Shown here in pieces: positions 1 through 64,000 of a DNA stretch of 64,000 bases; positions within the stretch are counted from its first letter, which is position 1, and each line of letters starts with the position of its first letter. The DNA comes from an uncultured delta proteobacterium. Lineage in GTDB: Bacteria > Desulfobacterota > Syntrophobacteria > BM002. Position numbers and translations under genes: made by a program. The DNA lies in contig CAVQGX010000032.1 in the NCBI GenBank assembly GCA_963712115.1, forward strand, positions 96,001 to 160,000, read 5' to 3'. A model generated the notes under the pieces. It was not told where the DNA came from. It worked only from the letters and a program-made list of their open reading frames with translations, and did no database searches.

Positions 1-1
1 C

Positions 2-148
2 CTGAGATTTCATCGTAAATCCCGGGATGAATGTCGTTTTCTTCTCTTAGACCTTGTCCGACATCATTTAGAGAAAGATCTCAAGTCTCTGAGGCTTCTC
101 CATCAGATAGGTGCATTAGAATCAACCAACAATTCTGCCAATCCCTAG
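2..148 (+). CDS. recO: DNA repair protein RecO, C-terminal end (partial, runs off the left edge)
   Basis: Frame 2 is open from the edge to TAG at 146-148: LRFHRKSRDECRFLLLDLVRHHLEKDLKSLRLL. The H-L-x-K-x-L-K-S-L ending resembles RecO, and recO-glyQ-glyS is a known gene order. Confidence 0.65.
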   Translation: MRFHRKSRDECRFLLLDLVRHHLEKDLKSLRLLHQIGALESTNNSANP

Positions 149-259
149 CCTGCCAACATACAAGGCGGTTTACCCTTGGTGTGCAAAGAAAGCGGCCTTG
201 CTGATCTCTCTTCTGTCGTTCCCTCCGGGGCGTAGGCCCCTATGGGCCGGAGGCCAGGG

Positions 260-546
260 CTCATCCGTCTGCGGCGGAGTCACTTCTTGCCCGTCTGCAG
301 CCGGGAAAGTGGCACAGACCTTCCGCAGTCACTCAGAAGAGACATCAGCAAAGGCCAAAAGGGGAAGCTGCCAAACAACGAGCATCTGAGCAACCTTTCT
401 TTACGAATCTCAGCCTCGATGGGGCCTGCATGAAGATGTGGTGCTTCCTAAACAGGTACTCTGCCAATAAATGGCGCGAATATGATCGTTGTGGAGTAGC
501 TTCCCCGTGGCCCAAGTCACAGGACTATTTTGGGGGAAACTCCTGT
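260..546 (+). repeat. Dispersed structured element, copy 1 (copy 2 at 26950-27264, minus strand)
   Basis: High identity by eye to the reverse complement of 26950-27264; internal helices 361-371/496-506 and 375-381/486-492. Confidence 0.85.
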
Positions 547-557
547 GGACAATAGGC

Positions 558-586
558 TTGACAGACAACCGGCAGCAAGGTAATTT
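558..586 (+). promoter_or_regulatory. sigma70-type promoter for glyQS
   Basis: TTGACA-17 nt-TAATTT, ending 44 nt before the glyQ ATG; RBS AAGGAG. Confidence 0.6.
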
Positions 587-630
587 AGCCACTTGACCTA
601 TATCCCCATCTTCTCTTTAAGGAGTCTCCC

Positions 631-1512
631 ATGACATTTCAGGAATTGATTTTAGCTATTGAGAAATATTGGCACGATTACGGTTGTATCATTCAACAGC
701 CTTATGATATCGAAGTAGGCGCCGGCACTTTCAACCCGGCCACCTTGCTCAGATGTCTTGGTCCCGAACCTTACAATGTCGCCTACGTAGAACCCTCTCG
801 CCGGCCCACTGACGGACGTTACGGCGAAAATCCCAACCGCCTCCAGCACTACTACCAGTATCAGGTAATACTCAAGCCATCTCCCATGGATCTACAGGAA
901 CTGTACCTGGAAAGTCTGAGGACCTTCGGCATCGATCCATTGGACCATGATATTCGCTTTGTGGAGGACGATTGGGAATCACCCACCCTCGGCGCCTCAG
1001 GACTTGGTTGGGAGGTCTGGCTGGACGGCATGGAAATCACCCAGTTCACTTACTTCCAGCATGCCGGAGGTATGCCACTGGATCCCATCTCTGGAGAACT
1101 CACTTATGGCATCGAACGGATCGCCATGTACCTCCAGGGAGTGGACAACATCTTTGACCTGAAATGGAACGATGAGATCACTTATGGAGATGTCCATCAT
1201 AAATGGGAAGTGGAGTTTTCCTACTATAATTTCGACGAAGCAGATGTGGACATGCTTTTTAAGCTCTTCAACATGTATGAGGCCGAGTCCATCCGAATGA
1301 GTGAGCGTAAATTGGTACTGCCAACCTATGACTATTGTCTCAAGTGTTCACATACATTCAACTTGTTGGATGCCCGTGGAGCCATCAGTGTGGCCGAGCG
1401 CACCAACTACATAGGTAGAGTGCGAAATTTAGCTCGACTTGCAGCGAAGGGTTACCTGGAGCAGCGTGAGGAGATGGGTTATCCCTTGTTGAACCGCTGG
1501 AAAAACAAATAA
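631..1512 (+). CDS. glyQ: Glycine--tRNA ligase alpha subunit
   Basis: [34 protein letters not shown] and [14 protein letters not shown] motifs. Confidence 0.98.
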
Positions 1513-1575
1513 AAGAGAATTACAGATACAGTTTCTCCTATTCACTGAGGTTGAAACGAAATCGAGGGAGACTTT

Positions 1576-3642
1576 ATGGCTAGTGACTTTTTCTTAGAGA
1601 TCGGAACCGAGGAAATTCCAGCCAGTTACATCCAACCAGCTCTGGATGCCATGGCTACCATGATCAGCAAATTCCTGTCGGCTAGGCGGATTGACCACGG
1701 AACCATCCGGACCATGGCTACCCCAAGACGCTTGGTCTGGGTGATCAAAGATGTGGCCGAAAAACAAGAAGCCCAAACTGTTGAAATCACTGGCCCGCCT
1801 AAGGATGTCGCCTTTGACGAGGCAGGCAATCCCACCCAGGCCGCTGTCGGATTTGCTAAATCCCAGGGGGTGAGGCCGGAAGAACTTCAGGTGAAGCAAA
1901 CCAGTAGGGGTGAGTATGTGATAGTTAGCCGCCACGAGGCTGGAGCCTCCACCGCTGAACTCTTGAGTGGAGTTCTTACAGATCTGATCGGAAATATTCC
2001 CTTTCCCAAGTCTATGCGCTGGGGTGACTTGAAAGTCACCTTTGCCCGACCAATACACTGGATAGTTGCCCTATTGGGCCAAGAGGTGGTCCCCTTCACT
2101 TATGGCAACGTCACAAGCGGCAGCACCTCTTACGGACACCGCTTCATGAGCCCCGGCCCATTCGAGGTTACTGAGATTAAAGGCTATATGGATGGACTGC
2201 GCGAACGGTTTGTAATCGTAGACATCGAGGAGCGGAGGGAACGAATACAACAGATTGTTGCTGCCTGCGCCAAGGAAAAGGACGGCCATATCCGTGAGGA
2301 CGAAGATCTTTTGGCTGAGGTGGTTCAGTTGGCGGAATACCCCACTGCAGTGTGTGGCAGGATCGACCAGCACTACCTCGAGCTACCGCAGGAAGTTCTG
2401 ATTACTGCCATGCGAGCACACCAGAGGTACTTTGCAGTGCTGGACGATGCAGGTAAATTGATGCCCTATTTTGTCACGGTCAACAACACCTTGACCCGCG
2501 ACCCTCAAGTTGTAGCCTTGGGAAACGAACGAGTGCTCCGTGCCCGTCTTGAGGATGCCCGCTTCTATTACGTGGAGGATCAGAAGGTCTCCCTTGATGA
2601 CAGAGTTGAGGAGCTAAAGGAAGTAGTCTTTCACTCCAAGCTCGGGACATCTTACGAAAAGCTGGAGAGATTTAAAGCACTGGCTGAGTATATGGCTGAT
2701 CAGTTGGCACCGGACGACAAGGCCACAGTTAGCAGGGCTGCCTATTTGTGCAAGGCCGACCTGGTGACCGGTACTGTGGGTGAATTCCCTGAGTTGCAAG
2801 GAATCATGGGCCGGGCCTATGCTAAACTTGCCAAGGAAAACGAGGCAGTGGCAGAAGCCATTTACGAGCATTACTTGCCAACCCATGCGGGTGGCCAACT
2901 GCCAACCGGTATGGCTGGCTCCCTTGTGAGCATGGCTGACAAGTTGGACACTGTTGTTGGCTGTTTCGGTGTTGGTCAGATTCCGACTGGAACTGCTGAT
3001 CCCTTCGCTTTACGTCGCCAAGCCTTGGGAATTATTCGCATCATACTGGAAAAAGACCTCTCCATCTCTCTCTCTGACCTCATAAGCAGAGCCATTGACG
3101 GTTTGGACGGAAAGCTCACCGAGCCTGTTAAGCAGACCCATCAAGCCGTGCTTGAATTCTTCAAAAGGAGGTTGCAGCACTTCCTCATCGGCCAGGGACG
3201 CCCGCAAAATGTTGTGGACGCGGTACTTGCCCATCATCTCGATCCCCTGGTCGAGACCGTGGCAAAAATGAGGACATTGGAGACCTTCAAAGAACGAGAG
3301 GGCTTTGAACCCTTGCTGGGGACAGTCAAAAGAGTGGTCAACATCTTGAAGGAACCTGTTGATATGTCAGTAGATCCGCAGAGGTTCGTGAACCAAGCTG
3401 AGAAGGACTTGTACGAGAACCTGATTGCCTGTGAACAGGACCTAGAAAAGCCTCTGGCCTCTAGGGACTACGATGCTGTGTTGAACCGACTGAGTCAACT
3501 AAAAGCTCCAATAGATGGTTTCTTTGATGAGGTGTTGGTTCTGGACCAAGACTTGGCCTTGAGGCAGAACAGACTGGCTTTGCTCACTCGAATAGCAAAC
3601 CTTTTTCAACAAATGGCGGACTTCTCACGCATGGTCCTTTGA
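1576..3642 (+). CDS. glyS: Glycine--tRNA ligase beta subunit
   Basis: LEIGTEEIP, TPRRL, FPKSMRWG, EFPELQGIMG and DPFALRR motifs; follows glyQ. Confidence 0.97.
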   Translation: MASDFFLEIGTEEIPASYIQPALDAMATMISKFLSARRIDHGTIRTMATPRRLVWVIKDVAEKQEAQTVEITGPPKDVAFDEAGNPTQAAVGFAKSQGVRPEELQVKQTSRGEYVIVSRHEAGASTAELLSGVLTDLIGNIPFPKSMRWGDLKVTFARPIHWIVALLGQEVVPFTYGNVTSGSTSYGHRFMSPGPFEVTEIKGYMDGLRERFVIVDIEERRERIQQIVAACAKEKDGHIREDEDLLAEVVQLAEYPTAVCGRIDQHYLELPQEVLITAMRAHQRYFAVLDDAGKLMPYFVTVNNTLTRDPQVVALGNERVLRARLEDARFYYVEDQKVSLDDRVEELKEVVFHSKLGTSYEKLERFKALAEYMADQLAPDDKATVSRAAYLCKADLVTGTVGEFPELQGIMGRAYAKLAKENEAVAEAIYEHYLPTHAGGQLPTGMAGSLVSMADKLDTVVGCFGVGQIPTGTADPFALRRQALGIIRIILEKDLSISLSDLISRAIDGLDGKLTEPVKQTHQAVLEFFKRRLQHFLIGQGRPQNVVDAVLAHHLDPLVETVAKMRTLETFKEREGFEPLLGTVKRVVNILKEPVDMSVDPQRFVNQAEKDLYENLIACEQDLEKPLASRDYDAVLNRLSQLKAPIDGFFDEVLVLDQDLALRQNRLALLTRIANLFQQMADFSRMVL

Positions 3643-3728
3643 ACCTTGTATAGACAAACCTTTGGAGCTGGAAAGTTATTTTGTTCAGCCGAGGTATTTG
3701 TACCGGTTTTACCCTCACCTTTCCGCTG

Positions 3729-4040
3729 TCATTGGCCATGAAGCAGGAACAAGAAAATCAGTAGTTTTTCCATCTTATCTATGGTTAACCATCGAGAGTT
3801 ACCCGGCAGGCCATAGCAGCTGCAGTCGCTCACCACCTGCATTAGCCAATACCACCCATAGGTAACAACTTTGCCATGCTCTGGGTAGCCGTCATTGGCT
3901 GATGACAGGGAAAGTCCAATTTCTGATTCCCTCCACTCCAGAGGCCCGTAGTCGAGCAAGTTTCCGGCCGGCCCCATTTTATTTATGGAGAAACTCCAGA
4001 ATAAGAATCCCTTTACAAGGTTCTGCCTTTTTGTTAGCAT
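3729..4040 (-). pseudogene. Possible decayed MauE/DoxX-like membrane protein
   Basis: G-x-LF...NKM, EIGLSL and DCSCYG (cf. DCGCFG) appear in the expected order, but the hydrophobic segments are eroded. Confidence 0.25.
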
Positions 4041-4055
4041 TCGTTGATTTTTGAA

Positions 4056-4228
4056 CCCGCATTATTAACCAAATGGTGTGACGAGACCGTGAAGCTGGCC
4101 TTGCCACCGGGCAATCACGGGGCTTTTACCCGAAGCTTACTCGAATAGTACATCGTAGGGTGCAAGGCCAGAGGACGGAAGGACGGACATATCCGCGGTC
4201 GCAGTAGGCGATTGCTGATTAATGCGGG
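4056..4228 (+). mobile_element. MITE family A, divergent copy
   Basis: Ends CCCGCATTA...TAATGCGGG; internal blocks GAGACCGTGAAG, TGCCACCGGGCAA, GAGGACGGAAGGACGGACATATCCGCGGTCGCAGTA shared with the other copies. Confidence 0.7.
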
Positions 4229-4321
4229 TTGGAAGAGCTGGCCAATCCACCATGAAACCTAAAAACAGCCCACACCGGACAATCCGTTCGCACTCGGACC
4301 TGTCCTTTTTTCAACAGCCCC

Positions 4322-7300
4322 ATGCACATTAAACAGCTTGAACTCTTCGGATTTAAGTCTTTCGTCGACAAAGCCACCGTCACCTTCTCCACCGGGATTT
4401 GTGCGGTAGTAGGACCCAATGGTTGTGGCAAAAGCAACATTGTCGACGCTATTCGCTGGGTTTTAGGAGAACAAAGCGCCAAACAGCTCCGTGGCAAACT
4501 CATGGAGGAGGTCATCTTCGGCGGAGCAAATGGGCGCCCGTCACTGAATTTTACTGAAGTGTCACTTGTTCTCTCCAATGAGGACGGCAAGGCGCCCCCA
4601 CCTTACCACGAACACACCGAGATCATGGTTACCCGTCGCCTTTTTCGTTCAGGAGAAAGCGAATATCTCATAAACAAAATACCTTGCCGCAGAATGGACA
4701 TTAGTAGACTGTTCATGGATGTGGGTGTTGGGCATCGTCACTACGCAATTATCGAACAAGGAAAGATTAGTACAGTAGTAGAGTCCAAGCCAGAAGACAT
4801 TCGCGCTCTTATTGAGGAAGCTGCAGGGATCACCAAGTTTAAAATAAAGAAGAAAGCCGCTCTCCGGAAAATTGAGCTTACTAGGCAAAACCTTCTCCGC
4901 CTTGGTGACATCATCGCCGAAGTTTCACGCCATCTTTCGAGCCTTAAACGTCAGGCCCAGAGGGCAAACCGTTACCGAACCCTTAAAAAAGAAATAAAAC
5001 AAATTGAAATCACCCGAGCCCTGCATCGCTATGGACAATACAACCAGGACTTAAAGCGTCTGGAGCAAGATCTCAGCTCCTTCAACGACCGGCAAGCTGA
5101 GCGGGCGGCTAAATTGGGGAGGTTGGACGCTGAACTGACAGACCGTTCCACCCAGATGCACGAAATAGGTGAAAATTTAAGGCAACGAAGAGAAGCACTG
5201 TTTCAGATCAAGAACTCGATCGGCAGCGACGAAAACAGCCTCCTCCACTTACAACGGCAAAGCCAAGAACTGAAGGAGAGACAACAGCGGTTGACCAAGG
5301 AGATCGAACAGCAGGAGGATCGCCGCAAGCACCTGGCTGAGGAAAGAGATCGACTCACTGAAAAACAGCGTGATTTGGCAGAGGAATGTTCTAAGGCAGA
5401 AGTTCTAGCCCATAAGCTAGAGGAGGAACTAAACCGAGAGAAGTCGCGTTTGAATCAGTTGACAGATGAGCTGGATCTTGGAAAAGGTGAACTTGTTGAT
5501 CTGCTAGGCGAGATGGCCCAGGTGCGCAATGCCCAAATGTCAATGCGCAAGCATCTCGAGGATCTTGATCGCCGTCAAAGCCGGCGCAAATCTGAATACC
5601 AGGAACTCAAGGAAAAGCATGACCGGTTGCAGCCACTGAGGGAAAGCCTTGAAAGCAAAAAGACAGCCATGGAGAGAAAACTTGATGCGCTTTCTGCTCA
5701 AGCTGACTCACTCAATAAGAAAAAGCAAGAACTTGATCAAGTCCGAGATGAATGCACCGAAGTTATAAATAGTCTGGAAAGCACCTACCACCAGCAACAC
5801 TCCCAACTGCAAGTTCTAGTGGAGATGGAGAGTTCCTATGCCTGGTTTAGTGATGCAGTTAGGGAACTGATGAACGCCCGTGATGAGGATGAGCTCAAGT
5901 GTAACATCAGGGGAGCAGTAGCAGAAATGCTGGAAGTAGATGCGAGCCATCGACAAGCGGTTGAGGCGGTTCTCGGCGGCCGTTTGCAGGCTTTGGTAGT
6001 GGATTCAGTCGGAGATGCTTGTGCTGCTTTGGAACACCTGAAGCGTACTGGCGCAGGCCGGAATCACTTCATTCCCCTATCGGTCACCAATCAAAATCCA
6101 AAGCATGGACCTAGCGGAGACGGTCCGGTACCGCTTGCCGGTTTAGTAAGGCCAAGGCCGGGATACGAGCAAGTCGTCAACCACCTGCTGTCCAAGGTCA
6201 TGTTCTGCGACGATCTAAAGCAGGCCCTATCCTGGTGGCAGTCCCATCCCAATGCTTTTGCCCTAGTAACCCCCGAAGGCGATTTGGTAGCCCAGGATGG
6301 AACCCTATGGGGGGGGAGCCCGGAGCAGCAAATAAGTATCTTGGAAAAACAAGAACAGAGAAAGGACCTTGAGGAAAAGGTTTCTAAGTCAGAGAGCAGA
6401 TTAAGCACGGAACGGTCCAAGTTCCGGGAGATAGAGGATCAACTTGCCCAGACAGCTTCTGAGCTCCAGTCAATTCAAGAGGACAAGCAGAAAGGTCGTG
6501 ATCAGATTCTTGAACAAGAAAAGGAACATTACCGTTTAGAGACAGAGGAACAGAGAATTACTGAGCGGCTTGCCATGCTGGACATGGAGAAAGACCACGA
6601 AGAAGAGGAGGTTTCTCATTTGCATGTCGAACTCAGCCAAAGCGAGCAGGAACTTGAGTCTTTAGAAAAAAGGCGACAAGAATTGGACGAAGACCTGGCA
6701 GAGACAAGACATGAACGACAAGAACTGGAAGGCACAGTGGACAATCTCCAAGAAAAGGCCACGGCTCAGCAGGTCTCAGTGGGGGCATTGACTGAGAAGC
6801 AAGAGGCAGCCCGCTCAAGTTACAAGCAGTTGGAAGAGTACTACGCTGAAACCCAACGGCGACTCGAACAACTTCGAGAGGAAAGGAAAAACTGCCAGCA
6901 GCAGATAGAACTGCTTTCGGAAGAAAGGGTTCAAATCCAAGAGCGCTTAGAGCTAGCGCAGAAGCAATTGTCGGAGCGAGAAGAAAGTCTAAGGGCTGAA
7001 GAGGATGAGTGGCGAAAATTTGAAGACCATCAGCACGGTCTTGAATCGCACAGACTCCAATTGATTAAAGAGGACAGAGAAAAGGAGCAAGGGATTCAGA
7101 ATCTGCGCCAAGAAATCACTGAACTCAAACTGAAGATTCAGTATCTCGTCCACCAGATTCAAGAGCATTACCATATGGATATCACCGCTGAACCCCCGCC
7201 CGACTTAGAAGAACCAGTGGATCTTGAAAAATTGGAATCGAAACTGCAGCGGCTCCGCGATCGGGTGGCACGGATTGGCGAGGTGAACTTGACAGCTATC

Positions 7301-7900
7301 GAAGAATACGAAGAACAGCACCAGCGCCACCAATTTCTCACCGGCCAGAGGGATGACCTGGTTCAGTCATTAGAGGGGTTGAATAAGGCCATATCACGCA
7401 TCAACCGAACCACCCGCAACCGCTTTCTAAAAACACTCGAAGCGGTAAATCGCAAGCTCGCTGAGGTTTTTCCTCTGCTTTTCAATGGAGGCACCGGCCA
7501 TTTGCAGTTGTCCTCCGACCGAGATCCCTTGGAGGCTGGCGTGGAAATCTTCGTACATCCTCCCGGCAAAAAGTTGACCAGCATGAGCCTGCTTTCCGGC
7601 GGAGAGAAGGCTCTGGCTGCAGGAGCACTCCTTTTTTCCCTATATATGATCAAACCCAGTCCTTTTTGTATTCTAGATGAGGTAGACGCCCCCCTGGATG
7701 ACGCCAACATAGACCGCTTCATCGAGGTGCTAAAAAAGATTAGCCAAGAGTCGCAAATTATCTTGGTTACGCACAACAAGAGAACTATGGAGATCTCAGA
7801 TATCCTTCTCGGTGTTACCATGGAAGAGCCCGGCATCTCCAAAATAATATCAGTCGATTTTCAAGGAATACCTGAAAGTTATGGCCAGATGGTTCAGTAG
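4322..7900 (+). CDS. smc: Chromosome partition protein Smc
   Basis: Walker A GPNGCGKSN, long coiled coils, hinge, LSGGEK signature and ILDEVDAPLD; 1192 aa. Confidence 0.97.
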   Translation: MHIKQLELFGFKSFVDKATVTFSTGICAVVGPNGCGKSNIVDAIRWVLGEQSAKQLRGKLMEEVIFGGANGRPSLNFTEVSLVLSNEDGKAPPPYHEHTEIMVTRRLFRSGESEYLINKIPCRRMDISRLFMDVGVGHRHYAIIEQGKISTVVESKPEDIRALIEEAAGITKFKIKKKAALRKIELTRQNLLRLGDIIAEVSRHLSSLKRQAQRANRYRTLKKEIKQIEITRALHRYGQYNQDLKRLEQDLSSFNDRQAERAAKLGRLDAELTDRSTQMHEIGENLRQRREALFQIKNSIGSDENSLLHLQRQSQELKERQQRLTKEIEQQEDRRKHLAEERDRLTEKQRDLAEECSKAEVLAHKLEEELNREKSRLNQLTDELDLGKGELVDLLGEMAQVRNAQMSMRKHLEDLDRRQSRRKSEYQELKEKHDRLQPLRESLESKKTAMERKLDALSAQADSLNKKKQELDQVRDECTEVINSLESTYHQQHSQLQVLVEMESSYAWFSDAVRELMNARDEDELKCNIRGAVAEMLEVDASHRQAVEAVLGGRLQALVVDSVGDACAALEHLKRTGAGRNHFIPLSVTNQNPKHGPSGDGPVPLAGLVRPRPGYEQVVNHLLSKVMFCDDLKQALSWWQSHPNAFALVTPEGDLVAQDGTLWGGSPEQQISILEKQEQRKDLEEKVSKSESRLSTERSKFREIEDQLAQTASELQSIQEDKQKGRDQILEQEKEHYRLETEEQRITERLAMLDMEKDHEEEEVSHLHVELSQSEQELESLEKRRQELDEDLAETRHERQELEGTVDNLQEKATAQQVSVGALTEKQEAARSSYKQLEEYYAETQRRLEQLREERKNCQQQIELLSEERVQIQERLELAQKQLSEREESLRAEEDEWRKFEDHQHGLESHRLQLIKEDREKEQGIQNLRQEITELKLKIQYLVHQIQEHYHMDITAEPPPDLEEPVDLEKLESKLQRLRDRVARIGEVNLTAIEEYEEQHQRHQFLTGQRDDLVQSLEGLNKAISRINRTTRNRFLKTLEAVNRKLAEVFPLLFNGGTGHLQLSSDRDPLEAGVEIFVHPPGKKLTSMSLLSGGEKALAAGALLFSLYMIKPSPFCILDEVDAPLDDANIDRFIEVLKKISQESQIILVTHNKRTMEISDILLGVTMEEPGISKIISVDFQGIPESYGQMVQ

Positions 7901-8939
7901 AAAGTCTAAAGACGACACACCTGAGAGTGGTAGCGAGAATGAAGCTGAGACCCAAAAGACGGTTTTGTCCTCAGCCAAAACCGCAGATTTACCACCTCAC
8001 AAGTCTTCAGAGGCAGACCCTGAGAAACCTTCAGGGTTTTTTACTTATATGCGTTCCCGTCTGCGGAAAACGCGACAGGCTTTCATCGGGCAACTCGACC
8101 GTATCCTTCTCGGCAAAAAGGAAATTGACCAAGATGTACTGGAGGAATTGGAAGAGGTGTTGATTACCTCGGATCTCGGGGTTGAAACCACCCAAAGACT
8201 GATTGCCTCTTTGGAAGAGAAACTGCATAAGAATGAGCTCACCGATACTGATCGCTTGCTTAGTCACCTGAAAGAGGAAATCCGTCGCTTTTTGAAGGTT
8301 GAGGCACCCCCCCTGGACGTTAAAGTCCACAAGCCTTTCGTGGTCATGGCCGTTGGTGTGAATGGTGTCGGCAAAACAACAACCCTCGCCAAACTAGCCG
8401 CTCACTTCCAGGAGGCAGGCTTGCGGGTGATGCTGGTTGCAGCCGATACCTTTAGGGCTGCGGCAATAGAACAGCTTATGCGCTGGGCCGAACGGGTGGG
8501 TGCGGATTTGATCAAACAGAGCAGTGGTGCTGACCCCGCTGCAGTAGTTTACGATGCCATAACTGCGGCTCAGGCCCGTGGTGTGGACGTGGTGTTGATA
8601 GATACGGCGGGCCGTCTTCACACCAAAGTGAATCTCATGGAGGAACTCAAAAAGGTTAAGCGGGTCATTACCAGACTAATGGACACTGCGCCCCATGAGG
8701 TTTTATTGATTCTTGACGCCACAACAGGACAGAATGCAATCTCCCAAACACGTCTATTCCAACAGGAACTGGGAGTCTCAGGGCTGGTTCTCACCAAATT
8801 GGACGGCACTGCCAAGGGTGGCATCGTTGTGGGAGTTTGTCAGGAATTTCAAATTCCTATTCGTTTTATCGGCCTGGGTGAGGGATTGGCTGACCTCAAG
8901 GAATTCGACTCCGAACAGTTCGTAGAAGCTCTTTTCTGA
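7881..8939 (+). CDS. ftsY: Signal recognition particle receptor FtsY
   Basis: GVNGVGKTTT, DTFRAAA, DTAGR and TKLDGTAKGG motifs. Confidence 0.97.
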   Translation: MARWFSRKSKDDTPESGSENEAETQKTVLSSAKTADLPPHKSSEADPEKPSGFFTYMRSRLRKTRQAFIGQLDRILLGKKEIDQDVLEELEEVLITSDLGVETTQRLIASLEEKLHKNELTDTDRLLSHLKEEIRRFLKVEAPPLDVKVHKPFVVMAVGVNGVGKTTTLAKLAAHFQEAGLRVMLVAADTFRAAAIEQLMRWAERVGADLIKQSSGADPAAVVYDAITAAQARGVDVVLIDTAGRLHTKVNLMEELKKVKRVITRLMDTAPHEVLLILDATTGQNAISQTRLFQQELGVSGLVLTKLDGTAKGGIVVGVCQEFQIPIRFIGLGEGLADLKEFDSEQFVEALF

Positions 8940-9011
8940 CCCGGTTCTTCCCTCCAATTTATTCCCCTGATCTGCAGTAGATCTATTTTCCCTTTCTCTG
9001 AAGCCCTTTAG

Positions 9012-9189
9012 CCCGGATGTTTCATGAATTGATGTCGCGAGACCATGAAGATGGGCGTGCCACTGGGTGACCGCAGGGTGTTGGTTCCGAGGCGTACGCG
9101 AGCGGTACGTCGCAGGAGCCGACACCCGAGGACGCCCAGAAGGACGGCCATATCCAGGGTCGCAGTAAGCGATTCATGAAACATCCGGG
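9012..9189 (+). mobile_element. MITE family A, minimal 178-bp copy
   Basis: 18-bp TIR CCCGGATGTTTCATGAAT/ATTCATGAAACATCCGGG flanked by a TTAG direct repeat (9008-9011 and 9190-9193). Confidence 0.88.
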
Positions 9190-9311
9190 TTAGGCCATAC
9201 TTTTTCTTTAAAACCATAGACAAAAAGAATTACCATGGTTAAACTGATATTTCATTTCTTGTTCACAACCATAAAATACACAACAGTAATATTCACTTAC
9301 AGGATAGTTTC

Positions 9312-10592
9312 ATGAAAGACGTTCTAGCCTTTGTTATGGCAGGTGGTAGAGGGGAAAGGCTTATGCCACTCACAGAGGACCGTACTAAGCCTGCGGTTCC
9401 CTTTGGTGGAATTTATCGACTTATAGATTTGCCCTTGAGTAACTGTGTCAATTCGCAAATATACAAGATCATAGTTTTGCCCCAGTACAAGTCCCAGTCC
9501 CTCCACGATCATCTGGAAGACGGTTGGAACATATTCAATCGGAAGCTAGGCCATTTTCTCAAGATCGTCTCCCCCCAGCAGCGGATAGGTCTCGACTGGT
9601 ATCGGGGTACCGCCGACTCCATTCGCCAGAATCGTTATCTCGTTGAGCGCCATGGGTCGAGCCATGTCTTGATTCTTTCAGGTGATCACATTTACAAGAT
9701 GGACTACAGCCAATTTCTCAACTACCACAAAGAAAAGGAGGCCCATATTACCATCTCCCTTCTTGAGGTCGAAGCGGAACTGGCTTATCAGTTCGGCGTG
9801 GCCGAAGTGGATGAAGAATTTCGCATTCTTGGCTTTCAAGAGAAGCCCAAAAAAGACGCCAAAACCATTCCTGGCGATCCCAACCATATCCTCGCCTCTA
9901 TGGGCATTTACATCTTTCAGACCGAGGTTCTCATTGAAATATTAAAATCCGGCAATGAAGACGACTTCGGCCGTGACATAATTCCTAAATTACTGGATTC
10001 TTACCGGATCTATGCCTATCCTTACCGAAAGCAGAATAAGATTGAAGACTATATCTACGTGACCATGGAGGAGGGCGAACGGAGGTTGCAACTAGAGCCA
10101 CATACCCGAGATTCTGCCTATTGGCGTGACGTGGGCAACCTGGATGCCTATTGGAACGCCAACATGGATCTCACCGGAGTGGATCCTTATTTCAATCTTT
10201 ACGGGCAAAAGTGGCCCATTCACACCTATCAGGTTGCAGCGCCGCCCGCTAAGTTTGTATTTGCTACCGAACGGCTCGACGATTTTCGGGTGGGTAAAGC
10301 CCTTGATTCCCTGGTCGCTCCTGGTTGCATTGTTAGTGGCATAGTGCGAAACTCTGTACTGTCTCCCAACGTCATAGTTCGGAGTTGGGCTCAAATTGAC
10401 GAGTCAGTCATCATGAATAGAGTGGTGATAGGGCGACATTGTAAGATCAAAAAAGCGATTATTGATAAAAACAACTTAATCCCAGCCAAAACCACAATCG
10501 GCTACAACCCGAGCGAAGACCGAAAGCGTTTCACCGTGACCCCAAGGGGTATCGTGGTGGTACCGAAAGGGTATTTTAGGGAGGAGGAATGA
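9312..10592 (+). CDS. glgC: Glucose-1-phosphate adenylyltransferase
   Basis: AGGRGERLMPLT, KPAVPFGG, WYRGTAD, LSGDHIYKMDY, FQEKP and YWRDVG motifs. Confidence 0.96.
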   Translation: MKDVLAFVMAGGRGERLMPLTEDRTKPAVPFGGIYRLIDLPLSNCVNSQIYKIIVLPQYKSQSLHDHLEDGWNIFNRKLGHFLKIVSPQQRIGLDWYRGTADSIRQNRYLVERHGSSHVLILSGDHIYKMDYSQFLNYHKEKEAHITISLLEVEAELAYQFGVAEVDEEFRILGFQEKPKKDAKTIPGDPNHILASMGIYIFQTEVLIEILKSGNEDDFGRDIIPKLLDSYRIYAYPYRKQNKIEDYIYVTMEEGERRLQLEPHTRDSAYWRDVGNLDAYWNANMDLTGVDPYFNLYGQKWPIHTYQVAAPPAKFVFATERLDDFRVGKALDSLVAPGCIVSGIVRNSVLSPNVIVRSWAQIDESVIMNRVVIGRHCKIKKAIIDKNNLIPAKTTIGYNPSEDRKRFTVTPRGIVVVPKGYFREEE

Positions 10593-11485
10593 ACCCCCTC
10601 TCACTACCCTATGGTCTCTTGCAGATCTTTATCTGCTTCCTGTGGGGCGCAAATCTAGTAAGTATTCGAATAAGCAATCAGGGTATCCCACCTATGCTGG
10701 CCGCTGCCAGCAGGTCAGTAATAGCTGGCTGTTTGTTATGGTTCTATGCCAGTTTAAATGGGTTGTCCTTGTCTCTAGAGCGAAAGGACATAATCCACGG
10801 GATCATCATTGGCTGTCTTTTTGGAACTGAATTTCTCTTCATTTATTGGGGTTTGGCCTTCACCACCGCTTCCAGGTCGGTAATCTTTCTCTACACTCAT
10901 CCGTTCTGGGTAGCCCTGGGAGCACACTTCGTCTTGAAGGATGACCGTCTCACCCCTAGAAAGATAGCTGGTTTGTTTCTTGCCTTCGCCGGTATCGTAT
11001 CTGTCTTCCGAAGCCATTCCGAGCAATTGCCCAGCGGTTATTGGATAGGGGATCTCATGGAATTGGCAGCCGCTTTCTTCTGGGCGAGCACTACACTCTA
11101 TATAAAAAGAATGTCCCAAACCCGACACATCACCCACTATCAGACTCTTTTCGCTCAGCTCCTCTACTCCATCCCAATCTTGGCTGCCGGTTGGGTTATA
11201 TTTGAGAAGCTAGACGGCCCGAACCTCAATGCGCTGGTGCTGACTGCCTTTGCCTATCAGTGCCTCGTGGTTGCTTTCTTCAGTTACATTCTGTGGTTCT
11301 GGATGATCAGCCGCTTCTCGGTTAGCGTGCTGACAGCATTCACCTTCTTTGCCCCTCTTTTTGGCACGGTTTTGGGGGCAGTCGTTTTATCTGAGCCGGT
11401 AACCCCGATGGTTTGGATCGGGATGGCTCTCGTGGGTGGAGGAATATACTTGGTAAATCGTCTGCCCAAGACCAGGAATAATTAG
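10589..11485 (+). CDS. DMT/EamA family transporter
   Basis: About 10 TM segments in two EamA-like repeats; 298 aa; overlaps the glgC stop. Confidence 0.88.
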   Translation: MNPLSLPYGLLQIFICFLWGANLVSIRISNQGIPPMLAAASRSVIAGCLLWFYASLNGLSLSLERKDIIHGIIIGCLFGTEFLFIYWGLAFTTASRSVIFLYTHPFWVALGAHFVLKDDRLTPRKIAGLFLAFAGIVSVFRSHSEQLPSGYWIGDLMELAAAFFWASTTLYIKRMSQTRHITHYQTLFAQLLYSIPILAAGWVIFEKLDGPNLNALVLTAFAYQCLVVAFFSYILWFWMISRFSVSVLTAFTFFAPLFGTVLGAVVLSEPVTPMVWIGMALVGGGIYLVNRLPKTRNN

Positions 11486-11694
11486 TTCTTCCCATAGTGT
11501 GGAAGTCTGCCTCCAGAGGACAGATAATAACTGCTATTCTTTTTACAATATTAATATTACACGTTAACTATATTAATATTTTATCTATTATTATAGCAGC
11601 TTAATAAATCTTTACTGCTTTTCCGTAAAGTTCTATCCTAATGGGGGTCTAGGCTTTTCGCAGAGTAGAATTTAGCTGTAGTAAAGAAGTCGGG

Positions 11695-13158
11695 CTAGGA
11701 ATTTAACGGTGGGCGGCGGTGGTGGAAATCGGTATTCTGCTCCAAGTTGTAGGCCACTTGCAGCGCCAAACCCTCCTCGAAATGCGGAGCCATTATCTGC
11801 AAGCCAATGGGTAACCCCTCACTGGTAAATCCGCATGGAACAGAAATGCCTGGAATGCCGGCCAGACTGGCTGGCAGGGTAAAGACATCGGAGAGATACA
11901 TCTGCAATGGGTCGTCCACCTTCTCCCCCAGCGGGAATGCCGCAGTAGGTGCCACCGGAGTAACCAGCACCTGGCACTGTTTAAAAACTTCCAGGAAATC
12001 TTGGCGGATCAGGGTGCGCACCTGCAAGGCTTTCTTGTAATAGGCGTCGTAGTAGCCAGCTGACAACACATAGGTTCCAAGCATGATTCTCCTTTTTACC
12101 TCGGCGCCAAAACCCTCCGATCGGCTTCTTCGGTACATCTCCATTAGGGTCTTGCCTTCCTTGTCGCGATGGCCGTATTTCACCCCGTCGTAGCGTGCTA
12201 GGTTGGAACTGGCTTCTGCCGGAGCGATGATGTAGTAGGCTGCTACCCCATATTCGGTATGGGGAAGGGAGACCTCGATGGACTTTGCACCCAGCCCCTC
12301 CAAGGTCCTGATACCATCCCGGACAGCCTGCTCCACCTCCGGATCCAGCCCTTCGAGGAAGTACTCACGGGGGATTCCAAAGGTGATGCCATTCAGTCCT
12401 TGCACCAGGCTCTGGGCGTAGTCCGGAACCTCCTTGGGAACTGAGGTAGAATCACCCTGATCATAACCTGCGATTACCTGCAACAGCAAAGCAGCGTCTC
12501 TGACATCTTTGGTAATGGGACCGATTTGATCGAGGGAAGAGGCAAAGGCCACTAAGCCATATCGGGACACACGCCCATAAGTAGGCTTAAAACCTACCAC
12601 CCCGCAATGTGAGGCAGGCTGTCGTATTGACCCTCCTGTATCCGATCCTACAGCTGCTATGCACTCATCTGCTGCTACAGCTGCTGCTGAACCGCCGCTG
12701 GAACCACCCGGTATGTATTTCAGATTCCAAGGGTTTCGCGTCGGCCCGAAAGCCGAATTCTCATTTGAGGATCCCATGGCAAATTCGTCCATGTTGGTTT
12801 TACCCAAAAGGATACCACCCGCCTCTTTAAGCTTCAGAGCAACGGTGGCGTCGTAGGGTGGCACAAAATTGGCCAGGATGTTTGAACCGCAACTGGTGCG
12901 AATTCCCTTGGTACAGATCACATCCTTCACGGCCAATGGCACTCCGGCCAGAGGTTTTGTCTTATCGTCAAAACCCCGTTTATCCCAGCCTCGTGCCTCC
13001 TCCATTGCCATCTCTTCAGCAAGGGATAAATAGGCAGCAACCATGGGCTCCAACTTCTTGATCCGTTCGTAGATGGAACCTGTCACCTCTGCCGCGGTAG
13101 TCTCTCCCTGATCCAATAGTTTACGAAGTTCGTGTATTGTCAATTCATATAGCTGCAT
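11695..13158 (-). CDS. gatA: Asp/Glu-tRNA amidotransferase subunit A
   Basis: Amidase signature [37 protein letters not shown]; SSNLARYDG. Confidence 0.98.
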
Positions 13159-13440
13159 GGTTAGCCTCTACCACACGGTGTAACTAAAGTATGGCGAATC
13201 GCTCCCGGATCATCGACTATGCACTAAGCACTAGGCACTTATAATAAGAAAATTTAACCGCTTGAAATAAAAAGTTGAATTATTCCCTTATTAGAAATTA
13301 CTTTAAATAAATTATTTGAAAATTGGAGACTTAAGCTGGACATTCGGAACCTGGATCGTTGAGCTTCTAACTGGTCTTCTTGAGTAGTGCTTAGTGGTTA
13401 TTCCCAAGTGCATAGTGGGCAAGGCCCCAATCCCTTTGCC

Positions 13441-13725
13441 CTAAATGACCCGGGGTACGACAAACTGCGCCTCATTTGCCTCTGGAGCATTGTCAAGTGT
13501 TTGCTCTCTGGGCAAAGACTCCTTGACAGCATCAGCCCGAAAAGCGTTGTGCAGATCAACCACGTGAGAGGTAGGATCGACCCCCATGGTATCCAGCTCG
13601 TTGAGCTTTTCCATATAGAGCAAAATCTTGTTCATCTGCTCTGTGAGGTTCTCTTTCTCCTCGGAGCTGATCTGCAAACGAGCAAGTCGCGCAACGTGTT
13701 CTACCTCTGCAATCGTAATTTTCAT
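13441..13725 (-). CDS. gatC: Asp/Glu-tRNA amidotransferase subunit C
   Basis: EVEHVARLARL, LNELDT and C-terminal FVVPRVI; upstream of gatA. Confidence 0.95.
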   Translation of the reverse strand: MKITIAEVEHVARLARLQISSEEKENLTEQMNKILLYMEKLNELDTMGVDPTSHVVDLHNAFRADAVKESLPREQTLDNAPEANEAQFVVPRVI

Positions 13726-13747
13726 TTATATTTACCCAATATGTCAA

Positions 13748-14020
13748 ATGCCTAAAATGTCTAAAGTGAGGTAAAGTGCCTAAAATTTCTAAAGAACTAA
13801 AGATGTGGGATGTGCGATGTGGGAAAACCGGTTGAGCAAATTAGCCTAGCAGAACTCTCATATCCCTTATCTCATATCCACACATCCCATATCTTTAAAT
13901 TTCGCAATTCGAAATTGTCCTTCGGACTCCCACCCTTCGGGCGGGTTCCCGGTTTCGCAATTTAAAATTATAATCTCTGACCTCTTAGTTCTGCCGGCTG
14001 TCTGCTGTCTGCTGCCCGCC
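13748..14020. repeat. Compound short-unit repeat region: 9-mers, an inverted 7-mer array and a 42-bp palindromic insert
   Basis: CTAAARTGY-like 9-mers; GATGTGG x3 versus CCATATC/CACATC arms; insert 13915-13956 recurs inverted at 54752-54794. Confidence 0.75.
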
Positions 14021-14068
14021 GCGCCCCCGAGTCTCCGCATGATCGCGTCTTTCAACAGGCACTACTCC

Positions 14069-16174
14069 TCACTGGTTGGCCGAGGACACGGGTGAGTCTG
14101 GGACGGAAGAAGCTTCTCCTGGCGATGAAAATCCGTCCCTGCTGAAATATTCCAGATATTTCCGCCGCTGTTGGCGTAACATCTCAAAATCCACCTGGAT
14201 CTCCTCCATCCGCCTCCGGTAAATAGTAATTAGAAAAGGGGGCTTGCTCACCTCTCCATCTGGGCCGACCGAGGCAGTACCCGCCACTCCAGGCAAAGCC
14301 TGTATTCGCAGGAGAGAATCACGGAGCATAGGTCGAGATGTCACCCCGGGCTGACGGAGGGCCTCCATAAGCAAGCGCATAGTATCATACGCCTGTGCCT
14401 CAGGGTACCCGGGCTTTCCCCCGAAAGTCTCCTCATAGCTCTGGACGAACTGGCTGGTGAGAGGTAGGCCGCTTCCTGAAAAAAAACCATCCACGAAAAC
14501 AGCGTCCTGAAGATAGGGTGCGGCCATCTCGACTAGCTTTTGAGAATTCCACAGGTTCGTACCCAACAGTTTCACACCTGTGACGTCGTGATATGCCAAC
14601 TGGGGGGCAATCAGGCCCACCTGACTGTAGGCATCTGGGATAAAGATAGCATCAAAGTCCACAATGGGAATCTCCTCTTCTTCAAGATCTCCGGGTGCTT
14701 CTCCCTTCAAGCCTGCTGACGAGCTTTCGCTAGCCTTCACTCCTTCTGTTCCATCGGTGGTTTCACCCTCGGGTCGAGGGTAGTAAAGACCAACCAGCTT
14801 TTTAATCTGGTCGGCAAAATCTGTCTGAGAGGGATCATAGGTTTCGATCCCTCTTACCTCAGCGCCCAACCGCTCCAGTTCATCCCAAAAGAGGTTCATT
14901 AATCTTGTGCCGTAACTGTCAGCAGGATAAAGAATGGCAAAACGTTTGTAATCAAGGCCAAGTACAGCATACTCCACCAGTGCCCTTGTCTGTTCCTCAT
15001 TGCTGAGAAAGTAGCGGAATACGTAGTTACCAATGTGGCTTATACCCTCCTTTTGGGTGAGAGTAATTATGGGAACCCAGAGTTTCTGTGCTTCCTCAGC
15101 AGCCGCCTCAGCAGCAACCCGGCTTAGAGGCCCAATAATGGCAGCAACCTTGTTATCCAGAACAAGATCACGCACTGCAGCCACGGCAAGATCTGGGTCG
15201 CCACCACTATCTTTGATAATCAACTGAATATCTCCACGGTTATTCTTGAAGTCCTGGGCTGCCATTACTAGCCCCCGCAAAATCCTATCACCATAGGATT
15301 GATAGCGACCACTCAGAGGCAGTACGCAGCCGACAGCGGTCATATCAACTTTCAGCCACTCTTCAACTTTTTCGCTCATCCCTTTCCAGGTATCGACAAG
15401 TGGATGGTCAGGCAATCTCTCGATTAGTGCCTGTAATTGCTCTTGCGCCATACCAAACCGCCCACTCTCCATGTCTATTTCCACCAGACGGGTCTGCAGT
15501 TGAAGATTGGGAAAGGTGTCTGGATACTCAGCTACCAGCGCGTCTACTTCGTCTCTACCGAGGTGCTTTAGGACGATGTCCACCTTCGCAGCCAGAAAGA
15601 TATGTTTGTCTTCCTCGGCGAGTTCGTATGACTTGACGTACCACTTTACTGCCTTGGCATAGTTGAGTCGGGCCGCCTCAGCGTCACCCACAACTTCGGC
15701 AGCCACTGCTTTTTGAGATTTCTCAGGTAAATATTTTGTCAGAGACCTCCCGGTCTCCACCGCGTCATTGAAACGTTCCAGCTTGAGATAGCAACGAAGC
15801 AGCCAGAGACGTGCCTCATCCCCCTCCGGCCTGACGGGGAACTCATTTATCACTTGTTGAAACCAGGAAGCAGCCTTTACGTAACTCTCCAAACGATAGT
15901 CAATTTCTCCTTGTCGAAGCAAGGCCCTCGCTGCCTGGGGACTTCGCGGAAAGGCCATAGCAAGCTCCCGGTACCGCTGGGATGCCTCCTCCAGGTTGCC
16001 CTCCTTAAAAACCTCTTCTGCCATAGCCAGCTTCTGTAGGGCCTCTTCATCGCCTACCTCAACTGGAGCCTTCACTGCTACCTCTTTTCTTGGCGGTAAC
16101 AATGCACAGCCCATTAGAATGAATGGCAATAGCCAGAGAACCAATCCCCGGAAGATTTCTGCCCTAGAGTTCAT
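14069..16174 (-). CDS. Lipoprotein with TPRs and a periplasmic-binding-fold domain (LpoA/LppC-like penicillin-binding protein activator)
   Basis: Lipobox LMGC, BamD-like TPRs, then VGCVLPLSG...IIGPL...DFDAIFIPD...LLGTNLW. Confidence 0.78.
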   Translation of the reverse strand: MNSRAEIFRGLVLWLLPFILMGCALLPPRKEVAVKAPVEVGDEEALQKLAMAEEVFKEGNLEEASQRYRELAMAFPRSPQAARALLRQGEIDYRLESYVKAASWFQQVINEFPVRPEGDEARLWLLRCYLKLERFNDAVETGRSLTKYLPEKSQKAVAAEVVGDAEAARLNYAKAVKWYVKSYELAEEDKHIFLAAKVDIVLKHLGRDEVDALVAEYPDTFPNLQLQTRLVEIDMESGRFGMAQEQLQALIERLPDHPLVDTWKGMSEKVEEWLKVDMTAVGCVLPLSGRYQSYGDRILRGLVMAAQDFKNNRGDIQLIIKDSGGDPDLAVAAVRDLVLDNKVAAIIGPLSRVAAEAAAEEAQKLWVPIITLTQKEGISHIGNYVFRYFLSNEEQTRALVEYAVLGLDYKRFAILYPADSYGTRLMNLFWDELERLGAEVRGIETYDPSQTDFADQIKKLVGLYYPRPEGETTDGTEGVKASESSSAGLKGEAPGDLEEEEIPIVDFDAIFIPDAYSQVGLIAPQLAYHDVTGVKLLGTNLWNSQKLVEMAAPYLQDAVFVDGFFSGSGLPLTSQFVQSYEETFGGKPGYPEAQAYDTMRLLMEALRQPGVTSRPMLRDSLLRIQALPGVAGTASVGPDGEVSKPPFLITIYRRRMEEIQVDFEMLRQQRRKYLEYFSRDGFSSPGEASSVPDSPVSSANQ

Positions 16175-16246
16175 GTCCTTTTCACCGACCTCTCGTCTGG
16201 TAGCGCGGAGCGCTGTGCCCTTTGCGTTCTCCTTTGTGCACCTAAC

Positions 16247-16295
16247 AAAAAAAGGGTGCCTAACCTCACAAAACGAGGTCTTTGTAGCACCCTTT
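16247..16295 (-). terminator. Intrinsic terminator after dnaK
   Basis: AAAGGGTGC...GCACCCTTT stem with a T-run on the minus strand. Confidence 0.6.
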
Positions 16296-16324
16296 GGCGG
16301 AATTAAGCAAGTGCCTATTGCCGA

Positions 16325-18247
16325 TTACTTCTTATCTTCGTCAACCTCCTCAAATTCTGCTTCCACCACTTCTTCCTCACTACCAGCAGCGCCAGAGGCG
16401 GCCTCACCCGGCTGTTGCTGAGCCTCCCCTTCCCTAGCTTTGGTTGCCTGCTGATACATCGCCTCCGCCACTTTATGAGAGGCCTGCATAAGTTCCTCTG
16501 AGCCCCGTTTAATGGCTTCGGCATCATCTCCTTCCATCGCGGTCTTAAGCTTTTGAACATGCTCCTCTATGTTCTGCTTGGTAGCTCCGTCAACCTTGTC
16601 TCCCATTTCTCTTAGAGTTTTCTCAGTGTGATAAATCAGGGAGTCGGCATTGTTCTTGGCCTCAACCAACTCTCTCTTTTTCTTGTCCTCATCGGCATGC
16701 ATTTCCGCTTCCTTGACAGCCTGCTTGATCTCCTCCTCACTCAAGCCACTGGAAGCGGTTATGCGGATTGACTGCTCTTTGCCCGTTCCCAGATCCTTAG
16801 CCGAGACGTTCACAATGCCATTTGCATCGATGTCGAAGGTCACCTCGATCTGTGGGATTCCCCTTGGTGCCGGCGGAATGCCTACCAATTCAAAGCGGCC
16901 CAAGGTCTTGTTGTTGGCTGCCATCTCCCTTTCTCCCTGCAGCACATGGATAGAGACAGCCGGTTGATTGTCAGCAGCCGTGGAAAAGATCTGGCTCTTG
17001 CGAGTTGGGATGGTGGTGTTCTTCTCGATGAGCTTAGTCATCACTCCGCCAAGGGTCTCAATTCCCAGCGACAGGGGGGTAACGTCCAGAAGCAGGACAT
17101 CCTTGACGTCGCCTTTCAGCACACCGGCTTGAATGGCAGCCCCTACGCCAACCACCTCGTCAGGGTTCACTCCCTTGTGTGGCTCCTTGCCGAAGAACTC
17201 TTTTACCTTTTGCTGTACCCGCGGCACTCGGGTCATGCCGCCTACCAGTATGACTTCATCAATATCGGAAGTTTTCAAACCCGCATCTTTGAGGGCGGTT
17301 TGCATGGGGGGTAGCAACTTTTCAATAAGGTCTTCCACCATCGCTTCCAGTTTGGATCTGGTCAATTTTATGTTCAGGTGCTTTGGACCGCTGGCGTCGG
17401 CGGTGACAAAGGGCAGATTGATCTCGGTTTCCATGGAGGTGGAAAGTTCCATTTTTGCCTTCTCCGCAGCCTCCTTCAACCGCTGAAGCGCCATCTTGTC
17501 ACTTCGCAAGTCGATCCCCTGGTCCTTGCGGAACTCATCCGCCAGCCAATCGATGATCCTCTGGTCAAAGTCCTCGCCACCCAGGTGGGTGTCACCATTT
17601 GTTGCCTTTACCTCGAAGACGCCTTCGCCAATCTCCAGAATAGAAATATCATAAGTTCCGCCACCCAGGTCAAAGACTGCAATCTTCTCGTCTATTTTCT
17701 TGTCTAGACCGTAGGCCAGTGAAGCTGCCGTGGGCTCGTTAATGATCCTCAGGACGTTCAGTCCGGCAATTTTCCCTGCATCCTTGGTGGCCTGGCGCTG
17801 ACTGTCGTTGAAGTAAGCAGGTACGGTAATCACAGCATCAGTCACTTTCTCTCCCAGGTAGTCTTCAGCGGTCTGCTTCATCTTCTGTAAAACCATGGCC
17901 GAGATCTCCGCCGGGCTGTACTCCTTACCTCGAATCTCAATATGGGCATCTCCATTTTTGGCCTTAATAATTTTATAAGGACAAACTGTGATGTCTTGCT
18001 TTACCTCGGCGGAATCGTATTTTCTACCTATCAAGCGTTTGACTGCATAGACGGTATTTTCTGGATTGGTGATGGCCTGCCGTTTTGCCACCTGACCCAA
18101 AAGACGTTCACCACTCTCGGTGAAAGCTACAATAGAGGGGGTCGTGCGGCTTCCTTCGGCATTTGTGAGGACCTTGGCCTCTTTTCCTTCCATCACCGCA
18201 ACGACTGAGTTTGTGGTCCCCAAATCAATGCCGATAATTTTTCCCAT
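16325..18247 (-). CDS. dnaK: Chaperone DnaK
   Basis: [27 protein letters not shown] and DLGGGTYD motifs; acidic tail. Confidence 0.99.
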
Positions 18248-18304
18248 TTTTTTCCTCCTTAATCTCCCATCCCGAATTTGGTTTCTTAGTCATGCCCCGC
18301 CTTA

Positions 18305-19009
18305 CTAAGCCTTTCTTACTGGTATTTTTACCTCGCCACTTTTTGCTCTCTTAGTCTCGGTGGGGTTTTGATCTCTTGTATCTCTTTCCGCCTCACTGGC
18401 TTGCTTGGACACAATTACCATGGCTGGTCGTAACAAACGTTCTTTGAGCATGTAACCTTTTTGAAGCTCCTTCAGCACAGTGTTGGGCTCCACTTTTGAA
18501 CTTTCCTCCTGAGACACAGCTTCGTGGAAGTTGGGGTCAAAGGTTTTTCCTATCGCCTCTAATACGGTACAGCCAAGTCTAGCCAGGGCGTCAATGAAAA
18601 CCTTGAGGGTCATGTTCAGACCCTCCACCAAACCCTCCTGATTAGGTGCGTCTGCTGAGTGTTGGAGGGCTCGTTCTAGGTTGTCTATCACTGGAAGCAG
18701 TTCGCGCATAAAGGTTTCGTTGGCGTAGCGAGTTTGCTCTTCTTTTTCTCGCTGCAGCCTTTTTTTGAAATTTTCAGCATCAGCAGCAGTGCGAAGTACC
18801 CGCTCCTCAGCTTGCTCAAGTCGACCCTCCAATTCCTTGATTTTCGACAGAAGACCATCCCTGTCAGCAGTCTCAGGGTCGAAAAACTCCTCTGCTTCCA
18901 CTGCAGCTTTAGCTCTATCATCTTTCTCAGAAGTAACTTCCACCTGCTGCCCTTGCTCTTCCTCATCTTTTTCCTGAGGCTTTGCTGTTCGCTCTTTGTC
19001 CGAAACCAC
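18305..19009 (-). CDS. grpE: Nucleotide exchange factor GrpE
   Basis: ADAENFKKR, LLPVIDNLERAL, FDPNFHEA and QKGYMLKERLLRPAMV motifs. Confidence 0.96.
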   Translation of the reverse strand: MVSDKERTAKPQEKDEEEQGQQVEVTSEKDDRAKAAVEAEEFFDPETADRDGLLSKIKELEGRLEQAEERVLRTAADAENFKKRLQREKEEQTRYANETFMRELLPVIDNLERALQHSADAPNQEGLVEGLNMTLKVFIDALARLGCTVLEAIGKTFDPNFHEAVSQEESSKVEPNTVLKELQKGYMLKERLLRPAMVIVSKQASEAERDTRDQNPTETKRAKSGEVKIPVRKA

Positions 19010-19075
19010 CCTGCATCCTCCATATGCTTCTATTAATAACGATTAGCGCTCAGTCAAGACCCTCTGCCTTTATTA

Positions 19076-19107
19076 CAAAACAAAGCTCCCCAAAAAATTA
19101 GGGAGCC
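19076..19107 (-). terminator. Possible intrinsic terminator between hrcA and grpE
   Basis: GCTCCC...GGGAGC stem followed by TTTGTTTTG on the minus strand. Confidence 0.45.
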
Positions 19108-19137
19108 AGTAAAAAAAATAGAATTTTTTAATTAAAT

Positions 19138-20181
19138 TTAGAGAGTTTCTTCCAACATTTTGCTCAAGAGTTTGGCAGTGTAGTCCACTAAAGGAATAAT
19201 CCGAGAATAGTCCATTCTAGTCGGGCCAATCACGCCGAGAGTGCCCAGAATTTCATCGCCGCTCGCATAAGGAGAAGTAATAAAGCTCACACTTTCCATG
19301 TCCAGCAACTCACTTTCAGAGCCAATAAAAATGTTTACTCCCCCAGCCGACATACTTTTGTCCAAGAGATCTATTATCCTACTCTTTTCCTCAAAAGCAT
19401 CAAAGATGCGCCTCATCTGCACAACGTCAGCAAATTCTGGATTATCCAGGAGATTGGTCCTGCCTTCTATGTAGATCTCGCTATCTTCTATGTTCTCCTG
19501 CAAAGCTTTCTGACTTAATTCCAAGGCCTTGGAGAGTAAGCGTTCAAATAGCACTTTTTCCTTTTTCATCTCGTCCAGAAGCCGCGCCTTAACTTGATGG
19601 AGAGTAAGATCCTGTAGCATATCATTGAGATAACGGCTGTACTTATCCAGCTCCTCCTGGGAAATATCTCCATCGATCTCGAAAATCGTGTTGTGCACGA
19701 TCCCGGCCTGAGAAACCAGAATGGTCATGACCATCTTTGCCCTCAGACGGACGAACTCAATCCGCTTGAACACCGTCAGAGATAGTCGAGGTGTCAAGAC
19801 CACACCAGCCTGATTGGAAAAGGATGAAAGAACCTTGGAGGTTTCTTTTAGCAACCCCTCAACCCGAGCCACTCCGCCTTTATAGGATCTCCTGATCCTT
19901 TCTCGATCTGCGTTGCTGAGTTGTTTTATTTTTAGGATCGAGTCTATATAGACCCTGAGGCCGAGCTCGGTGGGAATCCTGCCAGCCGAAGTATGAGGTT
20001 GATAAAGCAGACCGAGTTCCTCAAGGTCTGCCATGACATTACGGATTGTTGCCGGGCTAACGTTCAAGCCGTAGCGTTTAGCTATAGCTCTGGACCCCAC
20101 CGGCACACCACCGTTTATGTACTCGAGGATAATTGCCTCAAGTACTCGTCGAGTTCTTTCTCCCCGCACTAATTGTTTCAT
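19138..20181 (-). CDS. hrcA: Heat-inducible transcription repressor HrcA
   Basis: PVGSR, SPATIRNVMADLE, QPHTSAGRIPT and LGVIGPTRMDY motifs. Confidence 0.97.
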   Translation of the reverse strand: MKQLVRGERTRRVLEAIILEYINGGVPVGSRAIAKRYGLNVSPATIRNVMADLEELGLLYQPHTSAGRIPTELGLRVYIDSILKIKQLSNADRERIRRSYKGGVARVEGLLKETSKVLSSFSNQAGVVLTPRLSLTVFKRIEFVRLRAKMVMTILVSQAGIVHNTIFEIDGDISQEELDKYSRYLNDMLQDLTLHQVKARLLDEMKKEKVLFERLLSKALELSQKALQENIEDSEIYIEGRTNLLDNPEFADVVQMRRIFDAFEEKSRIIDLLDKSMSAGGVNIFIGSESELLDMESVSFITSPYASGDEILGTLGVIGPTRMDYSRIIPLVDYTAKLLSKMLEETL

Positions 20182-20193
20182 GGCCGCTTTATA

Positions 20194-20220
20194 TTAGCAC
20201 TCATGTCTAAGGAGTGCTAA
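20194..20220. promoter_or_regulatory. CIRCE element (HrcA operator)
   Basis: Exact TTAGCACTC-N9-GAGTGCTAA directly upstream of hrcA. Confidence 0.97.
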
Positions 20221-20222
20221 GG

Positions 20223-20251
20223 AAATTAGCAATCGGTCGATCCTTTGTCAA
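20223..20251 (-). promoter_or_regulatory. sigma70 promoter of hrcA
   Basis: TTGACA-17 nt-TAATTT with an extended -10 TG, ending 2 nt before the CIRCE. Confidence 0.8.
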
Positions 20252-20313
20252 GACTCAAATAGTGCGCATCTGGGCAAATACATAAGGTTGAACTTAGTTT
20301 CTCCATTAGCCCC

Positions 20314-20353
20314 AAAAAAAAGACCGTCTGGACGGGGCCACATCCAGGCGGTC
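20314..20353 (-). terminator. Intrinsic terminator of the candidate sRNA
   Basis: GACCGCCTGGA...TCCAGACGGTC stem (one mismatch) followed by 8 T. Confidence 0.85.
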
Positions 20354-20434
20354 GGAGAAAGGAGAAAAAGAGTTGAAGAGTCAAGAAGGCAGGGCTTTCA
20401 TCATTATGTTAACCTTACCATCCTTACTCGTTTC
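20314..20434 (-). ncRNA. Candidate sigma54-dependent small RNA (~120 nt)
   Basis: Bounded by a -24/-12 promoter and an intrinsic terminator; no ORF longer than 7 codons; CU-rich tract CUCUUUUUCUCCUUUCUCC just before the terminator. Confidence 0.65.
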
Positions 20435-20443
20435 TACAATGAT

Positions 20444-20459
20444 AGCAAATTCCTTGCCA
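20444..20459 (-). promoter_or_regulatory. sigma54 (-24/-12) promoter
   Basis: TGGCAAGGAATTTGCT, exact GG-N10-GC spacing. Confidence 0.75.
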
Positions 20460-20555
20460 TTGCAACCCGTGGATTGCATATTTATATCATATTGAAAAAG
20501 CTAATATTTTTTTTACTACTATCTACAACTTTTTAAATTAACTACCTGTGGAATG

Positions 20556-20600
20556 CATAATCAGGACATAATCCGGACATAATCCGGACATAATCCGGAC
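20556..20600. repeat. Four tandem 11-bp direct repeats, candidate enhancer (UAS)
   Basis: CATAATCAGGA followed by CATAATCCGGA x3, abutting the regulator stop codon, about 100-140 bp upstream of the -24 element. Confidence 0.85.
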
Positions 20601-22045
20601 TATTTGAGAACATATCGAGTGCTCCGACCTCCGCCAACTCTTGCCACTATCTCCATTTCCACCAGCTGACTCAGATCACGTCGGGCATGGCGATCGGAAA
20701 TTTGGTTGATTTGGATATAGTAGTCGTTGGTTATATAACCGTTTTTCCTTATGAAATTTATTGCTTTGACTTGGCGTGAATTCAGACCAAGATAGGGGAG
20801 CAAATCCCCAGATCCGTTCAGCTCTGGTCCTTTCAGGGCTTCCTCCGATGGTATGTCAGTGATCCCTGGAAGTCTTTTCTGTAATAACTCTTCCGCTAAG
20901 TCCTGGGGCCGAATTTCGTTACCGTCGCAGAGAATTACTGCCCGTTCAATGACATTCTCTAGTTCGCGGACGTTACCTAACCAGTCATACTGGTAAAAAT
21001 ACTTAATTGCCTCATGGCTTACATTTTTTAATGGAAGCCCGTTGGCCTTGGCCACCTTTCTGAGAAAATGGTGAACCAAAAGTGGTATGTCATCACGCCG
21101 TTCTCTGAGGGGGGGAATGTTGATGTGGACAACCTTCAAACGATAATACAAATCCTCCCTGAAACGTCCGAGCTCCACCTCCCGCTTGAGATCACGGTTG
21201 GAAGCGGCTACCAAGCGAGCATCCACCTGCAAGGTCACAGTACCGCCCACACGCTCAAATCTCATTTCCTGCAGAACCCTTAGTAACTTCACTTGCAGAG
21301 CAGGAGACATATCACCTACTTCGTCCAAGAATAAGGTTCCGTTATGAGCCAGCTCGAAACGACCTTTTCGTCTAGTGACAGCCCCGGTAAATGCACCCCT
21401 CTCGTGGCCAAAAAGCTCGCTCTCCAGCAGCGTTTCAGGTAAAGCTGAACAGTTAACCGAAACAAACGGTTTATCACTCCTGGGGCTGTTGAAATGTATA
21501 GCCCTGGCGATAAGTTCCTTGCCTGTACCTGACTCTCCGGTGATCAGCACTGATGCCCGTGTTTGCGCTACCTTCTCAATAATCTCATACACCTGGCGCA
21601 TGACCTTGCTTTTGCCCACAATGTTGCCGAACTTGAAGCGCTCCTGCAGTTCCTGGCTGAGCAAACGGTTCTCTTCCTTGAGCCGGTGCATCTCTAGGGC
21701 TTTACGGATGGTTAGTATCAGTTCTTCATTTTTGAAAGGCTTAGTAATGTAATCAAAAGCGCCCCGCTTCATAGCTTCCACAGCTTTTTCCACTGTGGCG
21801 TAGGCTGTCATCATGATCACAGGGATTTCCGGTTGAAGACCCCGCAATTGAACCAAAAACTCCATCCCGTCCACACCTGGCATCCTCATGTCAGTTATGA
21901 CCAGATCCAGGTCATGACTGGTTATAACCTCAAGAGCCTCACTGGCATTGTCACAGGTAATCACCTCATAACCCGCGTCTGCCAAGAGTACCTCTAGAAC
22001 CAGGAGATAATTCTTTTCGTCGTCAACGATGAGAATGGTTTCCAT
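20600..22045 (-). CDS. sigma54-dependent response regulator (REC-AAA+) with a C-terminal winged helix
   Basis: REC domain (VDDE, DMRMP), GESGTGKE, GAFTGA, FREDLYYRL, GNVRELEN; tail LNSRQVKAINFIRKNGYITN...RRDLSQLV...GGGRSTRY. Confidence 0.93.
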   Translation of the reverse strand: METILIVDDEKNYLLVLEVLLADAGYEVITCDNASEALEVITSHDLDLVITDMRMPGVDGMEFLVQLRGLQPEIPVIMMTAYATVEKAVEAMKRGAFDYITKPFKNEELILTIRKALEMHRLKEENRLLSQELQERFKFGNIVGKSKVMRQVYEIIEKVAQTRASVLITGESGTGKELIARAIHFNSPRSDKPFVSVNCSALPETLLESELFGHERGAFTGAVTRRKGRFELAHNGTLFLDEVGDMSPALQVKLLRVLQEMRFERVGGTVTLQVDARLVAASNRDLKREVELGRFREDLYYRLKVVHINIPPLRERRDDIPLLVHHFLRKVAKANGLPLKNVSHEAIKYFYQYDWLGNVRELENVIERAVILCDGNEIRPQDLAEELLQKRLPGITDIPSEEALKGPELNGSGDLLPYLGLNSRQVKAINFIRKNGYITNDYYIQINQISDRHARRDLSQLVEMEIVARVGGGRSTRYVLK

Positions 22046-22112
22046 GCTTTTCTCTTGATGTGCGACCTGACCGAGCAGTAATGTCTAACTTACAAATACC
22101 AAATTCCTAGCC

Positions 22113-22205
22113 ACCATGCATCACGCATGGAGCATAGGGCATGGGGCATGGAGTTAATATGTTGTTTATTTTTACGCTATGCTCCACGCTCCATGCGCCA
22201 TGCTA
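22113..22205. repeat. Inverted heptamer array
   Basis: GCATGGA/GCATAGG/GCATGGG/GCATGGA, an AT-rich spacer, then CGCTATG/CTCCACG/CTCCATG/CGCCATG. Confidence 0.8.
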
Positions 22206-22235
22206 ACTCTGCTTGCTGCCAGCTTTTCGCAGTGC

Positions 22236-23696
22236 CTAATGTTCTGGGTTCACCGGCAAAGCAATGATAATAGCTGTTCCTTTGCTCTCTAACTGCGAGA
22301 GCTCTTCCGGGGGTGGACTCTTGATATCGACCGTGCCTCCGTGGCTTTCGATTATGTTTCGGACTATGGGAAGTCCTAACCCGGTTCCTGTCTTGCGGGT
22401 AGTGAAGAAGGGATCGAATATTTTCCCTATATTATTCCCAGAAATACCACAACCGGTGTCCACTATGATGACCTCAAGGAAATCCTCTCGGGGGTCCCGA
22501 TACCGAGTTACTACCCGGATAGTGCCCCCATCGTCTAAAGCTTCCATGGCATTAACGAAGATGTTCAGAAAGGCGCGATAGAGAAGATCGCCATCGGCGA
22601 TGACTGGCCTGCCATTTTCGGCAAAGCGAAGTTCCACCCTTATGCCTCGTCGCTTGAGTTCAACCTCCAGGAACTTCAGGTTTCTTTCCAGAACCTCATC
22701 TACTCTGCATTCAGAGTAGTTCGGAGTGGTGGGACGGGCAAAATCCAGAAAATCAGTGACGATCGAGTTGAGACGACTAGTCTCCTCCATAATTATTTCA
22801 CCCAACTGTTTTTTGGGGTCATCCTCCTCCATTTTATGGTGTAGGAGTTGGGCGGTGGAACCAATGATTCCAAGTGGATTCCGGATCTCATGGCTGATGC
22901 CAGCCACCATCTTACCTAAGACAGCCATCCTCTCAGCCTGATTAAGCTGATCCTCCAAGCGGCGCCTCTCTTCGGCTCTTTTAGCGATGATCCTTTCTCC
23001 CCTCTTTACAATGAAACGTAAGACGAAAAACAGAAGACTCATCACCCCCAGAAAACTCGCGATAATTATGTTCTGGAAACGGGTGATGGCTGCATAATCC
23101 TCAGAGATATCTTGGGTAATTTCGAACACCCCCAGAATACGGCCATGGCCCCGCCCCAGAGGTCTTTCCATGCGAAATGGGATGTAAGTCTTGAGCTGCC
23201 TTTGCTTCGCCACTACTCCCAACTCGAAACCAAGAAAGCTTCCACGAGAAATCAGCTGGGATGAGGATTTGCCCTCCCGGGCCAACTTAAAATCGATTCC
23301 CCCCAACCCTGTGAGCCCAACTAAGGAACGATCGGTACTATAAGTAACCACCTCATTTATATCATAGACATCCACCCTGTATAGATTGAATCCGTGAATG
23401 GTGCTACTAACTACCTTGTCCATAAGATCATATTGTTTGGGGTTGGCAAGCTGTATCCGACCGTATTTGAGCACCGTGGGCAGGACAAATTGGGTGAAAA
23501 CTTGGTGGTTCAAGTTTGTGGCCACGAAGAGGGCGTATTGCTCGCTTTTTCTGAGAAGTTCGTTCTTGGCCCGTTGAGAGATGAAAATGGAGAGCAATAA
23601 GGTCGGGATGAAGATCACCACCAAACTGGTCAATGAAAAATACTTGACCAATCTAAAAGGCTTGATGCTTTCCCTGGCGTCCGCACCTAGCTGCAT
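22236..23696 (-). CDS. Membrane sensor histidine kinase
   Basis: Two TM segments, H-box SHEIRNPL, N-box NIFVNAMEA, DTGCG, FDPFFTT, GTGLGL. Confidence 0.93.
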   Translation of the reverse strand: MQLGADARESIKPFRLVKYFSLTSLVVIFIPTLLLSIFISQRAKNELLRKSEQYALFVATNLNHQVFTQFVLPTVLKYGRIQLANPKQYDLMDKVVSSTIHGFNLYRVDVYDINEVVTYSTDRSLVGLTGLGGIDFKLAREGKSSSQLISRGSFLGFELGVVAKQRQLKTYIPFRMERPLGRGHGRILGVFEITQDISEDYAAITRFQNIIIASFLGVMSLLFFVLRFIVKRGERIIAKRAEERRRLEDQLNQAERMAVLGKMVAGISHEIRNPLGIIGSTAQLLHHKMEEDDPKKQLGEIIMEETSRLNSIVTDFLDFARPTTPNYSECRVDEVLERNLKFLEVELKRRGIRVELRFAENGRPVIADGDLLYRAFLNIFVNAMEALDDGGTIRVVTRYRDPREDFLEVIIVDTGCGISGNNIGKIFDPFFTTRKTGTGLGLPIVRNIIESHGGTVDIKSPPPEELSQLESKGTAIIIALPVNPEH

Positions 23697-23768
23697 GTAT
23701 GCAACCCCTACCCTTTTGGCCTATTTTACACTACCTTTTAGATATTTTCTGCCCGTCCCTTTTTCCAA

Positions 23769-24701
23769 CTAAAAGCTCAAACGTAAGTGGAGCGCCAGTC
23801 GATCTTTCCCAGGTTCCATACCGAAAGAAAGCCGGTATTTTTCCTTGAGCTCCCGGCGATATTTACTTTCATCTTTCTGATTCTCTTCTCTGGCTGCTTG
23901 GGCTGCACTCCGAATTCCGCCTACATACCAGCCCAATTCGAAGAATACCAGGATTCCGCCAAGAACCGGGCTGTCATGTTCAAAGGCCAAAACTGCTCCG
24001 GCTATAAAAAGAGTGTTGAGTAAAAAAGATGAGGCAGCCTGTCCTGGGCGACCCGCATAAAGGTGGCCTGAACCTGGCAAAACCGCGGACAGTGCTCCTG
24101 CCATTACTGGAGACCTCTCCTTTTCTTCCGGCCGCTGGTGCAATGCTTGGCGAAGTGATCTTGCTCTGGGATAGTGTTTACTCTGTGGCTGGATCCGCTC
24201 AAGGGTTGCCATTGCTGACTTATATCTGCCGCTGTCGATCTGGAGCCACGCCAAGCTTAGGTACACGTTATCAAGTTCTGTATAGTCGGGATACCTCTCA
24301 ATAAACTGCTTGGCCCAATAGATGGCCCTCGGGTAACGTTCCTGTTCCTCCCGGATCGCTATCATTTCTAACAAGGCCTCAGGCCCAACCGGCTCTTCCG
24401 CCCTAGAATTGAATAATCTGATCAGGTAACTAAAAGCTTTATCACCCTTACCCTCCCGACGATAGCACCTGCCAATTTGGAGTTTGGCCTGATCATTCCT
24501 GTCATCTTTTGGAAAGAGAAAGACAAAACGTTGGTACTCACTCGAGGCCCGGTAATAGTCTTGCTTGTCATACAGGTGATTTGCAAAGTCCCACAGACGA
24601 TCCGCCCTTTCCTCAGCCGCGACTGGCTGGGCCAGTACCGTGAAGTGTAAAAGAAAAATCCAGCACCAGCCAAATCTGCCTAGTAATAGGGAGCGAACCA
24701 T
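23769..24701 (-). CDS. Exported TPR (BamD-like) protein with a C-terminal hydrophobic TM2-like region
   Basis: Signal peptide, TPR helices, AGALSAVLPGSGHLYAG motif. Confidence 0.7.
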   Translation of the reverse strand: MVRSLLLGRFGWCWIFLLHFTVLAQPVAAEERADRLWDFANHLYDKQDYYRASSEYQRFVFLFPKDDRNDQAKLQIGRCYRREGKGDKAFSYLIRLFNSRAEEPVGPEALLEMIAIREEQERYPRAIYWAKQFIERYPDYTELDNVYLSLAWLQIDSGRYKSAMATLERIQPQSKHYPRARSLRQALHQRPEEKERSPVMAGALSAVLPGSGHLYAGRPGQAASSFLLNTLFIAGAVLAFEHDSPVLGGILVFFELGWYVGGIRSAAQAAREENQKDESKYRRELKEKYRLSFGMEPGKDRLALHLRLSF

Positions 24702-25258
24702 TGCCTCATCCGCTTTAACTCTTGAGTGGATTGATCGTCCTCATCTACCTTCTTTTCCAAAGCTTTCTCTATCTTCTTTTCTATGTTTTCTCGGTTATTC
24801 CGCCGCTCAACATAGTCGCTGTCTAACTCCCGGGCCTTCAGATAGGCTTTGCCCGCATCCATATAGCGTTTCTGGTGGAAGAGAGCCACTGCCAAATTGT
24901 ATTGCGCTTTGCAGTACTGCGGATTTAGTCTGACAGCCTGGCGAAACTCCCTCTCTGCCTGGTCGGGGAGCCTTTGCTTGAGATAGACAACTCCTAGATT
25001 ATTGTGAGGAATCGGGTAGGTACCGTCAAGTTCGATTGCTTTTGTGAAATGAGTTTCCGCTTCTTGTAGATCTCCCGACTTGAGGTAGTAGTAGCCAAGG
25101 GCATTCCAGTAGGGAGCTTTCTGTGGATGGGTCTGGACGAGCTTTTTGTAACGTTCGATACCACGGGCCGCCGGCAATTCACTATCCTTCGCCAACAGAG
25201 GCACAGTGTTGATCAGCATAAGAAATGTCAGTATGCTAACAATCCTTCTAGGAGTCAA
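24680..25258 (-). CDS. Exported tetratricopeptide repeat protein
   Basis: Signal peptide and three TPRs (WNALG, HNNLG, QYNLA). Confidence 0.8.
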   Translation of the reverse strand: MTPRRIVSILTFLMLINTVPLLAKDSELPAARGIERYKKLVQTHPQKAPYWNALGYYYLKSGDLQEAETHFTKAIELDGTYPIPHNNLGVVYLKQRLPDQAEREFRQAVRLNPQYCKAQYNLAVALFHQKRYMDAGKAYLKARELDSDYVERRNNRENIEKKIEKALEKKVDEDDQSTQELKRMRQWFAPYY

Positions 25259-25349
25259 ACTTCTTTCTGTCCTCTCTCACCTGGTAATATGGCACTGTGC
25301 CGCGGGACGGGAGGTCGCACCCATCTCACAGTTTATTGTCGTTTACTGC

Positions 25350-26768
25350 CTACTCATTTCCACCTTCCGTCTTCTGCTCTCTGTCTTCTGCCCTCTGTCT
25401 TCTGCCCTCTGCCTGCTTTCCCCTACTCCCCGTCCTCCGTCTTTGGCGCTCTTCCCGAACCTGGTGGCGCCAGTGCCTCAAACGCTCTGCCAGAGTCACC
25501 TCATAGCCTCGACTTGTGGGCTGGTAAAATTTAAGGTGCTGCAAATCCTCCGGCAGGTAACTCATGGGTACGTGAGCCTCCGGAAAATCATGAGGATAAC
25601 GGTAGTCGCGGCCATAACCCAACTTGCGCATCAGGCCCGTCGGTGCGTTGCGCAGCTCCATTGGTACTGGCAAGCTGCCCCTTTCCTCGGCCTGCCGGCG
25701 AGCTTCGGAGTAAGCCTCATAAAGGGCATTGCTTTTTGGCGCCGTCGCCAGATAGATTGCTGCTTCAGCCAGGGCCAGATCTCCTTCAGGCCGTCCCACT
25801 AAATGAAAGGCCTGCTGGGCTGCCACCGCTACCATAAGAGCCCGAGGATCGGCTAAACCCACATCTTCCGAGGCGAAACGCACCATTCTGCGAGCAATGT
25901 AAAGAGGGTCCTCTCCCGCCTCTAGCATTCTAGCAAGCCAGTAAAGGGCCCCGTCCGGATCGCTTCCGCGCAAACTTTTGTGGAGAGCCGAAATCAGGTT
26001 GTAGTGTTCCTCGCCGTCTTTGTCATAAATAAGAGACTTCTTCAGGATCGCATCTGCCATTGCCTGGCGGTCTACTTGACGATAACCACTCTCATCCTCA
26101 GCAGTAGTCTGCGCCGCCGCCTCCAAGCCACTCAGGGCCAAACGGGCATCTCCTTTTGCCGCTCGGATCAAATAAGTCAGGGCGTCATTGTCCACCTTGG
26201 GTCTCAGACCTCCCAATCCCCTTTCTTTGTCAGCCAGGGCGCGACGGAGAATAAGTTCCAGATCGGACTCATTCAAAGGTTCGAGCACCACCACTGGTGC
26301 TCGCGAAAGGAGTGGCGGAATGACTTCAAAGGAAGGATTCTCTGTGGTTGCCCCGAAAAAAGTTACCGTACCGTTCTCCACATATGGGAGGAGTAGGTCC
26401 TGCTGGGCCTTGTTGAAGCGATGAATTTCATCCACAAATAGTATAGTGGGCCTACCTATTTTTTGCCTGGCTTCATCTATGGCAGCACGAACGTCCTTGA
26501 CTCCAGCAGTGACAGCGGAAAGGTTTATCAGGTGAGCATGATTCTCTTGCGCTATTAACCGGGCCAGAGTGGTTTTACCGCAACCTGGTGGTCCCCAGAA
26601 AATTAGGGATTGCATCCGACCATGCTTGAGCAGACGGCCCAAAAGCTTTTGAGGAGCCATGATTTGCTCCTGCCCCACAAACTCAGCCACGGTGGTAGGC
26701 CGCATTCTCTCTGCCAGTGGTGCTTCTGACTCCCTGCCAGCCGTTGCAAAAAAATCCTCTTGTTTCAA
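25350..26768 (-). CDS. rarA: Replication-associated recombination protein A (RarA/MgsA)
   Basis: [48 protein letters not shown] and ASEDVGLAD motifs. Confidence 0.96.
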
Positions 26769-26795
26769 AGCCCCATCCGCCCATATTAGGAATTA

Positions 26796-26872
26796 ATCAG
26801 CAGCTAGCTATCAGCCATCAGCAAGATATGATCTTGCATCAGCTGACCACTGAAATCTGATAGCTGACAGCT
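26796..26872. repeat. Inverted heptamer array
   Basis: TCAGCAG/TCAGCCA/TCAGCAA versus GCTGACC/TCTGATA/GCTGACA. Confidence 0.7.
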
Positions 26873-26908
26873 CGACTATCATTAGTGATTTCAAGGGATT
26901 TGAGCGAA

Positions 26909-26937
26909 ACCTTACCCCAAGCATACTGGTTTGTCAA
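26909..26937 (-). promoter_or_regulatory. sigma70-type promoter for rarA
   Basis: TTGACA-17 nt-TAAGGT on the minus strand. Confidence 0.55.
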
Positions 26938-26949
26938 TGGAGGTAGGCA

Positions 26950-27264
26950 ACAGGAGTTTCGCCAAGAATATTATTGTGACATAGGCCACGGGAAGGCTAC
27001 TCCACAACGATCATATTCGCGCCATTTATTGGCAGAGTTCCTGTTCAGGAAGCACCACATCTTCATGCAACCCCTTTCAAGGCTGAGATTGTTAAGGATA
27101 GGTTGCTCAGATGCTCGTTGTTTCGCAGCCTCCCCTTTCGGCCTTTGCTGATGTCTCTTCTGAGTGACCTGCCCTGTTGAATCCCACCTTCGGTGGGTCC
27201 GCGGAGCGGAATTCAACAGGGCTAGCGGAAGGTCTGTGCCACTTCTCCGCCGACGGCGGATGAG
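26950..27264 (-). repeat. Dispersed structured element, copy 2, carrying a palindromic insert at 27171-27222
   Basis: Reverse complement aligns with 260-546; insert GCCCTGTTGAAT...ATTCAACAGGGC is absent from copy 1. Confidence 0.85.
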
Positions 27265-27451
27265 ACTCGGAACTATAGAAGAAACACCAGGAAACCATTT
27301 TTGTTTCCAAATCACCCACAACTCTATAATGAGCTGAATCCACAGCCACGAGGCAAGAAATTTTGGAGAAATTACTGAGGCAGGTAGGTGAGTAATGCGA
27401 GGGACTTTCGCTAATTACTAAGCGGGTGTAGTGGCTAGTGAGAAATCTTCC

Positions 27452-28159
27452 TTACTCTCCCAAATAGGCCTCCCTTACCTTGGGATTTTCCAACAGGGAG
27501 CGAGCCTTGTCTTCGAGTACAACCCTTCCAGTCTCAATAACATATCCGTAGTCAGCCAACTCCAGGGCAGCCTGGGCATTTTGCTCTACCAGAAGAATGG
27601 TAACACCCTGCTCCTCCCTGATCTGGCGGATTATGCCCATGATATGTTCTACTATCAAGGGGGCCAACCCCAAGGAAGGTTCATCCAGCAGAAGCAGCCT
27701 TGGGGTACTCATCAAACCTCTGGCAATGGCGAGCATTTGCTGCTCGCCCCCGGAAAGGGTCCCACCCACTTGCTTTCGTCGCTCCTCTAGAATGGGAAAA
27801 AGGGAAAAAGCCCTCATGAGGGAGTCATTGATCCCTTTTTTGTCCTTCCTCAAGTAGGCGCCAAGGGTAAGATTTTCCTGCACAGTGAGCAGTGGAAAAA
27901 TTCTCCGTCCTTCAGGTACCTGTACGATCCCCCGCCGCACGATCTCCTCAGGAGCGCGGCCATTGATGGCTTTTCCTTGGAACTCTATATCACCTGAGGT
28001 AATCCGCTGAATGCCGCTAATGGACATGAGGGTGGTGGATTTGCCTGCACCATTAGCACCTATGAGGCAGCAAATACTGCCCTCCTTGACCTCCAAGGAA
28101 ACTCCCTTCAAGGCGTGAATCTGCCCATAGTAGCTTTGGATTTCTTTAAGTTTTAGCAT
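27452..28159 (-). CDS. livF: Branched-chain amino acid ABC transporter ATPase LivF
   Basis: GANGAGKST, VPEGRRIF, LSGGEQQMLAI, LLDEPSLGLAP, VEQN; start taken at MLKLKE. Confidence 0.93.
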   Translation of the reverse strand: MLKLKEIQSYYGQIHALKGVSLEVKEGSICCLIGANGAGKSTTLMSISGIQRITSGDIEFQGKAINGRAPEEIVRRGIVQVPEGRRIFPLLTVQENLTLGAYLRKDKKGINDSLMRAFSLFPILEERRKQVGGTLSGGEQQMLAIARGLMSTPRLLLLDEPSLGLAPLIVEHIMGIIRQIREEQGVTILLVEQNAQAALELADYGYVIETGRVVLEDKARSLLENPKVREAYLGE

Positions 28160-29345
28160 CAGCCGAGCCCCTGCCGAGATAAGCTTCAATCACCCTCGGA
28201 TTGGCCCTGATTTCATCCGGGGTTCCTTGGGCAATGAGCACACCGTGATCAAGGGCATAGATATGGTCGGCTAGGTTCATCATCACTTTCATATCATGCT
28301 CGATGATCAGTACTGTGATCCCTTGGTCGCGGATTTTGCGGATAAGCTGCATGAGCCGAGATGACTCCTGGGGATTCATCCCTGCTGCCGGCTCATCCAG
28401 TAGTAGCAAGCGGGGGTGGGAAGCCAGGGCTCGAGCCAATTCCAGTCTCCGCTGCTCACCATAAGCCAGGGCCCCAGAAAGGTCGAAAGCCCTGTGCTCC
28501 AGACCCACGAACCTGAGATGCTCCAAGGCTTCTACTTCTATCTTTTTTTCTTCGTCTCGTTGGGAATGGGTGCGAAAAAGGGTGCCATATATTCTTTGAG
28601 CCATTCTTCCGTGAGCACCTATCCTGACGTTATCCAAAACACTCAAAGTAAGAAAGAGACGGATGTTCTGGAAAGTCCTGGCCACGCCCAACCTGTTAAT
28701 TGCGTCCGGGCCCAACCTGAACCCATAAAGATGACGCACTTCGCGCAGGAGCAACTGCCAGCCGAGATATGTGCTGAAGGCAATGGCCAGGATAGACCAC
28801 GGCAAAGCCAAATATGTCAGCGGCACCGCCACGCCAGGCAGGTGTCCCAGGGAAGCGGGGTGGGTCAACCACCAGATAGCCAGATAAAGGTCTCCCAGAA
28901 TAAAGACGAACATGGTGCTCCAGGCCCAAATTTCAAACTCTCTCAGGCCCCGCACCACGACCATCCGTATACTCAAAATAAAAATGGCCAGTAGAGTCAG
29001 CTCAACTTTAAAAAAGGTTCTGGGTAAGAAAAAAGACCAGAAGAGTACAATCCATGCCAGACTTAGAATTATAAAGAGCCAAGAAAGCCGCTGGACGAGC
29101 GCTGCTTTTCGGCTCGAAAGTTTTGGCACAACCGACTTTTCTTGAAAGAGCACTTGGCCTTCCGTGGGATAGTAAAGCCCCGTAAGGCAGTTAAAAAGAG
29201 TGGTCTTTCCTGCGCCGTTGGGCCCGATAATGCCCACGATCTTGCCGGTCTCCACCTCTAGACTTACCCGGCTCAGGGCGCTGAGGCCCCCGAAAACTTT
29301 GGAAAGCTCACTAACCCTGAGGATAGAATCCATACTAAGGTTCAC
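28146..29345 (-). CDS. livG: ABC ATPase LivG with a ~137-aa hydrophobic insertion
   Basis: GPNGAGKTT, RTFQNIRLF, LAYGEQRRLE, LLDEPAAG, IEHDM; residues ~73-209 are four hydrophobic segments. Confidence 0.88.
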   Translation of the reverse strand: MNLSMDSILRVSELSKVFGGLSALSRVSLEVETGKIVGIIGPNGAGKTTLFNCLTGLYYPTEGQVLFQEKSVVPKLSSRKAALVQRLSWLFIILSLAWIVLFWSFFLPRTFFKVELTLLAIFILSIRMVVVRGLREFEIWAWSTMFVFILGDLYLAIWWLTHPASLGHLPGVAVPLTYLALPWSILAIAFSTYLGWQLLLREVRHLYGFRLGPDAINRLGVARTFQNIRLFLTLSVLDNVRIGAHGRMAQRIYGTLFRTHSQRDEEKKIEVEALEHLRFVGLEHRAFDLSGALAYGEQRRLELARALASHPRLLLLDEPAAGMNPQESSRLMQLIRKIRDQGITVLIIEHDMKVMMNLADHIYALDHGVLIAQGTPDEIRANPRVIEAYLGRGSADAKT

Positions 29346-30346
29346 TCCTTGCTACCAAGGGTTGCTAAACGCTGCCGGATTCGTGCCGCCTTACTCTCCT
29401 GCGCCCTATCAAAGGGAATAAGCCCTGCAGGACGCCAGCGCATCATCAAAACTAGGATCAAACCATAGATTAGATAACGGGCACTAAACATTCCTTGGGG
29501 CAAAATGGCCCGGAGAACCTCGGCCAGGGGAATGAGGATAAGGGCTCCGAGCATGGTACCGGTGATACTCCCCATGCCGCCGAAGACTATTAGGCAGAGG
29601 ATGAGGATGGATTCCCAGAACTTGAACATATCAGGGTGGATAAACTTGAACCACCTGGCGAAGAAAGCACCTCCCATCGCACCAATGGAGGCGCTTATGG
29701 CGAAGGCAATAATTTTGTAACGGATGAGGTTAATCCCGCAACACTGGGCGGCTATCTCATCCTCCTTTATGGCAAACCAGGCCCGCCCGAGGCGCGAGTC
29801 TTCTAGCCTGCTAACCACCAACATCACTAGCATCAGGAGTAGGAGCACCAGATAGTAAAACTCCCATTCCAGCTTCAGAGGGTGGCCAAAAATAACAGGA
29901 GGTGAAATGCCTGGAAGCCCCATGGGTCCGCGGGTAAGCCAAAGTTCATTGCGGATCACTAAAACCACAAGCTCAGAGAAGCCAAAGGTTACAATGGCAA
30001 AATAATCTCCCGTGAGGCGTAGTGTAGGTGCCCCGAGTAAGATCCCCCACATAGCGCCGTTTAGGGCGGCCAGCGGCAGAATCACCCAAAAGCTTAGATC
30101 GTAATGGATGGTGAGCAACCCTGCTGTATAGGCGCCTATCCCATAAAATCCCACGTAGCCGAGGTCTAAAAGTCCGGTAAATCCCGGCACAATATTAAGT
30201 CCCAATGCCAGGATCATATAGAGTATGGCAGTGGTAATCACCCTGAGAAAATAATTTGTCGAAGTGCCCAAAGGCAACCAGGGCAAAACAATGGCAAATA
30301 CAAGAATAGCCGCGAATTTCCACCGGGGAGACATCTTGGGCATCAT
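29342..30346 (-). CDS. livM: Branched-chain amino acid ABC permease LivM
   Basis: GLLDLGYVGFYGIGAY, RLTGDYFAIVT and SRLGRAW motifs. Confidence 0.93.
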   Translation of the reverse strand: MMPKMSPRWKFAAILVFAIVLPWLPLGTSTNYFLRVITTAILYMILALGLNIVPGFTGLLDLGYVGFYGIGAYTAGLLTIHYDLSFWVILPLAALNGAMWGILLGAPTLRLTGDYFAIVTFGFSELVVLVIRNELWLTRGPMGLPGISPPVIFGHPLKLEWEFYYLVLLLLMLVMLVVSRLEDSRLGRAWFAIKEDEIAAQCCGINLIRYKIIAFAISASIGAMGGAFFARWFKFIHPDMFKFWESILILCLIVFGGMGSITGTMLGALILIPLAEVLRAILPQGMFSARYLIYGLILVLMMRWRPAGLIPFDRAQESKAARIRQRLATLGSKE

Positions 30347-31257
30347 ACTTTCTCCCCCAATATTTGCCCTATGAGACCCGAGGGTTTGAAAATTATAACT
30401 AAGATCATAACAGCATAAGAAATGCCGTCCCGATAGGAGGAGGAAAGATAGCCTGCTCCTAGAACCTCTGCTATCCCCAAGACACCTCCACCTAGCATGG
30501 CTCCCGGCACACTGCCAATGCCTCCGAGCACCGCTGCAGCGAAAGCCTTTACTCCCGCAATGTACCCCATAGTGGGGAAGATGGCGTTATAGTAAAGGCC
30601 AACAAGTATTCCGGCCATACCTCCCATGGCCGAGCCGATGGCGAAAGTAAAAGAGATGACTCTGTTGACTCCTATGCCCATGAGGGCGGAGGTAACCTTG
30701 TCCTGCGAAATGGCACGCATGGCCATGCCCACTTTGGTCTTGTGAATAATGAGGTGCAAAATGAGCATAAAGATTACGGTGACTGAAAGGATGAAGACCT
30801 GGAGCCAAGTCAAGGAAACATCCCCCACAGTGAGTGCCGCTTTGTAGAATACGGTGGGCAGGACGTCTCGCGGGAAGGACTTAATCTGGGACCCCCAAAT
30901 GAGCAAGGCAAGATTCTGGAGGAAAATGGACATGCCAATAGCAGTAATCAAGGCCGCTAATCTCGGTGCTGTTCGCAGTGGGCGATAAGCGACATAGTCT
31001 AAAATAACTCCAAAAACAGCGCAGATCAAAAGCGTCGTCAGGAACGCCACAAAAAACGGCAGCCGCAATACGCTCACCTGAGTGTAAGCCAGAAAGGCCC
31101 CCAACATGTAAATCTCGCCGTGGGCAAAATTTATCAGCTGGATCACTCCATAGACCATGGTGTAGCCCACAGCAATAAGAGCATAAACCCCACCCAAAGT
31201 GATGCCGTTGACCATTTGCTGGAGAAAAAGGCTTGATATGTCCAGAAGGTTTTCCAC
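30343..31257 (-). CDS. livH: Branched-chain amino acid ABC permease LivH
   Basis: YALIAVGYTMVYG, INFAHGE and KAFAAAVLGGIG motifs. Confidence 0.94.
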   Translation of the reverse strand: MENLLDISSLFLQQMVNGITLGGVYALIAVGYTMVYGVIQLINFAHGEIYMLGAFLAYTQVSVLRLPFFVAFLTTLLICAVFGVILDYVAYRPLRTAPRLAALITAIGMSIFLQNLALLIWGSQIKSFPRDVLPTVFYKAALTVGDVSLTWLQVFILSVTVIFMLILHLIIHKTKVGMAMRAISQDKVTSALMGIGVNRVISFTFAIGSAMGGMAGILVGLYYNAIFPTMGYIAGVKAFAAAVLGGIGSVPGAMLGGGVLGIAEVLGAGYLSSSYRDGISYAVMILVIIFKPSGLIGQILGEKV

Positions 31258-31275
31258 TGAAAGACCTCGACTTAA

Positions 31276-31474
31276 CCCGGATATTTCATGAATTGCTGTC
31301 GCGAGACCGCGCAGATGGGCGTGCCACCTGGCAACCGTCCCGCGCTACCGCGGGATTGGCTCCGAGGCGTACCTGAACGGTACGTCGCAGGGACCGACAC
31401 CCGAGGACGCCAGGAAGGACGGCAATATCCGCGGTCGCAGTCACGCCAGGGCGTGAATTCATGAAATATCCTGG
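31276..31474 (+). mobile_element. MITE family A copy
   Basis: TIR CCCGGATATTTCATGAATT/AATTCATGAAATATCCTGG with TTAA on both sides. Confidence 0.85.
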
Positions 31475-31476
31475 TT

Positions 31477-31509
31477 AAAAAAGGGCAGGCCAAATATTGA
31501 CCTGCCCTT
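31477..31509 (-). terminator. Terminator or stabilising hairpin after the binding-protein gene
   Basis: AAGGGCAGG...CCTGCCCTT stem followed by a T-run on the minus strand. Confidence 0.65.
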
Positions 31510-31528
31510 CAGCCAAATCCTCTAGCGC

Positions 31529-32644
31529 CTATTGCAGTTGCTCTTTAGAGCTAACCCACTTGCCATTTTTGATCTCCTTGATAAAGGCGGCTTTGAGGCA
31601 ATCACCGTTTTCGTCAAAGTAGGTCTTGCCTGTAACTCCCACATAAGCCTTATCTAGGGAGTTGATCCCTGCCAGATAGGCCTGGATCTTTTCTCGGTCC
31701 ATGCCTACTGCCTTGATGGCTTCCGCTGCCATGCCCACCGCATCGTAAGTGTTCGCGGCAAACCAGTTGGGATCCTTCCCGTAAACCCGCTTGTAAGATT
31801 CGATGAACTGAGCGGCCTGCGGCCCTGCCTTGTCCGGCAAAAATGGTGTGGTGACAAAGAGTCCCTCGGCGTCGGGATTCTTGACCATAAGGTCGTCGTC
31901 AAGACCGTCAGCCCCAAACATACCAACCTTCAAACCTAGACTGATCGCCTGGCTAGCAATAAGGGTTCCCTGGGGCGCGTAGCCCGGAATGAATATGGCA
32001 TCCGGCTTCATCATCTTAAACTTGGTGAGCTGGGGCTTGAAGTCAGTGGTGTCTGAAGTGTAGGCCTCAGTTCCAATTATTTTAATACCCCGCTTTATTG
32101 CCTCTTTCATAAAAGCGCTCATCAAGCCCATGGAGTAATCGTTTACCTCATAGAATATGGCTATGCGGTTGAAACCTTTCGCTTCAGCCACATAGCGGGC
32201 AAGAAACGCCCCCTGGAAGTCGTCCCTGTAGACGTTACGGAAGTAGTATGGGCTCATCTTGCCTATATCCACATTGGTGGACGCCGGAGAGATGGCCGAC
32301 AGTTTGGCCTCCCGGTAAACTGGTAGGGCAGCTAGTGTGGCCGAACTGCAGAGATGCCCAACAACTATAACCACCTCTGGGTCGTTGGCTAACTTAGTGG
32401 CCACAGTGGCTGCTTCCTTGGGGTCACACAACTCGTCTTCCAAGACAACCTTCACCGTCTTGCCGTTGATTCCCCCGGCAGCGTTTATCTCGGAAGCCTT
32501 GAGGGCAGCACCGTTTTTCACCCCTTCACCGAATGAGGCCAGCTGGCCAGTGAAAGGTGAAGCCACTGGGATCTTGATGGTGTCCGCCCACGCCACTCCG
32601 GTGACAAGCCCCAAAACTAGAACTGCGCACAACAATTTCCTCAT
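31529..32644 (-). CDS. Branched-chain amino acid ABC substrate-binding protein (LivK/LivJ-like)
   Basis: Signal peptide, EINAAGGINGK, VVGHLCSSAT, DFKPQLTK. Confidence 0.9.
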   Translation of the reverse strand: MRKLLCAVLVLGLVTGVAWADTIKIPVASPFTGQLASFGEGVKNGAALKASEINAAGGINGKTVKVVLEDELCDPKEAATVATKLANDPEVVIVVGHLCSSATLAALPVYREAKLSAISPASTNVDIGKMSPYYFRNVYRDDFQGAFLARYVAEAKGFNRIAIFYEVNDYSMGLMSAFMKEAIKRGIKIIGTEAYTSDTTDFKPQLTKFKMMKPDAIFIPGYAPQGTLIASQAISLGLKVGMFGADGLDDDLMVKNPDAEGLFVTTPFLPDKAGPQAAQFIESYKRVYGKDPNWFAANTYDAVGMAAEAIKAVGMDREKIQAYLAGINSLDKAYVGVTGKTYFDENGDCLKAAFIKEIKNGKWVSSKEQLQ

Positions 32645-32830
32645 GATACCCTCCTTCTCCTAAGATGCTCTAATCTTTTCCCCTTTAAGATCCATCGAAA
32701 CGAATCACTCTGTTTATAAACAAATGGATCTCGCTTTTCCAGCGGACTCAACAGATAGTCCATAACAAAAAGAAAAACCAGGTGTCAAATAAAAACCCGA
32801 CTAATCCCATTGAATTGAAATATTTCCGGG

Positions 32831-33955
32831 CTAGGGATTTACTGTGGTTACGTAGTTGAATTTGCCATCTTTCACTCTGGTAACGACCAGGCTCTTCACC
32901 GTTTTGCCATCCTCTTCAATTTTGATGGCACCGGTAACCCCTCTGTAGTTTTTCATTCCAGTTAAAGCGGCTCTTATCTCGGATCCCTCCGTGGACTTGG
33001 CCCTCCCAATCGCCCCAGTGAGAATAAAATAGGCATCCGCACCTAGAGCACCAAAACTATCAGCGTCCCTCTCGTATTTCTTCTTGAACTTGGCAACAAA
33101 CCTTTGACCCAGATTGGTGCTTACCGCTTCCAGGCTAAAGTGAGACGTAAGGTACACACCTTCCACGGCCTTTCCACCATCTTTTATGAGTTCCGGTACA
33201 TGGGCTCCGTCGGCCATAAGAATCGGTACTTTTATTCCCAGTTCCTTGATTTGCTTGGCTAACAGAGCATCTTCAGTGTAATAGTTCGGCGCGTATATAA
33301 TGTCCGGATTGGCAGCATTCACCTCAGAAAGTTGACTTCTAAAATCACGGTCACCTGTCTGGATATAGGCTGTAATAAGCACCTTGCCGCCCATTTCCCC
33401 GAAGGCTTTCAGGAAGAGATTCCCCAAGCCGACGCTATAATCTGCCTGGGCGATGTCGACGATCACTGCCGCTGTCCCGGCACCCATTGCTATCCTGGCC
33501 TGCCTGGCAGCGGCCTGACTTTGGAAGGAATCATCGAAGCAAGCTCGAAACACATATTTTTTGTCCCGGGTAACCAGGAGATTGGTGGCAGAAGGTGAAA
33601 TCATTGGAATCCCGTACTTTTCAGCAATGGAGCCTCCGGCTAAGGCATCTGCACTTGTTGCCCCACCTATGATACCCACTACTTTATGTTCTTTAATTAA
33701 CCTTTCTACAGCATCTGCTGCTTCAGTTTGGTCACTTTTGCTGTCCTCCAGCACCAGTTTGATTTTCCGTCCCAAGACCTTATCTGTCATATTGTGCGCT
33801 GTCTGAATGCCAAGCCACTCCATCTGGCCAAAGGCAGCAACACTACCAGTCATGGGTAAGAAAACGCCGATATTAATTGGCTCTTGCGCAGCGGCCGTAA
33901 GATTCTGAAAAACCACCAGGGCCAAGAGGAGAGCAATCTGGATCGCTCTTTTCAT
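32831..33955 (-). CDS. Branched-chain amino acid ABC substrate-binding protein
   Basis: Signal peptide from MKRAIQ; IGVFLPMTG, ISPSATN, FRACFDDSFQ. Confidence 0.88.
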   Translation of the reverse strand: MKRAIQIALLLALVVFQNLTAAAQEPINIGVFLPMTGSVAAFGQMEWLGIQTAHNMTDKVLGRKIKLVLEDSKSDQTEAADAVERLIKEHKVVGIIGGATSADALAGGSIAEKYGIPMISPSATNLLVTRDKKYVFRACFDDSFQSQAAARQARIAMGAGTAAVIVDIAQADYSVGLGNLFLKAFGEMGGKVLITAYIQTGDRDFRSQLSEVNAANPDIIYAPNYYTEDALLAKQIKELGIKVPILMADGAHVPELIKDGGKAVEGVYLTSHFSLEAVSTNLGQRFVAKFKKKYERDADSFGALGADAYFILTGAIGRAKSTEGSEIRAALTGMKNYRGVTGAIKIEEDGKTVKSLVVTRVKDGKFNYVTTVNP

Positions 33956-34244
33956 TTTCCATTGTCCGTCAATTAGGATGGGAAACAACAGTAGCCAAAA
34001 CCTATCCCTACAAACTTCTTCAGCTGAATATGGCAATATCTACTGAGAAAAACAAAGGCAGAAAAGGGTTGGTTCTCCCCACCCCAAGAGTAGCCCATTG
34101 AGACATGGACGATCCACAGGTAAGGAGTCTCAGATTAGAGTTAACCCGAGCGCTGTCCCCAGTGAAATGAGTAAAACTATCACAAGCTGTGCGATGGTGT
34201 CAATCTGCGCAGCGCCTTGCGCGAAGCGCTCCCCGCTTCGCGCT

Positions 34245-34321
34245 ACGAGACGGGAGGTCGGGCGAGACGGGAAGTCTGGTATATTTAATAAACCTCGTCT
34301 CGCTCGTCTCGCCCGTCTCGC
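34245..34321. repeat. Inverted 9-mer array
   Basis: CGAGACGGG x2 versus CTCGTCTCG/CTCGTCTCG/CCCGTCTCG. Confidence 0.7.
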
Positions 34322-34363
34322 AATTAATCGTGCTAGTTCCTAGCCGTACAGACTTCCCGCTCC

Positions 34364-35623
34364 CTACTTCTCACCTCTCAGTGCAACGGGAAACTCTATG
34401 GTCGGTGGCTTCGCCGGTCTCAGTCGTCCATTGTGGATTTCAGCCACAAAAAAAGGCCTTTGACTCGCACCGTCCTCTTTAAAGAAAACCGGACCACCTA
34501 GCCCACTAAATGATTTGCCTGGACCAGAAATTTTCCTTATTGCGCTAACAAAACTAGTCCTCTCAGGTCCTGAGCGGCTCAACACTTCCAAGGCCAACCG
34601 CATGGAGTCGTAACCGGCAACAGCGATCCAGTCAGGACTTCGCTTACTGAATTGCTCGAACCTCAGGACAAATTCGGACTTCTGCGGATCCTCTCTGTCA
34701 AGGAGAATGGGCTGGCACACAAGCAGCCCCTCGGCTGCCTGGCCGGCCATTTCATAGAAATCGAGGCCTGCGAACTTATCCGGCCCTAAGACCGCACCAC
34801 CCATGCTCTGTCGCCGATGTTCAATCAAGAATAAGCTGGCAGCTTTTGGCAAGGCTGCGAGGAAAATAGCTTCAGGTCTTGCGCTTTTAAGAAGTCTCAC
34901 AACCCGTGAAGTTTCATCCGGTTCAGGATTGGCTGAAATATTTTCAACCAACTCTAAGCCCAGACGTTTAGCTTCACCAACGAAAAAACTGCCGAGCAAG
35001 TTACCGAAGATGGAGCCATCACTGAATATTGCAACTCGGGTGAGGCCAAGCCCTATTTTCGCATAGGCAGCAAGAAACGCCCCTTGCTCACCATCCCCAT
35101 ATAATAGAGGGAACAGATGACGGCTCTCGTCACTCCTTATATAGTCAGCGGAGACAGTGGGATTGATCAGCGCCAGGTGTGCTTTCCTATAAATCGGCAG
35201 CACCGCATGAATAGTCTCTGGGCATAAATAGCCAATCACCGCGCTTATTGAGGCGTCGGCCGCAATTCGCTCGGCAAGGGGAATAGCGCTGCCAGCATCG
35301 CAAGGTGATTGGTACACGATCATTTCTACCTTGTGGTCGGTTACTCGGCCCCCAGCTTCCTCAATTGCCATTAACGTGCCTAATCGTAGCATTTCACCCT
35401 CGTCCTGTAAGGGACCATTGCCCGTTACCACCACTGCAATCCTCGCCGGACCTCTCCACTGTTTCTTTTCCTCTTGCTTACCGCAGTACAAAAGGAGCGC
35501 ACTCATTATGACGAGCAGGGCAAGTCGAGCCAAAACGGCGACACGGCGACGGGAAGAGAGGGAGATGAAATGGATAAAGTATTTGATCAATAAAGAACTT
35601 TCCCTGAAATAAATCTTTTTCAC
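34364..35623 (-). CDS. Divergent Liv-type substrate-binding lipoprotein
   Basis: LLLYC lipobox-like motif; VIGYLC, AGYDS; same fold as its neighbours; true start uncertain. Confidence 0.8.
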   Translation of the reverse strand: MKKIYFRESSLLIKYFIHFISLSSRRRVAVLARLALLVIMSALLLYCGKQEEKKQWRGPARIAVVVTGNGPLQDEGEMLRLGTLMAIEEAGGRVTDHKVEMIVYQSPCDAGSAIPLAERIAADASISAVIGYLCPETIHAVLPIYRKAHLALINPTVSADYIRSDESRHLFPLLYGDGEQGAFLAAYAKIGLGLTRVAIFSDGSIFGNLLGSFFVGEAKRLGLELVENISANPEPDETSRVVRLLKSARPEAIFLAALPKAASLFLIEHRRQSMGGAVLGPDKFAGLDFYEMAGQAAEGLLVCQPILLDREDPQKSEFVLRFEQFSKRSPDWIAVAGYDSMRLALEVLSRSGPERTSFVSAIRKISGPGKSFSGLGGPVFFKEDGASQRPFFVAEIHNGRLRPAKPPTIEFPVALRGEK

Positions 35624-35658
35624 CGCGTCTCCGACTCGCAGAAGCCCAGCCTCATACC

Positions 35659-37041
35659 TTAGCCGCGCCTCCTTCTCCTCTTAGCCTTCCCCTTTTCTCT
35701 GCCTCGAAAAATCAAGCGCACGGGGGTCAGGTCAAGTGAGAAGGCTTTTCGAATCTGGTTTGTTAGATAGCGTTGGTAGGAAAAGTGCATTGCTTCTGGG
35801 TAACTGACGAACAGCACAAAGGTTGGTGGCTGAGAGGACACCTGGGCTCCATATAAAATCTTAGTCCGACGCCTGCCATGCATGGGCGGTTCGTGGCGAG
35901 AAACTGCCGCCGTTAGGACGTCATTGACTGCCGAGGTTTGCACCCTTGTGCAATATTGGGAGAACACCAGGTTCAAAGTGGGCAGCAAGGTTGACACCCC
36001 CTTTCCCGTCAAGGCAGACATCCTCAATTGAGGAGCATAGGGCATGAATTTTAACGCCTCATTTACAGATTGGGTGATTTCGGCCACCCTATTAGGATCT
36101 TGCTGCACTAGATCCCATTTGTTGATTACCACAACCCCACCGCGGCCCCGTTCATGAATATATCCGGCGATACGCACATCCTGGGCGGTGACACCCTCTG
36201 AACCGTCAAGGAGCAAGACCGCAACCTGACATCGGTCAATACTCTTCAAAGCCTTGAGTACGCTAAATTTCTCGATTTTATCCCGAGTCTTGCTGCGCCT
36301 GCGAATCCCAGGCGTGTCGATTAGTACGTATGCTTGATCATTTAAAGTGACACTCACGTCGATAGCGTCCCTGGTCGTGCCAGGTAAATCGCTCACCAGG
36401 ACACGTTCAGAACCCATAATACGATTGAGTAGAGAAGACTTCCCTACGTTCGGCCTGCCAATGATTGCCACTCTGATCCCTTTCGCCGCTTCTTCCTCAG
36501 TGGTCTCTGGAGGAAGCATCTCCACCAGAGTGTCCATCATATCCCTGACGCCATAACCGTGAGCAGCAGAAATGGGGAAAAACTTCTCTACCCCGAGTCC
36601 GTAGAACTCATAACTAGCGTTTTCTTGTTCTGGACCGTCTATTTTGTTGACTCCATAAAGAACCGGCTTGCCGGACCGACGCAAGAGATCCACAACCGTG
36701 GCATCACCAGAATGTAACCCCTCTTTACCGTCAGCCAGAAAAATCACCAAATCTGCCTCCTCAAGCGCCATTTGTGCTTGCTGACGAACTTGCATCTGAA
36801 GGGGGGGCTGGCCTGTCTCTTCTTCTATTCCACCAGTATCCACCAGACAGAACGACCGATCCCCCCAGGTTACTTGAGCAATTAACCGATCGCGGGTGAT
36901 TCCGGGTGTGCCATCTACTATTGCCCGGCGATCCCTGCAGAGCCGATTGAATAAGGTCGATTTTCCCACATTGGGCCGACCCACTATGGCAACGATGGGA
37001 ATAACGCTGGAACCGGTGTTATTTGTTTGTGCCTCTTCCAT
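35659..37041 (-). CDS. der: Ribosome biogenesis GTPase Der
   Basis: Two GRPNVGKS G-domains, PGITRD/PGTTRD, NKID/NKWD and a KH-like tail. Confidence 0.97.
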   Translation of the reverse strand: MEEAQTNNTGSSVIPIVAIVGRPNVGKSTLFNRLCRDRRAIVDGTPGITRDRLIAQVTWGDRSFCLVDTGGIEEETGQPPLQMQVRQQAQMALEEADLVIFLADGKEGLHSGDATVVDLLRRSGKPVLYGVNKIDGPEQENASYEFYGLGVEKFFPISAAHGYGVRDMMDTLVEMLPPETTEEEAAKGIRVAIIGRPNVGKSSLLNRIMGSERVLVSDLPGTTRDAIDVSVTLNDQAYVLIDTPGIRRRSKTRDKIEKFSVLKALKSIDRCQVAVLLLDGSEGVTAQDVRIAGYIHERGRGGVVVINKWDLVQQDPNRVAEITQSVNEALKFMPYAPQLRMSALTGKGVSTLLPTLNLVFSQYCTRVQTSAVNDVLTAAVSRHEPPMHGRRRTKILYGAQVSSQPPTFVLFVSYPEAMHFSYQRYLTNQIRKAFSLDLTPVRLIFRGREKGKAKRRRRRG

Positions 37042-37200
37042 CTCATTTCACATTTCGTATTTCACATCTATCATTTATCATTTTCTTTAAGGGCGAGTTC
37101 TGGTCTCCTCTCTGAATCTGCAATGACATAATGACCAATGAGAGATGAGAAATGATAAATGGCGCTATGCGCCTGGCGCTTGGCGCTCTGCGCTCTGTGC
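37042..37200. repeat. Inverted heptamer array plus a second heptamer run
   Basis: TCATTTC-like x6 versus AATGAGA-like x6; then CTATGCG/CCTGGCG/CTTGGCG/CTCTGCG. Confidence 0.75.
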
Positions 37201-38256
37201 TTCTCTCTCTAACCTAGTCGCCACTTTGGCTACCGCCTCGTCGCTCTGGTTATTCACCAGATCTGCCAAACTTTGGTAATCCGAAGGTGATGGTTCTGTT
37301 AGCAGCCTCTTCAAGCTCCTCCAAGCTGGCATGATGTATTGGGCAAAATGCGGCCTTCCTTTTCTCTTCGTCAGAAAGGAAAAGGCGGCGAGAATCTGTA
37401 GGTTACGGCACAGTGCCACATGGGAAAATCTGTACATAAACTCGTCGACCGACATTCCGGCCAACTCACTTAATTTCCTGCTGTGTAATCTCAGTAACTC
37501 ATTTTGGATGGACTCCGGCAATTGCACGTAGGGATCTAAAAGCAGCGACGCCAGATCATACTGGGGAGGACCTAAGCGAGCTCCCTGAAAATCGATTAGG
37601 TAAATGAGATCACCTTTTACCATTAAATTGCGGGACTGAAAATCTCGATGCATAAAAAAAGGTTGGCCTCCCACCTCCCCTGCCCTGGATGCTAAAAGGG
37701 AAAAGTCACCCTCCAGATAAGCCAAATCTATTTCGAGTTCAAGTGCCCCCTCCAAAAAACTCGAGCGAAAGTATTCCAACTCTCGCCTGATGATGAATGG
37801 TGGGTCGTAAACAGGGGCTTCGAAACAATAGCTAGTGTCCAGACCCAGAGTGGCTTCTGTTTGCATCCTGATAAGCAATTCTACCGCCTGGCGATACAAA
37901 CCAATCAATCTTTCATCAGCTGATTGCACTGCATCTTGCAGATGGACCGGGCCCAAGTCCTCCAAGAGAGTCAATCCCTCGGTCGGCGAATAGCCATAAA
38001 TCTCAGGTACGGGGATCCCTTTCTCGAGCAGGTGTTTGCCCATGTACACGTAAGAGTCATTCTCATTGGGAAACCGTTGATCTTCAAGGGGGCTCCACAC
38101 TAACACCAGGCTTACTTTCCTGTCAGACACGCGATAGAAAGAACGCTCAGAACCATCACCGTGAAGTGGTTCCCAGCGGAAAGGTCCGCTCAATTCGGTG
38201 ATCTCCCGAATCAGCTTCTCAGCGCTGTTTTTAGGAAAACTCGCTCGCCTTGGCAA
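37165..38256 (-). CDS. Aminoglycoside-phosphotransferase-fold sugar kinase (AmgK-like)
   Basis: GDGSERSFYR, LEDLG, HRDFQSRNLM, IDFQGARLGPPQYDLASLL. Confidence 0.85.
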   Translation of the reverse strand: MPRRASFPKNSAEKLIREITELSGPFRWEPLHGDGSERSFYRVSDRKVSLVLVWSPLEDQRFPNENDSYVYMGKHLLEKGIPVPEIYGYSPTEGLTLLEDLGPVHLQDAVQSADERLIGLYRQAVELLIRMQTEATLGLDTSYCFEAPVYDPPFIIRRELEYFRSSFLEGALELEIDLAYLEGDFSLLASRAGEVGGQPFFMHRDFQSRNLMVKGDLIYLIDFQGARLGPPQYDLASLLLDPYVQLPESIQNELLRLHSRKLSELAGMSVDEFMYRFSHVALCRNLQILAAFSFLTKRKGRPHFAQYIMPAWRSLKRLLTEPSPSDYQSLADLVNNQSDEAVAKVATRLEREAQSAERQAPGA

Positions 38257-38294
38257 AATTAAATACTCCTTTTTCCTAATAGTGCATACTGTCC

Positions 38295-38513
38295 CTGGAG
38301 TGTTGGAGCATTCAAAATATCAAATTCCTAACACCAAATCTCAGGGCTTTAGGTGTCAGGTTTCAGGTGTCAGGAGAAAAGACACAAGTGCTGAAACCTG
38401 TCGAAGATCCCGTCTGAAGCGAAGCGGCAGCGGGGAACACTGAACACTGAAACCTCAGTCGTTGTGACTTGGCATTTGGAACTTTTAGTCACTCTGGTAC
38501 TCCAGTACTCCAG
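38295..38513. repeat. Triple-nested inverted short-repeat arrays with a 35-bp insert
   Basis: 8-mer arms enclose 7-mer arms, which enclose a second 7-mer pair; insert at 38401-38435. Confidence 0.8.
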
Positions 38514-38530
38514 CTTTTTACTGCCTGCTG

Positions 38531-39505
38531 CTAGCTGCCCGCTGTAAGCTTTACCCTGCCCGCTTTCCCGACAACCACTCCTTCAAGGGACTCCGTGACC
38601 ACCATTCCATCACCTATTATGCTTCTTCGGATTGAGCAGCCAGTTTCAACCTTAACCTGATCCCAGATAACGCTTTCTTTAATTACTACGTCACTATCCA
38701 CCTCACAGTCCCGTCCAATACAAACCATGCCATTAAGCCTGGTATCGGACCTTAGACGAGCTGATTCGTGAACAACCGGTTTCCCACCCACTTTAAGTCC
38801 TTGAAATGGAGCTTCTCGTAGTTGGAAGAGCTCTTGATGAACCTGAAGGTATCTCTCCAGACTGCCCAACTCTCGCCAGTATTGCTCCTTGACCACATGT
38901 GCCATCACCTTTTTGCCCCTGGAAATTAGCTGCAAATAACAGTCAATGATGGATATTGGACTATCAGCGGGAATAATAGCGAGGACTTCTGGGTTCAGAA
39001 CATGAATGCCGGTAAAGGCCAGGTGTTTCTCAGGTCCACCACTGAAACTGAGGATACGGCCATCTTCGGCCACCTGGACCCGGTTAAAGCGAGGTTCATC
39101 CTTCAGTACCAGGGTGACCATGGCACCGGAACTTTCGTGCTTAAGGCAAACCTCCCTGAGATCAATGGAACTCAGAATATCACCATTTATAACCACAAAA
39201 GGCCGTTCATCCCAGAAATCGGCGACATTGCGGATTCCCCCCCCTGTGCCTAAGAGTACTTTTTCCACCTGTACATGCACAGGAATGGGAAAATTCGCCC
39301 TCTGAACCGAATCAACAAGTTCATCACTGAGATGATGGGCATTTATAATTACTTCCTCAGCACCGGCTCCGCAGAGATATTCTAGCAGCCAGTGCAATAG
39401 AGGCCGGTTCTGTATTGGAATCAACACCTTAGGCCTGCCATGCGTCAAAGGCCGTAGGCGCGTTGCCAGGCCAGCCGCTAGAATCATCGCCTTGAAAGAT
39501 TTCAT
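38531..39505 (-). CDS. Sugar-phosphate nucleotidyltransferase (MurU-like) with a C-terminal beta-helix
   Basis: AMILAAGLATRLRPLT...PK, LGTGGG, INGD; adjacent to the AmgK-like kinase. Confidence 0.85.
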   Translation of the reverse strand: MKSFKAMILAAGLATRLRPLTHGRPKVLIPIQNRPLLHWLLEYLCGAGAEEVIINAHHLSDELVDSVQRANFPIPVHVQVEKVLLGTGGGIRNVADFWDERPFVVINGDILSSIDLREVCLKHESSGAMVTLVLKDEPRFNRVQVAEDGRILSFSGGPEKHLAFTGIHVLNPEVLAIIPADSPISIIDCYLQLISRGKKVMAHVVKEQYWRELGSLERYLQVHQELFQLREAPFQGLKVGGKPVVHESARLRSDTRLNGMVCIGRDCEVDSDVVIKESVIWDQVKVETGCSIRRSIIGDGMVVTESLEGVVVGKAGRVKLTAGS

Positions 39506-39680
39506 CTCTCACTCAGCCTAAGAGGGTTAAATCTTACCACTGGACAAACAGCTTTTTGTATATAATGATTCTCTGCGTCATATAGCAGATGTTGTCCACA
39601 GGAGCAAATCTGTAAAGTACCATGGTAATTTCTAGACGGTTATGTTATCAATCTGCGTCAAATCTTTAGCCTGAGTCTTT

Positions 39681-39848
39681 AAATCCGAATATCGAAATGC
39701 GAAACAATATCGAAATCCCAATTTTCAAATATCAAAACAGTATTTTACTTAAGTAAACTGATCCAAGAAAAAGACTCACGCTCTTTTGAATTTCGGATTT
39801 TGGACATTTGAATTTGTTTAGGATTTCGTGCTTCGGATTTCGAATTTT
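39681..39848. repeat. Inverted heptamer array
   Basis: AAATCCG/AATATCG/AAATGCG arm versus GGATTTC/TGCTTCG/GATTTCG arm. Confidence 0.75.
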
Positions 39849-39891
39849 CGGACTGGTCTTCAGGCTCGCAAGCCCGTTGATTGGATGCCAA

Positions 39892-40923
39892 ATGGATGTT
39901 CGTGAACGACTCGGTGAACTGTTAATGGTTGGCTTTATGGGTCAGGAGATGACTGCGAATCTGGCCGCCCACATCCTCGACTTGCAGCCGGCCGGCCTTA
40001 TATTCTTCAGCAGAAACATCAGGGATCCCGAACAGCTGGCTCGGCTTACTTGGGAAATTCAGACCCTGGCACTGCGGGAGCTCGGACGTCCTCTTTTCCT
40101 GGCTGTGGATCAAGAGGGGGGCTCTGTTGCCAGAATGGGTCCACCTTTCACCCAAATTCCCCATGCCGCCGACCTTGGCAGCAGTGGTTCTGAGCTGGCG
40201 AGCCATTATTACGGGCTCACTGCCCGTGAGATGAATTTGGTGGGTCTAAACCTGAACCTGGCACCCGTTCTTGATGTTAGTTCAGGGGAGGTGATGGAAC
40301 ACCGTTCTTTTGGCCGAGACCCGTCTGTGGTTTCGCAATGCGGTATAGCAGCCATAGAGGCGACTCAGTCCGCGGGCATTATAGCCACCGTCAAACATTT
40401 CCCCGGTTTGGGTCGAACCCGAAAGGATCCACACCACGATTTGCCGGTGATAGCAGCGGATAGAGACGAACTTGACCGTTGCGATCTGCCACCCTTTAAG
40501 GCTGCCATCCAAGCCGATGCGGCCTGTGTGATGACTTCCCACACCATATATCCAGCTCTTGATCCAGAATATCCCGGCACATTTTCCCGCGCCATTATCC
40601 GCAGCCTGCTGCGGGATGAACTGGGCTTCGGCGGAGTGGTAATTACTGACGACCTGGAAATGGGAGCAGTGGTAGAGAGATATTCGCAAGGGGCTGCAAC
40701 AATAGCAGCTCTCAAGGCGGGCGCTGATCTCCTGTTGGTTTGTAATGATCTGAAAAAAATGTCTCAGACGGCCGGGGCACTTAGTCATGGTCTCGACCGC
40801 GGCCTTCTTGACCCTGATGATTTGACTCTTGCTTTGGCTAGGGTGGAAAAGCTCAGAAAAGCATACTTAGAGCCCGTCAACCTCGCTAATGTTGAAGCTG
40901 TGGCCGCTCACTTTTCCTCTTGA
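39892..40923 (+). CDS. nagZ: Beta-N-acetylhexosaminidase (GH3)
   Basis: VDQEGG, APVLDV, KHFPGLG and TDDLEMGA motifs; start set at MDVRER because the upstream extension is repeat DNA. Confidence 0.9.
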   Translation: MDVRERLGELLMVGFMGQEMTANLAAHILDLQPAGLIFFSRNIRDPEQLARLTWEIQTLALRELGRPLFLAVDQEGGSVARMGPPFTQIPHAADLGSSGSELASHYYGLTAREMNLVGLNLNLAPVLDVSSGEVMEHRSFGRDPSVVSQCGIAAIEATQSAGIIATVKHFPGLGRTRKDPHHDLPVIAADRDELDRCDLPPFKAAIQADAACVMTSHTIYPALDPEYPGTFSRAIIRSLLRDELGFGGVVITDDLEMGAVVERYSQGAATIAALKAGADLLLVCNDLKKMSQTAGALSHGLDRGLLDPDDLTLALARVEKLRKAYLEPVNLANVEAVAAHFSS

Positions 40924-40945
40924 TTCACCTTTTGCTCCTAACGGG

Positions 40946-42325
40946 CTAGACCGCGTCTGTTAATTGCTCGGCTTCCTCAACGTCTTCGGTCTCGCCATCT
41001 GCTGCAGCAAATTCCTCCCTGACTCTTGCCAACAGATCGGCCACGCTGAGACCATCAACTCCCTCTTTACCCTGCTCACGTACAAGTTTTAGCACCTCCG
41101 AAATAATCTTTCCGTATCCTTCAGTTACCATGGTTTCTGGAACGGATTCTCTCTGCTCCAATCCTTCCACCAAATCAAAAACCATGAGGTGCTTCATGTC
41201 CTTAGCTGGGAGAACTTCGTACCCATTCTCCCCACCGGCTTTTAAAACCCCCATATTTTCCATAATCTCTAAAAGCGCTCTTGTCTCATCTGCTGGTACT
41301 GTCAGCTCCTCCGCCAGTTCCATTATTGTTGGAGGCGACTTGCCCGCCTCGAACCGTTCACAGACCAACAGCAGCAATTGCAGGCCCCAGTAGCTTCTGT
41401 TCACCGTGGGTTGAGCTCGCCAGCGCTGCCGTAAACGGAACCGTGCTAGATTCTGGTGGGCAAAGGCAATCTCCGCCCCTAATAGTAAAATAATCCAGCT
41501 GACAAATATCCAGATAAGCAGCATAGGAAGCTGTGAAAGGGCCCCGTAGATTGCCCCGTAGGTTCTGAAACCAAACTGATAATGGATGTAGGCCAATTGA
41601 CAAAACTGCCAGAGTGTTCCACCTATGATTCCGCCCGCAGAGGCGGAGATCGGATTAACGCGCGTGTTGGGCATGAAGAGGTATATAAAGGAAAAGGCCA
41701 ACCACATGACGAAGAAAGGCGCTATTTTAAGTAGGTAGACATATATTCGACCCAATAGATCTATGCTTAGGAGTTCCTGGGTTACCAGGTGACTCTTGAC
41801 AAAAGTCATCAAACTCACGGACACGAACATTGCCACCGGCAGAATCACCACCAGACCCAGATAATCACTGCATTTTCTTAGCCAGGGCCTACCGCGATCC
41901 ACTTGCCAGATCTGGTTGAAGGCCATTTCAATGTTGGTTAGCACTAGAATCATAGTGAGAAAAAGAAAGGTTATTCCCAGAGTCCCCAGCGAGCCCACAT
42001 GGATGCGGGAAACATACTCCATTATACGTTCGGTGATTGGGTGGGATCCGCCGGTAAGCCTCTCAAGGAAAAAGGGCTCAAGCGCTTTTTGCACGCCGAG
42101 CCCCTTTAGGAGAGCAAACATAAGGGCCAGCAGAGGCACCAAAGTTAAAAGTGTGGTATAGGTGAGACCTGAGGCTCGCAGCAAACTGCTGTCTTTCCAG
42201 AACTCCCGCCAAACATATAATGCCAGTTGCAGCTGTTTGTAGATTGCACCTTTAAGGCGTGGGAGTTTATCGACTTCAATCAGCCAAACGTCATTGGTGA
42301 GAAATTTACGGACAGGACCGAACAT
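40946..42325 (-). CDS. YihY/BrkB family membrane protein with a C-terminal wHTH-like domain
   Basis: ASGLTYTTLLTLVP, AFNQIW, IYGALSQLP and LLGAEIAF motifs. Confidence 0.88.
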   Translation of the reverse strand: MFGPVRKFLTNDVWLIEVDKLPRLKGAIYKQLQLALYVWREFWKDSSLLRASGLTYTTLLTLVPLLALMFALLKGLGVQKALEPFFLERLTGGSHPITERIMEYVSRIHVGSLGTLGITFLFLTMILVLTNIEMAFNQIWQVDRGRPWLRKCSDYLGLVVILPVAMFVSVSLMTFVKSHLVTQELLSIDLLGRIYVYLLKIAPFFVMWLAFSFIYLFMPNTRVNPISASAGGIIGGTLWQFCQLAYIHYQFGFRTYGAIYGALSQLPMLLIWIFVSWIILLLGAEIAFAHQNLARFRLRQRWRAQPTVNRSYWGLQLLLLVCERFEAGKSPPTIMELAEELTVPADETRALLEIMENMGVLKAGGENGYEVLPAKDMKHLMVFDLVEGLEQRESVPETMVTEGYGKIISEVLKLVREQGKEGVDGLSVADLLARVREEFAAADGETEDVEEAEQLTDAV

Positions 42326-42467
42326 CGTATTTTACTCGCTCTGTTATTTCTATTGGTGAAAAGTTTACATTTGCTTAAGCAAGAATTCTGCCAACCTCAG
42401 TCCTATTTCCTTCTTGTTCTGCTGGTTTTATATGGTAGAATCGTCACAGCTTAGAGGGAGGGTAAAA

Positions 42468-42884
42468 ATGGCGTCTTTAAATCGTGTGCTTTTGATTGGG
42501 AACTTGGGTGCAGATCCAGAGTTGAGTTACACCCCTAGCGGCACTGCCAAAGCTACTATAAGGCTGGCCACCCACGAAGTCTGGACCAACAAAGAAGGAG
42601 AAAAGGGGGAACGCACCGAATGGCATCGGATCATTGCCTGGGGAAGACTGGCAGAAATTTGCGGAGAGTATTTAACTAAAGGCAGGCAGATATTCATTGA
42701 GGGACGATTGCAAACCCGTTCCTGGGAAGATCGGGACGGCAACAAGCGTTGGACCACGGAGATTGTCGCTTCCGGCATGCAAATGCTCGGCAGTCCCCGG
42801 GGAACCCCCTCCGAAACGGAGTTGCCCCCGGCCGATGTGGACGCACCTGACCTGCCAGAACCGGATGACGATATTCCCTTCTAG
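42468..42884 (+). CDS. ssb: Single-stranded DNA-binding protein
   Basis: [31 protein letters not shown] and a DDDIPF tail. Confidence 0.97.
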
Positions 42885-43035
42885 CTTTATTCCCTGGATA
42901 TCTCTGAGGTTTAAAGATTAGCTTGGTAAGGTCTGTGGAATTGCAGCTGAGACTGGGCAAAATCCTGCTCTGCGGGAGGGACTGTAAATCCAGCTAAACC
43001 TTGAGTTTAGCCGTCAATTGCTATTTCTTCAGTGG

Positions 43036-43236
43036 TTAGACCTCCTCCTGCTTCTCCTCAATCTTGGGTTTCTCGCTTTTGTTTTCTACTTCATCCGAGC
43101 CAGATGATGCCTTCCTGAAATTCTTGATACCTTTGCCGAGACCCGCACCAATTTCTGGTAACTTCCCGGCACCAAAAATTATCAAGATAATCACCAGGAT
43201 CACCAGCAATTCGGGCATGCCGATTCCGCCAATCAT
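43036..43236 (-). CDS. tatA: Twin-arginine translocase TatA
   Basis: [39 protein letters not shown]. Confidence 0.95.
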
Positions 43237-43269
43237 ATCTCGCTCCTTCCTATCCCCGACCACCAGTTC

Positions 43270-43659
43270 CTACCACAAAGCCTCGAACTCATGCAATAAC
43301 TTGATGAACTCTTTAGAGTTGCGGTAGTGGTCCAGAGCTTTCTGATGCTGCAACCAGGTGCGCCAGATTTCCATCCACTCCTGATTGTGCCAGTAGCGTC
43401 CGGCTCCCGATTCTCCCATATTGAGTTCGAGGTAGACCTTATATTCGTCACCACAGCCAGAGCACAATGGATAAGGCAATGGGGAATGTTGTCTATCCTC
43501 AACTTCCTCGATCTGCGTGCCACACCTGGAGCATTTGAGCTGACACCGGGCGCATTGCAGTACCTTTTTTAGTACCTCGAGCTTTTCTTCGTCCAGCCCG
43601 TTGGTTTTTTCCCTTTGTTGCTGCTGGCGCCGCTTTTCTAACTCAATGATGTCTGCCAC
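43270..43659 (-). CDS. Hypothetical protein with a Cys cluster (possible Zn-binding)
   Basis: GTG start with RBS GGAGGG; CARCQLKCSRC...CSGC. Confidence 0.7.
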   Translation of the reverse strand: MADIIELEKRRQQQQREKTNGLDEEKLEVLKKVLQCARCQLKCSRCGTQIEEVEDRQHSPLPYPLCSGCGDEYKVYLELNMGESGAGRYWHNQEWMEIWRTWLQHQKALDHYRNSKEFIKLLHEFEALW

Positions 43660-43714
43660 GCCAACCCTCCACTCTTCGATTAAACCTTCAAAGTTTATAT
43701 TAATTTCCACACTA

Positions 43715-45043
43715 TCACGACGCCTTGTCTGAATCAAGCGATAGCTGATCCTCTCCCTCTTCCGTCTCAGGCTGATCCTCATCCAAATGGAACAATTTGC
43801 GCGTAACATCCAGGTAGGAGTCTTTGCGCGACCTGGTACTTATGCGTTTGAGGAAAAGAATGGGATCATGAAGCAATTTGTTGACTACAGACCTAGTCAG
43901 AACATTAATGGCTTCAATCTCCCCTCCAGAGAGAGAATCAAGTTGGCTTAGAGTCTTGTGAATTTCGGCCTTCCTGATCTGCTCCGCCTTCTCTCGCAAG
44001 GATACAATGGTGGGAACAACCTCTAGTGTTCGCAGCCAAGCGTCAAATTTCAGTGCCTCAGCTGAAATAATGTGCTCCGCCCTCGCTGCCTCTTTGATCC
44101 GCTCGGCCCGATTAATCTCGACAATACCTTGCAAGTCATCGATATTATATAGATATACATTGTCTATACGGTTTACATCGGGATCGATATCACGGGGCAC
44201 AGCAATATCTATGAAGAACAGTGGCCGGTTACGCCGTGCCCTCATCCGCTTCCTTACTTGCCCAGCGTTCAAAATGGGCTCGGGTGAACCTGTGGAGCTG
44301 ATAATGATGTCAGTCTTTCTTAACTCCTCTACTAATTCCTCCCACGGTACTGTAGACCCGTTGAACCTTCTGGCCAAGGCCAAGGCCCTCTCAAGAGTGC
44401 GGTTGGCTACGACAATTCGTTCGACCCCGTTGGAAATAAGGTGTTCCGCAGCCAGTTCAGCCATCTCTCCGGCACCAATAAGCAGCGCGATTTTCCCTTG
44501 CAGTTCTCCGAATATCTTTTTGGCAAGCTCCACCGCCGCATAGCTAATCGACACCGCGTTACTTCCTATTCGGGTCTCTGTACGCACCCGCTTGGCTACA
44601 GAAAATGACTTGTGGAGAAGCCTGTTGAGGACTACTCCAGATGCCTTGGCTTCAGTAGCCTGGCGGTAAGCATCCTTGATCTGTCCCAGAATCTGAGGTT
44701 CGCCCACCACCATAGAATCCAGACTGCATGCAACTCTAAAAAGGTGCTTGACGGCGTCTTGGTCAATATAAATGTAGAGATAGGGCTTTAGTGCCGCCCC
44801 AGTCTGACCATAAATTTCCGCCAGCAAACCTACCACAGCACTGATTCCCTCATCCAATCTTGGGGTGGTGAATAGCACTTCCATACGGTTACAGGTGGAA
44901 AGATAAAAAGACTCCCTCAGTGAGCGAATCTGGGCAAAATCGGATAGAGGCCCTTTGCTGTCCACACAAACAATACTAAATTTCTCCCGGATTTCCACCG
45001 GAGCGGTTTTATGGTTCAATCCTATGAGAACGATACGATCCAT
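43715..45043 (-). CDS. hemA: Glutamyl-tRNA reductase
   Basis: GLNHKTAPVEIRE, STCNRME, SLDSMVVGEPQILGQ, GAGEM and DIAVPRD motifs. Confidence 0.97.
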   Translation of the reverse strand: MDRIVLIGLNHKTAPVEIREKFSIVCVDSKGPLSDFAQIRSLRESFYLSTCNRMEVLFTTPRLDEGISAVVGLLAEIYGQTGAALKPYLYIYIDQDAVKHLFRVACSLDSMVVGEPQILGQIKDAYRQATEAKASGVVLNRLLHKSFSVAKRVRTETRIGSNAVSISYAAVELAKKIFGELQGKIALLIGAGEMAELAAEHLISNGVERIVVANRTLERALALARRFNGSTVPWEELVEELRKTDIIISSTGSPEPILNAGQVRKRMRARRNRPLFFIDIAVPRDIDPDVNRIDNVYLYNIDDLQGIVEINRAERIKEAARAEHIISAEALKFDAWLRTLEVVPTIVSLREKAEQIRKAEIHKTLSQLDSLSGGEIEAINVLTRSVVNKLLHDPILFLKRISTRSRKDSYLDVTRKLFHLDEDQPETEEGEDQLSLDSDKAS

Positions 45044-45052
45044 AGCGTTCAA

Positions 45053-45883
45053 CTAACCAAGGCTAAAACTGTGATGACCCTTGAGTATTAGACTTGCACC
45101 AACAAAGGTCACCAAAATAATACTGAAACCGATAATTGCCATAATGGCTGCCCGTCGGCCGCGCCACCCTACAGCTAACCGTTCATGGAGTAGCACCGCA
45201 TAAATCAGCCAGGTAATCACCGCGAGAATTTCCTTTGGGTCCCAATGCCAGAACGAACGCAAGACAGCACCGGCGTAAACGAAACCTGAGATAAGCCCTA
45301 CGGTAATAAGCGGAAACCCGAAAGTCAGGCAAACGTAGTTGAGCGAATCAAGCGTTTCAAGAGAGGGCAACCGCCGATAAAGAAGTCCAAAACTCTTTGT
45401 CTTGATCTGTCTTTCCTGGAGGAGGTACATAATGCCTGCGCAGAAGGCCAGAGCAAAGATGGCATTGCCGAAAAAGATGGTCGTTACGTGTAGGGTCAGC
45501 CAGAAACTTTTGAATAGTTGGCTATCGGGAATTATCCGTCCCGGGATGGCAGATGAAAGGATCATGAAAATTACGGCCAATGGTGAGACGAAAGTGCCAA
45601 AAACGCGGATGTTAAATTTCAATTGGAAGGCAAGATAACTACCCACAATGGCCCAGGCAAAAAGGGAAAAAGTCTGGGGCAAGGTGGTTACCGGCATCTG
45701 CTTTATTTGACCTATAAGTAAAGCTAAACCGAGAGAGTGGCTAAGAAATCCTGCCAGGAGAAACGCATAGGCAACCCGGTGTATGACCAATTCTGTGCGA
45801 ACAACGTAGATAAGGTAGCCAACCGTCCCCACTGAATATAGCAGGGTGGTTACAATTGAGAAGAGAAAAAGGGACTCACTCAC
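45053..45883 (-). CDS. ccsA: Cytochrome c biogenesis protein CcsA/HemX family
   Basis: Multi-TM; WLTLHV, LPSLETLD, WHWDPKE, GWRGRR; typical sirC-ccsA-hemA order. Confidence 0.85.
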   Translation of the reverse strand: MSESLFLFSIVTTLLYSVGTVGYLIYVVRTELVIHRVAYAFLLAGFLSHSLGLALLIGQIKQMPVTTLPQTFSLFAWAIVGSYLAFQLKFNIRVFGTFVSPLAVIFMILSSAIPGRIIPDSQLFKSFWLTLHVTTIFFGNAIFALAFCAGIMYLLQERQIKTKSFGLLYRRLPSLETLDSLNYVCLTFGFPLITVGLISGFVYAGAVLRSFWHWDPKEILAVITWLIYAVLLHERLAVGWRGRRAAIMAIIGFSIILVTFVGASLILKGHHSFSLG

Positions 45884-46542
45884 CAGGAGATCTCCAACTC
45901 TTTGAGTGAATAGTCCGATCCCAGGACTGTCTGCAAAATGTTATCCACCGCCGCAAAATCTCGTCTCCGCACCAGCTCAAGCAACTCCGATTTTACCAGA
46001 CCATCGAATTTTTCCTTGTTGGCTCGAGAGTCCTGACTCTCTCTGAGCAATCGGCTGCGTACCGCTCCCATTATCTCGAGGACTTCAGCGTACTCCGGTC
46101 CGAAACGCTGCTCCAGATCTTCACGGATTTGACGCGCTAAGGCCGGGCTTTTACCCGAGGTGGAGATAGCTAGAGTCAGAGCGCCCCGTTGGATCAAGGC
46201 GGGTAGGATGAAATTGCCCTCTTGAGGATAGTCAACCACGTTGCAAAGGAGTCCACGTTTTTCCGCATCTTTCGCTATTTGACAGTTGAGCTCAAAATCG
46301 TCGGTAGCGGCGATTACCAGGGAGCATCCCTCGAGCTGTTTTTCTTCATAATGGTTTCCCACCAAGTCAACAACCCCTTCCTGGATTTTCTCCGCCAGCC
46401 ACTCCACCACCTCAGGCGAAACTAACGCCACCGAGGCCCCGCAGCTCAGAAGCGTCTGAACCTTGCGTGCCCCTACTTCTCCGCCACCCACTACCAGACA
46501 AGGCCGGTTTTCTACTTTGAGGAAGATAGGGTAATAGTTCAC
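45880..46542 (-). CDS. Precorrin-2 dehydrogenase/sirohydrochlorin ferrochelatase (SirC / CysG N-terminal)
   Basis: YYPIFL, VVGGGEVGARK, IAATDD, NVVD, ISTSGKSPALA. Confidence 0.92.
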   Translation of the reverse strand: MNYYPIFLKVENRPCLVVGGGEVGARKVQTLLSCGASVALVSPEVVEWLAEKIQEGVVDLVGNHYEEKQLEGCSLVIAATDDFELNCQIAKDAEKRGLLCNVVDYPQEGNFILPALIQRGALTLAISTSGKSPALARQIREDLEQRFGPEYAEVLEIMGAVRSRLLRESQDSRANKEKFDGLVKSELLELVRRRDFAAVDNILQTVLGSDYSLKELEISW

Positions 46543-46771
46543 TGATATGATCTCAGAACGAAAAAGATAGCTCAAAAAGGTAGGATGGTGGTAACTCCTA
46601 CCACATTAAAACCGTCGAGGGCGAAAACTTGATACGAAAATGGTATGCCCTTTACCACGGGTGTAATTTGTAAAAATATCAATTCTATTAATCCAAATCA
46701 AGCAGAGAAATACGCAGCAACAAGCTTGACGCAGACTACCAATCATTTTAACATACCTCGAAACTCACTGG

Positions 46772-47040
46772 CCCGGATGTTTCATGAATTGCTTTCACGA
46801 GACCACAAAGATGGGCGTGCCCGCCTGCCACGCCTGAGTCCGCCTCAAGCGGGCGATGGCGGGCAGGCAACCGGGCAACCGTCCCGCGGTACCGCGTGAT
46901 TGGTCCCTAGGCGTACCTGAATGGTAAGTCGCAGGGTCCAACACCTGAGGACGCGCGGCCTCCGGCTCGTAGTGCCTACAGCTCGGAGAGAAGGACGATC
47001 ATATCCGTATTCGAAGTAAGCGGTTCATGAAACATCCGGG
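46772..47040 (+). mobile_element. MITE family A copy with two nested palindromic inserts
   Basis: Same TIRs; extra blocks at 46820-46868 and 46958-46990. Confidence 0.85.
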
Positions 47041-47057
47041 CTAACCCAGGTTGGGAA

Positions 47058-47822
47058 ATGCTCCGTTCTCTGCTGTTCTACCTCATACTGTTTCTGGCTA
47101 CAGTCTTTTGCAGTATTGCCGCCATCTGCGCCGCTCTGGTAACTCGCGGTGGCAATGGTTCTCATTTGGTAGGTCGGCTTTGGTCGCGGATCATGCTGTT
47201 TACTAGTGGGGTGAAGGTCCAGGTGGAGGGGCTGGACAACATCAACCCGGAAGAAGCATACGTATTCGCTGCTAACCATCAAAGTCAGTTCGACATCTTC
47301 ACCATACTCGGCTACTTGCCCACCCAGTTTCGCTGGCTCGCCAAAAAAGAGCTCTTTCGTATTCCTATATTCGGTGCTGCCATGAAAGGCGCTGGTTACA
47401 TCCCCATTGACCGTAGTAACCGCAAAGAAGCCTTCAAGAGCATTGATCTGGCAGCATCCAAAGTTCGGGAGGGAACCTCTGTTGTTATTTTCCCCGAAGG
47501 AACCCGCAGCTTGGACGGCAAACTTCAGTCCTTTAAGAAGGGCGGCTTTCACCTTGCAATCAAATCCAAGCGTCCCATCGTTCCGGTGAGCATCAGTGGA
47601 GCTTTTTCAATTCTTCCCAAAAAGGGATTCAGGGTCCGCCCTCGGCTAGTTAAGGTATGTGTTGGCGAGCCTGTACCCACCGAGGATATCACCCCACAGA
47701 ATAGAGATTGGTTGATCTCCGAAATTCGCCGGAGAATTCAAGAAAAACTGCCTCCCGAGGAAAAGGGTCAACCTGAACCGTTAAGGAGCCGGCCTTTTAT
47801 AGCGGACTCAGAAGTCCCATGA
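47058..47822 (+). CDS. plsC: 1-acyl-sn-glycerol-3-phosphate acyltransferase
   Basis: NHQSQFD, AKKEL, IDR, FPEGTRS and FKKG motifs. Confidence 0.9.
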   Translation: MLRSLLFYLILFLATVFCSIAAICAALVTRGGNGSHLVGRLWSRIMLFTSGVKVQVEGLDNINPEEAYVFAANHQSQFDIFTILGYLPTQFRWLAKKELFRIPIFGAAMKGAGYIPIDRSNRKEAFKSIDLAASKVREGTSVVIFPEGTRSLDGKLQSFKKGGFHLAIKSKRPIVPVSISGAFSILPKKGFRVRPRLVKVCVGEPVPTEDITPQNRDWLISEIRRRIQEKLPPEEKGQPEPLRSRPFIADSEVP

Positions 47823-48116
47823 ACCATGACCAATTGACGAATCATTTCTTAGAAAATTGGTACTTCCGGAATTTGCTTGGATGATCATCTATTTGCCATT
47901 GATGCCATGGTTCCCCTTGGACAGGGGGTGCTCCGAGGCGAAGTGCATCTGAGACACCGGAAGTACAACAAAATTCACCTCGGCGGTCTCGGCGAAATAC
48001 GGTTGAATAGAATGCTCTTTTTTTATGACGACACCATCTCCCCTTTGCCCGTTGCCCGTTTCGAGTTTTACTGCTTGGTGGTTACTTCTTAGTGCTTAGT
48101 TCGCGGAGCGCCGCAG

Positions 48117-48145
48117 TTGACACCGAATGTAACCTCTAGTATGAA
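48117..48145 (+). promoter_or_regulatory. sigma70-type promoter for ftsK
   Basis: TTGACA-17 nt-TATGAA. Confidence 0.5.
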
Positions 48146-48247
48146 GGATGGGAAATTCTCCCCCTTCGGGATTCTGCCGAGACCGAGGCGGAAAATGTGT
48201 CTTTTGTTCCAAGGCGGGCTGAGACATAGAAAGAGACGGACAAATAT

Positions 48248-50410
48248 ATGTTGTCCAAATTAGACCCTAAAGCAAGAGAAATTACCGCACTCTGCCTTTT
48301 GGGGCTGGCACTATTGCTATTTCTCAGTTTAGTTACTTATCACAACAGTGATCCAACAATATTTACCGCTTCTGGTGGTCAGCGTCCGGTCCAGAATGCA
48401 GTAGGAATTGTTGGTGCTAATATTGCAGCTATCCTCTTGGTCACAGTTGGAATAAGCGCATATTGGCTGCCCACCTTTCTTCTCCTCGGGGCTGTTTGGC
48501 TCTTTCTGCCCCGAGAAGGTTCACACCCACTGTTACTCGCCATTGGCTGCACCTTGCTCATAGTCTCCTCAAGTGGCCTGGCCACGCTCTATTGGCCTGC
48601 GCTCAGGCTCTGGGGTGAGTCTTTGCCGGGAAGTGGCGGCATATTGGGGCTGGTACTGAAAAAATATCTCCAATTTTATCTCAAGCCCATGGGAGCCTAT
48701 CTGGTCCTCTGGTTACTAGCCGCAGTGGCCATTCTGTTGGCAACTTCAATCTCAGTTGCCCGCACCGCCATTGCCCTGAATGCAGGGCTTACAAAACTTT
48801 GGCAGATCATCCAGAACATCAGAAACCAGCGCGAGCAAAAAGCAGAGCTAAACCTCAGAGCCGCTACTAAAGCTCCCGTTGTCAAGAGACAAAAAGAAAA
48901 AAAGGCTGAGGTCGAGGAACACGAACAGGCCCAGTTCAGGTTCATGGAAGCGGAAGGTGATTTTCGGCTTCCTACCGTCGCCCTGCTGGACTCGCCGGAC
49001 CACTCTGTGGAAACCCCGGACCAGGAAAGTTTGGTAATGAACTCCCGGATCCTGGAAAAAAAACTTGCCGACTTCGGGGTGGTAGGAGAAGTCACTGAGG
49101 TCTCACCTGGGCCGGTTATTACCATGTATGAATTCAAGCCGGCGCCGGGAATTAAAATAAGTAAAATTGTTAGTCTAGCCGATGACTTGGCTCTAGCTCT
49201 AAAAGCAGCGAGCATCCGAATTGTGGCGCCAATTCCCAAGAAAGGGACTTTAGGCATAGAAATCCCAAATGTCAGCCGCCAACAGGTGGTCATACGGGAG
49301 GTTGTCAGTAGCGCCGAGTATCGGAATGCTCAAGGCAAATTGATATTAGCCTTGGGCAAAGATATCCTGGGAAAGCCGGTGGTTACCGATCTCGCCCGAA
49401 TGCCCCATCTGCTTATCGCTGGTGCCACCGGCACGGGAAAAAGCGTTTGCCTCAACGCCATTACCATAAGCCTCCTCTATCGAGCCACCCCTGATGAAGT
49501 CCGCCTTTTGCTCATAGACCCCAAACGGATTGAGCTCTCCTCCTATGAGGGTATCCCACACTTGCTTCATCCTGTGGTTACCGATCCGAAGAAGGCAAAT
49601 ACTGCTCTCAAATGGGCGGTGGCGGAGATGGAAAAACGCTATGAGCTTTTGTCCCTAAGAGGAGTACGCAGTATAGAGCGATACAACCAAATGTTGTCGA
49701 AAGCTAAAACCCTTAGGCCAAGACCGGTAAGCCGACCAGTAGCTGAAGAGCCCGAGGGAGACGAGGAAAGGCACCTACCCTATCTGGTTATCATTATCGA
49801 TGAACTTGCTGATTTAATGATGGTCGCCTCTCGTGAGGTGGAAGAATCCATCATTCGTTTGGCTCAAATGGCACGAGCTGCTGGCATTCATCTCATCCTT
49901 GCCACCCAAAGGCCTTCGGTCGATGTACTAACCGGCATTATCAAAGCCAATATCCCGGCGCGCATATCTTTCCAGGTCTCTTCGAGGACCGACTCCCGCA
50001 CCATTCTAGATGCCAACGGAGCGGAAGCTTTGCTGGGGGCCGGCGATATGCTCATCTTACCTCCGGGAACCGCAAAGTTACAACGTATTCATGGTGCCTA
50101 TGCCTCGGAATCTGAAATCAGGCGTTTGACTGACTTCCTGCGCAAACAGCGAAAACCAGACTATGACGACACGATTTTGAACTACACCGACAAGGCCGAG
50201 GATTTGGACATTGAGGATGAAATTGATGAAAAGTACGATGAGGCGGTCCAGATTGTCATGGAAACCCGCCGGGCTTCCATTTCAATGCTGCAGAGAAGGT
50301 TGAGGGTGGGATATAACCGGGCTGCACGAATGATTGAGATGATGGAGCGTCAGGGTTTGGTAAGCGAGACAGACGGGGTCAGGCCACGGGAGGTATTGCC
50401 ACCGAAGTAA
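48248..50410 (+). CDS. ftsK: DNA translocase FtsK
   Basis: N-terminal TM domain, PHLLIAGATGTGKS, IIIDELADLM, ATQRPSVDV and a gamma domain (QRRLRVGYNRAAR). Confidence 0.97.
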   Translation: MLSKLDPKAREITALCLLGLALLLFLSLVTYHNSDPTIFTASGGQRPVQNAVGIVGANIAAILLVTVGISAYWLPTFLLLGAVWLFLPREGSHPLLLAIGCTLLIVSSSGLATLYWPALRLWGESLPGSGGILGLVLKKYLQFYLKPMGAYLVLWLLAAVAILLATSISVARTAIALNAGLTKLWQIIQNIRNQREQKAELNLRAATKAPVVKRQKEKKAEVEEHEQAQFRFMEAEGDFRLPTVALLDSPDHSVETPDQESLVMNSRILEKKLADFGVVGEVTEVSPGPVITMYEFKPAPGIKISKIVSLADDLALALKAASIRIVAPIPKKGTLGIEIPNVSRQQVVIREVVSSAEYRNAQGKLILALGKDILGKPVVTDLARMPHLLIAGATGTGKSVCLNAITISLLYRATPDEVRLLLIDPKRIELSSYEGIPHLLHPVVTDPKKANTALKWAVAEMEKRYELLSLRGVRSIERYNQMLSKAKTLRPRPVSRPVAEEPEGDEERHLPYLVIIIDELADLMMVASREVEESIIRLAQMARAAGIHLILATQRPSVDVLTGIIKANIPARISFQVSSRTDSRTILDANGAEALLGAGDMLILPPGTAKLQRIHGAYASESEIRRLTDFLRKQRKPDYDDTILNYTDKAEDLDIEDEIDEKYDEAVQIVMETRRASISMLQRRLRVGYNRAARMIEMMERQGLVSETDGVRPREVLPPK

Positions 50411-50628
50411 GCGCGTAGCGCTTAAGCGAGAAGGGCCAGACGAGGATAATCAGCAGGCAGCAGTTAGCGGGCAGGCTAAAAATACTATCTGTACAATCAT
50501 TGCTGTTTGCTGCGAGCTGACCGCTGCCAGCTTAATAACACTGGCTGAACCGGCTTAACGATTTCAACCACTTAATCGGGTTTAAAGATTTGACTAATCG
50601 ACTATTTGACCAACCAACTTTCTACCCT

Positions 50629-51294
50629 ATGCGTTTTGCCCTATGCGCTCTTGTCGCCCTTTTCGCCTTTCTCGCCTTTACAGCTCACTCTGCTGGACCC
50701 TCCTCCGAGCTCATTGCAAAAATTCAGAAAGAATACGACCAGACCCACTCTTTAAGGGCCGACTTTCTTCAGAAAACTCGTTCACGGGCTGCAAGCATGG
50801 GTACATCAGCCAGCGGCAGACTTTTTTTTCTCAAGCCTCGTGCCATACGCTGGGACTATGAGCAGCCCAGGCAGCAATTTGTCATAAATGAAGATAAGGC
50901 CTGGTTATATGTCCCGGAAGAAAAGACAATATACCTCTACGATGCTGATCAGATCATCAATTCCCCTGTAGTACTAAGTTTTTTCTCTGGCTTGGGACAG
51001 TTGGGAGAGATGTTCAGCATCACCCAGCTCCCCACTGAATCTGGGCCACCCCCACGTCACAGGTTGCTACTATTGCCTCGGGAAGCTGAATCGCCGGTTT
51101 CCCAGATTACCCTCTGGGTAGATCCCCACTCCTACCAGGTGGTCGGTATCCAAACCGAAGACCCTTTGGGCAACATCAATGAGATAACCTTCACCAATAT
51201 CCAGATGAACCCGCCGTTGGAAACCTCTTGGTTTGCTCTGGAAGTGCCCGAGGGAGTCAGGCTGGAGCGCCAGGAAGGTCTGCCTACAGAGTAA
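50629..51294 (+). CDS. lolA: Outer membrane lipoprotein carrier LolA
   Basis: Follows ftsK; ADFLQ, G..F.KP..RWDY, WLY.P motifs; signal peptide. Confidence 0.85.
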   Translation: MRFALCALVALFAFLAFTAHSAGPSSELIAKIQKEYDQTHSLRADFLQKTRSRAASMGTSASGRLFFLKPRAIRWDYEQPRQQFVINEDKAWLYVPEEKTIYLYDADQIINSPVVLSFFSGLGQLGEMFSITQLPTESGPPPRHRLLLLPREAESPVSQITLWVDPHSYQVVGIQTEDPLGNINEITFTNIQMNPPLETSWFALEVPEGVRLERQEGLPTE

Positions 51295-51310
51295 AACGCT
51301 TCGTCTGGAA

Positions 51311-51391
51311 GCCCTTCCACAAGACCTGCCAGCGAGGAGTTCATCGGAGACTGAGTCAACCTTAGTTCATCGACAGGTCTTGTCGAAGGGC
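51311..51391. repeat. Long imperfect palindrome (REP-like) after lolA
   Basis: GCCCTTCCACAAGACCTG...CAGGTCTTGTCGAAGGGC. Confidence 0.7.
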
Positions 51392-51409
51392 AGCCTGCTG
51401 CCCGCTGCC

Positions 51410-51438
51410 TTGACACCCTAAACACTTACCCCTAGAAT
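51410..51438 (+). promoter_or_regulatory. sigma70 promoter
   Basis: TTGACA-17 nt-TAGAAT. Confidence 0.65.
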
Positions 51439-51560
51439 GTTACTCGAATTGCATTGACTGAGCTAAAAATAGGTTCCCGGTTTTCAAAAAGATTATAAGT
51501 ATTACAAACAATTGCCCTTGCCACCGCAGTTGATTTGGTGGCTGGGGCGGGAAGCTTGTC

Positions 51561-51989
51561 ATGGACACCGATAAAATCTTAGAAAAACTAATGAGGTGGC
51601 TCGCCGATCCCAAGGGAAGGGAAATGTTCAAGACTATTGTCTACCTGATCATCCCACTGTTTCTCCTCATAGGACTCCGCAATATTGCACGCCGCCGACC
51701 GGTTGAGAAAACTTCTACTACCATAGATCCCAGAATTCGCCCTTCCTCCTATGAAGGTTTGAGAGGGACCGAGAGCCTTGGGGAGACCCAGGCCAAAGAG
51801 CAGAAAAAGATTGATCAAGAGCTGCAACAAGTATTTGGTCGCAAGGACACTGTTATGGCAAGAGCCAGAAAAGAGTTCAGCAAATCCACTGCAGAAAAGC
51901 CAGCGGCTCCTTCTGAATCTCTCCCGTCTGATGAAAAAAACATCCTCCAAGAAGAGCTGCTCAAACTGTTTATGCGCCGGCAAAAGTAA
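51561..51989 (+). CDS. Hypothetical single-pass membrane protein
   Basis: One TM segment (IVYLIIPLFLLIGL) then a charged region; has its own promoter. Confidence 0.7.
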   Translation: MDTDKILEKLMRWLADPKGREMFKTIVYLIIPLFLLIGLRNIARRRPVEKTSTTIDPRIRPSSYEGLRGTESLGETQAKEQKKIDQELQQVFGRKDTVMARARKEFSKSTAEKPAAPSESLPSDEKNILQEELLKLFMRRQK

Positions 51990-52009
51990 AGAATCCAGGC
52001 CCAATGGTA

Positions 52010-52121
52010 TTTAAGATTTAAGATTGCAGAATGAAGACTTCGGAATCTCATGACTACTGCAATTCACCATGGGTAAATCTAAAATCTACAATCTAAAATC
52101 TGCAATCTAAAATCTGCAATC
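52010..52121. repeat. Inverted heptamer array
   Basis: AGATTTA/AGATTGC arm versus AAATCTA/CAATCTA/AAATCTG arm. Confidence 0.8.
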
Positions 52122-52261
52122 TTTTGAGCTCTGACCTGGCTCAGAGTACCAAGCTTTCTAAGATTGAATAAACCCTGCCAGATTATATTTGGTTAACAGC
52201 CCGGCACTTCTTGACAACACCGTCCTCGAAACAGGAAGGTAAGCTTTCAAAAAGTCCCTAG

Positions 52262-52584
52262 CCCGGATGTTTCATGAATTGGTGTCACGAGACCACGAAG
52301 ATGGGCGTGCCACCGGGTAGACGATTGCGGATTGCGGAATGCGGATTGAAAATTTGCTGAAAAGCTCGTGAGAACCAGAGAAAAAACGGCGAAATCTGAA
52401 CTGCTAAGTTCGATATCATCTAATCAAAAATCCGAGATCCGAAATCCAAAATCGAAGTCGAGGCTTACCTGAATGGTACCTCGCAGGGTGAACTTGTCCT
52501 GAGCGTAGCCGAAGGAACGCCCGAGGACGCACGGAAGGACGGCCATATCCGTGGTCGTAGTAAGCGATTCATGAAACATCCGGG
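52262..52584 (+). mobile_element. MITE family A copy invaded by a heptamer array and a palindromic insert
   Basis: TIRs with CTAG on both sides; inserts at ~52322-52456 and ~52487-52516. Confidence 0.85.
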
Positions 52585-52590
52585 CTAGTA

Positions 52591-52606
52591 TGGAACACGA
52601 TTTGCA
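52591..52606 (+). promoter_or_regulatory. Candidate sigma54 promoter
   Basis: TGGAACACGATTTGCA, GG-N10-GC. Confidence 0.45.
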
Positions 52607-52743
52607 TGTTCTGTCCCTGCGTGGCTGAGCAGAACCGGCCGTTTTTTGAATTGATTAGGCAAAAATTTTTATGATAAACTACGGCAAGTTAAGGGCCGGA
52701 GGGTAAAAGATAAGTAGAATTAAATGGTTATAATGGGGTTCCT

Positions 52744-53694
52744 ATGAAGGTTAAATTTTGGGGTGTGCGAGGATCTCTGCCAGCACCCATCGCTCCGACA
52801 GAGATTGAAAACAAGATAGTACTGGCTCTGCGCGGTGCTAGGGGCTTAGACCTGGATGATACCCGATCGGTAAAGAATTACGTCAAATCCCTCCCCTATC
52901 ATCAACGAACTACCACCGGTGGCAACACTTCTTGCGTGGAAGTGCAGGGCGAGAATACTGAGATTATTCTTGACGCCGGCTCCGGCATTCGTCAGCTTGG
53001 TATCGACCTCATGCAGGGTCCTTGTGGGCAGGGACAGGGCATAATTCACCTGTTGATCAGCCACACTCACTGGGACCACATTATGGGTTTTCCTTTTTTT
53101 ACCCCTGCCTACGCCCCTGGCAACCAGATCATTATTTACAGCCGCCACCCGCGGATCAAGGAACGTTTTCAGGACCAGCATCATCCGGACCATTTTCCGG
53201 TGAGTCTGGAAACAATGTCAGCCGATCTTCAATTTGTCCAACTTGGAGAAGGAGCCAAGGTAAACATTGGAGAATTCACGGTTAGCAGTATCCCCCTGCG
53301 ACATCCGGGCGGCTCCTACTCTTACAAGATCGAGCAAAACGGGCGAGCTTTTGTTTATGCCACTGATGCTGAATACAAAGGCCTTCGTCCGAAGGCGTTG
53401 GAGCAATATATTGATTTTTACACTGACAGTGAGGCGCTAGTCTTCGACGCCCAGTTCACTCTCGAGGACGCCATGGAAAAGGAGGGCTGGGGCCACAGTT
53501 CCTCCATGGTGGGCGTTGACATCGCCTTGAAAGCGAAAATAAGACGATTAATTCTCTTCCACCACGAACCCTCCTACAGTGATGAGAAACTTGAGGAGAT
53601 TTTCGACAAAACCATCCGTTACTATGAGACGATAAAGGGCAACCTCAACCTAGAAATCATCCTCGCCCGGGAGGGTTTGGAAATGGAAATTTAG
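52744..53694 (+). CDS. MBL-fold metallo-hydrolase (phosphodiesterase-like)
   Basis: FWGVRGS, GGNTSCV, DAGSG, HTHWDH, WGHSS and FHHEP motifs. Confidence 0.9.
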   Translation: MKVKFWGVRGSLPAPIAPTEIENKIVLALRGARGLDLDDTRSVKNYVKSLPYHQRTTTGGNTSCVEVQGENTEIILDAGSGIRQLGIDLMQGPCGQGQGIIHLLISHTHWDHIMGFPFFTPAYAPGNQIIIYSRHPRIKERFQDQHHPDHFPVSLETMSADLQFVQLGEGAKVNIGEFTVSSIPLRHPGGSYSYKIEQNGRAFVYATDAEYKGLRPKALEQYIDFYTDSEALVFDAQFTLEDAMEKEGWGHSSSMVGVDIALKAKIRRLILFHHEPSYSDEKLEEIFDKTIRYYETIKGNLNLEIILAREGLEMEI

Positions 53695-53698
53695 CTAC

Positions 53699-54517
53699 AT
53701 GGTCGAATCAGGCAACAAGGTACTTCCCGTCTCAGAAACCCTACAGCCCTTTGCAGAAAACTCCATCCCCTTTTATAGATTTCATCTTCTCAGCCGATTT
53801 GCGGAATTAGAACACATCGTTTTCACTCGACTGGGGGGGGCCAGCCTGCCACCTTTCGCCAGTCTCAATGTGAGTTATGATACCGGGGACGAGGCCCGGA
53901 GGGTCAGAGAAAATCTAAACCGGATACGGAATGCCACTGATTGTTCTTCCTTTATCTATGCCAGACAAAGCCACAGCAGCAATCTTGTGGTACTGCGCCA
54001 GTATCCTCACTTTGACCCGCAAGTGGATTACCCCCTCCACGGTAAGGATGGCTTTTTTACCCAGTTGACAGGCCTGCTCATGATGATCAAGGTAGCAGAC
54101 TGTCAGGCAATCCTACTTTACGATCCAGCAAGGAAGGTGGCAGGTATAATCCATGCGGGGTGGCGTGGGAGCGTCAAAAATATTCCAGGTAAAGCTATTC
54201 AACTTATGGTGGCACAGTACAACTGCAACCCCCCTGATATAATTGCCGGGGTTGGGCCTTCCCTTGGCCCATGCTGTTCTGAGTTTCGTAACTGGCAAAA
54301 TGAACTCCCGCCTAACTTCTCTCGATTTCAAGTGAGTGCGAATCACTTCGACTTCTGGGCAATCACCCAGCTCCAACTTATAGAATCTGGGGTGCTGAGA
54401 GAAAACATTGAGATCGCTGGGCTTTGCACCAAGTGTCACCCTGAGGTCTTTTACTCTTACCGGGGTGAGGGCAAGACAGGCCGTTTCGCTGTGGCCGTGG
54501 GCATCAAGGATATTTAG
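53699..54517 (+). CDS. pgeF: Peptidoglycan editing factor PgeF (YfiH/laccase domain)
   Basis: FTRLGG, ADC, IHAGWRG, GPSLGPCC and FYSYR motifs. Confidence 0.88.
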   Translation: MVESGNKVLPVSETLQPFAENSIPFYRFHLLSRFAELEHIVFTRLGGASLPPFASLNVSYDTGDEARRVRENLNRIRNATDCSSFIYARQSHSSNLVVLRQYPHFDPQVDYPLHGKDGFFTQLTGLLMMIKVADCQAILLYDPARKVAGIIHAGWRGSVKNIPGKAIQLMVAQYNCNPPDIIAGVGPSLGPCCSEFRNWQNELPPNFSRFQVSANHFDFWAITQLQLIESGVLRENIEIAGLCTKCHPEVFYSYRGEGKTGRFAVAVGIKDI

Positions 54518-54599
54518 CAATCAAAGGTTAAAAGCACCACAAAGCTCACATGGGATATGCCTCGAAGCGCATATGGAGCCAAGCACAGAGCGTTAGAGT

Positions 54600-54838
54600 T
54601 AGGGAGCCAGGAGCCAGGAGTCAGAATTCAGGAGAAAAGCAATCAAGATTGTGACCTCTCAACTACTTGCTAATGGCTACTTGCTACTGGCTACTCGCTA
54701 CTGTATTCTTTGATTGCGGATTTGGGATTTCAAAAGGCGAAATCCACGACTGAAACCGGGAACCCGCCCGAAGGGGTGGGAGTCCGAAGGACAAATTCGC
54801 ATTAGCATTTCGCAATTCGAAATTCGCAATTCGAAATC
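54600..54838. repeat. Two adjacent heptamer arrays with a 43-bp palindromic insert
   Basis: GGAGCCA x2/GGAGTCA versus GCTACTK runs; ATTCGCA/ATTCGAA run; insert at 54752-54794. Confidence 0.75.
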
Positions 54839-54976
54839 TTGACACCATGCCTTTCAATTGACGCCCTTTGGGTCAATCGTGTTATTTGTGGTAATTGCTA
54901 GAATCTTTCTGTGGGCTTTGCCCTTAAACGTGTTAATCTATTGTCTTAATTTCGTGACTTTTTACTGAATTATTCT

Positions 54977-55789
54977 ATGTTTTTACGTAATGCTCAAATA
55001 CTTTTCAACAAGCCCGTGAGTGCCGAGCTCTACCACGTGGGATTACTGTGCCCTGACATTGCGGCCAGCATCCAGCCAGGGCAGTTCCTTATGGTCAGGA
55101 TCCAAGACAGCTTCGACCCCTTACTTCGACGTCCTTTTGCCGTACATCGATTATATCCAAATGATCCTCCTGGCTCTTTTGAGATGCTCTACAAAGTAGT
55201 TGGTAGGGGCACTCGACTTCTCACCAAAATGCACCCCGGTGAGTCCTTGAATCTCCTCGGCCCCCTCGGTCGAGGTTTCCGCCTTCCCGACGACAAGGGA
55301 TTTGTCTTAATGGTTGCTGGAGGTATAGGCATTGCCCCCCTACCCTATCTGGCAGAAACCCTTGCCGCATCTGGTCACAAGGGTCCGTTCGTCCTATGGT
55401 TTGGGGGCAAAACCTCTGCCGATTTAGTCTGTATCCAACATTTCAAGGATCTGGGTTTTGTGGTGCAATTGGTCACCGAAGACGGCAGCAAAGGAGGAAA
55501 AGGGTTGGTCACTGACCACCTTGAACAGTGGTTGAGCCAGCAGGATGAATTACCCAAAGTTATTTATTCCTGCGGTCCTTACCCTATGCAACGTTTAGTG
55601 GCAGAGATGGCTGCACGGTTGGGGATTTCTTCTCAGCTCTCCATGGAGGCCTTAATGGGCTGTGGTGTTGGGGCTTGCTTGAGCTGTTCCCTCAGGTGCC
55701 GTCCGCCGCAGGGTGCTCAAGGTCCTCACTATGCAAATGTGTGCCAGGATGGACCGGTATTTGACGGAAAGGAGATAGTCTGGGATTGA
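54977..55789 (+). CDS. pyrK: Dihydroorotate dehydrogenase electron transfer subunit
   Basis: PGQF, LRRPF, GPLGRGF, GGIGIAP, CGP and MGCGVGACLSC...VCQDGPVF. Confidence 0.93.
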   Translation: MFLRNAQILFNKPVSAELYHVGLLCPDIAASIQPGQFLMVRIQDSFDPLLRRPFAVHRLYPNDPPGSFEMLYKVVGRGTRLLTKMHPGESLNLLGPLGRGFRLPDDKGFVLMVAGGIGIAPLPYLAETLAASGHKGPFVLWFGGKTSADLVCIQHFKDLGFVVQLVTEDGSKGGKGLVTDHLEQWLSQQDELPKVIYSCGPYPMQRLVAEMAARLGISSQLSMEALMGCGVGACLSCSLRCRPPQGAQGPHYANVCQDGPVFDGKEIVWD

Positions 55790-56029
55790 CCCCGTCTAAA
55801 GACAGCTGCAGATTCCAACTCGCAGCTATTTAAGCTGATCACTGTGAAATATGTACCTTTGACACAAAAGACTTTAAACACTATAAAAGCTACAAAAGCT
55901 ATAAAGACTAGAAAAGTGAGAAGCGGAACCATAACTGCAAAAACCCTTGTATTCCGGCACTTTCTGGCCTTTCACTCCTTTCTCGCTTATACTAGGAGCT
56001 CATGATTTGCGCAGTGTGGGTTTGATCTA

Positions 56030-56959
56030 ATGGCCAATGATAGCCCAATTAGCTTAGCAGTCGAGCTCGGGCCGCTGAGGTTAAAAAATCCAGTAATGGT
56101 AGCCTCGGGTACCTTTGGCTACGGGCAGGAATACGGTGCCCTGGTGCCACCCGAAAAGTTAGGTGGGGTGGTGGTAAAGGGAATCTCACTGGAACCCCGG
56201 TCCGGCAATCCGCCTCCTCGTATATGGGAGACTTGCGGGGGCATGCTTAACTCAATCGGTTTGCAAAATGTCGGTCTTCGAGCTTTTCTGGAAGAGAAAC
56301 TTCCCTGGCTCAGACCGTTGCAAGTACCTGTGATAGTCAATCTATTCGGCAATACCGTAGAAGAGTATGGGGAGTTGGCAGCAGGACTGGACGGCCATGA
56401 GGGTATCGACGCACTGGAGATCAACATATCCTGTCCAAATGTCAAGGCGGGGGGGATGGCATTTGGCTCGAACCCTGAAATGGTATTCCAGGTGGTATCC
56501 GCAGTTAGATCTAGAACTAACCTACCAGTGATTACCAAGCTTACCCCAAACGTCACTGACATAACCGTTCCTGCCAAGGCAGCCGAGGATGCCGGCACCG
56601 ATATTCTCTCACTGATCAATACAGTTGCCGGCATGGCGGTTGATGCTCAAAAACGGAGGCCTCGACTGGCCAATGTGGTTGGGGGACTTTCTGGGCCAGC
56701 CATCAAACCCATCGCCCTAAGAATGGTTTGGCAAGTAATACAGGCAAGCAATGTGCCGGTTATCGGGCTGGGAGGAATAGTCTCTGTGGAAGACGCCCTT
56801 GAATTCTTGATCGTCGGGGCCAAAGCTATTCAGGTTGGCACTGCCAATTTCGTCAATCCACAGGTTACTCTGGAAATTATCTCCGGTTTGGAAGATTATC
56901 TCCGCAAGCAGGGACTCAGAGACATCAATGAGATAATCGGCACCCTTGAGATCACCTAG
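56030..56959 (+). CDS. pyrD: Dihydroorotate dehydrogenase, family 1B catalytic subunit
   Basis: [26 protein letters not shown] and [10 protein letters not shown] motifs. Confidence 0.96.
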
Positions 56960-57030
56960 AATTAGCACTACTCAAGAAGATTAGTCCGAGGTTCATCGTC
57001 TAGGTCCAAGTGCCAAGTTCCTAGTTCCCT

Positions 57031-57061
57031 AAAAAGCAGCCCGCTAAGCGGGCTGCTTTTT
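57031..57061. terminator. Bidirectional intrinsic terminator between pyrD and selB
   Basis: Perfect AAAAAGCAGCCCGC-TAA-GCGGGCTGCTTTTT, overlapping the last selB codons. Confidence 0.8.
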
Positions 57062-58969
57062 CTGCCTCAAACGGCGGACATCTCCAACCCTTATGGTAAA
57101 TCGAGTAGCATCCAAAAACTCCAGAAGTGGAATAGTGTATTTGCGACTGGTTTGCGTCAGCTCTTTGAACTGTGGAGTCGTTATTTCTTCCTGTTCCTCA
57201 AATAAATCCAGCAGCTGTTGCTTGAGCTCATCCAGGGCTCCGTAGTGGAAATACATATCCTCTTTAACTTTGATCAGTAACCCCTGCTCCAACATCCAAG
57301 AGAGTATTTGTCGGGCTTCGCTATCTGGGACTCCAAGGGAGTGGGCTACCTCGCGGAAGAATGGCGGTTGCAGGCTTGCCTCTCGATAGATTGATTCTAT
57401 CTTCTCTCGCACCTCATCTTGCTTTCCCGCAAGTGCTATCTGATGAGAGGAGAGTCGCACCAGATCTTTTTCTTGAATGATCTCACCTTGGCGGGCCAAC
57501 CGCTGAATTAGTTCATTGCAAAGCTTGCCATCAGCTCCTCGGGGCAAGCGTCCGAACAATTCTTCTTTGTTAATCCCTGCCCGTAAAGGCTCTTTGCGGT
57601 GGAAATCATCCAGGTGGCCCAGCAGTAGTTGCCTGAGCTTCTCAAAAGCTTCCTGGTGCACGAATCTGGGATTTTCCCGATCAAATTGGATCACCTTGCC
57701 TCGGCTCATCATGTCCTGAAGCAAACCACGGAGCTCCTTCTGGGTGATATTGGCCAGCATGCTCAAAGCCCTCTCGCCAATCCCCCCAGGTCCCGCTTCT
57801 TTAAGGTAGAGGTCTACCATCTTGTCGGGCTCTCCTCTCTCCAGCACCGCTAGAGCCTCTAGGGTCTCGCCGACCATCCTTCTGCGCTTCTTCGGGATGG
57901 GATGCAATATCTGACCACCGCCAATGGTATGCATAGGTGAATAGCTTCGCAGAACAAAACGATCCCCATTGCGGACAACCACCTGCTTATCTAATCTCAC
58001 CTGGGCATAACCTCTGCTACCGGGCCTCAGCTCATTGGCGTCCAGAAGTATCAGGGTGCCGATTATCTCACTGGTTCCGGTGTGGAAGCGAACCTTAGCC
58101 CTGTTTTTCAATACCCGAGGAGCGTTCTCTAGGTGCTGCAACCGCACGTCAACCATATACGAGGAAACCAGGCTTTCTGGAGTTGCCAAAACATTGCCTC
58201 GCTCAAGAGCTGCCTTTTCTAAGCCTTGCAGATTAATCGCTGTGCGCTGGCCACTGACGGCTTCCTTTACCTCCCGATTGTGCACCTGAATTCCACGCAC
58301 CTTGGTCTTGAGCATCTGAGGATAGACTAGGAGGGTGTCCCCAGTCTCAGTTTTACCTGAGATGGCTGTACCTGTTACTACTGTGCCAAATCCCTTCATG
58401 GTGAAAACTCGGTCTACTGCTAGGCGGAAGTCCCCGCTACTCGGGCGGGCCTCCACTGATTCACTCAGTATCTGCAACCTTTCTAACAACTGCTCAAGAC
58501 CTTCGCCGGTTGCAGCCGAAACCGGAATTATCGGCGCGGAAGAGAGAAAAGTTCCCTGCAGGAAATCACGGATATCTTCCTGTACCAGATCCAACCAATC
58601 GGGATCCTCTACAAGATCAGTCTTGGTTAGGACCACCAGTCCCTGCTTTACTTTGAGAAGTTCGCATATCTCGAGGTGTTCTCGAGTCTGGGGCATAACC
58701 CCCTCGTCAGCCGCTACAACTAGAGCTACTATATCTATCCCTGTCGCCCCTGCCACCATGTGTCGTACGAATTTCTCATGACCAGGCACATCAACAATAC
58801 CAAGCTCCTGACCGTTGGGAAGTGTGAGATGGGCAAAGCCTAACTCAATGGTTATACCCCTCTCCTTTTCTTCTTTAAGGCGATCGGTGTCGATCCCAGA
58901 GAGGGCCTTGATCAAAGTAGTTTTCCCGTGGTCAATGTGTCCAGCCGTACCCAGGATAATTTGTTTCAT
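57044..58969 (-). CDS. selB: Selenocysteine-specific elongation factor
   Basis: [26 protein letters not shown] and C-terminal winged helices ([13 protein letters not shown]). Confidence 0.97.
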
Positions 58970-59181
58970 TAACTGCTTCTCCCCTGTCGCCACTTATCAA
59001 ATACATACCAATAGTAAAGGGTAACCGCTAAACCGCAAGAGCCATCCCTTTCATGCTTCTCTCTGCCAACCCTTGAAAATAGATAGAATGAATATATTAG
59101 GCAAAGATTATAGAGCGAAGGGCATAGAGTTTTAATTTCGATATTCAAAATCCGCAATCCGAAATATTTTAGCTCCATGCA

Positions 59182-59646
59182 CTATGCTTCATTCAGATGC
59201 TTGATCATGTAGGTAAAAACCCCTGTGGCCAGCAACACCCCGTCTTCTGAGGAAATCTCCACCTGGCAGACAGCGATTTGCCGTCCACAGTGCACTACTC
59301 TGCCACGGGCTACTAGATCTCCTCCCCTGGCTGGCCTCAAAAAATTCAACTTGAACTCCACCGTCGGAATCACCACCTTTAGAGGATCAGTCAGCACTGA
59401 GTAAAGGGAAACACCGCCTGCCACATCCGCCAGCACCCCCAAAATACCGCCCTGTAACAACCCCATGGAGTTGCGCAATTCTTCCCGGTGCTGCAAAATG
59501 AGCGTAGCCTCGCCGCTGGTCACCTCCCTCAGTCCAATGGACATGAACTTCACTATGGGATTGTTTGCCAACTTAGCTGCGATCCCATCTTTCTGAAGCT
59601 TGGTCAGTTCCCCCTTACCGCGGCCAGATCCCATTTTTCCATCCAT
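59182..59646 (-). CDS. PaaI family thioesterase (hotdog fold)
   Basis: NSMGLLQGG..LAD, TVEFKLNFLRP, GRQIAV. Confidence 0.9.
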   Translation of the reverse strand: MDGKMGSGRGKGELTKLQKDGIAAKLANNPIVKFMSIGLREVTSGEATLILQHREELRNSMGLLQGGILGVLADVAGGVSLYSVLTDPLKVVIPTVEFKLNFLRPARGGDLVARGRVVHCGRQIAVCQVEISSEDGVLLATGVFTYMIKHLNEA

Positions 59647-59707
59647 CCTATTAATTTCACATTTTATGACCTAATGACGGCTAAGCCGAGCGACTCTTTT
59701 CTGCTTG

Positions 59708-61924
59708 CTATTGTTTCCACATCTGTCCCACAAGAGCAAAGGTAATGGTAATCATGATCTGACCAACATCGTCCCGGGTGATATTAATTACGCCCCCATG
59801 TTTGTGAATCACCACCTTGGTCATGGGCAACTCCAGATCAGCTTCGCCCAGTTCCTCGGCCACAAAGGGATAGAAAAAGTGCTCCATATCATCGTCTGTC
59901 AGATGGAGTCCAGGATAGGCGAGTCGCACCACCGCTTTACCGTTTCTTGCAGTGGCAACCTTCAGGCTAGATCTTTCCGGCATGTGCTTGCAGACCTGGC
60001 GCAAAATTCTTTCCAGTGCGCGGCTCAAGTGGCCGCGGTCAGCAAGAATGAAAGGAAGCCTTTCATCCAGTTCTAACTCGACTTCGATCCCACGACTGTC
60101 AAACTTCTCCGAGGACTCGTTTATGGCTTCCTGCAAAAGCGCGTTCAAGTCCACCTCGGAAAATTCCAGGGGAACCGGCCGAATATAGGTTAGGATCATC
60201 TTGAGGATTTGCTCAAGCCTCCGGACCTCATGAACTATAATCTCAACCTTTTTTCTATGAGAATTGTCCTTGTCCATCTCTTGAAGCAACCTTCGGGCGA
60301 AGCCTCCAGCCGAGGTGAGAGGATTGCGGATCTCGTGTGCCAGCCTGGCAGAGACATTGCTTAAAGTCTTGAGCTCTTCGGTTTGGATGATCTGCTCTTG
60401 TAGCCGCTGCCTCTCACTCACGTCTACGATAATACCATCCACCGCCTGTACCCTGCCCTCCCTGTCGGTTAAGGGCATTGCATGGTTAAGCAGAAATAAT
60501 TCCCGGCCGTCTCTGTGATTGCCTCGGTACTCGAGCAGAAATTCCCTACCCTCTGCAAGACAACCTCTCAGTTGTTTGGCAAAGTTCTGTTTATCCTCCG
60601 GATGTGCAATCCTAGTCCAGAATTCCCTGTCTGCTATTACTTCTGTAGGTGTGTATCCCAGGATTTCCTCCACAACCCTGTTAACATAAACTGTAGTTCC
60701 ATCTGGTTCAATACGATAGACAACCAGAGGGGCATTTTCCACCAGGGTCTCATATTTCTCTTTCTCTTCCACGAGCTCTTGTGTTCTCGCCTCTACTCTC
60801 TCTTCCAAGGTAATGCAGTATTCTTGAATCTCTTGCCTTGCCCTGTTGAGGGATTCGAGCATGTCATTGAGAGAATCTGCCAGGATACCTATCTCATCCC
60901 GCACTGGCACAAAAATTCCCCGGACCCGTTCGCCCGCAGCTATCTCCCGCGCCGCCGCAACTATGTCACGGACAGGGCGAAGAAAGACCGTCACCACCCA
61001 AACAATAATAATGGACGAGAACAGCAGGGCTGCCACCATAACAGCAAACATCTCGATTCTGTTTTCGGCCAACTCCGCAAGAGTGGCAGATCTGTCAACG
61101 CTGATTTCCACCACCCCGATACTATTCCCGTAAAAATCCTTCAATGGCCCTAGGAAAAGAGCCAGGCCAGGAGTATCGGGCGGGCTAATCAGTATTTCCG
61201 GATTCTGAGTTCGAAACACCCTGCCGCAAATCTCATCACTCGATATCGGTAAGCTTGCCGAGGAAGCCGTAAGTGTATAAAAACCAGTAGTCCCATGGAT
61301 TTGAATGAGGAGGGCAAGATCCATGTCGTATCGGCGCTTGAGAGAATCCAGAAAAGGACGCTCTACCGAGTACCCGATCTCGAAGGTTCCGATAAATTTA
61401 TCTTGATAGAACACTGGCACCACTCCCCTAACGCCGAATCCGGTAGAACCTCGTTCCAACCCAGCAATTCCTTGGCCAGTCTCCTCCACTTTAGTAATTG
61501 TATGACGAAAGGATGCCATCGCCTCACCGGATTGATAGATCCGATGAAGTCGCAGAAAAGACGTGGCTGGTTTAATGTGGAAGTGAAATTGTTTTACATC
61601 GAATTTCTCTTTCACAGCCTCGTATGAGGGCAACAACAGATCAATGAGTGCTTTAGTATCTCTCCGGGCAAACGCCTCTTGCACTGTCGGCGACTTGGCG
61701 ACCAGGTAGGCCAGACTCAGCGCCGAACTCTTCCGATCCTCAATCTGGTCAGAAAAGGCCCGGAAATAATCATGCAGCTTTTTCTTTTCTTGGGACTCGA
61801 TTAGCCTTTTCTGGTTATTCAAACCCAAAAGAATGAGTGAGGTAGTCCCTAAAAAGGAAAGAAACAGGAAAGGAATCAGCAGCTTCCACTTTAGGCTGAT
61901 GTCATGGATGCTTCTTAGATTCAC
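59708..61924 (-). CDS. Cache-HAMP-PAS sensor with HisKA and a degenerate HATPase domain
   Basis: FLRLH Cache-like region, HAMP (DEIGILADSLN), PAS (HPED), H-box AHEIRNPL; N and G boxes not recognisable. Confidence 0.88.
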   Translation of the reverse strand: MNLRSIHDISLKWKLLIPFLFLSFLGTTSLILLGLNNQKRLIESQEKKKLHDYFRAFSDQIEDRKSSALSLAYLVAKSPTVQEAFARRDTKALIDLLLPSYEAVKEKFDVKQFHFHIKPATSFLRLHRIYQSGEAMASFRHTITKVEETGQGIAGLERGSTGFGVRGVVPVFYQDKFIGTFEIGYSVERPFLDSLKRRYDMDLALLIQIHGTTGFYTLTASSASLPISSDEICGRVFRTQNPEILISPPDTPGLALFLGPLKDFYGNSIGVVEISVDRSATLAELAENRIEMFAVMVAALLFSSIIIVWVVTVFLRPVRDIVAAAREIAAGERVRGIFVPVRDEIGILADSLNDMLESLNRARQEIQEYCITLEERVEARTQELVEEKEKYETLVENAPLVVYRIEPDGTTVYVNRVVEEILGYTPTEVIADREFWTRIAHPEDKQNFAKQLRGCLAEGREFLLEYRGNHRDGRELFLLNHAMPLTDREGRVQAVDGIIVDVSERQRLQEQIIQTEELKTLSNVSARLAHEIRNPLTSAGGFARRLLQEMDKDNSHRKKVEIIVHEVRRLEQILKMILTYIRPVPLEFSEVDLNALLQEAINESSEKFDSRGIEVELELDERLPFILADRGHLSRALERILRQVCKHMPERSSLKVATARNGKAVVRLAYPGLHLTDDDMEHFFYPFVAEELGEADLELPMTKVVIHKHGGVINITRDDVGQIMITITFALVGQMWKQ

Positions 61925-61940
61925 GATCCAGTCTCCTGCC

Positions 61941-62183
61941 TTATTGTCTCTTTGTTGATCCCATCTGCAAAAGCACCTGTTCTTTCTCGTCCCGCACTTG
62001 GTCCTTTATCCGTTTAATGTGGCCCCGTGCCAAACCTTTGACCTCACTAACTACAATCTCACGACCTAAATCCCGCTGCTTCTTTACGACTCGCCTCAAC
62101 CGGTCAAATTCTTTGGCATAGTCCCCAGGCACAGGTAACTGGAAGTTCTCTCCCTCAGGGCTCATGGAGTATCTTCCTGGCAT
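61941..62183 (-). pseudogene. Probable internally deleted nucleotide-sugar (GDP-mannose/UDP-glucose family) dehydrogenase
   Basis: N-terminus YSMSPEGENFQLP...GREIVV joined directly to a C-terminus-like EVKGLARGHIKRIKD; RBS GGAGG. Family assignment is from memory. Confidence 0.55.
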
Positions 62184-62247
62184 AGACAGCCTCCTATCTC
62201 AAGAATGCTTAGTCGACATAGTGGATTAGCCATGATGGGGCCCGGTT

Positions 62248-62263
62248 AGCTAGAAGCGTGCCA
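62248..62263 (-). promoter_or_regulatory. sigma54 promoter
   Basis: TGGCACGCTTCTAGCT, GG-N10-GC, ending 64 nt upstream of the 62183 start. Confidence 0.6.
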
Positions 62264-62359
62264 GACCAAAAACCCAACCTTTTACTGGAACAATGATCCG
62301 GCGAAAAACACGAGGACGGTATGTGGGAGACGAAAAATAATCAAGGAGCAAAAGACTTT

Positions 62360-62386
62360 GGGGTCAGCGGCGATTCCGCTAACCCC
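62360..62386 (-). terminator. Hairpin downstream of the tRNA 3' end
   Basis: GGGGTCAGCGG-CGATT-CCGCTAACCCC. Confidence 0.55.
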
Positions 62387-62397
62387 TTGTAATCACT

Positions 62398-62456
62398 TGG
62401 TGCCGGAGGCGAGAGTCGAACTCGCACGGGCGCAAGGCCCACTGGATTTTGAGTCC
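62398..62456 (-). tRNA. 3' fragment of tRNA-Leu(CAA), an att-site duplication
   Basis: GGA-CTCAAAA-TCC anticodon arm, long variable arm, GCGAG-TTCGACT-CTCGC T arm and CTCCGGCACCA end; no D arm or 5' acceptor strand upstream. Confidence 0.88.
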
Positions 62457-62729
62457 TATTCTGGTCTTTCCCCGTGTTTCCTGGTTTTTCCTTTCATAGC
62501 TGAAAAACCCTTACAGTACAAGGAAAAACACAGAATCGGGAAACACCCGGAAAAATGGAGATATATTTTCGCGGATGTTACCCAAGTGTTACCAAGCAAA
62601 CCACTTGGGATTCGAGCCTTTAGATGATAGATTGATTTGAGGGGATAGGCAAGCGCAGCCGAAAGCGGAGATTCCTGCACTCCGTTTCCCCTCAATAACC
62701 TTGCAGATCACTAGCAGGGGTGAAGTAAG

Positions 62730-63563
62730 ATGGATGCAAAGGGAGAGAGGATTGAGTTCCTCGAAAGGGCAGAAAAAGAATGGGCTGAGATCCTCGAATT
62801 GAAGCGTGAGATTGAGGACGCTGGATTCAAGAAGCAAGAGTTCACGTATTTTCCTAGACCTAAAGACGATAGGGGGTTTTTCATAAAGGATGCAAAACCA
62901 ATTAAGAAATCAATAACCATCCCTACCAAAATGCGCGTCTACCGCAAGATTGATGGGGAGGTTAAGGAGTTACGTCCTGAACCATTTCGTCGAAAGATCA
63001 GCGACGATCCAAGTGCTATACTTGAACTCTCTGAAGCACTAGATGACTTCTTCTTGGGATATGCCACCTTAATATGGAGCCGCAGACAGTTGATGAAGCC
63101 AGTGCTAACAGAGAGTGCATTAAAAAGGGAAGCTAAAGAGTTTTTCCTTGATGAGGAAAGACGGTTCTTCGAAGAAAGAGGTTACCCCAGCAAAGATATT
63201 GAAAATCTGATGCGACAAGTTAAGCAAGCCAGACTGATGCAAAGACAACTGAGAGAATATACTGACAGCGACCAATATCAGGGTTTTGCTCCTATCAAAG
63301 AGGGCAGTGACAAATGCACTGAGTTAGACAGAGATACCATGAGCCAAATAAGGTCACTCTACAGGGGAGATGCCCCACCCTTATTTGAGGAACCAGTAAG
63401 CGATAGAAAGATACACTCTAATATGGCTGTTGTTTTCGCAACAACGGATTTCTGGACAGACCATAAAAGAAGAAAACCTGAAGTAAGAATCTGCAAGTAT
63501 TATGAAAGAATAAAGGGAGGTCTTTACCATTTCAACAAAAAAGCCAAGGAAGAACAAACCTGA
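62730..63563 (+). CDS. Hypothetical protein (island cargo)
   Basis: 277-aa charged, helical ORF; no motif recognised. Confidence 0.7.
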   Translation: MDAKGERIEFLERAEKEWAEILELKREIEDAGFKKQEFTYFPRPKDDRGFFIKDAKPIKKSITIPTKMRVYRKIDGEVKELRPEPFRRKISDDPSAILELSEALDDFFLGYATLIWSRRQLMKPVLTESALKREAKEFFLDEERRFFEERGYPSKDIENLMRQVKQARLMQRQLREYTDSDQYQGFAPIKEGSDKCTELDRDTMSQIRSLYRGDAPPLFEEPVSDRKIHSNMAVVFATTDFWTDHKRRKPEVRICKYYERIKGGLYHFNKKAKEEQT

Positions 63564-63752
63564 GCCATCCCTAACTGTTTGATCCTTCCTCAGTAGGGTC
63601 AAAACCTGGTCAGATTTAACCGAAATTTTCCCCACGCGTAAAACCTCACCACAAAATCCTCTACGCCGTTTTTTGCCCATTGAAATCCTCTTAAAAATAG
63701 AACCGTTTTACAGAAGATTTTCCCCACTAAAGGATAATAATATCAATAACTT

Positions 63753-64000
63753 ATGCTTGACATAGTTAGAGGGTTTCATGAGTATGGGAGAGAAGATATT
63801 CATACGACGCGAACTCGAGACAAATGGACCTTTGAACCTACGGGTGAGGGGGCCAAAGTTCGCAGTGAATGCTCTGGAGAATTTTGGCAAACCATGCATG
63901 TAGACTTGCGAATGGTCGATGTAAGCGATTTCGTGATCTCCTACTGCCCGACAAATATCTACAGTGTGGGCACGCCTCATGAAATAATCCTCGCCAGACA
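63753..64000 (+). CDS. Nucleoside 2-deoxyribosyltransferase-like protein, partial
   Basis: Open to the window edge: ...DLRMVDVSDFVISYCPTNIYSVGTPHEIILAR fits the D...SD..I...S.GT..EI..A pattern; absent from the ORF track. Confidence 0.55.
   Translation, partial: MLDIVRGFHEYGREDIHTTRTRDKWTFEPTGEGAKVRSECSGEFWQTMHVDLRMVDVSDFVISYCPTNIYSVGTPHEIILAR

Follow-up and report, generated by a model that had tools for sequence, protein, structure and literature searches.

A dispersed repeat with two copies in a 64,000-nt stretch of DNA from an uncultured delta proteobacterium (assembly GCA_963712115.1, contig CAVQGX010000032.1, positions 96,001–160,000 of the forward strand; hereafter the window) tends to insert just upstream of promoters that belong to its host. 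We consider it highly probable that the repeat is a family of IS4-like MITEs whose preferred target-arm motif is also that of the -35 hexamer, and that it carries a conserved, hairpin-closed core as a passenger.

A dispersed repeat family of one bacterial family

The stretches 260–546 and 26950–27264, which a sequence-only reading of the window had called homologous, are indeed related: alignment of 200–640 with 27340–26880 gave a mean column identity of 79% between the two copies, and the identity of their cores was ∼87–89%. The same reading had described the element as present twice, which is true of the window alone. A 321-nt query found 34 matches in the window's own genome, 18 of which cover most of the conserved core, and we therefore count ∼18 near-full copies. 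With a full copy as the BLAST query, a match was found in 20 of the 21 other genomes of the same family (family f1) whereas the 19 genomes sampled from five further families of the class gave none. Similarly, a covariance model of the core (R1), run with Infernal's stricter filters against 122 genomes of the class, matched 21 genomes, all of them from family f1 and always at full length, and matched 0 of the 100 genomes outside this family. Overall, the results indicate that the element is a dispersed repeat family of this bacterial family, and that it is real and statistically solid.

Anatomy of the element and of the two copies in the window

Full copies open with CAGGAGTTTCCCCAAAAAT and close with its reverse complement and thus carry 19-bp terminal inverted repeats, including perfect pairs such as that at positions 10316–10783 of contig C20. 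The exact 19-mer occurs 8 times in the window's own genome; at ≤2 mismatches it was found at 31, 13, 11, and 117 sites in four relatives, compared with 0–1 sites for the same sequence read backwards as a control. Most two-ended copies among the 36 first found are about 235–570 bp long (a range also given as 265–570 bp). Between the repeats lies first a long hairpin with variable GC-rich inserts, which we call arm A, and then a 167-nt core, the right edge of which is 30 nt before the right repeat; a full element comprises one or two such large hairpin modules and no gene. Folding of the whole element was far better than that of shuffled sequences on either strand (z = -6.1 and -7.3), as it is in palindromic MITEs.

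When the copies were aligned with long flanks, the homology extended further to the left than position 260. The boundaries drawn from the window alone were thus too narrow, and the two copies occupy 166–545 and 26951–27377. Further, both copies carry the right-end 19-nt repeat, at 527–545 and 26951–26969, which corrects the earlier statement that no terminal inverted repeats were seen.

Copy 1 (166–545, + strand) lies in the spacer between recO, the stop codon of which is at 148, and glyQ (631–1512); these and the other gene names used here derive from Pfam matches. Its left repeat and ∼70 nt are missing: the host flank shared by relatives stops at ∼158, and homology to the element starts at ∼166. 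Arm A of this copy contains a nested GC-rich hairpin repeat (220–255, + strand), a separate dispersed repeat that is found at 9 further loci free of the MITE and in some MITE copies and not in others. The 167-nt core follows at 349–515 (+ strand; R1 hit of 193.8 bits), with a stem of three helices, P0, P1, and P2, closing a sequence-conserved interior. The right inverted repeat (527–545, + strand) has 1 mismatch to the 19-mer, and the copy terminates in CTCCTG at 545. Copy 2 (26951–27377, - strand) lies between an ABC-ATPase gene on its upstream side (27452–28189) and rarA/MgsA (25350–26768). Along with its right repeat (- strand), it retains a degenerate left repeat (27359–27377, - strand; 4 mismatches), a core at 26981–27147 (- strand; R1 hit of 186.8 bits), and, in arm A, a 56-nt hairpin insert (27169–27224, - strand) that is also present in a copy on contig C12.

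Target-site duplications and empty sites

Among 58 distinct two-ended elements, 30 are flanked by a direct repeat (≤1 mismatch) of 6–14 bp, 20 of these repeats being 9 or 10 bp long; for the other 28 elements, no flanking duplication was found at this threshold. CCTCAAGTAA and CCTCAAGAAA border an insertion on contig C23, and in three relatives (G016, G002, and G007) the same flanks are joined, with a single copy of the duplicated sequence and no element. In the recO-glyQ spacer, the element is present in the window's own genome (G000) and in G006, and 12 relatives have the site without it. The inverted repeats, the duplications, and the filled and empty sites among relatives bear out the earlier suggestion that the element is mobile.

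Many copies, including copy 1 in the window, are truncated on the left. Because the break of these copies has no duplication, we read them as decayed insertions rather than as 5'-truncated retro-copies, and truncation of the retrotransposition type was rejected for the same reason. Translation of a full copy gave no Pfam hit. By these structural marks, the element is best explained as a non-autonomous DDE DNA transposon, i.e. a MITE.

The sequence-only reading had favored mobilization through RNA or single-stranded DNA, in which case the copies could be remnants of an IS200/IS605-TnpB omega RNA, an IS110 bridge RNA, a retroelement, or a SINE-like sequence. A structured and conserved block does adjoin one end of the element, left-truncated copies are numerous, and the length of the duplications is spread over 6–14 bp. 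However, full copies have 19-bp inverted repeats and ∼10-bp duplications, the marks of DDE cut-and-paste transposition, and the truncated copies lack a duplication at the break. Also against such mobilization, no ORF lies in the copies or regularly beside them, none of the omega-RNA, HEARO, or IS605-type families in the Rfam library used matched, the TTGAC preference described below is common to relatives that lack the core, and the nucleotides leading from the element end to TTGAC are not conserved. We give RNA-guided or RNA-mediated mobilization very little credence.

A distant transposase associated with the 19-bp repeat

An exact scan for the 19-mer, covering species-representative genomes, found it in at least 114 stretches. 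Among the matches listed, most stretches are in MAGs labeled Syntrophobacterales, Deltaproteobacteria, or Desulfobacteraceae, and several contigs are in MAGs labeled Aminicenantales, Verrucomicrobiota, and Acidobacteriota; because ∼4 hits are expected by chance for a collection this large according to our own estimate, isolated matches in other taxa carry little weight. Next to the 19-mer in the MAGs of Aminicenantales and Verrucomicrobiota lies an ORF of up to 427 aa. The 427-aa product matches PF01609 (DDE_Tnp_1) with 38.5 bits (cut-off, 23), and its best NCBIfam matches are IS4-family models at 52 bits, which is below their cut-offs of 150–160; models of IS701 also score weakly. The distant transposase is thus putatively an IS4-like DDE enzyme, an assignment that rests on sub-threshold NCBIfam scores. 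At ∼8 of 12 ends of transposase-bearing elements (two MAGs; read by eye), GTCAA stands 11–14 nt outside the repeat. The 19-mer is all that these elements have in common with the MITE, and the core is absent from them. The locus L213, with the 427-aa transposase gene at 873–2153 on the minus strand, runs off its contig end, and another locus (L181) is 1132 bp long with an ORF of 317 aa; a full-length autonomous partner with two ends and flanking duplications was not recovered among the 19-mer loci.

The 427-aa protein had no match in the 22 genomes of the window's family, in a search that was run without a positive control. Repeated segments of ≥700 bp in the window's own genome, including IS-like ones, have ends unrelated to the 19-bp repeat, and none of the PF01609 hits in this genome and four relatives is bounded by it. 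Several candidate partners were rejected. The 1.7-kb and 2.4-kb repeat pairs of genome G018 have ordinary genes inside; an IS701-like gene beside a copy in the same genome has its own, different repeats; and on contig C61, close to the contig end, a fragment of the left end of the element adjoins a gene that, as judged by eye from its motifs, is presumably of the PilZ type and not a transposase.

In the family survey by De Palmenaer et al. (2008, PMC2266710), members of the IS4 family are described as generating ∼10-bp target duplications, compared with ∼5 bp in IS701, ISH3, and IS1634, and some members of the IS4 family are described as having marked target-arm specificity. The value of ∼10 bp agrees with the duplication mode of 9–10 bp in the MITE. 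We infer that an IS4-like DDE transposase supplied in trans would cut and paste the element.

Copies accumulate upstream of host promoters

Both copies in the window end just upstream of a σ70 promoter, as had been noted from the sequence alone. Beyond copy 1, the glyQ promoter occupies host DNA outside the element (546–586, + strand) and consists of a 12-nt flank, TTGACA at 558–563, a 17-nt spacer, and TAATTT at 581–586. Beyond copy 2, the rarA promoter, likewise in host DNA (26909–26950, - strand), consists of a 13-nt flank, TTGACA at 26937–26932, a 17-nt spacer, and TAAGGT at 26914–26909.

To extend the comparison to the whole repeat family, the 45–60 nt outside every distinct element end were compared, with left ends reverse-complemented. 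TTGAC, which with a final A is the σ70 -35 hexamer, was found 11–14 nt outside 27 of 93 distinct ends (∼0.4 expected by chance), at offset 12 in 15 of them, and the promoter association thus persists in additional copies. The motif occurred 32 times within 45 nt of the 93 ends, 27 of these at offsets 11–14, and the reverse motif GTCAA was not found at these offsets at any of the 93 ends. Position counts over the ends revealed a T/A-rich, -10-like signal 17 nt beyond TTGAC, and at least 9 of 12 positions of TTGACA-16..18-TATAAT were matched at 29 of 94 ends, compared with 0.5% of 5000 random genome positions. These pooled counts overstate independence because some loci contribute flanks from more than one genome. 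Consistent results were obtained with the window's own genome only, in which the ends are independent except for one duplicated contig pair (C37/C68): TTGAC was present at 10 of 32 ends compared with 0.57% of 20,000 intergenic positions, and the promoter match at 11 of 32 ends compared with 1.2%.

When both ends of the same element were considered, TTGAC was located on the left only in 9, on the right only in 13, and on both sides in 2 of the 58 two-ended elements, and it was always directed away from the element. The exact motif was in neither arm of the other 34, and the TTGAC preference is thus partial. Because the duplications are 9–10 bp long, TTGAC begins 2–3 bp beyond the duplicated segment, i.e. 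in the target arm.

The glyQ locus separates targeting of promoters from their supply by the element. The promoter block, from 12–14 nt before the -35 hexamer through the -10 hexamer, is kept in 12 of 12 relatives that are free of the element at this site, and also in G006, where the element is present. Contigs of element-free strains from public sequencing runs join the glyQ promoter at 546/548. The DNA further upstream varies in every genome and contains other repeats, among them a different MITE that, in two of the genomes, terminates at the same glyQ boundary.

The sequence-only reading had left open whether the element targets promoters or supplies them. A -35 hexamer or a whole promoter that formed part of the mobile unit would explain why TTGACA stands at a fixed distance from a conserved end. 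However, copies are unrelated to one another in the 11–14 nt leading up to the hexamer, in the spacer, and in the -10 hexamer; the duplications begin directly at the inverted repeat, which places the hexamer outside the mobile unit; and the 12 relatives without the element at this site keep the glyQ promoter together with the 12 nt that precede it. Supply of promoters by the element is therefore most improbable, and that half of the earlier claim falls, whereas the other half stands: the promoters are host-owned, the glyQ promoter predates the insertion, and the element targets promoters by landing beside them.

The association could also have arisen by selection after random insertion, with only copies that land just upstream of promoters being harmless enough to persist. 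The copies do lie in intergenic DNA, and of the 10 copies in the window's own genome that are truncated on the left, 6 retain the promoter-side end, as would fit deletions that are tolerated only on the far side; in addition, further repeats have gathered in the recO-glyQ spacer and stop at the same boundary. Selection of this kind nevertheless predicts broad distances, whereas the distances seen are concentrated at offsets 11–14, and the intergenic control reaches only 0.57%. It is further opposed by the transposase-bearing relatives in other phyla, which show the same spacing, and by the outward TTGAC at either or both ends, which is the expectation for a symmetric transposase dimer. We judge selection alone to be a distinctly unlikely source of the promoter link, and selection after insertion may be a contributor to it.

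On the preferred reading, an IS4-like MITE family with a target-arm preference, target choice would include TTGAC in the target arm, 2–3 bp outside the duplicated segment of ∼10 bp. Because TTGAC(A) is the -35 hexamer, copies would accumulate 12–13 bp upstream of pre-existing host promoters, facing away from them and leaving them unbroken.

Structure and conservation of the core

The closing helix GGGGAAGCTGC/GTAGCTTCCCC and its altered form in copy 2 are both present as first described, and the base-pair covariation proposed for it is supported by compensatory changes across 47 copies. In a MAFFT alignment of these copies, pair 19/157 is GC in 21, AU in 19, and GU in 4 copies, and pair 17/159 is GU in 17, GC in 15, and AU in 8 copies. 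Over 71 distinct copies, 19 of the 50 pairs in the model showed a two-sided change, compared with 9.6 ± 1.9 in shuffles, none of 500 of which reached 19; this 71-copy alignment (A4) was fitted to the model, and because the copies are related, few independent events stand behind the pair counts. The model paired 91% of cells and slid controls 36–50%. Two-sided changes were seen in 5 of 5 pairs of helix P0, 6 of 11 of P1, 4 of 9 of P2, and 3 of 4 in one small hairpin of the core, compared with 1 of 13 in the long interior helix, which has many unpaired cells, and 0 of 5 in the GCCA/TGGC hairpin. The full set of hairpins in the sequence-only reading fared no better than chance (5 two-sided pairs compared with 4.3 in shuffles; 220 of 500 shuffles reached 5), and of its small hairpins only CCT/GGG shows any two-sided change.

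Across two genera, 37 core columns are invariant and 61 nearly invariant, whereas the 30-nt spacer between the core and the right repeat differs between the genera. The mean single-sequence fold energy of the core is -67.5 kcal/mol on the + strand and -59.9 kcal/mol on the - strand. The count of G-U cells is 303, compared with 62 for A-C cells; as the + strand was the one used to predict the structure, this excess is in part circular. Rfam, with its HEARO, IS605-type, 6S, and ribozyme families included, gave no match at gathering score over the 64-kb window, in agreement with the earlier description of the element as unrecognized, and at E ≤ 10 only two spurious lncRNA matches were obtained over 150–700.

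One reading frame is open through the whole C20 copy, and the core varies most at the third codon phase (summed entropies, 8.2, 5.7, and 11.0). However, stops interrupt the best frame of the core in 11 of 47 copies, 1–2-nt indels between copies break the frame, and we found neither a Pfam hit nor any likeness of the open frame to the 427-aa transposase. The core was therefore rejected as a present-day gene.

The core appears to be a passenger

A 325-bp subfamily in genome G010 has both repeats and arm A, lacks the core, and has multiplied as well, and in short elements of G018 the core is inverted relative to a remnant of the arm-A hairpin. Together with the transposase-bearing relatives, which also lack the core, these elements argue that the core is a passenger and not part of the transposition machinery. 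Further, because a TTGAC flank is common to core-less relatives, the core cannot be the target guide. As judged from these comparisons of elements, the core is dispensable for movement and plays no part in target choice.

Whether this passenger acts as an RNA is a separate question. A structured non-coding RNA, transcribed from the + strand and working for the host or the element as an insulator, stabilizer, or processing site near promoters or as a trans-acting small RNA, is a possible but doubtful account of the core. The covariation of P0, P1, P2, and one hairpin, the invariant columns beside a diverging spacer, and the better folding and G-U excess of the + strand all favor it. Set against these are the absence of an Rfam family, the unsupported long interior helix and GCCA/TGGC hairpin, the model-fitted alignment of related copies, the multiplication of the core-less subfamily, and the fact that correction between hairpin arms at the DNA level can mimic compensatory change. 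No internal consensus σ70 promoter or intrinsic terminator was found in the element.

Conservation at the glyQ locus also speaks against an RNA cargo. Between G000 and G006, identity there is 83.9% in the core, compared with 93.3% in glyQ and 92.7% in the promoter, and is 70.5% in the 5' UTR; the two elements could be independent insertions at one site. The orientation of the core relative to neighboring ORFs is mixed, with the upstream ORF running in the same direction in 9 of 18 copies according to a crude scan for ORFs.

In metatranscriptome contigs (four runs from three studies), the depth of the core was ∼6–40-fold the summed depth of the flanking glyQ, as would be expected of an expressed RNA. 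With ∼20 copies per genome, contigs that show neither strand nor transcript ends, and possible DNA carry-over, this depth could equally be that of the genomic copies and decides nothing on expression. Our best guess is that the compensatory change in the closing stem and the sequence conservation of the interior stem from selection for a single strand that folds, probably as a + strand read-through transcript, and we regard the core as a well-delimited candidate for a lineage-specific structured RNA.

A bolder combination is that the transposase reads the -35 hexamer itself or σ70-bound promoter DNA as a landmark for safe landing 12–13 bp upstream of promoters, and that the core represents a new class of cis-acting structured RNA placed at dozens of promoters per genome, where it would, for example, shield the promoter from read-through or tune it; we think this unlikely.

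Discussion

An IS4-like MITE family with a conserved passenger has close parallels in the MITEs and mobile insertion cassettes derived from IS4-family insertion sequences, such as MIC231/IS231. Like the element, IS4-derived MITEs and cassettes are short units that have no gene or carry a passenger, are bounded by DDE-type inverted repeats, and are moved in trans. They differ in that their passengers are genes, whereas a conserved non-coding hairpin module takes that place here, and no cognate transposase was found among the 22 genomes of the host family.

Small bacterial repeats associated with promoters or structure, such as Correia/NEMIS, ERIC, and REP/BIME/REPIN, resemble the element in being dispersed intergenic palindromes that can be co-transcribed and fold. 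Their ends, sizes, and targets are different, the target of Correia elements being TA, and to our knowledge none of them is located at a fixed distance upstream of -35 boxes. The bridge and seek RNAs of IS110/IS1111 and the omega RNAs of TnpB/IscB are similar to the core in forming a conserved structured non-coding block near one end. However, those elements have neither long inverted repeats nor ∼10-bp duplications and encode a recombinase or nuclease beside the RNA, whereas the copies described here contain no such gene and their target preference is independent of the core.

The ∼10-bp target duplications that PMC2266710 describes for the IS4 family are shared by the element, and IS4-subgroup elements with conserved target arms likewise have their specificity outside the duplicated segment and on both sides of it. 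What differs is that the motif here coincides with the σ70 -35 hexamer and is followed at 16–18 bp by a -10 hexamer at approximately one-third of the ends. A full-text literature search, outside the listing of target consensus sequences in PMC2266710, found no report of a TTGAC or -35 target.

For genome annotation, we recommend masking such repeats as a MITE family rather than annotating them individually as non-coding RNA genes. The TTGAC preference and the conserved, hairpin-closed passenger set the element above an ordinary MITE, and the core is a candidate structured RNA in uncultured bacteria of the sulfate-reducer/syntroph type. Should the target preference be borne out, the element would represent a family of bacterial DNA transposons with a fixed landing position just upstream of σ70 promoters, where it would avoid gene disruption and set a mobile module beside many promoters, and it could offer a tool for promoter-proximal insertion.

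Copies of the MITE in the own genome and in relatives

We note that many contig pairs of the delta proteobacterial assembly are near-duplicates, with 97–99.8% identity over kilobases (for example, C37/C68, C30/C65, and C43/C70), and because of this duplication the MITE copy counts given for this genome are slightly too high. The near-duplicate contigs fit with the reported level of contamination, or mixing of strains, of ∼6% in this assembly.

Both window copies of the MITE contain smaller hairpins. In copy 1 (upstream of glyQ), a GC-rich hairpin repeat of 30–36 nt lies inside arm A at positions 220–255; it is also present on 9 other contigs of the same genome, and it is found within arm A in some MITE copies and free-standing at other places. 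In copy 2 (upstream of rarA), an insert of 56 nt, a hairpin with a perfect stem, separates arm A from the core (27169–27224, minus strand). The same insert is shared with one other MITE copy, on contig C12 (locus L012), and looks like another small mobile palindrome.

Next to glyQ, the relatives G014 and G004 (loci L078 and L079, respectively) carry a different MITE of ∼270 bp, which occupies the same boundary, ∼12 nt upstream of the −35 element of glyQ; its repeats start with CCGGATAATTCATGA and are flanked by TTAG/CTAG. Short tandem heptamer-like repeats fill this spacer in other relatives. In G018, one MITE copy carries an IS701-like element (L143:918–2297; 422-amino acid ORF, repeats AATACTACTACGTTAAGTAATT) within or next to its arm A; the right end of this MITE copy, too, lies 12 nt from TTGACA-17-TATAGT, followed by an ORF. 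Further, at two loci labeled Acidobacteriota (L188 and L191, the same contig) with identical left flanks, the 19-mer of the terminal repeats starts a longer repeated unit; this unit is followed by an ORF whose start, judged by eye, looks group II intron reverse transcriptase-like.

Coding potential, promoter-like motif, and helix P1

The MITE copy on contig C20 (L002:1282–1746, plus strand) has one frame open across the whole 468-bp element (155 codons), and variation in the core peaks at the third phase of this frame; a search for protein homology of the 155-codon frame found none. Among the copies with an arm A, most keep the motif TGGCAC-N5-TTCC ∼25 nt upstream of the core (window 310–324); it resembles a sigma54 −24/−12 promoter, but without the GC at −12.

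The sequence-only reading had listed P1 (361–371/496–506), part of the closing stem of the core, as a helix. Its arms (GGGGAAGCTGC and its partner) point outward and agree in 9 of 11 positions with the inner part (GGGGAAACTCC) of the terminal repeat (527–545). In transposase-bearing relatives from other phyla, too, a second motif, inverted and repeat-like, lies ∼100 nt inward of one end. P1 could be a subterminal transposase-binding pair instead of an RNA helix.

Follow-up and report, generated by a model that had tools for sequence, protein, structure and literature searches.

A probable two-component, sigma-54-dependent small-RNA module in an uncultured delta proteobacterium

The window analyzed here is a 64,000-nucleotide stretch of contig CAVQGX010000032.1 from an uncultured delta proteobacterium. 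Its minus strand carries, in this order, genes for a sensor histidine kinase and a sigma-54 activator, an array of direct repeats, a -24/-12 promoter and a predicted small RNA (Table 1). All features that a preceding sequence-only reading had listed for this region were recovered at their positions on this strand.

Table 1. Coordinates of the module and of the adjacent hrcA promoter within the window
Feature	Position	Strand	Basis
Sensor histidine kinase	22236..23696	(-)	486 aa; Pfam HisKA E 7e-15, HATPase_c E 6e-22
REC-AAA+ sigma-54 enhancer-binding response regulator	20600..22045	(-)	481 aa; Pfam, translation
C-terminal winged-helix DNA-binding domain, DIP2311-like/DeoR-like	20603..20788	(-)	~residues 420-481
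Four tandem 11-bp direct repeats, probable enhancer (UAS)	20556..20599	(-)	TRF; conservation
AT-rich spacer	20470..20555	(-)	GC 0.22-0.25; identity 0.62
Sigma-54 -24/-12 promoter TGGCAAGGAATTTGCT	20444..20459	(-)	sequence; conservation
Predicted small RNA, ~120 nt	20314..20433	(-)	fold, RNAalifold, covariance model R1
5' hairpin	20378..20429	(-)	MFE fold, RNAalifold
CU-rich conserved core	20355..20395	(-)	34/41 columns invariant, 14 congeners
Intrinsic terminator	20314..20353	(-)	13-bp stem, loop GGCCCC, U8
hrcA sigma-70-type promoter (TTGACA ... TAATTT) and CIRCE; context, outside the module	20194..20251	(-)	sequence

The kinase combines an extracytoplasmic single PAS/Cache-like (PDC) domain between two membrane helices with the HisKA and HATPase_c domains. 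An AF2 model of residues 1-240 (pLDDT 79) was most similar in Foldseek to the extracellular domain of WalK (E 3.5e-7, TMt 0.77), followed by DctB and CitA, and the sensor domain was present in all 31 class genomes searched. The activator, whose stop codon TAG lies at 20602-20600, consists of a receiver domain (Response_reg, E 6e-33, residues 4-113) and an AAA+ domain (Sigma54_activat, E 1e-73, residues 142-308) with an intact GAFTGA loop; AAA_lid_14 was matched as well. Its C-terminus yielded no Fis-type HTH (HTH_8) with Pfam at E<=0.01. Searched in isolation, this part reached 22.3 bits with HTH_DeoR (cut-off 21) and 25.9 bits with DIP2311-like_C (cut-off 27), and the latter model was matched by 16 of 25 aligned homologues at E<=0.01. 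The AF2 model of the fragment (pLDDT >90 over residues 30-86) is a three-helix bundle with a beta-hairpin wing (H28-40, H45-52, H56-68, E72-75, E82-85). Its top Foldseek match was 3lmm (DIP2311; rmsd 0.8 Å over 58 residues, prob 1.00, with an E of only 4e-3), while MarR, Fic C-terminal domains, AspA and TubR ranked lower. The REC-AAA+ activator with a winged helix instead of a Fis HTH, as proposed in the sequence-only reading, is supported.

Directly abutting the activator stop codon is the repeat array, three copies of TCCGGATTATG followed by TCCTGATTATG (TRF: period 11, 4.1 copies, 97% matches, score 83), located at approximately -123 to -166 relative to the start of the RNA deduced below. 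The CCGGATTAT array occurs once in the 4.9 Mb genome, which fits a dedicated regulator. Relatives carry three to five copies per array, and mean column identity of the repeats among 14 congeners was 0.89. Closer examination of one congener (G007) revealed that its activator is 92.9% identical to the reference over REC and AAA+ and 58.5% identical over the winged helix, and that its repeats read CCGACCGATTA where the reference has TCCGGATTATG, with an RNA that is still 90% identical; in another genome (G018) winged helix and repeat sequence are paired as in G007. Since winged helix and repeats were exchanged together in G007 while the rest of the protein remained 93% identical, this comparison argues that the winged helix is the part that binds the 11-bp repeats. 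A role of the repeats as enhancer, suggested earlier, appears probable. The GC content stays at 0.22-0.25 throughout 20470-20559, and the spacer includes a moderately conserved motif (TTTCAA-N3-GATA-N-AAAT at ~20470-20499; identity 0.77 for the motif region), which, judged by eye, departs from the consensus for IHF of E. coli. The spacer may have a bending role.

The promoter reads TGGCA-N6-TTGCT with canonical GG/GC spacing. It was found in 19 of 20 related loci, and among the 14 congeners 13 of its 16 columns are invariant (identity 0.97) between flanks of 0.63-0.69, so that the -24/-12 box noted previously looks real and conserved. Genome-wide, TGGCA-N6-TTGCW occurs 121 times, compared to 33-51 times for the spacings N4, N5, N7 and N8 and nine times for the reversed pattern, and the genome encodes rpoN (two Sigma54_DBD matches). 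The position of the promoter places the presumed start of the RNA near 20433, and we infer that expression depends on the activator.

The RNA folds with a minimum free energy of -41 kcal/mol (z = -2.9 relative to shuffles). In its 5' hairpin the purine-rich 5' arm GAGUAAGGAUGGUAAGG is paired to the beginning of the CU-rich block; two-sided changes were seen in only one of ten pairs, so this stem rests mainly on energy. The CU-rich core has an identity of 0.97 among the 14 congeners, compared to 0.84 for the activator coding sequence, and its single-stranded part (~20354-20377) reads UUCAACUCUUUUUCUCCUUUCUCC. The CU tract shares a 9-nt identity with the 3' end of 16S rRNA (the anti-SD tail; CUCCUUUCU) and 15 nt, CUCUUUUUCUCCUUU, with another candidate sigma-54 RNA at a different place in the genome (G000:C44), where this tract is likewise in the single-stranded part and which has its own sigma-54 promoter without an upstream operon. 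The terminator (identity 0.91, loop GGCCCC invariant) exhibits compensatory changes in seven of 13 pairs, a covariation score reached by none of 500 shuffles, and slid controls scored much lower. Rfam 15, whose 4227 models include those for Qrr, CrcZ and GlmY, gave no match overlapping 20314-20433 at E<=10, leaving a conserved structured RNA outside the Rfam families at that threshold. An own promoter, a conserved unpaired putative seed and an intrinsic terminator are all present, as in a trans-acting base-pairing sRNA.

Within a weakly conserved intergenic region (column identity of 0.62 in the spacer, 0.63 from promoter to start and 0.27 in the region 3' of the terminator), the 41-nt core, the repeats and the -24/-12 box stand out as islands. 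The alignment of 14 congeners shows repeats, box, core and terminator as elements kept by selection, and the conservation of box, CU tract and terminator that the sequence-only reading had named as a check was found in relatives. A discrete transcript of ~120 nt is predicted from these features. Two metatranscriptome runs, each from a different study, gave contigs covering the RNA that reach back 32-57 nt from the predicted start into the promoter sequence of a relative and continue 45-73 nt beyond the terminator at a depth of 3.5-4.8, similar to neighbouring genes; these assembled contigs, which cannot show 5' ends, are read-through mRNA or DNA carry-over rather than the sRNA.

The covariance model R1 matched the RNA in 21 of 122 class genomes, all within families f1 (18 of 21) and f4 (two of three) and mostly as a single copy per genome. 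A scan with the exact core across 185,579 species, represented by one genome each, returned 19 strong model matches, and every one of them came from a MAG labelled Syntrophobacterales, Deltaproteobacteria or Desulfobacter*. The module order recurred in all but one of 21 related loci, which belong to two families of uncultured Syntrophobacterales-type MAGs, and an activator ORF of the same C-terminus ended 147-244 nt ahead of the RNA at 20 of the 21. Kinase and winged-helix activator were found throughout the class; near this pair in families f3, f5 and f6, neither repeats nor a -24/-12 box nor the RNA were detected, which implies that the pair has, or once had, a different output.

Downstream on the same strand lies the hrcA-grpE-dnaK operon, the products of which matched Pfam HrcA, GrpE and HSP70. 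It is preceded by TTGACA at 20251-20246 and by a perfect copy of the CIRCE consensus, TTAGCACTC-N9-GAGTGCTAA, at 20220-20194. The next gene on the same strand is hrcA in 15 of 20 loci, 96-598 nt past the terminator and in three genera of family f1, and TTGACA and CIRCE were present upstream of hrcA in all 15. The module had been described as self-contained and separate from hrcA; the separate promoter and operator of hrcA agree with this, but the synteny means that the module is not wholly independent of its context and that it may be connected with the heat-shock operon. A further qualification concerns the kinase-activator mRNA, as the hairpin and U8 of the RNA form the only terminator-like site on the minus strand between the activator stop codon and hrcA, and this mRNA, having no terminator of its own, must use that of the RNA.

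For occlusion of ribosome-binding sites on particular mRNAs, proposed from the sequence with the dnaK leader among the possible partners, the evidence is weak. Duplex energies of the RNA to 4708 start regions were the same as those of reversed or shuffled seeds, and the dnaK leader came no higher than the top 3.4%. Reversed or shuffled cores gave 7, 12, 6, 2 and 7 contiguous complements of at least 11 nt at start regions and the actual core gave 21; the excess was entirely centred on the generic ribosome-binding motif AAGGAGAAAA. A search of 18 genomes for sites with up to three mismatches to the 19-nt complement found them, in most of these genomes, at about the frequency of the reversed pattern, and the two best contiguous start-region matches, one for a pentapeptide-repeat protein and one for a pirin-like protein, lost complementarity in homologues. 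The complementarity of the RNA to ribosome-binding sites is generic. Hfq was found in none of the 18 genomes of the genus. The RNA presumably acts in trans, on mRNA targets.

From the observed anatomy, conservation, synteny, terminator covariation and joint variation of winged helix and repeats, we consider the locus to be, with fair probability, a two-component, sigma-54-dependent small-RNA module in which kinase and activator most likely switch on the adjacent RNA gene. The membrane kinase with its extracytoplasmic PAS/Cache-type sensor would phosphorylate the REC-AAA+ activator, whose winged helix would bind the three to five tandem repeats starting at its own stop codon, with the 11-bp period putting all sites on the same face of the DNA. 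Acting over the AT-rich spacer, the activator would then remodel sigma-54 RNA polymerase at TGGCA-N6-TTGCT. The output would be the ~120-nt RNA with its 5' hairpin, single-stranded CU-rich tract and intrinsic terminator, the last being common to the RNA and the read-through kinase-activator mRNA. The CU tract would be the working part and would most likely pair with purine-rich Shine-Dalgarno regions and lower translation initiation in genomes in which Hfq was not found.

The RNA might instead be made without having particular mRNA targets, as a decoy that titrates a protein or as a broad competitor of 16S rRNA at strong Shine-Dalgarno sites. An invariant core of 34 out of 41 positions exceeds the need of one short seed, and the resemblance to the 16S tail, the generic motif behind the complement excess, the searches that gave no conserved specific target and the undetected Hfq all point the same way. 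For a decoy, the titrated protein could be, e.g., ribosomal protein S1 or a KH/CSD protein, with the anti-SD look-alike or pyrimidine tract as bait. We regard this explanation as unlikely, as no candidate binding protein was identified, a single-copy 120-nt RNA would need great abundance to rival ribosomes, and the data also fit a base-pairing sRNA with multiple targets. Somewhat less likely still is that the sigma-54 box serves as a second, signal-dependent promoter of hrcA-grpE-dnaK, with the RNA as leader and the hairpin as an attenuator that is read through at times. The synteny with hrcA speaks for this, as does HsfA/HsfB, a sigma-54 activator/kinase pair that controls a heat-shock gene in Myxococcus. 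However, the terminator is strong and conserved with covariation, hrcA has kept its own TTGACA and perfect CIRCE wherever it comes next, the gap to hrcA is variable in length with a sequence identity of 0.27, and complementarity to the hrcA start region was inconsistent, shifting in position and with z from -0.1 to -3.1. Moreover, the RNA is conserved in a second copy in G013 without hrcA after it and in G024 (f4), where a convergent ORF ends 36 nt past the RNA, which therefore cannot be a leader there.

That no separate RNA gene exists, with the -24/-12 box unused, the hairpin serving as operon terminator only and the CU block as an element conserved in the 3'-UTR, would agree with the hairpin being the sole terminator 3' of the activator gene and with RNA-library contigs spanning the promoter. 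It is very improbable, since the 16-nt box stands at 0.97 identity between far less conserved flanks and recurs in other genera with unalignable surroundings, the repeats are spaced from it as enhancers typically are and have no other promoter to act on, and the second RNA candidate, which shares the tract, has a sigma-54 promoter without an upstream operon. Hardly credible is a small protein encoded by the region, either the minus-strand MMKALPS, which is preceded by an AAGG motif, or overlapping ORFs of 82 or 52 aa (ORFs at 20226-20384 (-), 20288-20536 (+) and 20373-20495 (+)). In three loci (L011, L015 and L016) the start codon of the 7-codon ORF is missing, gap lengths in the alignment are not multiples of three, conservation lacks codon periodicity and the long ORFs run across the unconserved spacer and the terminator.

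An activator gene with its own sigma-54-dependent sRNA behind it is already described in Myxococcus and Desulfovibrio. PxrK is the kinase partner in the Pxr/Nla19 system. In Myxococcus xanthus and relatives, the intergenic Pxr sRNA (~110 nt) is reported directly downstream of the sigma-54 response regulator gene nla19, apparently transcribed from a local sigma-54 promoter and with a multi-stem-loop structure and terminator (PMC5568312), which agrees with the parallel drawn in the sequence-only reading; its direct targets are described as still uncharacterised (PMC11928866). The present module differs in host lineage, in the winged helix and tandem direct-repeat enhancer of its activator and in an RNA of one 5' hairpin and a long single-stranded CU tract, which has no homology to Pxr detectable through Rfam at E<=10, a collection from which a Pxr model is possibly absent. 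For D. vulgaris, the mapped targets listed for the two-component sigma-54 response regulators DVU0679 (Dv_sRNA2) and DVU0653 (an ncRNA) are small RNAs just downstream of the regulator gene, with binding determined by DAP-chip and, for DVU0679, expression by tiling arrays (PMC3333781; PMC4641369 Table 1). Going by these published descriptions, their regulator-then-sRNA layout is like that of the present module. According to the same survey all D. vulgaris sigma-54 activators but one have Fis-type HTH motifs, which would include DVU0679 and DVU0653, and DVU0151 is given as an activator with a C-terminal DNA-binding domain matching a winged-helix model instead of Fis (PMC4641369). As described there, DVU0151 is unlike the present activator in being a one-component, non-REC protein with GAFSEA, encoded divergently from a transporter operon and without an sRNA target. 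The likeness is one of winged helices in general, with the DIP2311 type indicated for the modelled fold of the present activator.

In Gammaproteobacteria, CbrB-CrcZ is a further sigma-54 activator with a small RNA output. For LuxO-Qrr and GlrR-GlmY of Gammaproteobacteria, sigma-54 two-component or phosphorelay activators are described that have an sRNA, often adjacent, as main or only output (PMC10162802, PMC3045617). LuxO, CbrB and GlrR use a Fis-type HTH on inverted repeats, in contrast to the winged helix and direct repeats found here; Qrr requires Hfq, while CrcZ and GlmY are protein decoys, and none of these three RNAs has an Rfam model matching the present one. A likeness in the RNA itself is with RepG (Helicobacter), sX13 (Xanthomonas) and RsaE/RoxS (Firmicutes), which work without or independently of Hfq and pair unpaired C or CU stretches with G-rich ribosome-binding regions, their C/U-rich seeds often being located in loops including that of the terminator. 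The single-stranded CU tract and invariant GGCCCC terminator loop resemble these, but the present RNA has no homology to any of them; a sub-threshold match of the sX13 model (28 bits vs 50) was to a different RNA in G010. To our knowledge, none of the three is sigma-54-dependent. What is novel here is the RNA family and the DNA-binding part of the activator, in a layout that is already known from other bacteria.

On the minus strand of the window, the kinase gene, the gene for a REC-AAA+ sigma-54 response regulator (the activator), a repeat array, an AT-rich spacer, a -24/-12 box, a CU tract and a terminator were all recovered by strand reading, ORF listing and Pfam at the sites that a sequence-only reading had assigned to them. 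The GAFTGA motif was intact in the activator translation, and Pfam gave no match to HTH_8 in this protein. The spacer had a GC content of 0.22-0.25, and by eye no match to the IHF consensus was seen in it. For the predicted small RNA (~120 nt), the fold comprised a hairpin at the 5' end, a CU-rich stretch left unpaired and a terminator with a 13-bp stem and U8 (folding energy -41 kcal/mol, z -2.9; 1 of 200 shuffles equally stable). Beyond it, hrcA had its own promoter (TTGACA/TAATTT) and a perfect CIRCE, also as claimed, and was followed by grpE and dnaK, all three genes being identified by Pfam. In the kinase-activator gap, 22046-22235 (-), 7-bp units make up a long, imperfect inverted repeat (TRF rows 22125-22153 and 22179-22204); the gap varied in length and content among relatives, some of which carried other inverted-repeat insertions. 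A promoter look-alike between the two genes, TGGCTAGGAATTTGGTA, was dismissed, as it occurred in the window only and was degenerate in the related genome G002.

Features of the module in the window, with mean column identities over 14 congeners
Feature	Position	Strand	Basis	Mean column identity
Kinase, HisKA/HATPase_c, 486 aa	22236-23696	-	ORF list + Pfam	
Activator, Response_reg / Sigma54_activat / AAA_lid_14, 481 aa	20600-22045	-	ORF list + Pfam	
Activator gene end				0.84
Four 11-bp units directly after activator stop codon TAG	20599-20556	-	TRF: period 11, 4.1 copies, 97% matches	0.89
Spacer				0.62
AT-rich motif region TTTCAA-N3-GATA-N-AAAT				0.77
-24/-12 box TGGCAAGGAATTTGCT, canonical GG-N10-GC geometry	20459-20444	-	sequence reading	0.97; 13/16 invariant
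10 nt from box to inferred start				0.63
Predicted small RNA, ~120 nt	20314-20433	-		
RNA 5' arm + loop				0.81
CU-rich core				0.97; 34/41 invariant
Terminator				0.91
33 nt past terminator				0.27

Conservation of promoter, CU tract and terminator beside orthologous regulators, on which the reading of the locus as a module had been made to depend, was observed in the congeners, and the box was kept in 19 of 20 loci; the sole locus without it, in the related genome G021, also lacked the activator gene upstream. Compensatory changes were found at 7 of the 13 pairs of the terminator stem, a covariation reached in none of 500 shuffles and far above that of slid controls, and the terminator loop GGCCCC was invariant (19/19 sequences). 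The 5' hairpin was nearly invariant, with 1 of 10 pairs changed, so that little can be concluded about it from sequence comparison. The region is considered non-coding because a 7-codon ORF within the RNA has no start codon in three relatives and the indels in the RNA loop have lengths that are not multiples of three.

The window's genome, G000, is a MAG (94% complete). Of the 17 other genus genomes, 14 aligned with a 321-bp region from end to end (73-86% identity), while in G007 the alignment was limited to the promoter-RNA part. The two genus genomes without the region are uninformative, as G011 has a 100-N scaffold gap after activator codon 269 and the stored DNA of G004 stops within the locus; the missing RNA in these genomes is not a shown loss. 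Beyond the genus, the CU tract and terminator alone aligned (G018, G020, G021, G024 and G026). Searching with a covariance model built from 19 RNAs (R1) detected the RNA in 21 of 122 class genomes, with 18/21 in family f1 and 2/3 in f4, and none in f2 (0/1), f3 (0/6), f5 (0/9) and f6 (0/81). When one genome per species (185,579 species) was scanned for exact matches to the core, 43 loci were returned, 19 of which scored 67-141 bits with R1; these records sharing the RNA core were all MAGs labelled Syntrophobacterales, Syntrophobacteria, Deltaproteobacteria or with a name beginning in Desulfobacter. The remaining loci had no R1 match (22/43) or a weak one of 24-33 bits (2/43), and no Rfam family matched the RNA at E<=10. 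The genome G013 carried two activator-repeats-promoter-RNA units about 64 kb apart (C1:2457324-2457445 and 2521293-2521413), with hrcA after one only.

In 15 of 20 loci hrcA lies downstream on the strand of the RNA, a position that would suit an RNA acting as leader or attenuator of the heat-shock operon. Three loci were too short to tell, and other neighbours were found at the second copy in G013 and in G024 (f4), where a convergent ORF ends 36 nt past the RNA. We consider the leader reading less likely, since the terminator is strong, hrcA is preceded in every case by a promoter and CIRCE of its own, and the unconserved stretch separating it from the terminator ranges in length from 96 to 598 nt. 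To the preferred reading, a separate small RNA with its own sigma-54 promoter, the contigs assembled from four RNA-library runs lend no support in the form of a discrete transcript: those of X16 and X19 span the RNA together with its promoter and the downstream spacer, and the lack of a contig over the RNA in X15 and X18 proves nothing. No terminator of its own was found for the activator gene, so transcripts of the operon should continue across the RNA region, which would explain the two contigs bridging the predicted start; these could equally derive from DNA carry-over. Short high-depth contigs on the repeats were rejected as k-mer artefacts. The architecture of the module and its probable sigma-54 dependence are supported.

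The last ~65 residues of the activator constitute a winged helix. As an isolated domain it passed the cut-off for HTH_DeoR (22.3 bits, cut-off 21) and fell just below that for DIP2311-like_C (25.9 bits, cut-off 27), and a PDB sequence search with it returned nothing relevant. Its AlphaFold model, based on a 25-sequence alignment, showed a fold of three helices plus a beta-hairpin, at pLDDT values above 90. Structurally it came closest to the DIP2311 C-terminal domain (3lmm; rmsd 0.8 A for 58 residues), with MarR proteins, Fic C-terminal domains and the centromere binders AspA and TubR next; probabilities were 1.00, and the E-values of only ~4e-3 reflect the small size of the domain. An activator with the same C-terminus ended 147-244 nt upstream of the RNA in 20 of 21 loci, preceded by the kinase wherever the flank was long enough (15/20 loci).

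The best argument for recognition of the repeats by the winged helix is a natural exchange of both in G007. Here the activator matched that of the window at 92.9% identity in REC and AAA but at only 58.5% in the winged helix, with VMKTQAKTEL replacing ISDRHARRDL in the recognition-helix region. The repeat unit was CCGACCGATTA in place of TCCGGATTATG, while promoter and RNA were 90% identical to those of the window. The G007-type recognition helix recurred in another genus (G018) with GACCGATTA repeats, and a SDRHGRRE helix was retained with CCGGATTAT repeats in family f4. The 11-bp repeat array occupied a single place in the 4.9 Mb of G000. This pattern argues that the winged helix would recognize tandem direct repeats, so that the activator probably works through it rather than through the textbook arrangement of a Fis-type HTH on inverted repeats. 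Such winged-helix activators escape regulon reconstructions based on Fis-type DNA-binding domains.

Kinase residues 1-240 were modelled as a single PAS/Cache-like fold flanked by two long transmembrane helices (pLDDT 79); the WalK extracellular domain was the closest structure (E 3.5e-7), followed by DctB and CitA. This sensor was present as a single copy in 31 of 31 class genomes searched, beside a winged-helix activator where checked, so that the two-component pair is older than the RNA as detected. Eleven activators from f3, f5 and f6 had the winged helix and none of them an array of at least four copies, and no -24/-12 box was found within ~3 kb of them. Pairs of kinase sensor and winged-helix activator without post-stop repeats, box or RNA nearby were likewise seen in f2, f3, f5 and f6 (e.g. 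loci L099-L113, L165 and L166). The sole sensor match in G002 (C1:652689-653396, a 317-aa open frame, 99% identical to that of the window) sits 1.8 Mb from the activator-RNA locus at ~2.43 Mb, which may be an assembly or binning oddity.

The same winged helix also terminated 17 non-activator proteins of the phylum; the 12 of these scanned with Pfam comprised seven AlbA_2 plus HATPase_c_4 proteins, three with HATPase_c_4 without AlbA_2 and two Fic proteins. A 6-mer repeated at least fourfold with ~11-nt spacing was present no more than 80 nt from the stop in 7/17 non-activators versus 79/4699 control genes of G000. This spaced 6-mer test was used since a tandem-repeat scan with fixed period, positive at 2/28 other winged-helix loci, is too rigid for a spacing of 10-12 nt. 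Similar recognition helices went with similar repeat units, as for LSDEGA and TTGGCGATT in AlbA_2 and Fic contexts alike. In loci of other Desulfobacterota (L102, L109, L112, L114, L116 and L118-L126), which encode AlbA_2 and/or HATPase_c_4 or Fic proteins with a terminal winged helix, three to six direct repeats at ~11-nt spacing were often seen at or just past the stop. Genome-wide, arrays of at least three copies with a period of 9-13 nt (mostly 9) followed the stop within 90 nt in 70 of 4695 crude genes of G000, with units including GTTCAAGTC, CGTTGAAAT and TCACAGAGA; by rough estimate this is far above a chance expectation of a few.

Hfq was found in none of 18 genus genomes (0/18), control genomes being positive in the same search. 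The 16S rRNA ends in ...GGAUCACCUCCUUUCU, and the unpaired tract of the RNA, UUCAACUCUUUUUCUCCUUUCUCC, includes the last nine of these bases and could thus pair with those purine-rich sites with which the ribosome pairs. At start regions, which were crude ORF picks biased to SD-containing starts, 21 contiguous complements of at least 11 nt were counted versus 7, 12, 6, 2 and 7 for reversed and shuffled cores, and all 21 centred on AAGGAGAAAA. RNAduplex runs pairing a 35-nt seed with 4708 start regions gave no signal (at <=-22 kcal/mol, 360 for the seed, 393 for its reverse and 213-344 for shuffles), and near-complements of the 19-mer were about as common as the reversed pattern in most of 18 genomes. 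The best contiguous matches, on contigs C4 (16 nt) and C27 (14 nt), were dismissed as chance, having been lost in G002, G008, G013, G014 and G018. Among the neighbouring genes, the dnaK leader, put forward earlier as a pairing partner, ranked only in the top 3.4% of start regions, with hrcA, grpE, activator and kinase above the 9th percentile, all of which is unremarkable; the hrcA start region showed nothing consistent against the RNA.

A candidate RNA of different build was found at G000:C44:14175-14300 (+) and also in G002 (L190). Its order is TGGCACTGGGTTTGCA, an own 5' hairpin, AAGAUAGCUCUUUUUCUCCUUUUUCUUG and a CCCCCAUUGG...GGGGG terminator, and it matched R1 weakly (23.5 bits). Its unpaired part contains the identical 15-nt CUCUUUUUCUCCUUU of the window's RNA, which speaks for a putative functional seed in the latter. 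A diverged second copy of the RNA (L051, G010:C116:3803-3889; 44 bits) had the sigma-54 box TGGTACCATCTTTGCA, no activator upstream and sub-threshold Rfam scores for sX13 (28 bits) and atoC RNA (24.5 bits; threshold 50 for both). G000 uses sigma-54 heavily, with 121 TGGCA-N6-TTGCW sites compared with 33-51 for alternative spacings and 9 when the pattern was reversed. It has two rpoN matches at a bin contamination of 6%; two full-length rpoN-like ORFs of 493 and 511 aa were noted (C17:13955-14431 and C58:2538-3014), a duplication that could reflect either a genuine paralogue or contig contamination. Outside the window, G000 also carries a multi-copy family of candidate sigma-54 RNAs of ~80-110 nt (C3:110132, C3:124975, C5:12488, C9:28971(-), C11:63142, C37:33156, C37:101655, C42:183439(-), C44:14175, C58:1259(-) and C66:28854). 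The family promoter is TGGCA[CT]NNNGTTTGCA, and ~11 of 14 promoter matches fit the family pattern of a 5' hairpin GGGGUGAGC...GCUCACCC and a terminator CCCCCAUYGG...CCRAUGGGGG around an unpaired part that varies between members and is CU-rich at least in C5, C11 and C44. Several members lie directly behind the terminator of the previous unit, and none matched Rfam above threshold.

The 15-nt tract common to the RNA and the C44 candidate, along with the nine nt common with the 16S 3' end, would group these RNAs as a set. It is conceivable, though we regard it as rather unlikely, that these sigma-54 RNAs are anti-Shine-Dalgarno look-alikes that throttle translation initiation by contending with the 16S tail for strong ribosome-binding sites, in a lineage without a detected Hfq, and that the enhancer of the window's RNA is a portable cassette of a DIP2311-type winged helix and a tandem operator array at the stop codon of the gene. 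This cassette, also present on Fic and AlbA_2/HATPase_c_4 proteins across the phylum, would here have been grafted onto a sigma-54 activator and, in one species, swapped within it.

CbrB-CrcZ is a functional analogue of the module. LuxO-Qrr and GlrR-GlmY, as far as the available accounts describe them, are further functional analogues. The likeness to pxr drawn in the sequence-only reading holds, in that the portion of PMC5568312 concerned places pxr of M. xanthus downstream of the sigma-54 response regulator gene nla19 and apparently under a sigma-54 promoter. For D. vulgaris, the relevant parts of PMC3333781 and Table 1 of PMC4641369 report binding of DVU0679 upstream of Dv_sRNA2, at a site just past the DVU0679 gene, and likewise a downstream ncRNA as the target of DVU0653, and PMC4641369 lists DVU0151 as an activator with a winged helix in place of the Fis HTH. 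In its layout, the module follows an arrangement already established in several systems. New are the RNA family, the CU/anti-SD-like tract in a lineage for which the Hfq search was negative, a receiver-type activator with a DIP2311-type winged helix predicted to act on direct repeats of 11 bp arrayed in tandem at the stop codon of the activator gene, and the apparent exchange of winged helix and repeats as one unit. Literature searches on Syntrophobacterales small RNAs and sigma54, winged-helix enhancer-binding proteins on direct repeats, and DIP2311, the last with 0 occurrences, returned no description of such a module within the collection covered.

To our knowledge, nothing is known of post-transcriptional control in uncultured syntrophic or sulfate-reducing bacteria of the Syntrophobacterales type. 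The locus represents a concrete, testable circuit with a single kinase, activator, enhancer and RNA, with cis elements all defined to the base and a natural domain-and-site swap as control. If the CU tract is a general anti-SD competitor of several sigma-54 RNAs, this would be an unusual coupling of envelope/stress sensing to global translation.
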